NCBI GenBank assembly: GCA_977017575.1
Contig: CDRNVI010000203.1
Coordinates: 62,106-126,105 of the forward strand
DNA length: 64,000 nt
Direction: 5' to 3'
Origin: Paramoeba atlantica
Taxonomy: Eukaryota > Protista > Discosea
Shown one piece after another: positions 1 to 64,000 of this stretch; within the stretch, counting starts at the first letter, position 1, and each line of letters opens with the position of its first letter. The notes beneath the pieces were generated by a model. The model searched no databases, was not told the DNA's origin, and saw nothing but the letters and a program-made list of their open reading frames with translations. The position numbers and the translations under genes are program-made.

Positions 1-181
1 AGAATCGCAATGGAAATTATTATGAAACAAGTTTTAATAATTCAAACTTAAGTTTGAACTCGAGTTATAAAATTTTAATAACATTAATATATACTTTTAA
101 ATAACTTCTATAATTAATTCAAAAGAGAATTTATAATTATGAACTTATAAAACTATATTTAATGATTTAAAAATTTAATAA

Positions 182-291
182 CTTGTTCTAATGTTTTCAA
201 TGTAATACGATATTTACGATATATGATCTTCTTTGTTCCAAAATCAGATGTTGATTATCGTACATTCTTATTACATGAAAACAAAGAACAG
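182..291 (-). ncRNA. Large hairpin module, minus-oriented, allele A (same offset in all A units)
   Basis: Reverse complement of the conserved core GTTTTCATGTAATAAGAATGTACGATAATCAACATCTGATTTT; GTTTTC 193-198 pairs with GAAAAC 277-282; short complementary arms. RNA status is inferred. Confidence 0.45.
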
Positions 292-702
292 CTACGGATA
301 AGAACTGAAATGCCTTCCATATACCGAGATACTTTAAATTGATTATAGATAAATTTTCTAAAATATTTAATTACAAAAATAATTTAAAATATTATTTACA
401 AAACTTATAAATATAATCAATAAAAGTATACGTTATAAAGGAGCGCATAGTTCCTATCACTTTTAAATACGCTATTTTCCTTGATAAAAAAAATCACTGG
501 AAAATTAGCAGTCTTTAAAGAACTTCGATACAAAAAAGTATCTTGACAATCTCTGTTGTTTTTGTTACAAAAAAATAGTAAATAACTTCAAACATATATA
601 CAAAATTAAACGTGTATAAAAAAAGAAAAACATACACTTTGATACATTCAATCAAAAAAGATCTCAATCATGTATCATTAACTTTAGCATATATGTAAGA
701 AG

Positions 703-849
703 TTCCTTGGTGATTAATTCTTTTACGGTTTTCATGTAATAAACATGTACGATAATCAACATCTGATTTTAACTCAAAGCAGAGTAATCATCGTTAAATA
801 TCGTACAAAAGTTATTACAAAGAAAACTGCTAAGAATTATCATCAGGAA
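703..849 (+). ncRNA. Large hairpin module A1 (same offset in all eight A units)
   Basis: Core 728-827 (GTTTTC/GAAAAC, TGTAATAA/TTATTACA, TGTACGATA/TATCGTACA); arm TTCCTTGGTGATTAATTCTT pairs imperfectly with AAGAATTATCATCAGGAA. Confidence 0.55.
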
Positions 850-1240
850 ATTGCACTAAGATTTCCTTCAGAAATTCAAGTACAAATATCCGCTTAACTT
901 ATAAAAAGATATAAGTAGCTTCTATATATATTTTTTTATCGAAAAAACGATAAATAAATAAAGATCATGATAAGATTTCTACGAAATTCAATCATGAAGC
1001 ATACACTATAGTGTATGCAAATTATTACAAAAATAATAATTTTAAAATTTTTTTCTTCGTAATTCAAAGAAGAATTTACTTGAAAAAAAATATAAATTTT
1101 AATGTTTTCGTGTTTAACTACAACTTAAATTTATATATATTTCGTTAAATTAAGAGAATAATTAAACGAAACTGTTACTCGGCAAAAATAAGGGAATTTT
1201 TGAGTAACAGACCGTTCAAATTGAAAACAAAAAAACAATT

Positions 1241-1461
1241 TGCACGGCAATTCTTGGGGTTTTTACGCCTCACGGCTTCGTGATCGGACTAAAGAGCAGT
1301 AGCGAGAGCAAGAAAGTTTGCAGGGGTAGTTGAGTTAGCTATTCCCGGTGGTAGCTAACCTCGATTCCTTAGTCTTTAGTTGTGGTAATTTGGGATAGCG
1401 AAGTAAAATTTTTAAAGTTCGCTATCGACAATTACTATTCTCTTTCATCTTTTGGCGTGCA
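1241..1461 (+). ncRNA. Candidate ~220-nt multi-helix structured RNA, family unknown (one per unit)
   Basis: TGCACG 1241-1246 / CGTGCA 1456-1461; TCACG/CGTGA 1270-1283; CGGACTAAAGA/TCTTTAGTTG; GTTAGCTA/TAGCTAAC 1334-1359; GTGGTAATT/AATTACTAT 1382-1438; GATAGCGAA/TTCGCTATC 1394-1426. Two compensatory pair swaps between alleles. Confidence 0.6.
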
Positions 1462-2489
1462 TTGCTAATTGATCCCAATAGACAATCACATTCAGAAACG
1501 ATCGTAGCTTTACCTATATGTATGTAAAATATCATACATAAGAATCAATAAGATCTGTTTCGTCTCCTCTTTTTTCTTTTAAAATAGCAGGACTAATCTA
1601 TATTATATAATTATTATTCAACTTTTTTAATTATATTTTATCTGCTTGAACACCATAGTTCGATAAAAAATAAATAAAAAGATGAATAAATAACTAAAAA
1701 ATAAAGATAGACAAGAACAAGAATAGTTTAGTTTAATTCCGTGTTAAATCCTCAATCCTTAAGTCGGATTTGTCACTCCATATACGATCAAACTTTATTT
1801 ACTTAAATTTTTACAAAGATAGTAAAATTAAAAGTATAAAGATGATCTAGCTCACCAGTTTTATTTAAATTAAAATCTTACACAATGATTTTATATTTAT
1901 AAACTACTCGCTTCCATCGACCCTCGACTTTGTTGAAGTTTAAGTTTTTGAGTTTACGATATTAAAGAGAAAAAAAATATTATTGCGCTCTATTGGTGGG
2001 GCTTTCGTTAGATTATTAAAAGCTCAACGTCATTGTTCGCGTTTTACGTTACACTCCACAAGCTAAACAAGTGCGTTCTGCCTTAATAATCACTACCCCT
2101 CACCAAAAGGTCGCAATAATATATGTTTTTAGCGTTTAAGATCTGGAGACCATTTTCAAAATAGAAAATGTCAATCGCTTTTTTCTTACGCAAGTACGTC
2201 AAAAAAATCGTTTTTCTCCATGAGCTAAAACGAGTTAGTTCGATCGGGTGTTTTTTGATGCTTTTTTTGGATCGCAGCTTCAACAAAAAAAAATTTCCAC
2301 TGCTGTTTTCCAACAAAGAAAATTATAAAAAAATAATTTTGTTGTTGTCAAATACGATCTTTTAAAATATAAAATTTTTTTTATCGTTATAAATTTTATT
2401 CCAACATAAATTTGTTGGAAAAGTAACAGTAAAAAGTTGTTAATGAAAAAAAATAAATTCATTAACAACAACGTTGATGAAAAATAACA

Positions 2490-2960
2490 ATCAACGCTGT
2501 TAAATTTCCAACAAAATAATGTCAGAAAAAAATTTCTGCCGAAATAATTTAGCTGATTAAATTTTTATCACGACAAAAATATTTTTTTGTTGATCAATTA
2601 AATCGTTATTAACAAAAAAGTTATAACGCTGTTAATTTTCCAACATAAAAATTTTTTATCTCTCAAAAAATATTTTTTGATGTTCAAAGTTATCGTTTGA
2701 TAACAAAAAAGTTATAACGCTGTAACTTTTCCAACAAAAAAATTTTTTTTCGTGTTAAAAATTATTTTTGATCAATAAAAATTATTTTCGATGTTCAAAT
2801 TCATCGTTTGATAACAAAAAAGTTATAACGCTGTTAATTTTCCATCAAAAATTATTTTTTTTGCTTCAAAAATTTTTTTTAACATAAAAATTTATGATGA
2901 TGATTACAAAACCAGTGTTGCAACTCAAAAAAGTTGTTTAACACTGTGAATTTTCCATCA
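2490..2960. repeat. AT-rich degenerate subrepeats (AACAAAAAAGTTATAACGCTGT...TTTTCC)
   Basis: Clear copies at 2611, 2702 and 2813; degenerate copies near 2490 and 2930; present in every unit. Confidence 0.85.
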
Positions 2961-3329
2961 ACATCATAATTTTTATTTAAAAATTTTAATCAAAATCAAT
3001 TTTATAAACATTTTTTGTAAAAAAATTAAAATTTTTACTGGAAAATTACGGTGAGATGCATAAAAATTAGATTTAAACATAAATTTATGCAAACTACCGT
3101 TTAATTTCCAACAAAATTTAAATTTTTTTCATTCAAAAATAGATTTTTTTAATTTTTCGCTGACAAAATTGAAAAAAAATTGAATTTTCATTCAAAAAGT
3201 TGTAAAATTGAGTCTCAGGATGAAAAAGTGGAAAAAGACCACATTTTATCAATTCGACGCTAAATTAGCAAAAAATTTCAATTTCTACACCTAAATGACT
3301 GTAGAAATTGGTGTTTTCCTACAATTTTG

Positions 3330-4070
3330 TGGAAATCCCTGACAAACACTGCTAAATTTCCAACAAAAAGTCAATTTGCAGGTGCTGCCCGTGGATTTTC
3401 CAACAAAATACTAGCAAAACTACTCAAAATGCTATTTTTCCGGCAGAAAACCGTCAAAATCTGCTTTTTCTGGGCAGGAATGACAAAAACGGCCCAAAAA
3501 AGGCCCTGTCATTTTGCCCAAAAACGCAGTATTTTTTCCTGTTCTGGCCTGCAAATTAGCGGATGTCCAAGTGCCCCAAAAAAAGTGACTTGCACTCCGA
3601 GCCGACTCGAAAAGTCGTATTTTCCGGCAGAAACGAAAAAATATGCCACATTTTGTCCGACGATTATTTACAACTTTTTCTCGCATCCCATCATAGCGAT
3701 TTTGCGGATCTGCAGGTTGGGAGGGAGCCAACTGCATTTTTTGGCCGTTTTGAACCCGTTTTGTAAAAAATCGCATATATAAACTCCTTAATTTCCCCTC
3801 AGAAATCTGCCACTTTTGGAGACCAAAAAGTGTTTTGCAGAATCTAAAGTGGAAAATAGGAGTTTTTTGACCCGATTTTGTGAACAAAACTGGCATCAAA
3901 AACTATTCCAAATGCTCCAATCCGAATTTCAGCTATTGAACACTAAAAATGCTGAAAATCGCTATTTCGCACTGGAATTCCGCCAAAACTCCTTTTCAAT
4001 GCGTATTTTGGGCGAGAAAACCGTCGATTTTATAATTTTTAAACTTTTTTTTGTATAATTTATCATTTTT
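3330..4070. other. GC-richer domain with nested inverted repeats (in every unit; cut short in unit 12)
   Basis: GGGCAGGAATGACA 3472-3485 / TGTCATTTTGCCC 3507-3519; CAAAAACGGCCCAAAAAA 3484-3501 / TTTTTTGGCCGTTTTG 3737-3752; TTTTCCGGCAGAAA occurs twice. Confidence 0.6.
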
Positions 4071-4715
4071 AGCGCGGATTTCTATAATTTCTCGCATAAT
4101 TTATTAGTTTTATAGCGTTGTAGTTAAAATTTTCATAATTTTATCATCAAAGTCATCATTTTTCTATAATTTCAAACAAAATTATTAAAAAAAATGTTGT
4201 CTCAGACGAAAAAATTGCATGAAAGTTGTTAAACAACACTAAAACTAAAAAAATATCCCGCAGAAATTAAAAAACCGTGATAAAAATTTATAAATTCAAA
4301 AGAAAAATTTAAAAATCTTAAAAATTTATGATGAAATCATCTTCTTTGTACCAAAATCAGATGTAAACATCAAAAAATTTTTTTAAAATCACTAGTTGAA
4401 ACCATCGTCTATGGTTTCTTTTGTTAATGATCAATGTTTTCATTTCATTCATAACATTTTCACGTTAACTTCGTTCAACTAACTTGAATTTTATTAAAAT
4501 TATGATTCATAAAATAATTTTTTCATTGCTAAAAATAGAATCGCAATGGAAATTATTATGAAACAAGTTTTAATAATTCAAACTTAAGTTTGAACTCGAG
4601 TTATAAAATTTTATAAATTTAAATTATAATTTCAATCATTTCTATAATTAATTCAATAGAGAATTTATAATTATGAAACTATGAAACTATATTTAATGAT
4701 TTAAAATTTAATAAT

Positions 4716-4845
4716 CCCTGTATGTGTTCTTTATGTTTTCAATGTCTGATGATATGTTCGATATATCATCTTCTTTGTACCAAAATCAGATGTTGATTAT
4801 CGTACATTCTTATTACATGAAAACAAAAAAGAACATACAACAGGG
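4716..4845 (-). ncRNA. Large hairpin module, minus-oriented, allele B (also 9372-9501)
   Basis: CCCTGTATGTGTTCTTTATGTTTTC pairs with GAAAACAAAAAAGAACATACAACAGGG around the reverse-complement core. Confidence 0.5.
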
Positions 4846-4969
4846 AAATACTAAGATACTTTAATAACTATTATGTATATAAATTGATCGAATATATAAT
4901 TACAAAAATAATTTAAAATATTCAATAATATTAAATATATATAGTTATTAAAGTGATCTTGTATCCTAG

Positions 4970-5112
4970 TTCATGTCGATTCTTTTAGGTTTTCATGTAA
5001 TAAGAATGTACGATAATCAACATCTGATTTTGACTCAAAGTAGAGTAATCATCGTTAAATATCAGTACAAAACTTATTACAAAGAAAACAACTAATAAAG
5101 CATCGACATGAA
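4970..5112 (+). ncRNA. Large hairpin module B1 (also 9626-9768)
   Basis: Core 4989-5089; arms TTCATGTCGAT / ATCGACATGAA form 11 perfect pairs. Confidence 0.55.
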
Positions 5113-5113
5113 A

Positions 5114-5654
5114 TTCTGCTAAGATTTCTACGAAATTCAAGCAGAAAATTACACTAAGATTTCCTATAGAAATTCAAGTGTAAACAAACATTAGTATTGC
5201 AAAAACAATCTATGTTTGTATTAAAAAAAACACATCTAGAACAATATAATATAAATCAATAAAAATATTTAATTACAAAAATAATATAAAATATAATTTA
5301 TAAATTTATTATTAAAATGATCTAGATGAACATATTCCTGGGTATTCTAATGTGGTTTTCATGTAATAAACATGTACGATAATCAACATCTGATTTTGAC
5401 TCAAAGTAGAGTAATCATCGTTAAATATCGTATAAAGTTTATTAATAATAAAACCACAAAGGAATCCAAGGAATAATTATGCTAAGATTTATACTAAATT
5501 CAAGCATAAGATTGCACTAAGATTTCCTTCAGAAATTCAAGTGCAAATATCCGCTCAACTTATAAAATATAAGTGGCGTCTATATATTTAATCATTACAA
5601 AAATAATGAATTAAATAGATCATGATAAGATTTTTTACAAAAATTCAATCATGA
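5114..5654. other. Cluster of five small internal-loop hairpins in allele B (N7-AA-GATTT...AAATT-CA-N7'); two copies each in alleles A and C
   Basis: 5114-5146, 5149-5183, 5477-5509, 5512-5546, 5620-5654; A: 851-885, 965-997; C: 32927-32961, 33039-33071. Confidence 0.8.
5333..5475 (+). ncRNA. Large hairpin module B2 (also 9989-10131)
   Basis: Core from 5355; arm TATTCCTGGGTATTCTAATGTGG pairs with CCACAAAGGAATCCAAGGAATA. Confidence 0.55.
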
Positions 5655-8600
5655 AGCATACACTATAGTGTATGCAAATTATTACAAAAATAATAATTTT
5701 AAAATTTTTTCTTCGAAATTCAAAGAAGAATTTATTCGAAAAAAATATAAATTTTAATGTTTACGTGTTTAACTACAACTTAAATTTATATATATTTCGT
5801 TAAATTAAGAGAATAATTAAACGAAACTGTTACTCGGCAAAAATAAGGGAATTTTTGAGTAACAGACCGTTCAAATTGAAAACAAAAAAACAATTTGCAC
5901 GGCAATTCTTGGGGTTTTTACGCCTCACGGCTTCGTGATTGGACTAAAGAGCAGGAGCGAGAGCAAGAAAGTTTGCAGGGGTAGTTGAGTTAGCTATTCC
6001 CGGTGGTAGCTAACCTCGATTCCTTAGTCTTTAGTTGTGATAATTTGGGATAGCGAAGTAAAATTTTTAAAGTTCGCTATCGACAATTATTGTTCTCTTT
6101 CATCTTTTGGCGTGCATTGCTAATTGATCCCAATAGACAATCACATTCAGAAATGATCGTTGCTATCCCTATATGTATGTAAAATATCATACATAAGAAT
6201 CAATAAGATCTATTTCGTCTCCTCTTTTTTCTTTTAAAATAGCAGGACTAATCTATATTATATAGTTATTATTCAACTTTTTTAATTATATTTTATCTGC
6301 TTGAACACCATAGTTCGATAAAAAATAAATAAAAAGATGAATAAATAACTAAAAAATAAAGATAGACAAGAACAAGAATAGTTTAGTTTAATTCCGTGTT
6401 AAATCCTCAATCCTTAAGTCGGATTTGTCACTCCATATACGATCAAACTTTATTTACTTAAATTTTTACAAAGATAGTAAAATTAAAAGTATAAAGATGA
6501 TCTAGCTCACCAGTTTTATTTAAATTAAAATCTTACACAATGATTTTATATTTATAAACTACTCGCTTCCATCGACCCTCGACTTTGTTGAAGTTTGAGT
6601 TTTTGAGTTTACGATATTAAAGAGAAAAAAAATATTATTGCGCTCTATTGGTGGGGCTTTCGTTAGATTATTAAAAGCTCAACGTCATTGTTCGCGTTTT
6701 ACGTTACACTCCACAAGCTAAACAAGTGCGTTCTGCCTTAATAATCACTACCCCTCACCAAAAGGTCGCAATAATATATGTTTTTAGCGTTTAAGATCTG
6801 GAGACCATTTTCAAAATAGAAAATGTCAATCGCTTTTTTCTTACGCAAGTACGTCAAAAAAATCGTTTTTCTCCATGAGCTAAAACGAGTTAGTTCGATC
6901 GGGCTTTTTTTGATGCTTTTTTTGGATCGCAGCTTCAACAAAAAAAAATTTCTGCTGCTGTTTTCCAACAAAGAAAATTATAAAAAAATAATTTTGTTGT
7001 TGTCAAATACGATCTTTTAAAATATAAAATTTTTTTTATCGTTATAAATTTTATTCCAACATAAATTTGTTGGAAAAGTAACAGTAAAAAGTTGTTAATG
7101 AAAAAAAATAAATTCATTAACAACAACGTTGATGAAAAATATCAATCAACGCTGTTAAATTTCCAACAAAATAATGTCAGAAAAAAATTTCTGCCGAAAT
7201 AATTTAGCTGATTAAATTTTTATCACGACAAAAATATTTTTTTGTGGATCAATTAAATCGTTATTAACAAAAAAGTTATAACGCTGTTAATTTTCCAACC
7301 TAAAAATTTTTTATCTCTCAAAAAATATTTTTTGATGTTCAAAGTTATCGTTTGATAACAAAAAAGTTATAACGCTGTAACTTTTCCAACAAAAAAAATT
7401 TTTTTTCGTGTTAAAAATTATTTTTGATCAATAAAAATTATTTTCGATGTTCAAATTCATCGTTTGATAACAAAAAAGTTATAACGCTGTTAATTTTCCA
7501 TCAAAAATTATTTTTTTTGCTTCAAAAATTTTTTTTAACATAAAAATTTATGATGATGATTACAAAACCAGTGTTGCAACTCAAAAAAGTTGTTTAACAC
7601 TGTGAATTTTCCATCAACATCATAATTTTTATTTAAAAATTTTAATCAAAATCAATTTTATAAACATTTTTTGTAAAAAAATTAAAATTTTTACTGGAAA
7701 ATTACGGTGAGATGCATAAAAATTAGATTTAAACATAAATTTATGCAAACTACCGTTTAATTTCCAACAAAATTTAAATTTTTTTCATTCAAAAATAGAT
7801 TTTTTTAATTTTTCGCTGACAAAATTGAAAAAAAATTGAATTTTCATTCAAAAAGTTGTAAAATTGAGTCTCAGGATGAAAAAGTGGAAAAAGACCACAT
7901 TTTATCAATTCGACGCTAAATTAGCAAAAAATTTCAATTTCTACACCTAAATGACTGTAGAAATTGGTGTTTTCCTACAATTTTGTGGAAATCCCTGACA
8001 AACACTGCTAAATTTCCAACAAAAAGTCAATTTGCAGGTGCTGCCCGTGGATTTTCCAACAAAATACTAGCAAAACTACTCAAAATGCTATTTTTCCGGC
8101 AGAAAACCGTCAAAATCTGCTTTTTCTGGGCAGGAATGACAAAAACGGCCCAAAAAAGGCCCTGTCATTTTGCCCAAAAACGCAGTATTTTTTCCTGTTC
8201 TGGCCTGCAAATTAGCGGATGTCCAAGTGCCCCAAAAAAAGTGACTTGCACTCCGAGCCGACTCGAAAAGTCGTATTTTCCGGCAGAAACGAAAAAATAT
8301 GCCACATTTTGTCCGACGATTATTTACAACTTTTTCTCGCATCCCATCATAGCGATTTTGCGGATCTGCAGGTTGGGAGGGAGCCAACTGCATTTTTTGG
8401 CCGTTTTGAACCCGTTTTGTAAAAAATCGCATATATAAACTCCTTAATTTCCCCTCAGAAATCTGCCACTTTTGGAGACCAAAAAGTGTTTTGCAGAATC
8501 TAAAGTGGAAAATAGGAGTTTTTTGACCCGATTTTGTGAACAAAACTGGCATCAAAAACTATTCCAAATGCTCCAATCCGAATTTCAGCTATTGAACACT

Positions 8601-9192
8601 AAAAATGCTGAAAATCGCTATTTCGCACTGGAATTCCGCCAAAACTCCTTTTCAATGCGTATTTTGGGCGAGAAAACCGTCGATTTTATAATTTTTAAAC
8701 TTTTTTTTGTATAATTTATCATTTTTAGCGCGGATTTCTATAATTTCTCGCATAATTTATTAGTTTTATAGCGTTGTAGTTAAAATTTTCATAATTTTAT
8801 CATCAAAGTCATCATTTTTCTATAATTTCAAACAAAATTATTAAAAAAAATGTTGTCTCAGACGAAAAAATTGCATGAAAGTTGTTAAACAACACTAAAA
8901 CTAAAAAAATATCCCGCAGAAATTAAAAAACCGTGATAAAAATTTATAAATTCAAAAGAAAAATTTAAAAATCTTAAAAATTTATGATGAAATCATCTTC
9001 TTTGTACCAAAATCAGATGTAAACATCAAAAAATTTTTTTAAAATCACTAGTTGAAACCATCGTCTATGGTTTCTTTTGTTAATGATCAATGTTTTCATT
9101 TCATTCATAACATTTTCACGTTAACTTCGTTCAACTAACTTGAATTTTATTAAAATTATGATTCATAAAATAATTTTTTCATTGCTAAAAAT

Positions 9193-12100
9193 AGAATCGC
9201 AATGGAAATTATTATGAAACAAGTTTTAATAATTCAAACTTAAGTTTGAACTCGAGTTATAAAATTTTATAAATTTAAATTATAATTTCAATCATTTCTA
9301 TAATTAATTCAATAGAGAATTTATAATTATGAAACTATGAAACTATATTTAATGATTTAAAATTTAATAATCCCTGTATGTGTTCTTTATGTTTTCAATG
9401 TCTGATGATATGTTCGATATATCATCTTCTTTGTACCAAAATCAGATGTTGATTATCGTACATTCTTATTACATGAAAACAAAAAAGAACATACAACAGG
9501 GAAATACTAAGATACTTTAATAACTATTATGTATATAAATTGATCGAATATATAATTACAAAAATAATTTAAAATATTCAATAATATTAAATATATATAG
9601 TTATTAAAGTGATCTTGTATCCTAGTTCATGTCGATTCTTTTAGGTTTTCATGTAATAAGAATGTACGATAATCAACATCTGATTTTGACTCAAAGTAGA
9701 GTAATCATCGTTAAATATCAGTACAAAACTTATTACAAAGAAAACAACTAATAAAGCATCGACATGAAATTCTGCTAAGATTTCTACGAAATTCAAGCAG
9801 AAAATTACACTAAGATTTCCTATAGAAATTCAAGTGTAAACAAACATTAGTATTGCAAAAACAATCTATGTTTGTATTAAAAAAAACACATCTAGAACAA
9901 TATAATATAAATCAATAAAAATATTTAATTACAAAAATAATATAAAATATAATTTATAAATTTATTATTAAAATGATCTAGATGAACATATTCCTGGGTA
10001 TTCTAATGTGGTTTTCATGTAATAAACATGTACGATAATCAACATCTGATTTTGACTCAAAGTAGAGTAATCATCGTTAAATATCGTATAAAGTTTATTA
10101 ATAATAAAACCACAAAGGAATCCAAGGAATAATTATGCTAAGATTTATACTAAATTCAAGCATAAGATTGCACTAAGATTTCCTTCAGAAATTCAAGTGC
10201 AAATATCCGCTCAACTTATAAAATATAAGTGGCGTCTATATATTTAATCATTACAAAAATAATGAATTAAATAGATCATGATAAGATTTTTTACAAAAAT
10301 TCAATCATGAAGCATACACTATAGTGTATGCAAATTATTACAAAAATAATAATTTTAAAATTTTTTCTTCGAAATTCAAAGAAGAATTTATTCGAAAAAA
10401 ATATAAATTTTAATGTTTACGTGTTTAACTACAACTTAAATTTATATATATTTCGTTAAATTAAGAGAATAATTAAACGAAACTGTTACTCGGCAAAAAT
10501 AAGGGAATTTTTGAGTAACAGACCGTTCAAATTGAAAACAAAAAAACAATTTGCACGGCAATTCTTGGGGTTTTTACGCCTCACGGCTTCGTGATTGGAC
10601 TAAAGAGCAGGAGCGAGAGCAAGAAAGTTTGCAGGGGTAGTTGAGTTAGCTATTCCCGGTGGTAGCTAACCTCGATTCCTTAGTCTTTAGTTGTGATAAT
10701 TTGGGATAGCGAAGTAAAATTTTTAAAGTTCGCTATCGACAATTATTGTTCTCTTTCATCTTTTGGCGTGCATTGCTAATTGATCCCAATAGACAATCAC
10801 ATTCAGAAATGATCGTTGCTATCCCTATATGTATGTAAAATATCATACATAAGAATCAATAAGATCTATTTCGTCTCCTCTTTTTTCTTTTAAAATAGCA
10901 GGACTAATCTATATTATATAGTTATTATTCAACTTTTTTAATTATATTTTATCTGCTTGAACACCATAGTTCGATAAAAAATAAATAAAAAGATGAATAA
11001 ATAACTAAAAAATAAAGATAGACAAGAACAAGAATAGTTTAGTTTAATTCCGTGTTAAATCCTCAATCCTTAAGTCGGATTTGTCACTCCATATACGATC
11101 AAACTTTATTTACTTAAATTTTTACAAAGATAGTAAAATTAAAAGTATAAAGATGATCTAGCTCACCAGTTTTATTTAAATTAAAATCTTACACAATGAT
11201 TTTATATTTATAAACTACTCGCTTCCATCGACCCTCGACTTTGTTGAAGTTTGAGTTTTTGAGTTTACGATATTAAAGAGAAAAAAAATATTATTGCGCT
11301 CTATTGGTGGGGCTTTCGTTAGATTATTAAAAGCTCAACGTCATTGTTCGCGTTTTACGTTACACTCCACAAGCTAAACAAGTGCGTTCTGCCTTAATAA
11401 TCACTACCCCTCACCAAAAGGTCGCAATAATATATGTTTTTAGCGTTTAAGATCTGGAGACCATTTTCAAAATAGAAAATGTCAATCGCTTTTTTCTTAC
11501 GCAAGTACGTCAAAAAAATCGTTTTTCTCCATGAGCTAAAACGAGTTAGTTCGATCGGGCTTTTTTTGATGCTTTTTTTGGATCGCAGCTTCAACAAAAA
11601 AAAATTTCTGCTGCTGTTTTCCAACAAAGAAAATTATAAAAAAATAATTTTGTTGTTGTCAAATACGATCTTTTAAAATATAAAATTTTTTTTATCGTTA
11701 TAAATTTTATTCCAACATAAATTTGTTGGAAAAGTAACAGTAAAAAGTTGTTAATGAAAAAAAATAAATTCATTAACAACAACGTTGATGAAAAATATCA
11801 ATCAACGCTGTTAAATTTCCAACAAAATAATGTCAGAAAAAAATTTCTGCCGAAATAATTTAGCTGATTAAATTTTTATCACGACAAAAATATTTTTTTG
11901 TGGATCAATTAAATCGTTATTAACAAAAAAGTTATAACGCTGTTAATTTTCCAACCTAAAAATTTTTTATCTCTCAAAAAATATTTTTTGATGTTCAAAG
12001 TTATCGTTTGATAACAAAAAAGTTATAACGCTGTAACTTTTCCAACAAAAAAAATTTTTTTTCGTGTTAAAAATTATTTTTGATCAATAAAAATTATTTT

Positions 12101-13849
12101 CGATGTTCAAATTCATCGTTTGATAACAAAAAAGTTATAACGCTGTTAATTTTCCATCAAAAATTATTTTTTTTTGCTTCAAAAATTTTTTTTAACATAA
12201 AAATTTATAATGATGATTACAAAATAAGTGTTGCAACTCAAAAAAGTTGTTTAACACTGTTAATTTTCCATCAACATCATAATTTTTATTTAAAAATTTT
12301 AATCAAGCTCAATTTTATAAACATTTTTTGTAAAAAAATTAAAATTTTTACTGGAAAATTACGGTGAGATGCATAAAAATTAGATTTAAACATAAATTTA
12401 TGCAAACTACCGTTTAATTTCCAACAAAATTTAAATTTTTTTCATTCAAAAATAGATTTTTTTAATTTTTCGCCGACAAAATTGAAAAAAAATTGAATTT
12501 TCATTCAAAAAGTTGTAAAATTGAGTCTCAGGATGAAAAAGTGGAAAAAGACCACATTTTATCAATTCGACGCTAAATTAGCAAAAAATTTCAATTTCTA
12601 CACCTAAATGACTGTAGAAATTGGTGTTTTCCTACAATTTTGTGGAAATCCCTGACAAACACTGCTAAATTTCCAACAAAAAGTCAATTTGCAGGTGCTG
12701 CCCGTGGATTTTCCAACAAAATACTAGCAAAACTACTCAAAATGCTATTTTTCCGGCAGAAAACCGTCAAAATCTGCTTTTTCTGGGCAGGAATGACAAA
12801 AACGGCCCAAAAAAGGCCCTGTCATTTTGCCCAAAAACGCAGTATTTTTTCCTGTTCTGGCCTGCAAATTAGCGGATGTCCAAAGCCCCCAAAAAAAGTG
12901 ACTTGGACTCCGAGCCGACTCGAAAAGTCGTATTTTCCGGCAGAAACGAAAAAATATGCCACATTTTGTCCGACGATTATTTACAACTTTTTCTCGCATC
13001 CCATCATGGCGATTTTGCGGATCTGCAGGTTGGGAGGGAGCCAACTGCATTTTTTGGCCGTTTTGAACCCGTTTTGTAAAAAATCGCATATATAAACTCC
13101 ATAATTTCCCCTCAGAAATCTGCCACTTTTGGAGGCCAAAAAGTGTTTTGCAGAATCTCGAGGGCAAAATAGGAGTTTTTTGACCCGATTTTGTGAACAA
13201 AACTGGCATCAAAAACTATTCCAAATGCTCCAATCCGAATTTCAGCTATTGAACACTAAAAATGCTGAAAATCGCTATTTCGCACTGGAATTCCGCCAAA
13301 ACTCCTTTTCAATGCGTATTTTGGGCGAGAAAACCGTCGATTTTATAATTTTTAAACTTTTTTTTGTATAATTTATCATTTTTAGCGCGGATTTCTATAA
13401 TTTCTCGCATAATTTATTAGTTTTATAGCGTTGTAGTTAAAATTTTCATAATTTTATCATCAAAGTCATCATTTTTCTATAATTTCAAACAAAATTATTA
13501 AAAAAAATGTTGTCTCAGACGAAAAAATTGCATGAAAGTTGTTAAACAACACTAAAACTAAAAAAATATCCCGCAGAAATTAAAAAACCGTGATAAAAAT
13601 TTATAAATTCAAAAGAAAAATTTAAAAATCTTAAAAATTTATGATGAAATCATCTTCTTTGTACCAAAATCAGATGTAAACATCAAAAAATTTTTTTAAA
13701 ATCACTAGCTGAAACCATCGTCTATGGTTTCTTTTGTTAATGATCAATGTTTTCATTTCATTCATAACATTTTCACGTTAACTTCGTTCAACTAACTTGA
13801 ATTTTATTAAAATTATGATTCATAAAATAATTTTTTCATTGCTAAAAAT
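9193..13849. repeat. Unit 3, cassette allele B with A-type right half
   Basis: Cassette matches unit 2; SNPs in the GC-richer domain match units 4-6. Confidence 0.93.
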
Positions 13850-16800
13850 AGAATCGCAATGGAAATTATTATGAAACAAGTTTTAATAATTCAAACTTAA
13901 GTTTGAACTCGAGTTATAAAATTTTAATAACATTAATATATACTTTTAAATAACTTCTATAATTAATTCAAAAGAGAATTTATAATTATGAACTTATAAA
14001 ACTATATTTAATGATTTAAAAATTTAATAACTTGTTCTAATGTTTTCAATGTAATACGATATTTACGATATATGATCTTCTTTGTTCCAAAATCAGATGT
14101 TGATTATCGTACATTCTTATTACATGAAAACAAAGAACAGCTACGGATAAGAACTGAAATGCCTTCCATATACCGAGATACTTTAAATTGATTATAGATA
14201 AATTTTCTAAAATATTTAATTACAAAAATAATTTAAAATATTATTTACAAAACTTATAAATATAATCAATAAAAGTATACGTTATAAAGGAGCGCATAGT
14301 TCCTATCACTTTTAAATACGCTATTTTCCTTGATAAAAAAAATCACTGGAAAATTAGCAGTCTTTAAAGAACTTCGATACAAAAAAGTATCTTGACAATC
14401 TCTGTTGTTTTTGTTACAAAAAAATAGTAAATAACTTCAAACATATATACAAAATTAAACGTGTATAAAAAAAGAAAAACATACACTTTGATACATTCAA
14501 TCAAAAAAGATCTCAATCATGTATCATTAACTTTAGCATATATGTAAGAAGTTCCTTGGTGATTAATTCTTTTACGGTTTTCATGTAATAAACATGTACG
14601 ATAATCAACATCTGATTTTAACTCAAAGCAGAGTAATCATCGTTAAATATCGTACAAAAGTTATTACAAAGAAAACTGCTAAGAATTATCATCAGGAAAT
14701 TGCACTAAGATTTCCTTCAGAAATTCAAGTACAAATATCCGCTTAACTTATAAAAAGATATAAGTAGCTTCTATATATATTTTTTTATCGAAAAAACGAT
14801 AAATAAATAAAGATCATGATAAGATTTCTACGAAATTCAATCATGAAGCATACACTATAGTGTATGCAAATTATTACAAAAATAATAATTTTAAAATTTT
14901 TTTCTTCGTAATTCAAAGAAGAATTTACTTGAAAAAAAATATAAATTTTAATGTTTTCGTGTTTAACTACAACTTAAATTTATATATATTTCGTTAAATT
15001 AAGAGAATAATTAAACGAAACTGTTACTCGGCAAAAATAAGGGAATTTTTGAGTAACAGACCGTTCAAATTGAAAACAAAAAAACAATTTGCACGGCAAT
15101 TCTTGGGGTTTTTACGCCTCACGGCTTCGTGATCGGACTAAAGAGCAGTAGCGAGAGCAAGAAAGTTTGCAGGGGTAGTTGAGTTAGCTATTCCCGGTGG
15201 TAGCTAACCTCGATTCCTTAGTCTTTAGTTGTGGTAATTTGGGATAGCGAAGTAAAATTTTTAAAGTTCGCTATCGACAATTACTATTCTCTTTCATCTT
15301 TTGGCGTGCATTGCTAATTGATCCCAATAGACAATCACATTCAGAAACGATCGTAGCTTTACCTATATGTATGTAAAATATCATACATAAGAATCAATAA
15401 GATCTGTTTCGTCTCCTCTTTTTTCTTTTAAAATAGCAGGACTAATCTATATTATATAATTATTATTCAACTTTTTTAATTATATTTTATCTGCTTGAAC
15501 ACCATAGTTCGATAAAAAATAAATAAAAAGATGAATAAATAACTAAAAAATAAAGATAGACAAGAACAAGAATAGTTTAGTTTAATTCCGTGTTAAATCC
15601 TCAATCCTTAAGTCGGATTTGTCACTCCATATACGATCAAACTTTATTTACTTAAATTTTTACAAAGATAGTAAAATTAAAAGTATAAAGATGATCTAGC
15701 TCACCAGTTTTATTTAAATTAAAATCTTACACAATGATTTTATATTTATAAACTACTCGCTTCCATCGACCCTCGACTTTGTTGAAGTTTAAGTTTTTGA
15801 GTTTACGATATTAAAGAGAAAAAAAATATTATTGCGCTCTATTGGTGGGGCTTTCGTTAGATTATTAAAAGCTCAACGTCATTGTTCGCGTTTTACGTTA
15901 CACTCCACAAGCTAAACAAGTGCGTTCTGCCTTAATAATCACTACCCCTCACCAAAAGGTCGCAATAATATATGTTTTTAGCGTTTAAGATCTGGAGACC
16001 ATTTTCAAAATAGAAAATGTCAATCGCTTTTTTCTTACGCAAGTACGTCAAAAAAATCGTTTTTCTCCATGAGCTAAAACGAGTTAGTTCGATCGGGCTT
16101 TTTTTGATGCTTTTTTTGGATCGCAGCTTCAACAAAAAAAAATTTCTGCTGCTGTTTTCCAACAAAGAAAATTATAAAAAAATAATTTTGTTGTTGTCAA
16201 ATACGATCTTTTAAAATATAAAATTTTTTTTATCGTTATAAATTTTATTCCAACATAAATTTGTTGGAAAAGTAACAGTAAAAAGTTGTTAATGAAAAAA
16301 AATAAATTCATTAACAACAACGTTGATGAAAAATATCAATCAACGCTGTTAAATTTCCAACAAAATAATGTCAGAAAAAAATTTCTGCCGAAATAATTTA
16401 GCTGATTAAATTTTTATCACGACAAAAATATTTTTTTGTGGATCAATTAAATCGTTATTAACAAAAAAGTTATAACGCTGTTAATTTTCCAACCTAAAAA
16501 TTTTTTATCTCTCAAAAAATATTTTTTGATGTTCAAAGTTATCGTTTGATAACAAAAAAGTTATAACGCTGTAACTTTTCCAACAAAAAAAATTTTTTTT
16601 CGTGTTAAAAATTATTTTTGATCAATAAAAATTATTTTCGATGTTCAAATTCATCGTTTGATAACAAAAAAGTTATAACGCTGTTAATTTTCCATCAAAA
16701 ATTATTTTTTTTTGCTTCAAAAATTTTTTTTAACATAAAAATTTATAATGATGATTACAAAATAAGTGTTGCAACTCAAAAAAGTTGTTTAACACTGTTA

Positions 16801-18387
16801 ATTTTCCATCAACATCATAATTTTTATTTAAAAATTTTAATCAAGCTCAATTTTATAAACATTTTTTGTAAAAAAATTAAAATTTTTACTGGAAAATTAC
16901 GGTGAGATGCATAAAAATTAGATTTAAACATAAATTTATGCAAACTACCGTTTAATTTCCAACAAAATTTAAATTTTTTTCATTCAAAAATAGATTTTTT
17001 TAATTTTTCGCCGACAAAATTGAAAAAAAATTGAATTTTCATTCAAAAAGTTGTAAAATTGAGTCTCAGGATGAAAAAGTGGAAAAAGACCACATTTTAT
17101 CAATTCGACGCTAAATTAGCAAAAAATTTCAATTTCTACACCTAAATGACTGTAGAAATTGGTGTTTTCCTACAATTTTGTGGAAATCCCTGACAAACAC
17201 TGCTAAATTTCCAACAAAAAGTCAATTTGCAGGTGCTGCCCGTGGATTTTCCAACAAAATACTAGCAAAACTACTCAAAATGCTATTTTTCCGGCAGAAA
17301 ACCGTCAAAATCTGCTTTTTCTGGGCAGGAATGACAAAAACGGCCCAAAAAAGGCCCTGTCATTTTGCCCAAAAACGCAGTATTTTTTCCTGTTCTGGCC
17401 TGCAAATTAGCGGATGTCCAAAGCCCCCAAAAAAAGTGACTTGGACTCCGAGCCGACTCGAAAAGTCGTATTTTCCGGCAGAAACGAAAAAATATGCCAC
17501 ATTTTGTCCGACGATTATTTACAACTTTTTCTCGCATCCCATCATGGCGATTTTGCGGATCTGCAGGTTGGGAGGGAGCCAACTGCATTTTTTGGCCGTT
17601 TTGAACCCGTTTTGTAAAAAATCGCATATATAAACTCCATAATTTCCCCTCAGAAATCTGCCACTTTTGGAGGCCAAAAAGTGTTTTGCAGAATCTCGAG
17701 GGCAAAATAGGAGTTTTTTGACCCGATTTTGTGAACAAAACTGGCATCAAAAACTATTCCAAATGCTCCAATCCGAATTTCAGCTATTGAACACTAAAAA
17801 TGCTGAAAATCGCTATTTCGCACTGGAATTCCGCCAAAACTCCTTTTCAATGCGTATTTTGGGCGAGAAAACCGTCGATTTTATAATTTTTAAACTTTTT
17901 TTTGTATAATTTATCATTTTTAGCGCGGATTTCTATAATTTCTCGCATAATTTATTAGTTTTATAGCGTTGTAGTTAAAATTTTCATAATTTTATCATCA
18001 AAGTCATCATTTTTCTATAATTTCAAACAAAATTATTAAAAAAAATGTTGTCTCAGACGAAAAAATTGCATGAAAGTTGTTAAACAACACTAAAACTAAA
18101 AAAATATCCCGCAGAAATTAAAAAACCGTGATAAAAATTTATAAATTCAAAAGAAAAATTTAAAAATCTTAAAAATTTATGATGAAATCATCTTCTTTGT
18201 ACCAAAATCAGATGTAAACATCAAAAAATTTTTTTAAAATCACTAGCTGAAACCATCGTCTATGGTTTCTTTTGTTAATGATCAATGTTTTCATTTCATT
18301 CATAACATTTTCACGTTAACTTCGTTCAACTAACTTGAATTTTATTAAAATTATGATTCATAAAATAATTTTTTCATTGCTAAAAAT
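13850..18387. repeat. Unit 4, allele A
   Basis: Anchor to anchor, 4538 bp. Confidence 0.95.
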
Positions 18388-21300
18388 AGAATCGCAATGG
18401 AAATTATTATGAAACAAGTTTTAATAATTCAAACTTAAGTTTGAACTCGAGTTATAAAATTTTAATAACATTAATATATACTTTTAAATAACTTCTATAA
18501 TTAATTCAAAAGAGAATTTATAATTATGAACTTATAAAACTATATTTAATGATTTAAAAATTTAATAACTTGTTCTAATGTTTTCAATGTAATACGATAT
18601 TTACGATATATGATCTTCTTTGTTCCAAAATCAGATGTTGATTATCGTACATTCTTATTACATGAAAACAAAGAACAGCTACGGATAAGAACTGAAATGC
18701 CTTCCATATACCGAGATACTTTAAATTGATTATAGATAAATTTTCTAAAATATTTAATTACAAAAATAATTTAAAATATTATTTACAAAACTTATAAATA
18801 TAATCAATAAAAGTATACGTTATAAAGGAGCGCATAGTTCCTATCACTTTTAAATACGCTATTTTCCTTGATAAAAAAAATCACTGGAAAATTAGCAGTC
18901 TTTAAAGAACTTCGATACAAAAAAGTATCTTGACAATCTCTGTTGTTTTTGTTACAAAAAAATAGTAAATAACTTCAAACATATATACAAAATTAAACGT
19001 GTATAAAAAAAGAAAAACATACACTTTGATACATTCAATCAAAAAAGATCTCAATCATGTATCATTAACTTTAGCATATATGTAAGAAGTTCCTTGGTGA
19101 TTAATTCTTTTACGGTTTTCATGTAATAAACATGTACGATAATCAACATCTGATTTTAACTCAAAGCAGAGTAATCATCGTTAAATATCGTACAAAAGTT
19201 ATTACAAAGAAAACTGCTAAGAATTATCATCAGGAAATTGCACTAAGATTTCCTTCAGAAATTCAAGTACAAATATCCGCTTAACTTATAAAAAGATATA
19301 AGTAGCTTCTATATATATTTTTTTATCGAAAAAACGATAAATAAATAAAGATCATGATAAGATTTCTACGAAATTCAATCATGAAGCATACACTATAGTG
19401 TATGCAAATTATTACAAAAATAATAATTTTAAAATTTTTTTCTTCGTAATTCAAAGAAGAATTTACTTGAAAAAAAATATAAATTTTAATGTTTTCGTGT
19501 TTAACTACAACTTAAATTTATATATATTTCGTTAAATTAAGAGAATAATTAAACGAAACTGTTACTCGGCAAAAATAAGGGAATTTTTGAGTAACAGACC
19601 GTTCAAATTGAAAACAAAAAAACAATTTGCACGGCAATTCTTGGGGTTTTTACGCCTCACGGCTTCGTGATCGGACTAAAGAGCAGTAGCGAGAGCAAGA
19701 AAGTTTGCAGGGGTAGTTGAGTTAGCTATTCCCGGTGGTAGCTAACCTCGATTCCTTAGTCTTTAGTTGTGGTAATTTGGGATAGCGAAGTAAAATTTTT
19801 AAAGTTCGCTATCGACAATTACTATTCTCTTTCATCTTTTGGCGTGCATTGCTAATTGATCCCAATAGACAATCACATTCAGAAACGATCGTAGCTTTAC
19901 CTATATGTATGTAAAATATCATACATAAGAATCAATAAGATCTGTTTCGTCTCCTCTTTTTTCTTTTAAAATAGCAGGACTAATCTATATTATATAATTA
20001 TTATTCAACTTTTTTAATTATATTTTATCTGCTTGAACACCATAGTTCGATAAAAAATAAATAAAAAGATGAATAAATAACTAAAAAATAAAGATAGACA
20101 AGAACAAGAATAGTTTAGTTTAATTCCGTGTTAAATCCTCAATCCTTAAGTCGGATTTGTCACTCCATATACGATCAAACTTTATTTACTTAAATTTTTA
20201 CAAAGATAGTAAAATTAAAAGTATAAAGATGATCTAGCTCACCAGTTTTATTTAAATTAAAATCTTACACAATGATTTTATATTTATAAACTACTCGCTT
20301 CCATCGACCCTCGACTTTGTTGAAGTTTAAGTTTTTGAGTTTACGATATTAAAGAGAAAAAAAATATTATTGCGCTCTATTGGTGGGGCTTTCGTTAGAT
20401 TATTAAAAGCTCAACGTCATTGTTCGCGTTTTACGTTACACTCCACAAGCTAAACAAGTGCGTTCTGCCTTAATAATCACTACCCCTCACCAAAAGGTCG
20501 CAATAATATATGTTTTTAGCGTTTAAGATCTGGAGACCATTTTCAAAATAGAAAATGTCAATCGCTTTTTTCTTACGCAAGTACGTCAAAAAAATCGTTT
20601 TTCTCCATGAGCTAAAACGAGTTAGTTCGATCGGGCTTTTTTTGATGCTTTTTTTGGATCGCAGCTTCAACAAAAAAAAATTTCTGCTGCTGTTTTCCAA
20701 CAAAGAAAATTATAAAAAAATAATTTTGTTGTTGTCAAATACGATCTTTTAAAATATAAAATTTTTTTTATCGTTATAAATTTTATTCCAACATAAATTT
20801 GTTGGAAAAGTAACAGTAAAAAGTTGTTAATGAAAAAAAATAAATTCATTAACAACAACGTTGATGAAAAATATCAATCAACGCTGTTAAATTTCCAACA
20901 AAATAATGTCAGAAAAAAATTTCTGCCGAAATAATTTAGCTGATTAAATTTTTATCACGACAAAAATATTTTTTTGTGGATCAATTAAATCGTTATTAAC
21001 AAAAAAGTTATAACGCTGTTAATTTTCCAACCTAAAAATTTTTTATCTCTCAAAAAATATTTTTTGATGTTCAAAGTTATCGTTTGATAACAAAAAAGTT
21101 ATAACGCTGTAACTTTTCCAACAAAAAAAATTTTTTTTCGTGTTAAAAATTATTTTTGATCAATAAAAATTATTTTCGATGTTCAAATTCATCGTTTGAT
21201 AACAAAAAAGTTATAACGCTGTTAATTTTCCATCAAAAATTATTTTTTTTTGCTTCAAAAATTTTTTTTAACATAAAAATTTATAATGATGATTACAAAA

Positions 21301-22925
21301 TAAGTGTTGCAACTCAAAAAAGTTGTTTAACACTGTTAATTTTCCATCAACATCATAATTTTTATTTAAAAATTTTAATCAAGCTCAATTTTATAAACAT
21401 TTTTTGTAAAAAAATTAAAATTTTTACTGGAAAATTACGGTGAGATGCATAAAAATTAGATTTAAACATAAATTTATGCAAACTACCGTTTAATTTCCAA
21501 CAAAATTTAAATTTTTTTCATTCAAAAATAGATTTTTTTAATTTTTCGCCGACAAAATTGAAAAAAAATTGAATTTTCATTCAAAAAGTTGTAAAATTGA
21601 GTCTCAGGATGAAAAAGTGGAAAAAGACCACATTTTATCAATTCGACGCTAAATTAGCAAAAAATTTCAATTTCTACACCTAAATGACTGTAGAAATTGG
21701 TGTTTTCCTACAATTTTGTGGAAATCCCTGACAAACACTGCTAAATTTCCAACAAAAAGTCAATTTGCAGGTGCTGCCCGTGGATTTTCCAACAAAATAC
21801 TAGCAAAACTACTCAAAATGCTATTTTTCCGGCAGAAAACCGTCAAAATCTGCTTTTTCTGGGCAGGAATGACAAAAACGGCCCAAAAAAGGCCCTGTCA
21901 TTTTGCCCAAAAACGCAGTATTTTTTCCTGTTCTGGCCTGCAAATTAGCGGATGTCCAAAGCCCCCAAAAAAAGTGACTTGGACTCCGAGCCGACTCGAA
22001 AAGTCGTATTTTCCGGCAGAAACGAAAAAATATGCCACATTTTGTCCGACGATTATTTACAACTTTTTCTCGCATCCCATCATGGCGATTTTGCGGATCT
22101 GCAGGTTGGGAGGGAGCCAACTGCATTTTTTGGCCGTTTTGAACCCGTTTTGTAAAAAATCGCATATATAAACTCCATAATTTCCCCTCAGAAATCTGCC
22201 ACTTTTGGAGGCCAAAAAGTGTTTTGCAGAATCTCGAGGGCAAAATAGGAGTTTTTTGACCCGATTTTGTGAACAAAACTGGCATCAAAAACTATTCCAA
22301 ATGCTCCAATCCGAATTTCAGCTATTGAACACTAAAAATGCTGAAAATCGCTATTTCGCACTGGAATTCCGCCAAAACTCCTTTTCAATGCGTATTTTGG
22401 GCGAGAAAACCGTCGATTTTATAATTTTTAAACTTTTTTTTGTATAATTTATCATTTTTAGCGCGGATTTCTATAATTTCTCGCATAATTTATTAGTTTT
22501 ATAGCGTTGTAGTTAAAATTTTCATAATTTTATCATCAAAGTCATCATTTTTCTATAATTTCAAACAAAATTATTAAAAAAAATGTTGTCTCAGACGAAA
22601 AAATTGCATGAAAGTTGTTAAACAACACTAAAACTAAAAAAATATCCCGCAGAAATTAAAAAACCGTGATAAAAATTTATAAATTCAAAAGAAAAATTTA
22701 AAAATCTTAAAAATTTATGATGAAATCATCTTCTTTGTACCAAAATCAGATGTAAACATCAAAAAATTTTTTTAAAATCACTAGCTGAAACCATCGTCTA
22801 TGGTTTCTTTTGTTAATGATCAATGTTTTCATTTCATTCATAACATTTTCACGTTAACTTCGTTCAACTAACTTGAATTTTATTAAAATTATGATTCATA
22901 AAATAATTTTTTCATTGCTAAAAAT
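18388..22925. repeat. Unit 5, allele A
   Basis: Anchor to anchor, 4538 bp. Confidence 0.95.
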
Positions 22926-25900
22926 AGAATCGCAATGGAAATTATTATGAAACAAGTTTTAATAATTCAAACTTAAGTTTGAACTCGAGTTATAAAATTT
23001 TAATAACATTAATATATACTTTTAAATAACTTCTATAATTAATTCAAAAGAGAATTTATAATTATGAACTTATAAAACTATATTTAATGATTTAAAAATT
23101 TAATAACTTGTTCTAATGTTTTCAATGTAATACGATATTTACGATATATGATCTTCTTTGTTCCAAAATCAGATGTTGATTATCGTACATTCTTATTACA
23201 TGAAAACAAAGAACAGCTACGGATAAGAACTGAAATGCCTTCCATATACCGAGATACTTTAAATTGATTATAGATAAATTTTCTAAAATATTTAATTACA
23301 AAAATAATTTAAAATATTATTTACAAAACTTATAAATATAATCAATAAAAGTATACGTTATAAAGGAGCGCATAGTTCCTATCACTTTTAAATACGCTAT
23401 TTTCCTTGATAAAAAAAATCACTGGAAAATTAGCAGTCTTTAAAGAACTTCGATACAAAAAAGTATCTTGACAATCTCTGTTGTTTTTGTTACAAAAAAA
23501 TAGTAAATAACTTCAAACATATATACAAAATTAAACGTGTATAAAAAAAGAAAAACATACACTTTGATACATTCAATCAAAAAAGATCTCAATCATGTAT
23601 CATTAACTTTAGCATATATGTAAGAAGTTCCTTGGTGATTAATTCTTTTACGGTTTTCATGTAATAAACATGTACGATAATCAACATCTGATTTTAACTC
23701 AAAGCAGAGTAATCATCGTTAAATATCGTACAAAAGTTATTACAAAGAAAACTGCTAAGAATTATCATCAGGAAATTGCACTAAGATTTCCTTCAGAAAT
23801 TCAAGTACAAATATCCGCTTAACTTATAAAAAGATATAAGTAGCTTCTATATATATTTTTTTATCGAAAAAACGATAAATAAATAAAGATCATGATAAGA
23901 TTTCTACGAAATTCAATCATGAAGCATACACTATAGTGTATGCAAATTATTACAAAAATAATAATTTTAAAATTTTTTTCTTCGTAATTCAAAGAAGAAT
24001 TTACTTGAAAAAAAATATAAATTTTAATGTTTTCGTGTTTAACTACAACTTAAATTTATATATATTTCGTTAAATTAAGAGAATAATTAAACGAAACTGT
24101 TACTCGGCAAAAATAAGGGAATTTTTGAGTAACAGACCGTTCAAATTGAAAACAAAAAAACAATTTGCACGGCAATTCTTGGGGTTTTTACGCCTCACGG
24201 CTTCGTGATCGGACTAAAGAGCAGTAGCGAGAGCAAGAAAGTTTGCAGGGGTAGTTGAGTTAGCTATTCCCGGTGGTAGCTAACCTCGATTCCTTAGTCT
24301 TTAGTTGTGGTAATTTGGGATAGCGAAGTAAAATTTTTAAAGTTCGCTATCGACAATTACTATTCTCTTTCATCTTTTGGCGTGCATTGCTAATTGATCC
24401 CAATAGACAATCACATTCAGAAACGATCGTAGCTTTACCTATATGTATGTAAAATATCATACATAAGAATCAATAAGATCTGTTTCGTCTCCTCTTTTTT
24501 CTTTTAAAATAGCAGGACTAATCTATATTATATAATTATTATTCAACTTTTTTAATTATATTTTATCTGCTTGAACACCATAGTTCGATAAAAAATAAAT
24601 AAAAAGATGAATAAATAACTAAAAAATAAAGATAGACAAGAACAAGAATAGTTTAGTTTAATTCCGTGTTAAATCCTCAATCCTTAAGTCGGATTTGTCA
24701 CTCCATATACGATCAAACTTTATTTACTTAAATTTTTACAAAGATAGTAAAATTAAAAGTATAAAGATGATCTAGCTCACCAGTTTTATTTAAATTAAAA
24801 TCTTACACAATGATTTTATATTTATAAACTACTCGCTTCCATCGACCCTCGACTTTGTTGAAGTTTAAGTTTTTGAGTTTACGATATTAAAGAGAAAAAA
24901 AATATTATTGCGCTCTATTGGTGGGGCTTTCGTTAGATTATTAAAAGCTCAACGTCATTGTTCGCGTTTTACGTTACACTCCACAAGCTAAACAAGTGCG
25001 TTCTGCCTTAATAATCACTACCCCTCACCAAAAGGTCGCAATAATATATGTTTTTAGCGTTTAAGATCTGGAGACCATTTTCAAAATAGAAAATGTCAAT
25101 CGCTTTTTTCTTACGCAAGTACGTCAAAAAAATCGTTTTTCTCCATGAGCTAAAACGAGTTAGTTCGATCGGGCTTTTTTTGATGCTTTTTTTGGATCGC
25201 AGCTTCAACAAAAAAAAATTTCTGCTGCTGTTTTCCAACAAAGAAAATTATAAAAAAATAATTTTGTTGTTGTCAAATACGATCTTTTAAAATATAAAAT
25301 TTTTTTTATCGTTATAAATTTTATTCCAACATAAATTTGTTGGAAAAGTAACAGTAAAAAGTTGTTAATGAAAAAAAATAAATTCATTAACAACAACGTT
25401 GATGAAAAATATCAATCAACGCTGTTAAATTTCCAACAAAATAATGTCAGAAAAAAATTTCTGCCGAAATAATTTAGCTGATTAAATTTTTATCACGACA
25501 AAAATATTTTTTTGTGGATCAATTAAATCGTTATTAACAAAAAAGTTATAACGCTGTTAATTTTCCAACCTAAAAATTTTTTATCTCTCAAAAAATATTT
25601 TTTGATGTTCAAAGTTATCGTTTGATAACAAAAAAGTTATAACGCTGTAACTTTTCCAACAAAAAAAATTTTTTTTCGTGTTAAAAATTATTTTTGATCA
25701 ATAAAAATTATTTTCGATGTTCAAATTCATCGTTTGATAACAAAAAAGTTATAACGCTGTTAATTTTCCATCAAAAATTATTTTTTTTTGCTTCAAAAAT
25801 TTTTTTTAACATAAAAATTTATAATGATGATTACAAAATAAGTGTTGCAACTCAAAAAAGTTGTTTAACACTGTTAATTTTCCATCAACATCATAATTTT

Positions 25901-27463
25901 TATTTAAAAATTTTAATCAAGATCAATTTTATAAACATTTTTTGTAAAAAAATTAAAATTTTTACTGGAAAATTACGGTGAGATGCATAAAAATTAGATT
26001 TAAACATAAATTTATGCAAACTACCGTTTAATTTCCAACAAAATTTAAATTTTTTTCATTCAAAAATAGATTTTTTTAATTTTTCGCCGACAAAATTGAA
26101 AAAAAATTGAATTTTCATTCAAAAAGTTGTAAAATTGAGTCTCAGGATGAAAAAGTGGAAAAAGACCACATTTTATCAATTCGACGCTAAATTAGCAAAA
26201 AATTTCAATTTCTACACCTAAATGACTGTAGAAATTGGTGTTTTCCTACAATTTTGTGGAAATCCCTGACAAACACTGCTAAATTTCCAACAAAAAGTCA
26301 ATTTGCAGGTGCTGCCCGTGGATTTTCCAACAAAATACTAGCAAAACTACTCAAAATGCTATTTTTCCGGCAGAAAACCGTCAAAATCTGCTTTTTCTGG
26401 GCAGGAATGACAAAAACGGCCCAAAAAAGGCCCTGTCATTTTGCCCAAAAACGCAGTATTTTTTCCTGTTCTGGCCTGCAAATTAGCGGATGTCCAAAGC
26501 CCCCAAAAAAAGTGACTTGGACTCCGAGCCGACTCGAAAAGTCGTATTTTCCGGCAGAAACGAAAAAATATGCCACATTTTGTCCGACGATTATTTACAA
26601 CTTTTTCTCGCATCCCATCATGGCGATTTTGCGGATCTGCAGGTTGGGAGGGAGCCAACTGCATTTTTTGGCCGTTTTGAACCCGTTTTGTAAAAAATCG
26701 CATATATAAACTCCATAATTTCCCCTCAGAAATCTGCCACTTTTGGAGGCCAAAAAGTGTTTTGCAGAATCTCGAGGGCAAAATAGGAGTTTTTTGACCC
26801 GATTTTGTGAACAAAACTGGCATCAAAAACTATTCCAAATGCTCCAATCCGAATTTCAGCTATTGAACACTAAAAATGCTGAAAATCGCTATTTCGCACT
26901 GGAATTCCGCCAAAACTCCTTTTCAATGCGTATTTTGGGCGAGAAAACCGTCGATTTTATAATTTTTAAACTTTTTTTTGTATAATTTATCATTTTTAGC
27001 GCGGATTTCTATAATTTCTCGCATAATTTATTAGTTTTATAGCGTTGTAGTTAAAATTTTCATAATTTTATCATCAAAGTCATCATTTTTCTATAATTTC
27101 AAACAAAATTATTAAAAAAAATGTTGTCTCAGACGAAAAAATTGCATGAAAGTTGTTAAACAACACTAAAACTAAAAAAATATCCCGCAGAAATTAAAAA
27201 ACCGTGATAAAAATTTATAAATTCAAAAGAAAAATTTAAAAATCTTAAAAATTTATGATGAAATCATCTTCTTTGTACCAAAATCAGATGTAAACATCAA
27301 AAAATTTTTTTAAAATCACTAGCTGAAACCATCGTCTATGGTTTCTTTTGTTAATGATCAATGTTTTCATTTCATTCATAACATTTTCACGTTAACTTCG
27401 TTCAACTAACTTGAATTTTATTAAAATTATGATTCATAAAATAATTTTTTCATTGCTAAAAAT
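22926..27463. repeat. Unit 6, allele A
   Basis: Anchor to anchor, 4538 bp. Confidence 0.95.
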
Positions 27464-30400
27464 AGAATCGCAATGGAAATTATTATGAAACAAGTTTTAA
27501 TAATTCAAACTTAAGTTTGAACTCGAGTTATAAAATTTTAATAACATTAATATATACTTTTAAATAACTTCTATAATTAATTCAAAAGAGAATTTATAAT
27601 TATGAACTTATAAAACTATATTTAATGATTTAAAAATTTAATAACTTGTTCTAATGTTTTCAATGTAATACGATATTTACGATATATGATCTTCTTTGTT
27701 CCAAAATCAGATGTTGATTATCGTACATTCTTATTACATGAAAACAAAGAACAGCTACGGATAAGAACTGAAATGCCTTCCATATACCGAGATACTTTAA
27801 ATTGATTATAGATAAATTTTCTAAAATATTTAATTACAAAAATAATTTAAAATATTATTTACAAAACTTATAAATATAATCAATAAAAGTATACGTTATA
27901 AAGGAGCGCATAGTTCCTATCACTTTTAAATACGCTATTTTCCTTGATAAAAAAAATCACTGGAAAATTAGCAGTCTTTAAAGAACTTCGATACAAAAAA
28001 GTATCTTGACAATCTCTGTTGTTTTTGTTACAAAAAAATAGTAAATAACTTCAAACATATATACAAAATTAAACGTGTATAAAAAAAGAAAAACATACAC
28101 TTTGATACATTCAATCAAAAAAGATCTCAATCATGTATCATTAACTTTAGCATATATGTAAGAAGTTCCTTGGTGATTAATTCTTTTACGGTTTTCATGT
28201 AATAAACATGTACGATAATCAACATCTGATTTTAACTCAAAGCAGAGTAATCATCGTTAAATATCGTACAAAAGTTATTACAAAGAAAACTGCTAAGAAT
28301 TATCATCAGGAAATTGCACTAAGATTTCCTTCAGAAATTCAAGTACAAATATCCGCTTAACTTATAAAAAGATATAAGTAGCTTCTATATATATTTTTTT
28401 ATCGAAAAAACGATAAATAAATAAAGATCATGATAAGATTTCTACGAAATTCAATCATGAAGCATACACTATAGTGTATGCAAATTATTACAAAAATAAT
28501 AATTTTAAAATTTTTTTCTTCGTAATTCAAAGAAGAATTTACTTGAAAAAAAATATAAATTTTAATGTTTTCGTGTTTAACTACAACTTAAATTTATATA
28601 TATTTCGTTAAATTAAGAGAATAATTAAACGAAACTGTTACTCGGCAAAAATAAGGGAATTTTTGAGTAACAGACCGTTCAAATTGAAAACAAAAAAACA
28701 ATTTGCACGGCAATTCTTGGGGTTTTTACGCCTCACGGCTTCGTGATCGGACTAAAGAGCAGTAGCGAGAGCAAGAAAGTTTGCAGGGGTAGTTGAGTTA
28801 GCTATTCCCGGTGGAAGCTAACCTCGATTCTTTAGTCTTTAGTTGTGGTAATTTGGGATAGTGAAGTAAAATTTTTAAAGTTCACTATCGACAATTACTA
28901 TTCTCTTTCATCTTTTGGCGTGCATTGCTAATTGATCCCAATAGACAATCACATTCAGAAATGATCGTTGCTATCCCTATATGTATGTAAAATATCATAC
29001 ATAAGAATCAATAAGATCTATTTCGTCTCCTCTTTCATCCTTTTAACATAGCAAGACTAATCTATATTATATAATTATTATTCAACTTTTTTAATTATAT
29101 TTTATCTGCTTGAACACCATAGTTCGATAAAAAATAAATAAAAAGATGAATAAATAACTAAAAAATAAAGATAGACAAGAACAAGAATAGTTTAGTTTAA
29201 TTCCGTGTTAAATCCTCAATCCTTAAGTCGGATTTGTCACTCCATATACGATCAAACTTTATTTACTTAAATTTTTACAAAGATAGTAAAATTAAAAGTA
29301 TAAAGATGATCTAGCTCACCAGTTTTATTTAAATTAAAATCTTACACAATGATTTTATATTTATAAACTACTCGCTTCCATCGACCCTCGACTTTGTTGA
29401 AGTTTAAGTTTTTGAGTTTACGATATTAAAGAGAAAAAAAATATTATTGCGCTCTATTGGTGGGGCTTTCGTTAAATTATTAAAAGCTCAACGTCATTGT
29501 TCGCGTTTTACGTTACACTCCACAAGCTAAACAAGTGCGTTCTGCCTTAATAATCACTACCCCTCACCAAAAGGTCGCAATAATATATGTTTTTAGCGTT
29601 TAAGATCTGGAGACCATTTTCAAAATAGAAAATGTCAATCGCTTTTTTCTTACGCAAGTACGTCAAAAAAATCGTTTTTCTCCATGAGCTAAAACGAGTT
29701 AGTTCGATCGGGCTTTTTTTGATGCTTTTTTTGGATCGCAGCTTCAACAAAAAAAAATTTCCGCTGCTGTTTTCCAACAAAGAAAATTATAAAAAAATAA
29801 TTTTGTTGTTGTCAAATACGATCTTTTAAAATATAAAATTTTTTTTATCGTTATAAATTTTATTCCGACATAAATTTGTTGGAAAAGTAACAGTAAAAAG
29901 TTGTTAATGAAAAAAAAATAAATTCATTAACAACAACGTTGATGAAAAATAACAATCAACGCTGTTAAATTTCCAACAAAATAATGTCAGAAAAAAATTT
30001 CTGCCGAAATAATTTAGCTGATTAAATTTTTATCACGACAAAAATATTTTTTTGTTGATCAATTAAATCGTTATTAACAAAAAAGTTATAACGCTGTTAA
30101 TTTTCCAACATAAAAATTTTTTATCTCTCAAAAAATATTTTTTGATGTTCAAAGTTATCGTTTGATAACAAAAAAGTTATAACGCTGTAACTTTTCCAAC
30201 AAAAAAAATTTTTTTTCGTGTTAAAAATTATTTTTGATCAATAAAAATTATTTTCGATGTTCAAATTCATCGTTTGATAACAAAAAAGTTATAACGCTGT
30301 TAATTTTCCATCAAAAATTATTTTTTTTGCTTCAAAAATTTTTTTTAACATAAAAATTTATAATGATGATTACAAAATAAGTGTTGCAACTCAAAAAAGT

Positions 30401-32002
30401 TGTTTAACACTGTTAATTTTCCATCAACATCATAATTTTTATTTAAAAATTTTAATCAAAATCAATTTTATAAACATTTTTTGTAAAAAAATTAAAATTT
30501 TTACTGGAAAATTACGGTGAGATGCATAAAAATTAGATTTAAACATAAATTTATGCAAACTACCGTTTAATTTCCAACAAAATTTAAATTTTTTTCATTC
30601 AAAAATAGATTTTTTTAATTTTTCGCCGACAAAATTGAAAAAAAATTGAATTTTCATTCAAAAAGTTGTAAAATTGAGTCTCAGGATGAAAAAGTGGAAA
30701 AAGACCACATTTTATCAATTCGACGCTAAATTAGCAAAAAATTTCAATTTCTACACCTAAATGACTGTAGAAATTGGTGTTTTCCTACAATTTTGTGGAA
30801 ACTCCTGACAAACACTGCTAAATTTCCAACAAAAAGTCAATTTGCAGGTGCTGCCCGTGGATTTTCCAACAAAATACTAGCAAAACTACTCAAAATGCTA
30901 TTTTTCCGGCAGAAAACCGTCAAAATCTGCTTTTTCTGGGCAGGAATGACAAAAACGGCCCAAAAAAGGCCCTGTCATTTTGCCCAAAAACGCAGTATTT
31001 TTTCCTGTTCTGGCCTGCAAATTAGCGGATGTCCAAGTGCCCCAAAAAAAGTGACTTGGACTCCGAGCCGACTCGAAAAGTCGTATTTTCCGGCAGAAAC
31101 GAAAAAATATGCCACATTTTGTCCGACGATTATTTACAACTTTTTCTCGCATCCCATCATAGCGATTTTGCGGATCTGCAAGTTGGGAGGGAACCAACTG
31201 CATTTTTTGGCCGTTTTGAACCCGTTTTGTAAAAAATCGCATATATAAACTCCATAATTTCCCCTCAGAAATCTGCCACTTTTGGACGCCAAAAAGTGTT
31301 TTGCAGAATCTCGAGGGCAAAATAGGAGTTTTTTGACCCGATTTTGTGAACAAAACTGGCATCAAAAACTATTCCAAATGCTCCAATCCGAATTTCAGCT
31401 ATTGAACACTAAAAATGCTGAAAATCGCTATTTCGCACTGGAATTCCGCCAAAACTCCTTTTCAATGCGTATTTTGGGCGAGAAAATCGTGAATTTTATA
31501 ATTTTTAAACTTTTTTTTGTATAATTTATCATTTTTAGCGCGGATTTGTATAATTTCTCGCATAATTTATTAGTTTTATAGCGTTGTAGTTAAAATTTTC
31601 ATAATTTTATCATCAAAGTCATCATTTTTCTATAATTTCAAACAAAATTATTAAAAAAAATGTTGTCTCAGACGAAAAAATTGCATGAAAGTTGTTAAAC
31701 AACACTAAAACTAAAAAAATATCCCGCAGAAATTAAAAAACCGTGATAAAAATTTATAAATTCAAAAGAAAAATTTAAAAATCTTAAAAATTTATGATGA
31801 AATCATCTTCTTTGTACCAAAATCAGATGTAAACATCAAAAAATTTTTTTAAAATCACTAGTTGAAACCATCGTCTATGGTTTCTTTTGTTAATGATCAA
31901 TGTTTTCATTTCATTCATAACATTTTCACGTTAACTTCGTTCAACTAACTTGAATTTTATTAAAATTATGATTCATAAAATAATTTTTTCATTGCTAAAA
32001 AT
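27464..32002. repeat. Unit 7, A cassette switching to C haplotype at ~28764-28815
   Basis: A marker T28763; C markers from A28815 onward match unit 12. Confidence 0.92.
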
Positions 32003-32184
32003 AAAACCGCAATGGAAATTATTATGAAACAAGTTTTAATAATTCAAACTTAAGTTTGAACTCGAGTTATAAAATTTTAATAACATTAATATATACTTTT
32101 AAATAACTTCTATAATTAATTCAAAAGAGAATTTATAATTAAGAACTTATAAAACTATATTTAATGATTTAAAACTTAATAACT

Positions 32185-32292
32185 TGTTGTAATGTTTTCA
32201 ATATAATAATATATTTACGATATATTATCTTCTTTGTTCCAAAATCAGATGTTGATTATCGTACATTCTTATTACATGAAAACATAACAACA
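32185..32292 (-). ncRNA. Large hairpin module, minus-oriented, allele C (also ~50406-50513)
   Basis: TGTTGTAATGTTTTC pairs with GAAAACATAACAACA around the reverse-complement core. Confidence 0.45.
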
Positions 32293-32429
32293 TAAAGAAT
32301 ACAATAGGCACTCCTTACATTTAAATGCCCTTAATATAATTTATCGATATATTTAATTACACAAATAATTTAAAATATAATTTATAAAATATTAATAAAG
32401 TTCATGTAAAATGTAAGAAGTTACCCTAG

Positions 32430-32573
32430 TTTTCCTGGTATTGTGAGTATGTTTTCATGTAATAAACATGTACGATAATCAACATCTGATTTTGACTCAA
32501 AGCAGAGTAATCATCGTTAAATATCGTTACAAAGTTATTACAAATAAAACATAAATCACTAATAACAGGAAAA
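32430..32573 (+). ncRNA. Large hairpin module C1 (also 50651-50794)
   Basis: Core 32451-32550; arm TTTTCCTGGTATTGTGAGTAT pairs with ATAAATCACTAATAACAGGAAAA. Confidence 0.55.
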
Positions 32574-32785
32574 TATTAAATACAAAAATATTTAATAAAC
32601 TTCGATGCAAAAAAGCATCTTGACAATCTCTGTGTTTTTGTTAAAAAAAATAGCGTAAAACTACAAAACCATATATATAAAATGAAAAGTGTATAAAAAA
32701 GAAAAGCATACACTTTGATACATTCAATCGAAAAATATCTCAATCATGTATCATTAATTTTAGTATATATGGTAGGAGTTTTACC

Positions 32786-32925
32786 TTTACAGTGCTATTA
32801 GTCATGTTTTCATGTAATAAGAATGTACGATAATCAACATCTGATTTGCACTCAAAGTAGAGTAATCATCGTTAAATATCAGTACAAAGTCATTACAAGA
32901 AAACTAAAGATTAAAGCACTGTAAA
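32786..32925 (+). ncRNA. Large hairpin module C2 (also 51007-51146)
   Basis: Core 32806-32904; arms TTTACAGTGCT / AGCACTGTAAA form 11 perfect pairs, plus TTAGTC/GATTAA. Confidence 0.55.
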
Positions 32926-35900
32926 ATTGCACTAAGATTTCCTTCAGAAATTCAAGTGCAAATATCCGCCCAACTTATAAAATATAAGTGGCGTCTATAT
33001 ATATTTTTTTATCGAAAAAAACGATAAATAAATAAAGATCATGATAAGATTTCTACGAAATTCAATCATGAAGCATACACTATAGTGTATGCAAATTATT
33101 ACAAAAATAATAATTTTAAAATTTTTTCTTCGAAATTCAAAGAAGAATTTATTCGAAAAAAATATAAATTTTAATGTTTTCGTGTTTAACTACAACTTAA
33201 ATTTATATATATTTCGTTAAATTAAGAGAATAATTAAACGAAACTGTTACTCGGCAAAAATAAGGGAATTTTTGAGTAACAGACCGTTCAAATTGAAAAC
33301 AAAAAAACAATTTGCACGGCAATTCTTGGGGTTTTTACGCCTCACGGCTTCGTGATTGGACTAAAGAGCAGGAGCGAGAGCAAGAAAGTTTGCAGGGGTA
33401 GTTGAGTTAGCTATTCCCGGTGGTAGCTAACCTCGATTCCTTAGTCTTTAGTTGTGGTAATTTGGGATAGCGAAGTAAAATTTTTAAAGTTCGCTATCGA
33501 CAATTACTATTCTCTTTCATCTTTTGGCGTGCATTGCTAATTGATCCCAATAGACAATCACATTCAGAAACGATCGTAGCTTTACCTATATGTATGTAAA
33601 ATATCATACATAAGAATCAATAAGATCTGTTTCGTCTCCTCTTTTTTCTTTTAAAATAGCAGGACTAATCTATATTATATAATTATTATTCAACTTTTTT
33701 AATTATATTTTATCTGCTTGAACACCATAGTTCGATAAAAAATAAATAAAAAGATGAATAAATAACTAAAAAATAAAGATAGACAAGAACAAGAATAGTT
33801 TAGTTTAATTCCGTGTTAAATCCTCAATCCTTAAGTCGGATTTGTCACTCCATATACGATCAAACTTTATTTACTTAAATTTTTACAAAGATAGTAAAAT
33901 TAAAAGTATAAAGATGATCTAGCTCACCAGTTTTATTTAAATTAAAATCTTACACAATGATTTTATATTTATAAACTACTCGCTTCCATCGACCCTCGAC
34001 TTTGTTGAAGTTTAAGTTTTTGAGTTTACGATATTAAAGAGAAAAAAAATATTATTGCGCTCTATTGGTGGGGCTTTCGTTAGATTATTAAAAGCTCAAC
34101 GTCATTGTTCGCGTTTTACGTTACACTCCACAAGCTAAACAAGTGCGTTCTGCCTTAATAATCACTACCCCTCACCAAAAGGTCGCAATAATATATGTTT
34201 TTAGCGTTTAAGATCTGGAGACCATTTTCAAAATAGAAAATGTCAATCGCTTTTTTCTTACGCAAGTACGTCAAAAAAATCGTTTTTCTCCATGAGCTAA
34301 AACGAGTTAGTTCGATCGGGCTTTTTTTGATGCTTTTTTTGGATCGCAGCTTCAACAAAAAAAAATTTCTGCTGCTGTTTTCCAACAAAGAAAATTATAA
34401 AAAAATAATTTTGTTGTTGTCAAATACGATCTTTTAAAATATAAAATTTTTTTTATCGTTATAAATTTTATTCCAACATAAATTTGTTGGAAAAGTAACA
34501 GTAAAAAGTTGTTAATGAAAAAAAATAAATTCATTAACAACAACGTTGATGAAAAATATCAATCAACGCTGTTAAATTTCCAACAAAATAATGTCAGAAA
34601 AAAATTTCTGCCGAAATAATTTAGCTGATTAAATTTTTATCACGACAAAAATATTTTTTTGTGGATCAATTAAATCGTTATTAACAAAAAAGTTATAACG
34701 CTGTTAATTTTCCAACCTAAAAATTTTTTATCTCTCAAAAAATATTTTTTGATGTTCAAAGTTATCGTTTGATAACAAAAAAGTTATAACGCTGTAACTT
34801 TTCCAACAAAAAAAATTTTTTTTCGTGTTAAAAATTATTTTTGATCAATAAAAATTATTTTCGATGTTCAAATTCATCGTTTGATAACAAAAAAGTTATA
34901 ACGCTGTTAATTTTCCATCAAAAATTATTTTTTTTTGCTTCAAAAATTTTTTTTAACATAAAAATTTATAATGATGATTACAAAATAAGTGTTGCAACTC
35001 AAAAAAGTTGTTTAACACTGTTAATTTTCCATCAACATCATAATTTTTATTTAAAAATTTTAATCAAGCTCAATTTTATAAACATTTTTTGTAAAAAAAT
35101 TAAAATTTTTACTGGAAAATTACGGTGAGATGCATAAAAATTAGATTTAAACATAAATTTATGCAAACTACCGTTTAATTTCCAACAAAATTTAAATTTT
35201 TTTCATTCAAAAATAGATTTTTTTAATTTTTCGCCGACAAAATTGAAAAAAAATTGAATTTTCATTCAAAAAGTTGTAAAATTGAGTCTCAGGATGAAAA
35301 AGTGGAAAAAGACCACATTTTATCAATTCGACGCTAAATTAGCAAAAAATTTCAATTTCTACACCTAAATGACTGTAGAAATTGGTGTTTTCCTACAATT
35401 TTGTGGAAATCCCTGACAAACACTGCTAAATTTCCAACAAAAAGTCAATTTGCAGGTGCTGCCCGTGGATTTTCCAACAAAATACTAGCAAAACTACTCA
35501 AAATGCTATTTTTCCGGCAGAAAACCGTCAAAATCTGCTTTTTCTGGGCAGGAATGACAAAAACGGCCCAAAAAAGGCCCTGTCATTTTGCCCAAAAACG
35601 CAGTATTTTTTCCTGTTCTGGCCTGCAAATTAGCGGATGTCCAAAGCCCCCAAAAAAAGTGACTTGGACTCCGAGCCGACTCGAAAAGTCGTATTTTCCG
35701 GCAGAAACGAAAAAATATGCCACATTTTGTCCGACGATTATTTACAACTTTTTCTCGCATCCCATCATGGCGATTTTGCGGATCTGCAGGTTGGGAGGGA
35801 GCCAACTGCATTTTTTGGCCGTTTTGAACCCGTTTTGTAAAAAATCGCATATATAAACTCCATAATTTCCCCTCAGAAATCTGCCACTTTTGGAGGCCAA

Positions 35901-36610
35901 AAAGTGTTTTGCAGAATCTCGAGGGCAAAATAGGAGTTTTTTGACCCGATTTTGTGAACAAAACTGGCATCAAAAACTATTCCAAATGCTCCAATCCGAA
36001 TTTCAGCTATTGAACACTAAAAATGCTGAAAATCGCTATTTCGCACTGGAATTCCGCCAAAACTCCTTTTCAATGCGTATTTTGGGCGAGAAAACCGTCG
36101 ATTTTATAATTTTTAAACTTTTTTTTGTATAATTTATCATTTTTAGCGCGGATTTCTATAATTTCTCGCATAATTTATTAGTTTTATAGCGTTGTAGTTA
36201 AAATTTTCATAATTTTATCATCAAAGTCATCATTTTTCTATAATTTCAAACAAAATTATTAAAAAAAATGTTGTCTCAGACGAAAAAATTGCATGAAAGT
36301 TGTTAAACAACACTAAAACTAAAAAAATATCCCGCAGAAATTAAAAAACCGTGATAAAAATTTATAAATTCAAAAGAAAAATTTAAAAATCTTAAAAATT
36401 TATGATGAAATCATCTTCTTTGTACCAAAATCAGATGTAAACATCAAAAAATTTTTTTAAAATCACTAGCTGAAACCATCGTCTATGGTTTCTTTTGTTA
36501 ATGATCAATGTTTTCATTTCATTCATAACATTTTCACGTTAACTTCGTTCAACTAACTTGAATTTTATTAAAATTATGATTCATAAAATAATTTTTTCAT
36601 TGCTAAAAAT

Positions 36611-39600
36611 AGAATCGCAATGGAAATTATTATGAAACAAGTTTTAATAATTCAAACTTAAGTTTGAACTCGAGTTATAAAATTTTAATAACATTAATAT
36701 ATACTTTTAAATAACTTCTATAATTAATTCAAAAGAGAATTTATAATTATGAACTTATAAAACTATATTTAATGATTTAAAAATTTAATAACTTGTTCTA
36801 ATGTTTTCAATGTAATACGATATTTACGATATATGATCTTCTTTGTTCCAAAATCAGATGTTGATTATCGTACATTCTTATTACATGAAAACAAAGAACA
36901 GCTACGGATAAGAACTGAAATGCCTTCCATATACCGAGATACTTTAAATTGATTATAGATAAATTTTCTAAAATATTTAATTACAAAAATAATTTAAAAT
37001 ATTATTTACAAAACTTATAAATATAATCAATAAAAGTATACGTTATAAAGGAGCGCATAGTTCCTATCACTTTTAAATACGCTATTTTCCTTGATAAAAA
37101 AAATCACTGGAAAATTAGCAGTCTTTAAAGAACTTCGATACAAAAAAGTATCTTGACAATCTCTGTTGTTTTTGTTACAAAAAAATAGTAAATAACTTCA
37201 AACATATATACAAAATTAAACGTGTATAAAAAAAGAAAAACATACACTTTGATACATTCAATCAAAAAAGATCTCAATCATGTATCATTAACTTTAGCAT
37301 ATATGTAAGAAGTTCCTTGGTGATTAATTCTTTTACGGTTTTCATGTAATAAACATGTACGATAATCAACATCTGATTTTAACTCAAAGCAGAGTAATCA
37401 TCGTTAAATATCGTACAAAAGTTATTACAAAGAAAACTGCTAAGAATTATCATCAGGAAATTGCACTAAGATTTCCTTCAGAAATTCAAGTACAAATATC
37501 CGCTTAACTTATAAAAAGATATAAGTAGCTTCTATATATATTTTTTTATCGAAAAAACGATAAATAAATAAAGATCATGATAAGATTTCTACGAAATTCA
37601 ATCATGAAGCATACACTATAGTGTATGCAAATTATTACAAAAATAATAATTTTAAAATTTTTTTCTTCGTAATTCAAAGAAGAATTTACTTGAAAAAAAA
37701 TATAAATTTTAATGTTTTCGTGTTTAACTACAACTTAAATTTATATATATTTCGTTAAATTAAGAGAATAATTAAACGAAACTGTTACTCGGCAAAAATA
37801 AGGGAATTTTTGAGTAACAGACCGTTCAAATTGAAAACAAAAAAACAATTTGCACGGCAATTCTTGGGGTTTTTACGCCTCACGGCTTCGTGATCGGACT
37901 AAAGAGCAGTAGCGAGAGCAAGAAAGTTTGCAGGGGTAGTTGAGTTAGCTATTCCCGGTGGTAGCTAACCTCGATTCCTTAGTCTTTAGTTGTGGTAATT
38001 TGGGATAGCGAAGTAAAATTTTTAAAGTTCGCTATCGACAATTACTATTCTCTTTCATCTTTTGGCGTGCATTGCTAATTGATCCCAATAGACAATCACA
38101 TTCAGAAACGATCGTAGCTTTACCTATATGTATGTAAAATATCATACATAAGAATCAATAAGATCTGTTTCGTCTCCTCTTTTTTCTTTTAAAATAGCAG
38201 GACTAATCTATATTATATAATTATTATTCAACTTTTTTAATTATATTTTATCTGCTTGAACACCATAGTTCGATAAAAAATAAATAAAAAGATGAATAAA
38301 TAACTAAAAAATAAAGATAGACAAGAACAAGAATAGTTTAGTTTAATTCCGTGTTAAATCCTCAATCCTTAAGTCGGATTTGTCACTCCATATACGATCA
38401 AACTTTATTTACTTAAATTTTTACAAAGATAGTAAAATTAAAAGTATAAAGATGATCTAGCTCACCAGTTTTATTTAAATTAAAATCTTACACAATGATT
38501 TTATATTTATAAACTACTCGCTTCCATCGACCCTCGACTTTGTTGAAGTTTAAGTTTTTGAGTTTACGATATTAAAGAGAAAAAAAATATTATTGCGCTC
38601 TATTGGTGGGGCTTTCGTTAGATTATTAAAAGCTCAACGTCATTGTTCGCGTTTTACGTTACACTCCACAAGCTAAACAAGTGCGTTCTGCCTTAATAAT
38701 CACTACCCCTCACCAAAAGGTCGCAATAATATATGTTTTTAGCGTTTAAGATCTGGAGACCATTTTCAAAATAGAAAATGTCAATCGCTTTTTTCTTACG
38801 CAAGTACGTCAAAAAAATCGTTTTTCTCCATGAGCTAAAACGAGTTAGTTCGATCGGGCTTTTTTTGATGCTTTTTTTGGATCGCAGCTTCAACAAAAAA
38901 AAATTTCTGCTGCTGTTTTCCAACAAAGAAAATTATAAAAAAATAATTTTGTTGTTGTCAAATACGATCTTTTAAAATATAAAATTTTTTTTATCGTTAT
39001 AAATTTTATTCCAACATAAATTTGTTGGAAAAGTAACAGTAAAAAGTTGTTAATGAAAAAAAATAAATTCATTAACAACAACGTTGATGAAAAATATCAA
39101 TCAACGCTGTTAAATTTCCAACAAAATAATGTCAGAAAAAAATTTCTGCCGAAATAATTTAGCTGATTAAATTTTTATCACGACAAAAATATTTTTTTGT
39201 GGATCAATTAAATCGTTATTAACAAAAAAGTTATAACGCTGTTAATTTTCCAACCTAAAAATTTTTTATCTCTCAAAAAATATTTTTTGATGTTCAAAGT
39301 TATCGTTTGATAACAAAAAAGTTATAACGCTGTAACTTTTCCAACAAAAAAAATTTTTTTTCGTGTTAAAAATTATTTTTGATCAATAAAAATTATTTTC
39401 GATGTTCAAATTCATCGTTTGATAACAAAAAAGTTATAACGCTGTTAATTTTCCATCAAAAATTATTTTTTTTTGCTTCAAAAATTTTTTTTAACATAAA
39501 AATTTATAATGATGATTACAAAATAAGTGTTGCAACTCAAAAAAGTTGTTTAACACTGTTAATTTTCCATCAACATCATAATTTTTATTTAAAAATTTTA

Positions 39601-41148
39601 ATCAAGATCAATTTTATAAACATTTTTTGTAAAAAAATTAAAATTTTTACTGGAAAATTACGGTGAGATGCATAAAAATTAGATTTAAACATAAATTTAT
39701 GCAAACTACCGTTTAATTTCCAACAAAATTTAAATTTTTTTCATTCAAAAATAGATTTTTTTAATTTTTCGCCGACAAAATTGAAAAAAAATTGAATTTT
39801 CATTCAAAAAGTTGTAAAATTGAGTCTCAGGATGAAAAAGTGGAAAAAGACCACATTTTATCAATTCGACGCTAAATTAGCAAAAAATTTCAATTTCTAC
39901 ACCTAAATGACTGTAGAAATTGGTGTTTTCCTACAATTTTGTGGAAATCCCTGACAAACACTGCTAAATTTCCAACAAAAAGTCAATTTGCAGGTGCTGC
40001 CCGTGGATTTTCCAACAAAATACTAGCAAAACTACTCAAAATGCTATTTTTCCGGCAGAAAACCGTCAAAATCTGCTTTTTCTGGGCAGGAATGACAAAA
40101 ACGGCCCAAAAAAGGCCCTGTCATTTTGCCCAAAAACGCAGTATTTTTTCCTGTTCTGGCCTGCAAATTAGCGGATGTCCAAAGCCCCCAAAAAAAGTGA
40201 CTTGGACTCCGAGCCGACTCGAAAAGTCGTATTTTCCGGCAGAAACGAAAAAATATGCCACATTTTGTCCGACGATTATTTACAACTTTTTCTCGCATCC
40301 CATCATGGCGATTTTGCGGATCTGCAGGTTGGGAGGGAGCCAACTGCATTTTTTGGCCGTTTTGAACCCGTTTTGTAAAAAATCGCATATATAAACTCCA
40401 TAATTTCCCCTCAGAAATCTGCCACTTTTGGAGGCCAAAAAGTGTTTTGCAGAATCTCGAGGGCAAAATAGGAGTTTTTTGACCCGATTTTGTGAACAAA
40501 ACTGGCATCAAAAACTATTCCAAATGCTCCAATCCGAATTTCAGCTATTGAACACTAAAAATGCTGAAAATCGCTATTTCGCACTGGAATTCCGCCAAAA
40601 CTCCTTTTCAATGCGTATTTTGGGCGAGAAAACCGTCGATTTTATAATTTTTAAACTTTTTTTTGTATAATCTATCATTTTTAGCGCGGATTTCTATAAT
40701 TTCTCGCATAATTTATTAGTTTTATAGCGTTGTAGTTAAAATTTTCATAATTTTATCATCAAAGTCATCATTTTTCTATAATTTCAAACAAAATTATTAA
40801 AAAAAATGTTGTCTCAGACGAAAAAATTGCATGAAAGTTGTTAAACAACACTAAAACTAAAAAAATATCCCGCAGAAATTAAAAAACCGTGATAAAAATT
40901 TATAAATTCAAAAGAAAAATTTAAAAATCTTAAAAATTTATGATGAAATCATCTTCTTTGTACCAAAATCAGATGTAAACATCAAAAAATTTTTTTAAAA
41001 TCACTAGCTGAAACCATCGTCTATGGTTTCTTTTGTTAATGATAAATGTTTTCATTTCATTCATAACATTTTCACGTTAACTTCGTTCAACTAACTTGAA
41101 TTTTATTAAAATTATGATTCATAAAATAATTTTTTCATTGCTAAAAAT
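36611..41148. repeat. Unit 9, allele A
   Basis: 4538 bp; shares the SNPs ATAATCTATC and GATAAATG with unit 10. Confidence 0.95.
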
Positions 41149-44100
41149 AGAATCGCAATGGAAATTATTATGAAACAAGTTTTAATAATTCAAACTTAAG
41201 TTTGAACTCGAGTTATAAAATTTTAATAACATTAATATATACTTTTAAATAACTTCTATAATTAATTCAAAAGAGAATTTATAATTATGAACTTATAAAA
41301 CTATATTTAATGATTTAAAAATTTAATAACTTGTTCTAATGTTTTCAATGTAATACGATATTTACGATATATGATCTTCTTTGTTCCAAAATCAGATGTT
41401 GATTATCGTACATTCTTATTACATGAAAACAAAGAACAGCTACGGATAAGAACTGAAATGCCTTCCATATACCGAGATACTTTAAATTGATTATAGATAA
41501 ATTTTCTAAAATATTTAATTACAAAAATAATTTAAAATATTATTTACAAAACTTATAAATATAATCAATAAAAGTATACGTTATAAAGGAGCGCATAGTT
41601 CCTATCACTTTTAAATACGCTATTTTCCTTGATAAAAAAAATCACTGGAAAATTAGCAGTCTTTAAAGAACTTCGATACAAAAAAGTATCTTGACAATCT
41701 CTGTTGTTTTTGTTACAAAAAAATAGTAAATAACTTCAAACATATATACAAAATTAAACGTGTATAAAAAAAGAAAAACATACACTTTGATACATTCAAT
41801 CAAAAAAGATCTCAATCATGTATCATTAACTTTAGCATATATGTAAGAAGTTCCTTGGTGATTAATTCTTTTACGGTTTTCATGTAATAAACATGTACGA
41901 TAATCAACATCTGATTTTAACTCAAAGCAGAGTAATCATCGTTAAATATCGTACAAAAGTTATTACAAAGAAAACTGCTAAGAATTATCATCAGGAAATT
42001 GCACTAAGATTTCCTTCAGAAATTCAAGTACAAATATCCGCTTAACTTATAAAAAGATATAAGTAGCTTCTATATATATTTTTTTATCGAAAAAACGATA
42101 AATAAATAAAGATCATGATAAGATTTCTACGAAATTCAATCATGAAGCATACACTATAGTGTATGCAAATTATTACAAAAATAATAATTTTAAAATTTTT
42201 TTCTTCGTAATTCAAAGAAGAATTTACTTGAAAAAAAATATAAATTTTAATGTTTTCGTGTTTAACTACAACTTAAATTTATATATATTTCGTTAAATTA
42301 AGAGAATAATTAAACGAAACTGTTACTCGGCAAAAATAAGGGAATTTTTGAGTAACAGACCGTTCAAATTGAAAACAAAAAAACAATTTGCACGGCAATT
42401 CTTGGGGTTTTTACGCCTCACGGCTTCGTGATCGGACTAAAGAGCAGTAGCGAGAGCAAGAAAGTTTGCAGGGGTAGTTGAGTTAGCTATTCCCGGTGGT
42501 AGCTAACCTCGATTCCTTAGTCTTTAGTTGTGGTAATTTGGGATAGCGAAGTAAAATTTTTAAAGTTCGCTATCGACAATTACTATTCTCTTTCATCTTT
42601 TGGCGTGCATTGCTAATTGATCCCAATAGACAATCACATTCAGAAACGATCGTAGCTTTACCTATATGTATGTAAAATATCATACATAAGAATCAATAAG
42701 ATCTGTTTCGTCTCCTCTTTTTTCTTTTAAAATAGCAGGACTAATCTATATTATATAATTATTATTCAACTTTTTTAATTATATTTTATCTGCTTGAACA
42801 CCATAGTTCGATAAAAAATAAATAAAAAGATGAATAAATAACTAAAAAATAAAGATAGACAAGAACAAGAATAGTTTAGTTTAATTCCGTGTTAAATCCT
42901 CAATCCTTAAGTCGGATTTGTCACTCCATATACGATCAAACTTTATTTACTTAAATTTTTACAAAGATAGTAAAATTAAAAGTATAAAGATGATCTAGCT
43001 CACCAGTTTTATTTAAATTAAAATCTTACACAATGATTTTATATTTATAAACTACTCGCTTCCATCGACCCTCGACTTTGTTGAAGTTTAAGTTTTTGAG
43101 TTTACGATATTAAAGAGAAAAAAAATATTATTGCGCTCTATTGGTGGGGCTTTCGTTAGATTATTAAAAGCTCAACGTCATTGTTCGCGTTTTACGTTAC
43201 ACTCCACAAGCTAAACAAGTGCGTTCTGCCTTAATAATCACTACCCCTCACCAAAAGGTCGCAATAATATATGTTTTTAGCGTTTAAGATCTGGAGACCA
43301 TTTTCAAAATAGAAAATGTCAATCGCTTTTTTCTTACGCAAGTACGTCAAAAAAATCGTTTTTCTCCATGAGCTAAAACGAGTTAGTTCGATCGGGCTTT
43401 TTTTGATGCTTTTTTTGGATCGCAGCTTCAACAAAAAAAAATTTCTGCTGCTGTTTTCCAACAAAGAAAATTATAAAAAAATAATTTTGTTGTTGTCAAA
43501 TACGATCTTTTAAAATATAAAATTTTTTTTATCGTTATAAATTTTATTCCAACATAAATTTGTTGGAAAAGTAACAGTAAAAAGTTGTTAATGAAAAAAA
43601 ATAAATTCATTAACAACAACGTTGATGAAAAATATCAATCAACGCTGTTAAATTTCCAACAAAATAATGTCAGAAAAAAATTTCTGCCGAAATAATTTAG
43701 CTGATTAAATTTTTATCACGACAAAAATATTTTTTTGTGGATCAATTAAATCGTTATTAACAAAAAAGTTATAACGCTGTTAATTTTCCAACCTAAAAAT
43801 TTTTTATCTCTCAAAAAATATTTTTTGATGTTCAAAGTTATCGTTTGATAACAAAAAAGTTATAACGCTGTAACTTTTCCAACAAAAAAAATTTTTTTTC
43901 GTGTTAAAAATTATTTTTGATCAATAAAAATTATTTTCGATGTTCAAATTCATCGTTTGATAACAAAAAAGTTATAACGCTGTTAATTTTCCATCAAAAA
44001 TTATTTTTTTTTGCTTCAAAAATTTTTTTTAACATAAAAATTTATAATGATGATTACAAAATAAGTGTTGCAACTCAAAAAAGTTGTTTAACACTGTTAA

Positions 44101-45686
44101 TTTTCCATCAACATCATAATTTTTATTTAAAAATTTTAATCAAGATCAATTTTATAAACATTTTTTGTAAAAAAATTAAAATTTTTACTGGAAAATTACG
44201 GTGAGATGCATAAAAATTAGATTTAAACATAAATTTATGCAAACTACCGTTTAATTTCCAACAAAATTTAAATTTTTTTCATTCAAAAATAGATTTTTTT
44301 AATTTTTCGCCGACAAAATTGAAAAAAAATTGAATTTTCATTCAAAAAGTTGTAAAATTGAGTCTCAGGATGAAAAAGTGGAAAAAGACCACATTTTATC
44401 AATTCGACGCTAAATTAGCAAAAAATTTCAATTTCTACACCTAAATGACTGTAGAAATTGGTGTTTTCCTACAATTTTGTGGAAATCCCTGACAAACACT
44501 GCTAAATTTCCAACAAAAAGTCAATTTGCAGGTGCTGCCCGTGGATTTTCCAACAAAATACTAGCAAAACTACTCAAAATGCTATTTTTCCGGCAGAAAA
44601 CCGTCAAAATCTGCTTTTTCTGGGCAGGAATGACAAAAACGGCCCAAAAAAGGCCCTGTCATTTTGCCCAAAAACGCAGTATTTTTTCCTGTTCTGGCCT
44701 GCAAATTAGCGGATGTCCAAAGCCCCCAAAAAAAGTGACTTGGACTCCGAGCCGACTCGAAAAGTCGTATTTTCCGGCAGAAACGAAAAAATATGCCACA
44801 TTTTGTCCGACGATTATTTACAACTTTTTCTCGCATCCCATCATGGCGATTTTGCGGATCTGCAGGTTGGGAGGGAGCCAACTGCATTTTTTGGCCGTTT
44901 TGAACCCGTTTTGTAAAAAATCGCATATATAAACTCCATAATTTCCCCTCAGAAATCTGCCACTTTTGGAGGCCAAAAAGTGTTTTGCAGAATCTCGAGG
45001 GCAAAATAGGAGTTTTTTGACCCGATTTTGTGAACAAAACTGGCATCAAAAACTATTCCAAATGCTCCAATCCGAATTTCAGCTATTGAACACTAAAAAT
45101 GCTGAAAATCGCTATTTCGCACTGGAATTCCGCCAAAACTCCTTTTCAATGCGTATTTTGGGCGAGAAAACCGTCGATTTTATAATTTTTAAACTTTTTT
45201 TTGTATAATCTATCATTTTTAGCGCGGATTTCTATAATTTCTCGCATAATTTATTAGTTTTATAGCGTTGTAGTTAAAATTTTCATAATTTTATCATCAA
45301 AGTCATCATTTTTCTATAATTTCAAACAAAATTATTAAAAAAAATGTTGTCTCAGACGAAAAAATTGCATGAAAGTTGTTAAACAACACTAAAACTAAAA
45401 AAATATCCCGCAGAAATTAAAAAACCGTGATAAAAATTTATAAATTCAAAAGAAAAATTTAAAAATCTTAAAAATTTATGATGAAATCATCTTCTTTGTA
45501 CCAAAATCAGATGTAAACATCAAAAAATTTTTTTAAAATCACTAGCTGAAACCATCGTCTATGGTTTCTTTTGTTAATGATAAATGTTTTCATTTCATTC
45601 ATAACATTTTCACGTTAACTTCGTTCAACTAACTTGAATTTTATTAAAATTATGATTCATAAAATAATTTTTTCATTGCTAAAAAT
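41149..45686. repeat. Unit 10, allele A
   Basis: 4538 bp; near-identical to unit 9. Confidence 0.95.
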
Positions 45687-48600
45687 AGAATCGCAATGGA
45701 AATTATTATGAAACAAGTTTTAATAATTCAAACTTAAGTTTGAACTCGAGTTATAAAATTTTAATAACATTAATATATACTTTTAAATAACTTCTATAAT
45801 TAATTCAAAAGAGAATTTATAATTATGAACTTATAAAACTATATTTAATGATTTAAAAATTTAATAACTTGTTCTAATGTTTTCAATGTAATACGATATT
45901 TACGATATATGATCTTCTTTGTTCCAAAATCAGATGTTGATTATCGTACATTCTTATTACATGAAAACAAAGAACAGCTACGGATAAGAACTGAAATGCC
46001 TTCCATATACCGAGATACTTTAAATTGATTATAGATAAATTTTCTAAAATATTTAATTACAAAAATAATTTAAAATATTATTTACAAAACTTATAAATAT
46101 AATCAATAAAAGTATACGTTATAAAGGAGCGCATAGTTCCTATCACTTTTAAATACGCTATTTTCCTTGATAAAAAAAATCACTGGAAAATTAGCAGTCT
46201 TTAAAGAACTTCGATACAAAAAAGTATCTTGACAATCTCTGTTGTTTTTGTTACAAAAAAATAGTAAATAACTTCAAACATATATACAAAATTAAACGTG
46301 TATAAAAAAAGAAAAACATACACTTTGATACATTCAATCAAAAAAGATCTCAATCATGTATCATTAACTTTAGCATATATGTAAGAAGTTCCTTGGTGAT
46401 TAATTCTTTTACGGTTTTCATGTAATAAACATGTACGATAATCAACATCTGATTTTAACTCAAAGCAGAGTAATCATCGTTAAATATCGTACAAAAGTTA
46501 TTACAAAGAAAACTGCTAAGAATTATCATCAGGAAATTGCACTAAGATTTCCTTCAGAAATTCAAGTACAAATATCCGCTTAACTTATAAAAAGATATAA
46601 GTAGCTTCTATATATATTTTTTTATCGAAAAAACGATAAATAAATAAAGATCATGATAAGATTTCTACGAAATTCAATCATGAAGCATACACTATAGTGT
46701 ATGCAAATTATTACAAAAATAATAATTTTAAAATTTTTTTCTTCGTAATTCAAAGAAGAATTTACTTGAAAAAAAATATAAATTTTAATGTTTTCGTGTT
46801 TAACTACAACTTAAATTTATATATATTTCGTTAAATTAAGAGAATAATTAAACGAAACTGTTACTCGGCAAAAATAAGGGAATTTTTGAGTAACAGACCG
46901 TTCAAATTGAAAACAAAAAAACAATTTGCACGGCAATTCTTGGGGTTTTTACGCCTCACGGCTTCGTGATCGGACTAAAGAGCAGTAGCGAGAGCAAGAA
47001 AGTTTGCAGGGGTAGTTGAGTTAGCTATTCCCGGTGGTAGCTAACCTCGATTCCTTAGTCTTTAGTTGTGGTAATTTGGGATAGCGAAGTAAAATTTTTA
47101 AAGTTCGCTATCGACAATTACTATTCTCTTTCATCTTTTGGCGTGCATTGCTAATTGATCCCAATAGACAATCACATTCAGAAACGATCGTAGCTTTACC
47201 TATATGTATGTAAAATATCATACATAAGAATCAATAAGATCTGTTTCGTCTCCTCTTTTTTCTTTTAAAATAGCAGGACTAATCTATATTATATAATTAT
47301 TATTCAACTTTTTTAATTATATTTTATCTGCTTGAACACCATAGTTCGATAAAAAATAAATAAAAAGATGAATAAATAACTAAAAAATAAAGATAGACAA
47401 GAACAAGAATAGTTTAGTTTAATTCCGTGTTAAATCCTCAATCCTTAAGTCGGATTTGTCACTCCATATACGATCAAACTTTATTTACTTAAATTTTTAC
47501 AAAGATAGTAAAATTAAAAGTATAAAGATGATCTAGCTCACCAGTTTTATTTAAATTAAAATCTTACACAATGATTTTATATTTATAAACTACTCGCTTC
47601 CATCGACCCTCGACTTTGTTGAAGTTTAAGTTTTTGAGTTTACGATATTAAAGAGAAAAAAAATATTATTGCGCTCTATTGGTGGGGCTTTCGTTAGATT
47701 ATTAAAAGCTCAACGTCATTGTTCGCGTTTTACGTTACACTCCACAAGCTAAACAAGTGCGTTCTGCCTTAATAATCACTACCCCTCACCAAAAGGTCGC
47801 AATAATATATGTTTTTAGCGTTTAAGATCTGGAGACCATTTTCAAAATAGAAAATGTCAATCGCTTTTTTCTTACGCAAGTACGTCAAAAAAATCGTTTT
47901 TCTCCATGAGCTAAAACGAGTTAGTTCGATCGGGCTTTTTTTGATGCTTTTTTTGGATCGCAGCTTCAACAAAAAAAAATTTCTGCTGCTGTTTTCCAAC
48001 AAAGAAAATTATAAAAAAATAATTTTGTTGTTGTCAAATACGATCTTTTAAAATATAAAATTTTTTTTATCGTTATAAATTTTATTCCAACATAAATTTG
48101 TTGGAAAAGTAACAGTAAAAAGTTGTTAATGAAAAAAAATAAATTCATTAACAACAACGTTGATGAAAAATATCAATCAACGCTGTTAAATTTCCAACAA
48201 AATAATGTCAGAAAAAAATTTCTGCCGAAATAATTTAGCTGATTAAATTTTTATCACGACAAAAATATTTTTTTGTGGATCAATTAAATCGTTATTAACA
48301 AAAAAGTTATAACGCTGTTAATTTTCCAACCTAAAAATTTTTTATCTCTCAAAAAATATTTTTTGATGTTCAAAGTTATCGTTTGATAACAAAAAAGTTA
48401 TAACGCTGTAACTTTTCCAACAAAAAAAATTTTTTTTCGTGTTAAAAATTATTTTTGATCAATAAAAATTATTTTCGATGTTCAAATTCATCGTTTGATA
48501 ACAAAAAAGTTATAACGCTGTTAATTTTCCATCAAAAATTATTTTTTTTGCTTCAAAAATTTTTTTTAACATAAAAATTTATAATGATGATTACAAAATA

Positions 48601-50223
48601 AGTGTTGCAACTCAAAAAAGTTGTTTAACACTGTTAATTTTCCATCAACATCATAATTTTTATTTAAAAATTTTAATCAAAATCAATTTTATAAACATTT
48701 TTTGTAAAAAAATTAAAATTTTTACTGGAAAATTACGGTGAGATGCATAAAAATTAGATTTAAACATAAATTTATGCAAACTACCGTTTAATTTCCAACA
48801 AAATTTAAATTTTTTTCATTCAAAAATAGATTTTTTTAATTTTTCGCCGACAAAATTGAAAAAAAATTGAATTTTCATTCAAAAAGTTGTAAAATTGAGT
48901 CTCAGGATGAAAAAGTGGAAAAAGACCACATTTTATCAATTCGACGCTAAATTAGCAAAAAATTTCAATTTCTACACCTAAATGACTGTAGAAATTGGTG
49001 TTTTCCTACAATTTTGTGGAAACTCCTGACAAACACTGCTAAATTTCCAACAAAAAGTCAATTTGCAGGTGCTGCCCGTGGATTTTCCAACAAAATACTA
49101 GCAAAACTACTCAAAATGCTATTTTTCCGGCAGAAAACCGTCAAAATCTGCTTTTTCTGGGCAGGAATGACAAAAACGGCCCAAAAAAGGCCCTGTCATT
49201 TTGCCCAAAAACGCAGTATTTTTTCCTGTTCTGGCCTGCAAATTAGCGGATGTCCAAGTGCCCCAAAAAAAGTGACTTGGACTCCGAGCCGACTCGAAAA
49301 GTCGTATTTTCCGGCAGAAACGAAAAAATATGCCACATTTTGTCCGACGATTATTTACAACTTTTTCTCGCATCCCATCATAGCGATTTTGCGGATCTGC
49401 AAGTTGGGAGGGAACCAACTGCATTTTTTGGCCGTTTTGAACCCGTTTTGTAAAAAATCGCATATATAAACTCCATAATTTCCCCTCAGAAATCTGCCAC
49501 TTTTGGACGCCAAAAAGTGTTTTGCAGAATCTCGAGGGCAAAATAGGAGTTTTTTGACCCGATTTTGTGAACAAAACTGGCATCAAAAACTATTCCAAAT
49601 GCTCCAATCCGAATTTCAGCTATTGAACACTAAAAATGCTGAAAATCGCTATTTCGCACTGGAATTCCGCCAAAACTCCTTTTCAATGCGTATTTTGGGC
49701 GAGAAAATCGTGAATTTTATAATTTTTAAACTTTTTTTTGTATAATTTATCATTTTTAGCGCGGATTTGTATAATTTCTCGCATAATTTATTAGTTTTAT
49801 AGCGTTGTAGTTAAAATTTTCATAATTTTATCATCAAAGTCATCATTTTTCTATAATTTCAAACAAAATTATTAAAAAAAATGTTGTCTCAGACGAAAAA
49901 ATTGCATGAAAGTTGTTAAACAACACTAAAACTAAAAAAATATCCCGCAGAAATTAAAAAACCGTGATAAAAATTTATAAATTCAAAAGAAAAATTTAAA
50001 AATCTTAAAAATTTATGATGAAATCATCTTCTTTGTACCAAAATCAGATGTAAACATCAAAAAATTTTTTTAAAATCACTAGTTGAAACCATCGTCTATG
50101 GTTTCTTTTGTTAATGATCAATGTTTTCATTTCATTCATAACATTTTCACGTTAACTTCGTTCAACTAACTTGAATTTTATTAAAATTATGATTCATAAA
50201 ATAATTTTTTCATTGCTAAAAAT
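45687..50223. repeat. Unit 11, A cassette with C-type right half
   Basis: A markers up to ~48330; C-type T8 tract at ~48542 and C-type GC-richer domain. Confidence 0.9.
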
Positions 50224-53200
50224 AAAACCGCAATGGAAATTATTATGAAACAAGTTTTAATAATTCAAACTTAAGTTTGAACTCGAGTTATAAAATTTTA
50301 ATAACATTAATATATACTTTTAAATAACTTCTATAATTAATTCAAAAGAGAATTTATAATTAAGAACTTATAAAACTATATTTAATGATTTAAAACTTAA
50401 TAACTTGTTGTAATGTTTTCAATATAATAATATATTTACGATATATTATCTTCTTTGTTCCAAAATCAGATGTTGATTATCGTACATTCTTATTACATGA
50501 AAACATAACAACATAAAGAATACAATAGGCACTCCTTACATTTAAATGCCCTTAATATAATTTATCGATATATTTAATTACACAAATAATTTAAAATATA
50601 ATTTATAAAATATTAATAAAGTTCATGTAAAATGTAAGAAGTTACCCTAGTTTTCCTGGTATTGTGAGTATGTTTTCATGTAATAAACATGTACGATAAT
50701 CAACATCTGATTTTGACTCAAAGCAGAGTAATCATCGTTAAATATCGTTACAAAGTTATTACAAATAAAACATAAATCACTAATAACAGGAAAATATTAA
50801 ATACAAAAATATTTAATAAACTTCGATGCAAAAAAGCATCTTGACAATCTCTGTGTTTTTGTTAAAAAAAATAGCGTAAAACTACAAAACCATATATATA
50901 AAATGAAAAGTGTATAAAAAAGAAAAGCATACACTTTGATACATTCAATCGAAAAATATCTCAATCATGTATCATTAATTTTAGTATATATGGTAGGAGT
51001 TTTACCTTTACAGTGCTATTAGTCATGTTTTCATGTAATAAGAATGTACGATAATCAACATCTGATTTGCACTCAAAGTAGAGTAATCATCGTTAAATAT
51101 CAGTACAAAGTCATTACAAGAAAACTAAAGATTAAAGCACTGTAAAATTGCACTAAGATTTCCTTCAGAAATTCAAGTGCAAATATCCGCCCAACTTATA
51201 AAATATAAGTGGCGTCTATATATATTTTTTTATCGAAAAAAACGATAAATAAATAAAGATCATGATAAGATTTCTACGAAATTCAATCATGAAGCATACA
51301 CTATAGTGTATGCAAATTATTACAAAAATAATAATTTTAAAATTTTTTCTTCGAAATTCAAAGAAGAATTTATTCGAAAAAAATATAAATTTTAATGTTT
51401 TCGTGTTTAACTACAACTTAAATTTATATATATTTCGTTAAATTAAGAGAATAATTAAACGAAACTGTTACTCGGCAAAAATAAGGGAATTTTTGAGTAA
51501 CAGACCGTTCAAATTGAAAACAAAAAAACAATTTGCACGGCAATTCTTGGGGTTTTTACGCCTCACGGCTTCGTGATTGGACTAAAGAGCAGGAGCGAGA
51601 GCAAGAAAGTTTGCAGGGGTAGTTGAGTTAGCTATTCCCGGTGGAAGCTAACCTCGATTCTTTAGTCTTTAGTTGTGGTAATTTGGGATAGTGAAGTAAA
51701 ATTTTTAAAGTTCACTATCGACAATTACTATTCTCTTTCATCTTTTGGCGTGCATTGCTAATTGATCCCAATAGACAATCACATTCAGAAATGATCGTTG
51801 CTATCCCTATATGTATGTAAAATATCATACATAAGAATCAATAAGATCTATTTCGTCTCCTCTTTCATCCTTTTAACATAGCAAGACTAATCTATATTAT
51901 ATAATTATTATTCAACTTTTTTAATTATATTTTATCTGCTTGAACACCATAGTTCGATAAAAAATAAATAAAAAGATGAATAAATAACTAAAAAATAAAG
52001 ATAGACAAGAACAAGAATAGTTTAGTTTAATTCCGTGTTAAATCCTCAATCCTTAAGTCGGATTTGTCACTCCATATACGATCAAACTTTATTTACTTAA
52101 ATTTTTACAAAGATAGTAAAATTAAAAGTATAAAGATGATCTAGCTCACCAGTTTTATTTAAATTAAAATCTTACACAATGATTTTATATTTATAAACTA
52201 CTCGCTTCCATCGACCCTCGACTTTGTTGAAGTTTAAGTTTTTGAGTTTACGATATTAAAGAGAAAAAAAATATTATTGCGCTCTATTGGTGGGGCTTTC
52301 GTTAAATTATTAAAAGCTCAACGTCATTGTTCGCGTTTTACGTTACACTCCACAAGCTAAACAAGTGCGTTCTGCCTTAATAATCACTACCCCTCACCAA
52401 AAGGTCGCAATAATATATGTTTTTAGCGTTTAAGATCTGGAGACCATTTTCAAAATAGAAAATGTCAATCGCTTTTTTCTTACGCAAGTACGTCAAAAAA
52501 ATCGTTTTTCTCCATGAGCTAAAACGAGTTAGTTCGATCGGGCTTTTTTTGATGCTTTTTTTGGATCGCAGCTTCAACAAAAAAAAATTTCCGCTGCTGT
52601 TTTCCAACAAAGAAAATTATAAAAAAATAATTTTGTTGTTGTCAAATACGATCTTTTAAAATATAAAATTTTTTTTATCGTTATAAATTTTATTCCGACA
52701 TAAATTTGTTGGAAAAGTAACAGTAAAAAGTTGTTAATGAAAAAAAAATAAATTCATTAACAACAACGTTGATGAAAAATAACAATCAACGCTGTTAAAT
52801 TTCCAACAAAATAATGTCAGAAAAAAATTTCTGCCGAAATAATTTAGCTGATTAAATTTTTATCACGACAAAAATATTTTTTTGTTGATCAATTAAATCG
52901 TTATTAACAAAAAAGTTATAACGCTGTTAATTTTCCAACATAAAAATTTTTTATCTCTCAAAAAATATTTTTTGATGTTCAAAGTTATCGTTTGATAACA
53001 AAAAAGTTATAACGCTGTAACTTTTCCAACAAAAAAAATTTTTTTTCGTGTTAAAAATTATTTTTGATCAATAAAAATTATTTTCGATGTTCAAATTCAT
53101 CGTTTGATAACAAAAAAGTTATAACGCTGTTAATTTTCCATCAAAAATTATTTTTTTTGCTTCAAAAATTTTTTTTAACATAAAAATTTATAATGATGAT

Positions 53201-54075
53201 TACAAAATAAGTGTTGCAACTCAAAAAAGTTGTTTAACACTGTTAATTTTCCATCAACATCATAATTTTTATTTAAAAATTTTAATCAAAATCAATTTTA
53301 TAAACATTTTTTGTAAAAAAATTAAAATTTTTACTGGAAAATTACGGTGAGATGCATAAAAATTAGATTTAAACATAAATTTATGCAAACTACCGTTTAA
53401 TTTCCAACAAAATTTAAATTTTTTTCATTCAAAAATAGATTTTTTTAATTTTTCGCCGACAAAATTGAAAAAAAATTGAATTTTCATTCAAAAAGTTGTA
53501 AAATTGAGTCTCAGGATGAAAAAGTGGAAAAAGACCACATTTTATCAATTCGACGCTAAATTAGCAAAAAATTTCAATTTCTACACCTAAATGACTGTAG
53601 AAATTGGTGTTTTCCTACAATTTTGTGGAAACTCCTGACAAACACTGCTAAATTTCCAACAAAAAGTCAATTTGCAGGTGCTGCCCGTGGATTTTCCAAC
53701 AAAATACTAGCAAAACTACTCAAAATGCTATTTTTCCGGCAGAAAACCGTCAAAATCTGCTTTTTCTGGGCAGGAATGACAAAAACGGCCCAAAAAAGGC
53801 CCTGTCATTTTGCCCAAAAACGCAGTATTTTTTCCTGTTCTGGCCTGCAAATTAGCGGATGTCCAAGTGCCCCAAAAAAAGTGACTTGGACTCCGAGCCG
53901 ACTCGAAAAGTCGTATTTTCCGGCAGAAACGAAAAAATATGCCACATTTTGTCCGACGATTATTTACAACTTTTTCTCGCATCCCATCATAGCGATTTTG
54001 CGGATCTGCAAGTTGGGAGGGAACCAACTGCATTTTTTGGCCGTTTTGAACCCGTTTTGTAAAAAATCGCATATA
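50224..54075. repeat. Unit 12, full C haplotype, truncated at the array end
   Basis: Cassette matches unit 8; identity with the unit stops after CGCATATA at 54075. Confidence 0.95.
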
Positions 54076-54700
54076 GAAACATGAGAGGGGAGCAGAATCA
54101 ATAGAGAAAACAAGAGAAAAGAAAGAGAAACAGAAACTCTGGATCAAAACCTTTATGGAAAAGATCCCCAGCCAACACAAACAGAACAAGAAAACAACAA
54201 CAAAAAAACAGAAAAGCAAGAAGAAGAACAACAAAAGGAATCACAACTGAGAAGAGCACAGAATCGCTGAAACTCAACTCAAATCGGAATCCCAAGTCTA
54301 CACAGCAACTAAAGAAGGAAGAAAACAACAAAAGATGATAACAACAAAAGAAGAGAACAGAAAGCAAGCAAGGCAAGCCAAAAGATCACAAAGGAAAGCA
54401 AAGAGAGAGAGAGAAAGCAACAAGAAAGCAGAAAGAAAGCAAAAGGTGGCAAAGTGGCAAGAAAAAAGGGCAAAAACGTGAATGTGAAAACTGAATAAAA
54501 GGAGTGCTAAAAATCTCATGATTTTGGCTAAAATTACGATAAAATGGCACGCAGCTGTCTGTGAGGCTCAGGGCTCTCCGAAAGGACCAAAACTCATGAT
54601 AAAAGGTATCAAGGAAGCTTAGGGAAGGCTCAGGGAAGCTCAAGGAACTGAAAAGGCACTGAAAGGCACAACTTCTGTGTTGGAAGCAGGTTTCACCTCA
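54076..54700 (+). mobile_element. Purine-rich, possibly LTR-derived remnant abutting the array
   Basis: A/G-rich composition like the LTR at 58606; ends in ...TTTCACCTCA before an abrupt switch to AT-rich DNA; no partner copy in the window. Confidence 0.3.
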
Positions 54701-57700
54701 ATAAATTGTCATTTTGTTGAAATTGGATTTGGAGTAAAGGATTGAAATTTTGTTAGAATTGTTGGAGTGATTGAATAGAAAGTATTTAATAGAAAGTTTA
54801 GTTTTATAGAACTGATTAAAAATCGTAATTTGGTTGGGTTTGAAAAGATTAAGAAAGTGGAAGTTGAATTATTGTTTGTGGAGTTGAAAATATTTTATAA
54901 AAAGTTAGTTTTTGTTGAGAAAAAAATAGATTAAATTAAATTTGAATGACTTAAAGTATTGGTGGTAGTTGATTTTAAATAAAAAGATAGGAATTTGTTA
55001 CTTCTTCTTCAAATGGAACAAAGGTGGAATTTGATTGAAAAAACTAAAGTAGTAATTGTTGAATTATAGATTTGTTTTGATCTATTGAATAGGAGGAAGT
55101 AGAATTAGAGTAGAATTGTTGAACATAGTCAAATGTTGGTTTTGAAATCATTGGTTCAAAAGTTAGTGAATTAGTGTTTAATTGTAATTGTTTCATTTTT
55201 ATTGAAGGAGAGTGGAGTATTAATGAACTGAAGATAGGTTTTTCAGGTTGTAAGAATTGGTTAGTTTTAGTTGATAAAAGAGATTGTTGAAGTTTTGATG
55301 ATTAGGAAAGTGGGAAATCTTGTAGAGATGAGGTTGCTGATAATGAGTGATCAGTTTTCTTATTTATGTTGGCTTTTTTTTACTTTTTTTTATTTGAAAG
55401 GGAATTAAAAATGTAATCTTCTAAATGATTGTGTTGTGTGGAATGTAGGGAAGGTTTTAAAGTTTGTTTCTTATTATTTTAAGAATGTGTAATCTGAGGT
55501 TGCTTGGGGATCATCAAGGAAAGAGGAGAGGTTTCTTGGGCTGATTTTTCTTTCTTTTTATGCTTTGGCATTTCCTTTCCTTGCTAAAACTCCTTTGAGG
55601 CTTTTTGGTTGGTTGATTTTTGCTAAGAGAAATGATAATCAGTGTTCAAAGTCTTGATAAAAAAGTAATCAAAACTTGGAAAAAGAGAATCCACTCTATT
55701 CAATTAAATATTTTCTTTAATCAATAGTGTTGAGTAAATGAATTCAAAAACATTTCTTGAATTGAGTGATTTGAAGGGGTTTAACTTCTCTAAAATTATT
55801 TAACTAGTTGTAGGGAAATTATTTTCTTAAATAGAAATGAAAACTTCATTCAGCAATGAATCAAAGAGTTTTTTTTTACTCAAAACCAGCAAATAATTTT
55901 TTAGAAGTAGAAGTGGATAGAGTTAGTGATGTTAATGGATTCTATGGTTCATCATAAGAATTACTTCCAACAAAAAGATTTCTTTGATTTTGAAAGAGTA
56001 AGTAGAGTTGGAGCAAGCAAAAATATCTTTGTTTCTCCTAACTACAGAGGGTTTCAACTTAACCAACAAGTAGTTTCTTTTCATTGAAGATAAGAGGCCT
56101 TAAAAGAGGAGAGAAAGTTTTGTTATTTTACAAATTCTATAATTTTCTAGGATCCAAATACCAAAAGGAACTTTCTTCAAGAACCTCTTCTCAAATCCAG
56201 AACTGAGGGTGGTAAATTGAAGACTCATCAATTCCTGAGCTAACTTTCCAGTAAATTGATGAAAAAAAGTAACCTTCTTTTTTGTTTGTTTACTAAAGTT
56301 AAAATATTTTTTTTTCTTAGAGTTAATTTGAGGAGAGTTTGTATCCACTTTTATTATAGTTTTGAAGGTGGGGGAGATTCATACCAACTATGATATTCAC
56401 TTCAAAAAATCCAATAGGAATCACCACAATAATTTGAGTATTTAACATAACTGGGGTAAAATGCTATGTTGCAATCACAATAATTGAACCCTATGATTTT
56501 TTTGTTGTTGAAAAATTTTAAAAAGAAGTGGTGATTAAATATTTCAAATGTAATTTATAGAGTAAGTAGGGCAAAAAATTTGAGGAATTTAAGAAAAATG
56601 GATTGCTTTCAAAACACTTATAAGATTTTACAAGAATTGAACATTTCTTAGGAAAACTTATCAAAGCAAATCTAATTGAAAATTTGGAATTTAAAAATTG
56701 AAGAAAGTGAAGGAAATCATAGTATTTTTGAGTTTAAAGAAAGTAGAGTTCATTTTTGAGGCTATTTTCTCACATTTGATCACATGATTACATGTTGAAT
56801 GCATTCCTATTTGAATTGTTACTTCTAGGAGATTCCTTCCAAAGCTCAAAGAAAGGCCTTTACCTCTTTTGATTTTGCTTTTTTGATGAAAGGATTGAAA
56901 ATCTTTTAGTTTGACAATGAATTAGAAGGGGAGTTAAATAACAAATGGGATTGGAAAGGTTGACTTCAAATTTATTTAGAATTAAATGATAAATTCAAAA
57001 TTTTGGAACAACTTTCAGATCAATCAGATGGGTTTTTGAAGCACTTGAATTTATTGGTTGAGGAAAATCTTTTAAATGTCTTTTCTGGGAATTTATACAT
57101 TTCATCTCAGAGTGGTCATAATAACATATTTTTTTACTCTCAGGTAGCTTCAGAAGAGGAGATTTATGAAATGTTAATTTTTCAATCTTTGCTTCTCTCT
57201 TTGAACCTCCTTCTATCAAAATATAAACAAAATACTCAGGAGTGAAACTTCATAGCTTTTGGACTTTATGAAATTCAAAACTCTTTAATGGAGAATATCA
57301 CTTGATGAAATGGATAATTAGATTAAAACAGAATTCAAACTTTTTTGTAAAACAAATTGGAATGTATAAGAAATTTTAAATAACTTGGAAGAAAACAGGA
57401 AAAAATATGAGAGTTCAACTTCTAATGAAATATACTCAACAAATTTGGATTAGAAGAGATCATGGAACCTTCCTCCATAAAGATGCTTCAAACTTCAGTT
57501 TGTTATTTTGCTAATATTTGAGTTTTGATTGGAGGGAAAGTGATTGTAGTATTGGTTTCTTAAACTTCAAATTCTTTGGAAAAATTCACCAAAATCTGCA
57601 ATAACTCTTCATACTTGTTATTACTTTTACATGAGTTTGCCACTTGATTTAGGGTTGAAAATGATGGGTGTGTCTTTTATTAATCATAAAAAAAATCAAA

Positions 57701-58605
57701 TCCTTTGAAAAACTAAATAAAAAGAAAGCAACACACAAACCAAAGCTCTTAAAAAAATTGATTAAAGTGAAATTGATAAAAAACTTTTAAATTTTATTTC
57801 TCATCACCATTTTCTTTCAAGAAAATTTCAATTTCAAGATTATACATTTATGTGAGGAAAAAGTCTTCTTGAGCAGCTTAAATCAATTTTAAGTCTATTA
57901 TCACTTTATTTCTTTGATTTAAATTTATTTAAATTGCTTGAATTTCTTATGGAATATTCAAAGAGATTTGATATTAATTTGCTAAAAAAAAATTGTATTG
58001 AAAATGAAGTCCAGTTGTAAGAACTTTAATGTTTAAATTTGCAAAACTTTGTTGATTACTCTGATAGAAGTGTATACAATTCAAGTAATGGATTTGCTCC
58101 CTAGCTTTTGTTGCTCAAGGTTGCAAATTCCCAAACTAATAATATGTATCTGTTGTGTAAGCTTCCAGAATATGAAAATAAATTCATCAGATAGAACCTA
58201 TCTCTTCTCTCCAATCCATAAAGCTTTCCTTCCAAGAACCAATTTTTTTTTCAAAATTAATGGTGACTGTTTCATGATTTAACCCTTTTGAGGGATCACT
58301 TGTTAGCATTTGAAAACATTTTCAAAAAGTAATTTACAATAATATTGTGGATGGTTGATTTGGATTGTAATAAAAGATTTTTTTGATATTCTTCAATACT
58401 TGCTGCATTTGAGTGCTCATGTATCATTCCAATTTTCAATTTCCATCATTATCAACTTAGAATTAAAAAGAAATTTTGCATTTAGAAAATACAAAGACCA
58501 GCAACTTCAATAATTTGGTTTTCAATGAGTAATTCTTTTTTTTTTTTTGAAGCAAACTTTATTCAATTAGTAGTTTTTAATTTAAGCCATTTGAATTACA
58601 TTAAA

Positions 58606-58903
58606 TGTGAAGTGGCCAGGAGTTTGGAGAAGGAAAGAGTGGGCAGGTGAAGGAAAGAAGGAAAGGGAAGAAAGGGAAAAGAAAGAAAGAGAAAAGTCAA
58701 GAGCAAATCATGGGAAAGATTGGTGGCGCATTGCAAGGGGAAACCAACCAAGTAAGTTTATTCCTTTTACCAACAAACAAAAGAAGTATTCATATGGGAC
58801 AACAAATATAACAAGTGTGGAATTGACAAGAAGCAAAACAGAATGAAAGACAAAAACACACAAGAAAAAGGACACGGTGGAGAGATTAAATCACAGATAA
58901 ATG
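58606..58903 (+). repeat. Putative 5' LTR (minimum extent; true end not determinable)
   Basis: 298 nt align to 63703-64000 with 7 substitutions; starts with TG; upstream sequences differ. Confidence 0.8.
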
Positions 58904-60268
58904 TTATAGAACACAGGATTAATTGACATAAAGATTATATAAAATAGACAAATAAGATGGTGTGAAAATATTAAGGAAACAACTTGATTTCAGAGTGAGA
59001 ACTGGGTGGGAAGAGCTCAGATGAGAGAGACAGGAATACATGCAGAATCAGAACAGTTTGTACAGTCTTACAAATGTTCATCAGGGATATTCACACAACA
59101 GGGGAGCACAGTGGTGTACAAAGAGAAACAGATTAATTTGCACAACATGGAATCAGTTCACACCAGAATTCTGACATATCCTTTCAAATGAATATGTTTC
59201 ACATAAATCAGAAGAAGGAATTTCACAACACATCAGAAATCAAGAACAATTAAAGCAAAGCAGCAAGACAAATGGGATTTACATTTAACACAGCAAATCA
59301 AAATGAAACGTACAGACAAAGACCCATCATTGAACCAAATATCAAGCCATCAAGAAAATCAAAATAAATCACAAAATCACAAGAACAAAGATCAGTCGAA
59401 CAGAATAGAAAAACATAAGGGATTGGTGCAGAAGCAATTAATAATCCAAAACATATTACTTTGAAGCAAAAGAGGGATCGACACAAGAGCACAAGAGATA
59501 ATCAGAGAACTTAAGGCATGGACATAGAGAACAAGACAGAAAAATTCAATTCAGGAATTCAAAAATAATACAACCCAGAAAAGAAGAAATCGATCCAACA
59601 AAAACAGCAGGGAAAAGGAAGAGAGGGATTTGTGTTCACTACTGGAGACACAGGTGGTGCATTGAATTCTCAGAAATGCTATGTTCACTCATCATTGAGT
59701 GAGGATTGGAAGGAAGAAAGGATAAGTGTTCAACAGGAATCACTATTGCATAGTTCCTCTGGGTATGCTACATTTACTCATCATTGAGAGAGGAAGGTGC
59801 TGAAGATGTTGAAAAGAAGAATCTTTCAGAGAGAAGCAAAACAAGTCATCATAAGATGAATCAGTGAGATTGAGAGTAGAAAATCAAAATGATTTCAACA
59901 GAAACAAAGAAATCAAAAGTCCAGCAGAAATTATTAAGGTGTCACAAGCTTCAGAGATGATTGGGAACGGTCAAGAAGGACATTGGACAGAGAGCAACAG
60001 GAATGAAGTGCAACAACAACAAAAAAGACAAAAAAAGATCATCCAGAATAGTGCTGAAAACATGGTTCAGAGGCAAAGCATTCCAGGTATGCATTTCCAA
60101 AATTCAGGGGATGAATTTTCAAAGATAAATCACACATCACGTATGTAGAAACAAATATGTTGTCACACAAAGGATAAATGTTGATCAAATCAACAAATGT
60201 TACAATTGCATTGAGATTTGAGAAGAGAGGTGAGAAGAACACAAGCCGAAAGAAGAACATTGAGGAAA

Positions 60269-60641
60269 AATATCATGGGGCCAGTGAAAATCCATTGCAA
60301 GGGTGAGAAAAACAAAGACTCAGAGAATCAGAGAAAATAAAACTCAGAACTCCCTTGAAAGAACAAAGACGAGGCAATGGAGTCACAAAAGAACAAAGAG
60401 GGGACATGAGAACTCCCTTCAAAGGTAACAGGTGTCTCAAAAGCAAAGTAACATTGGAGGGCATTGTCTAAGGGATTGCAAAGACAAAAGCAGTCATCAA
60501 ATTGCAGGCAGAACAGAAAAAAATGGGATAGCAATCTCCAAAAATGATGATAACATCGAAACAGGGGAAGAAGGAACAATATTCACAATCAACCATAAAA
60601 CAAGAGAGAATTGGAGAGCAAGAACCAGATCAAAAGATTAA
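60269..60641 (+). pseudogene. Frameshifted copia-type integrase core remnant
   Basis: Motif-like peptides in two frames separated by stops; the similarity is by eye and weak. Confidence 0.45.
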
Positions 60642-63600
60642 ATTGCACAACAATAATTTGACGAGAATAAACTATAGGGAATAACAAAGGAAATCGAATA
60701 ATACCAAAATGTTTTTAGGTGAAGCCAAGAAATTAGTCACGAGTCACACGAACACTCCCTTCCAATTTGATATTTTGATCTCATCACAATAAGGGCATTT
60801 CAAAACAAGAGAAAGTATTAACCATCAAATCGCAAAACCGAATCGACAGAGGAAATCCAAAATCAACTTATCAAAGACCAAGAAAAGACTTAATTCCAAT
60901 AAATCAACCAATAATTAGAATAGGGTGTAAATGGTGCAAGATGCTCAATGGAACTTGCTGAAAATAAAGCCATTACAAATCAAATTCAAGAATCGGCGTC
61001 ATTACCAGAGAATAAACAAAAACATGAGACTATGACAGAGGAAAATGCGAATCGAGGTTTCTCAAAGAGAAAAGAAATTTAGAACAGAGAGTATCAATGA
61101 CAAGAGAGAAGCATCAGCGATCAAGTCAACTTCAAAACAAACAGATCAAATTAGAAAGGTCATAACTTGAGGGAAAGTGCAGTAACCAAAATCAAAACAG
61201 CTTCAGGGGTGGTACATCCAAAATTACACAAACACAATTTTTTAATGGAACACCCTTCCAACACCAAAATGGGTTTCAAAATTCAAGTAGGAGTATCCGA
61301 GAGGGGAATCCAAGTGAAAATAAAGTCCAGAATTGAAATCACAAAAGGTAAGAGGAAGGTATAAATCCGACAATTTCAAAGCAAGGAAGGAAATCAGGAG
61401 AATTTCCATCATCAACCAGAAACAAAAGAACAAAAAGAATTGTCCCAAGGCATCAATCCAAGAATGACAAATTCAGAATGACATTGTCACAAGAAAAACA
61501 AGGAGATGGAATCAATTATTTCTTCAATAAAATCAACACAGGGATGAATTCAATCAGAAATAAGAGTTCAAATTCATGGGCAGGGAATTTGAGATAACAA
61601 GGCGAAAAATCCAAAGAGGTTAACAACAGAGTACATTTAGATTCAAGAAGTACAAATTCAATCCAGAATTACTTTGAAGATATCAGGAATTTTTAAAAAC
61701 ATCATCAAGACAGAGGGAAAAATCCAATCAAGCTTTGAGGAAACAAAACAAAACGAGAAATCGTCAAGCATAAAAATAATCCAGTCAGGCAAATCCACAA
61801 TCACAAATTCACAATCAGAAGTGGCAGTTGAGGAACAAAAATCCGAAAATACAAATCCACGAATCCAAAATGAGATAGAAATGAGTATTAAAACTACACA
61901 ACCATCACTCAATCAATACAAATGATAACAAACATTCATTGAATCAAGAGAAAAAGCTTGATCAAGGCTCAACTCAAAATCAACAATAAAATAATCATCA
62001 AAATGCAGTTTGTAAGCATGAGGCGAACATCAACAAAGACCAATCGAAATAACAGAAGGAATCACGAAAATTTTCGAATAGAACCAACAATCACAATATC
62101 CAACACAAAGAAGAGATTGAGAAACACAAAGAGGCATTGAGAAATGTTGACAAACAAAACTCAAGTCAAGATTATACAAGGAAACAGTGCTGTGTAAGCT
62201 GAAGTTGTCCAGAATATTAATTCCAAACGATATGCTGTTCTGAAAGCATAACCAAAGACAAATAACCAAAACAAACAATGAGCAAGAGGACTGAATTGAT
62301 TTACCAACAAAAATGAAGCATGGAAATCAACAAGAGATCGTCTCGAGCAAATCAAAGACAGAGAAAATCCATAAAACAGGAATAGAACCAAAAGAACAGT
62401 TAGACAAAACAAAGAACAAAGTCAAAACAGAGTGTCATGACAGGCAAAGAAAGACATCAACAAATACAAGAATAATCTCCAAGGAACAAGAAAAATAACA
62501 TGAATCTTCCATGACATAAGGAGAAAAACAAAAACAGGTGTGATCAGAACTGTGCTTATCGAAAAACCATGTGCTAGGTCAAAGACGGCTGCCAGAAATA
62601 TAATTCAAAACAGTGCACACCAGTATAAAATCGTAAGCTGAAAGCTAAAAAGCTGGTGCCTTGTCAGGGCTGATAGAAGGGGGGAGAATAAGTGATAATG
62701 GGATCGCTGAGGATAGAAGAGAAGGTGTGTCCACATAAATCAAAAGGAGAGGGATAAAAGAGAATGACCAGCTCCGTATCACGAAAACAAACAAAAAAAT
62801 GTCAATCATCCACACCAAGAGTGCCAAAAAATCAATAACCAGGATCATCTATAAGAAAGATCCAAAAACCAAAATGGGAAGCTTAATCGTAGCCATAAAA
62901 CCAAAAATGACAAACAAAATTGTTGTTCAAAACATAAAATCCAAACAGGAAAAACATTCCACAAAAGAAGGATCAAAAATACTGTAGACGTGTCGCGAAC
63001 ACAATAAACAGACGAGACATGCACTTCATAAAATGAGAAATTATTGAAAACATCTCAAGACAGAAGCAAAACCAACAAATAAACGTACCAAGAGATTCAG
63101 CAAGATGAACAAATAACAGAATGATCATTGAGAGCAATGAACAAAATGTAAAGGGCAAAGTGAGACAATGAGGGACAAAGTCTCGATCCAAAAGTACAAA
63201 AACAAGAGACCGAAAATGAAACAAACAGACTTAAGGTGTAGAAGTATGAGAACAAGGATCAGAGGCACAAAGAAATTTTCCGAGAAGAATTTCTTCACTC
63301 AAAACGAGACCAAAAGAACTTGATTTCCTTGGTTCGAAACAAAGAACAAGAATCGAAAAATGGTTTCCAATTTTGATGCTCAGTTCACAGAACAACAAAC
63401 AGACTTTCTCAAAGAGGAAGAAAACAAGAAAACAAAAAACAAACGAACGAGAAAACAATCGAGATTCACAAACACCAGAATCACAATCGTGAGAATTGGC
63501 CAAAAACCGTGACCATGACCCAAGAATACAAAACGCGAAAAATGAGTTTTCAACATGAAGAAAAAAACATGCGAAAAGAAAACGAAAAAGAACGGAGAGG

Positions 63601-63702
63601 ACAGTGATGCGAAATCGCTGCTTCCAGAAAACAAAGACGAAAGAGGAGGAAGGATAAACTTTCAAAAAACAAAACTTAGGCCAGAAGCCTAAACTCTTAA
63701 TC

Positions 63703-64000
63703 TGTGAAGTGGCCAGGAGTTTGGAGAAGGAAAGAGTGGGCAGGTGAAGGAAAAAAGGAAAGGAAAGAAAGGGAAAAGAAAGAAAGAGAAAAGTCAAGAG
63801 CAAATCATGGGAAAGATTGGCGGCGCATCGCAAGGGGAAACCAACCAAGTAAGTTTATTCCTTTTACCAACAAACAAAAAAAGTATTCATATGGGATAAC
63901 AAATATAACAAGTGTGGAATTGACAAGAAGCAAAACAGAATGAAAGACAAAAACACACAAGAAAAAGAACACGGTGGAGAGATTAAATCACAGATAAATG
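63703..64000 (+). repeat. Putative 3' LTR, cut by the window edge
   Basis: About 97.7% identical to 58606-58903. Confidence 0.8.

Follow-up and report, generated by a model that had tools for sequence, protein, structure and literature searches.

A row of hairpins common to a tandem array and a cox3-like molecule in a Paramoeba atlantica assembly: a candidate kinetoplast control or leader module

The stretch at 1241-1461 is part of a longer element, a row of consecutive local hairpins of about 600 bp at 961-1562 of the window (the whole 64-kb stretch that was analysed), and not a closed molecule of 220 nt. The element occurs in a tandem array and in a second, otherwise unalignable molecule on contig C162, and its 3′ hairpins have changed by compensated substitutions while their loops stayed fixed. 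The reading we favour, with a probability of roughly 40%, is that it is a cis-acting control or leader module of the kinetoplast DNA of a Perkinsela-like kinetoplastid. An earlier note had described 1241-1461 as an unassigned structured RNA with compensatory changes between copies. What it observed is real and more than chance, and has been partly confirmed; its reading of the stretch as a structured element of no assigned kind holds in part, but the boundaries, the closing stem and the label ‘RNA gene’ are unsupported.

Twelve copies of the stretch are present in the window, 4538-4656 bp apart and one per tandem unit. The tally for the whole assembly is 38 array copies, on contigs C203 (that of the window, which covers its positions 62106-126105), C233 and C245-C248, plus two copies on C162 that have 85% identity to array 1241-1461. 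The description as a ‘multicopy’ RNA thus holds for the number of copies, but their arrangement as one per 4.5-kb tandem unit is not that of a dispersed gene family. GC content is ~26% over the array (1-54084), in which the flagged module forms a GC-richer island of 42% in DNA of ~25%. The unit is rich in inverted repeats, and within its 4.5 kb there is no convincing ORF, no tRNA detectable with ARAGORN and no Rfam match at the gathering score. Upstream of the module a part of the unit (4569-5746) is hypervariable, with 27-111 variable columns per 250 as well as indels, and gives rise to three unit lengths of 4538, ~4608 and ~4655 bp; compensated changes in hairpin arms are present there also. 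Outside that part, 1323-1572 has 12 variable columns versus 1-10 per 250 elsewhere. Two other stretches of the unit, neither common to C162, stand out by composition: a second GC-richer island (window 1985-2125) closed by the long-range inverted repeat ATTATTGCG...CGCAATAAT, and window 3250-3700, 45% GC, whose minus strand folds 12-19 kcal/mol better than its plus strand.

Contig C162 has a period of 14,868 bp, and its two periods show no difference over 9868 bp, which suggests a circle or concatemer, a circular molecule having been assembled more than once. It carries a frame of 260 codons (L043:3793-4572) that contains eight TGA but neither TAA nor TAG and is collinear with the COX3 that this assembly has from the amoeba (score 89, versus 41.5 +/- 6.8 and a maximum of 75 for shuffles). 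By its TGA pattern and this alignment the frame looks like a divergent cox3 in which TGA is Trp; Pfam and PDB searches with pieces of it returned nothing, and C162 was not among the contigs flagged by PF00510. At the 3′ end of the frame is a G-rich tract, which matches the partly U-edited cox3 reported in Perkinsela (PMC4669381). Since it combines a periodic circle or concatemer with a divergent cox3 using TGA as Trp, C162 appears to be kinetoplast DNA from a Perkinsela-like organism. Contig C215, with a weak COX1 match, was considered as a second kinetoplast contig and rejected, as it has no module and consists of transposon-like repeat DNA.

Between the 4.5-kb unit and C162 only window 961-1555 aligns by BLAST, and the homology block is flanked on both sides by TAAGATC. 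Conservation along it is uneven (Table 1). Its 5′ half (961-1284) is near-invariant, at 96-98% apart from the patch at 1108-1126, and 1285-1562 spans 63-93%. The module is present exactly once per 4.5-kb unit and once per C162 period. A covariance model run over the 45.7-Mb assembly found no copy outside C162 and the array contigs, so the module does not appear to be a conserved region of all the kinetoplast DNA molecules in the assembly.

Table 1. Positions of the array, its copies, the module and its parts (window coordinates unless a contig is named)
Feature	Position	Strand	Remarks
Tandem array	1-54084	+	~12 units of 4538-4656 bp, one module each; ends 54084/54085
221-nt cores, copies 1-6	starts 1241, 5896, 10552, 15090, 19628, 24166	+	array copies
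221-nt cores, copies 7-12	starts 28704, 33313, 37851, 42389, 46927, 51534	+	array copies
TAAGATTT-N4-7-AAATTCAA hairpin sites	840-1000, 5100-5560; C162:11426-11482	+
Conserved module	961-1562	+	sole stretch common to array unit and C162 (C162:11452-12034)
Segment	961-1107		96% identity to C162
Segment	1108-1126		37% identity to C162; replaced patch, forms new perfect hairpin in C162
Segment	1127-1284		98% identity to C162
Segment	1285-1320		89% identity to C162
Segment	1321-1381		66% identity to C162
Segment	1382-1438		93% identity to C162
Segment	1439-1456		78% identity to C162
Segment	1457-1489		82% identity to C162
Segment	1490-1562		63% identity to C162
Hairpin CTGTTACTCG / GAGTAACAG	1172-1210	+	invariant across copies, hence no covariation
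Hairpin CCGT.CAAATTG / CAATTTG.ACGG	1212-1247	+	A-rich loop; invariant; takes up TGCACGG
Two small hairpins (1256-1269, 1270-1283)	1256-1283	+	invariant; stretch contains TTGGGGTTTTTACGCC
Central branched domain, loop TTCCCGGTG	1287-1381	+	array variants 1300, 1352, 1368 inside
Variant site, T/G	1300		loop in minimum-energy fold; U.C or G-C with C1367 in consensus fold
Variant site, C/T	1368		G.U with G1325 in predicted fold
Hairpin III	1382-1438	+	9 bp, internal loop, 9 bp, 15-nt loop
Hairpin IV	1457-1489	+	compensated 1458/1488, 1459/1487, 1463/1484 between array and C162; equal shape in both
Hairpin V	1495-1561	+	outer stem 1495-1503 with 1552-1561

Within the array, 1241-1461 exists as five haplotypes with nine differing sites, and every variant site named in the earlier note was found in the copies. 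Two of the changes are compensated pairs, as had been claimed: G1385-C1435 becomes A6040-T6090, and C1399-G1421 becomes T28862-A28884, with the same replacement at 51692/51714. The change of A1437 to G at 6092 does give U.G with T1383, and that of T1352 to A at 28815 and 51645 does open the loop-closing pair A1341-T1352. A C/T change exists at 1285 too, but the shift from C-G to T.G proposed for it is not supported, as the minimum-energy fold and the consensus fold alike leave 1285 without a partner. The assertion that wobble compatibility is confined to the plus strand stands, as every one-sided stem transition gives G.U on that strand.

Comparison with C162 speaks against a discrete ~220-nt RNA with the proposed ends. 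Two pairs of its closing stem (1241-1250 with 1453-1461) are broken in the C162 copy; the 3′ arm of that stem belongs instead to a local hairpin in which changes on the 5′ side are compensated on the 3′ side (hairpin IV in Table 1). The TGCACGG of the 5′ arm of the closing stem pairs locally with 1212-1218. Array copies of the central domain fold (z -3.1), whereas the C162 copy does not (z +1.2); identity to the latter is only 66% (segment 1321-1381). Hairpins III, IV and V keep their shape in both lineages. In hairpin III there are three compensated pairs, 1385/1435, 1386/1434 and 1399/1421, the second of them contributed by C162 (T1386C with A1434G). The same hairpin has constant G.U pairs at 1382/1438 and 1384/1436 and polymorphic wobbles at 1383/1437 and 1400/1420, and all 19 of its 19 unpaired positions are invariant. 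Array copies of hairpin V have either C-G or T-A at 1499/1557; C162, when folded by itself, restores this pair as G-C, and it has lost part of the inner hairpin (1514-1541).

For the 221-nt alignment the count of compensated pairs is three, a number reached by 7 of 500 shuffles. Extension to a 617-column alignment of the module (five array haplotypes and C162), from which the consensus fold was derived, raises it to nine, against a shuffle mean of 2.4 and maximum of 7 (0 of 1000 reach nine); slid controls gave 0-1 for either alignment. In hairpins III and IV together, 14 of the 64 paired positions vary and none of the 26 unpaired ones (Fisher one-sided p = 0.005): the loops are held in sequence and the stems only in pairing. 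With just two lineages, the array and C162, the covariation rests on few independent events. Compensation beyond chance together with conserved loops is the pattern expected of a functional structured RNA, and the alignment has both; causes at the DNA level may nevertheless have contributed, since hairpin arms are compensated elsewhere in the unit too.

The exact 221 nt fold at -74.0 kcal/mol on the plus strand versus -56.8 on the minus strand. Along the unit it is usually the minus strand that folds better, and 1156-1540 (five overlapping 220-nt segments) is the one sustained stretch where the plus strand does; a lone segment, 1816-2035, behaves likewise. The advantage accompanies a local composition of G>C and T>A and ten G.U pairs, and in hairpins IV and V neither strand folds better than the other. 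The plus strand of the module is the sense strand of the putative cox3 on C162.

Searches for known RNAs bear out the view that no known family is involved. Rfam 15, which covers snRNAs, U3, SRP, RNase P/MRP, 5S, tRNA, group I and II introns and small ribozymes, gave no match at the gathering score in the 64-kb window or in 28 kb of C162. Relaxation of cmscan to E up to 10 over 930-1600 and 1-4700, the check that had been proposed, gave nothing beyond chance-level scores (12-26 bits) for unrelated families of miRNAs, leaders and sRNAs. At that threshold the trypanosomatid 9S and 12S models of the library (RF02545, RF02546) do not match over the module, and RF02546 run across the assembly gave nothing among the 15 of 9017 candidates that were scored. 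Thirteen E. coli-type rRNA motifs, including the 530 loop, the 1400/1492 decoding site, the PTC, the A-loop and the sarcin-ricin loop, were sought with up to 20% mismatch; none is in the unit and C162 has two short chance matches outside the module, though the exclusion is a weak one given how far prokinetoplastid rRNAs have diverged. Three stretches that look like rRNA motifs, ACCTCGAT (PTC-like), AGTAGCGAGAG (sarcin-ricin-like) and GGTAGCTAACC, were rejected as either polymorphic (1300 T/G) or not kept in C162. A spliced-leader RNA array was also rejected, as the window lacks the prokinetoplastid SL motif, which occurs solely on other, nuclear contigs. A protein-coding reading fails for want of ORFs, and indels between copies (-1, -2, +1) break every frame. 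Exact look-up of the ORFs of the unit, and word-based searches with a unit ORF and a piece of the cox3, found no protein. Exact-pattern scans of viral contigs gave nine matches, all from one scan and at chance level (≤12.5 bits with the covariance model), and pattern scans of metagenome contigs and contigs of prokaryote genomes gave no relatives.

These results bear on the possibility that the module is, after all, the gene for a new trans-acting structured mitochondrial RNA, possibly a piece of a mitochondrial rRNA, itself perhaps fragmented, of Perkinsela-type kinetoplastids, tandemly amplified for high expression. Such a gene could be a GC-richer island with a near-invariant 5′ half, covarying helices, invariant loops and a wobble bias on the cox3 sense strand, as is seen here. 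The length of the module, ~600 nt, is close to that of trypanosomatid 9S rRNA; as a candidate RNA it would also resemble the 9S and 12S rRNAs in being mitochondrial, AT-rich and structured. It differs from them in giving no match to their covariance models and in lacking universal SSU and LSU motifs, and its candidate motifs, ACCTCGAT and AGTAGCGAGAG among them, differ between the array and C162 copies. A strongly constrained trans-acting RNA is moreover at odds with a central domain that is unfolded in C162, with polymorphism above the background of the unit and with the absence of the module from other contigs. On balance we regard an RNA gene as possible though unlikely, and its more specific form, in which the module would encode a new prokinetoplastid trans-acting mitochondrial RNA, such as an rRNA piece kept on the cox3 molecule and amplified ~40-fold or more, as very unlikely.

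Structure that is never read provides another way to account for the hairpins. In neutral, palindrome-rich repeat DNA the arms could be kept complementary by hairpin-templated repair, inverted duplication or gene conversion in a homogenising array. The abundance of inverted repeats in the unit, the compensated arms in its hypervariable part (4569-5746), the new perfect hairpin formed in C162 at the patch 1108-1126 and the like folding of hairpins IV and V on both strands are all in keeping with this. Against it, the loops are invariant where the stems change (0/26 versus 14/64), two G.T pairs persist uncorrected in both lineages, and one-sided changes wobble on the plus strand only. The module has also stayed 87-100% identical (37-98% by the segments of Table 1) where the rest of the two molecules is unalignable. 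We consider a neutral origin unlikely.

Assignment of the array to the kinetoplast draws on motif families that it has in common with C162 beyond the module. The motif TTTCCAACA occurs at 1.7 per kb in both the array unit and C162 and at 0-0.11 per kb in six other stretches sampled from nuclear-type, amoeba mitochondrial and bacterial DNA of the same assembly; eight of the nine motifs in the unit are on the plus strand. It recurs, often inside CTGTTAATTTTCCAACAAAA, at spacings of 91 and 112 bp in window 2280-4180 (TRF), and its repeats are also found at C162:10099-14371 and C162:933-2544. These repeats may be guide-RNA-type cassettes or protein-binding sites. A second family, the small hairpin TAAGATTT-N4-7-AAATTCAA, has 113 matches, all on the plus strand, against zero for the minus strand and for the control; of the 100 matches that were listed, every one is on C162 or an array contig. 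For these reasons the array, too, is taken as probable kinetoplast DNA. The assignment is indirect because the array contigs end in unrelated DNA.

From 54085 onward the window is 100% identical to C207 from 57584. Upstream of that point C207 (L054, C207:50000-59000) encodes a Ty3/gypsy-like gag with CCHC knuckles and an RT with YVDD in the standard genetic code. The DNA of window 54-64 kb consists of dispersed repeats that are 81-97% identical on many contigs of 100-300 kb, and as such it was rejected as a candidate pre-edited cryptogene; a T-poor repeat element is found in it at 58607 and 63704, ~5.1 kb apart. On C233 the array stops at about the equivalent of window 1535, with the junction near L068:160-195 (L068 is C233:26000-35638), and the DNA beyond is bacterial, of ~55% GC, with rimP, nusA, ylxR, infB, rbfA and truB (NusA 435 bits, IF-2 800 bits). 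Chimeric assembly of the contig, or fusion to a contaminant, is the probable cause of that join; with two such unrelated partners, nuclear-type transposon DNA for C203 and bacterial genes for C233, the joins look like chimeras of very abundant DNA. The array as a satellite in the nucleus of either the amoeba host or the kinetoplastid, with captured kinetoplast DNA whose hairpins are relics of mitochondrial origin, would suit the transposon repeats that adjoin it on C203 and their relatives on large contigs, but given the chimera-like junctions (C233 continuing into nusA and infB), the motif families common to the array and C162 beyond the module, and the compensated changes that array haplotypes still carry, we give this little credence.

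The control or leader reading takes its support from the near-invariant 5′ half, the compensated 3′ hairpins with fixed loops, the presence of one copy per unit and the fact that this is the sole stretch still alignable between diverged molecules. The invariance of the 5′ half suggests recognition that is specific for sequence. In both settings the module lies just upstream of plus-strand TTTCCAACA cassettes, at 2307-4170 in the array and from 12244 on C162, where the module itself occupies 11452-12034. Putative guide-RNA genes in Perkinsela are preceded by A/C-rich tracts (PMC4669381), and by this likeness the TTTCCAACA cassettes downstream of the module may be guide-RNA-type genes. The module would act as a single-stranded plus strand, either in nascent RNA, where it could affect the start, processing or stability of transcripts, or in displaced DNA, where it could prime replication. 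Its transcription and its control role are both putative. Several points tell against this reading: invariant blocks with covarying helices are also expected of a structural RNA gene, the origin motifs of trypanosomatid minicircles are absent, the module was found only on C162 and the array contigs, the latter end in unrelated DNA, and the covariation comes from two lineages. In the unit neither CSB-1 (GGGCGT), CSB-2 nor CSB-3/UMS (GGGGTTGGTGTA, up to 3 mismatches) was found.

If the module has such a role, the gene-less 4.5-kb array would be an amplified non-coding piece of the cox3 molecule that retained it. An analogy is provided by the ori-bearing petite repeats of yeast, in which short segments are amplified. 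The ori/rep sequences of yeast mitochondrial DNA are clusters of GC-richer hairpins in AT-rich DNA, and ori segments amplify as gene-less tandem repeats in hypersuppressive petites; the vertebrate OriL is a strand-specific stem-loop with a T-run in its loop. The loop of hairpin III, GTAAAATTTTTAAAG, likewise has a T-run, as in strand-specific origin hairpins of these kinds. This is analogy only, as there is no sequence similarity to yeast ori/rep or OriL and both the organism and the replication machinery are different.

Conserved regions are a feature of kinetoplast circles, namely CSB-1/2/3 of trypanosomatid minicircles and those of the maxi- and minicircles of Papus ankaliazontas (PMC7859406). 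In the two molecule types that carry it the module would resemble them as a single short non-coding block, one per molecule or unit, common to a gene-bearing molecule and an abundant gene-less class, in AT-rich DNA and beside putative guide-RNA-type cassettes. Unlike the minicircle regions the module has no CSB-1, CSB-2 or GGGGTTGGTGTA 12-mer and is built of hairpins with compensatory evolution. It is found on two molecule types only, with its units in tandem arrays that are known here from the assembly. At 600 bp it is also far longer than the conserved block of trypanosomatid minicircles, which is ~120-150 bp.

In symbionts of the Perkinsela type the mitochondrial DNA amounts to ~120-250 Mbp although it serves six genes (PMC6334171), and neither their mitochondrial rRNAs nor the elements for replication and expression of that DNA are known (PMC4669381). 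The module is a defined candidate element under structural constraint and the sole link of a molecule that bears a gene to a gene-less unit that is massively repeated. Were it merely palindromic junk, the finding would be an ordinary one; were it an RNA gene, it could belong to the translation apparatus that is missing. As a replicator or a transcription leader it would offer a way into the DNA bloat of these organisms, for instance through selfish amplification of origin-bearing fragments.
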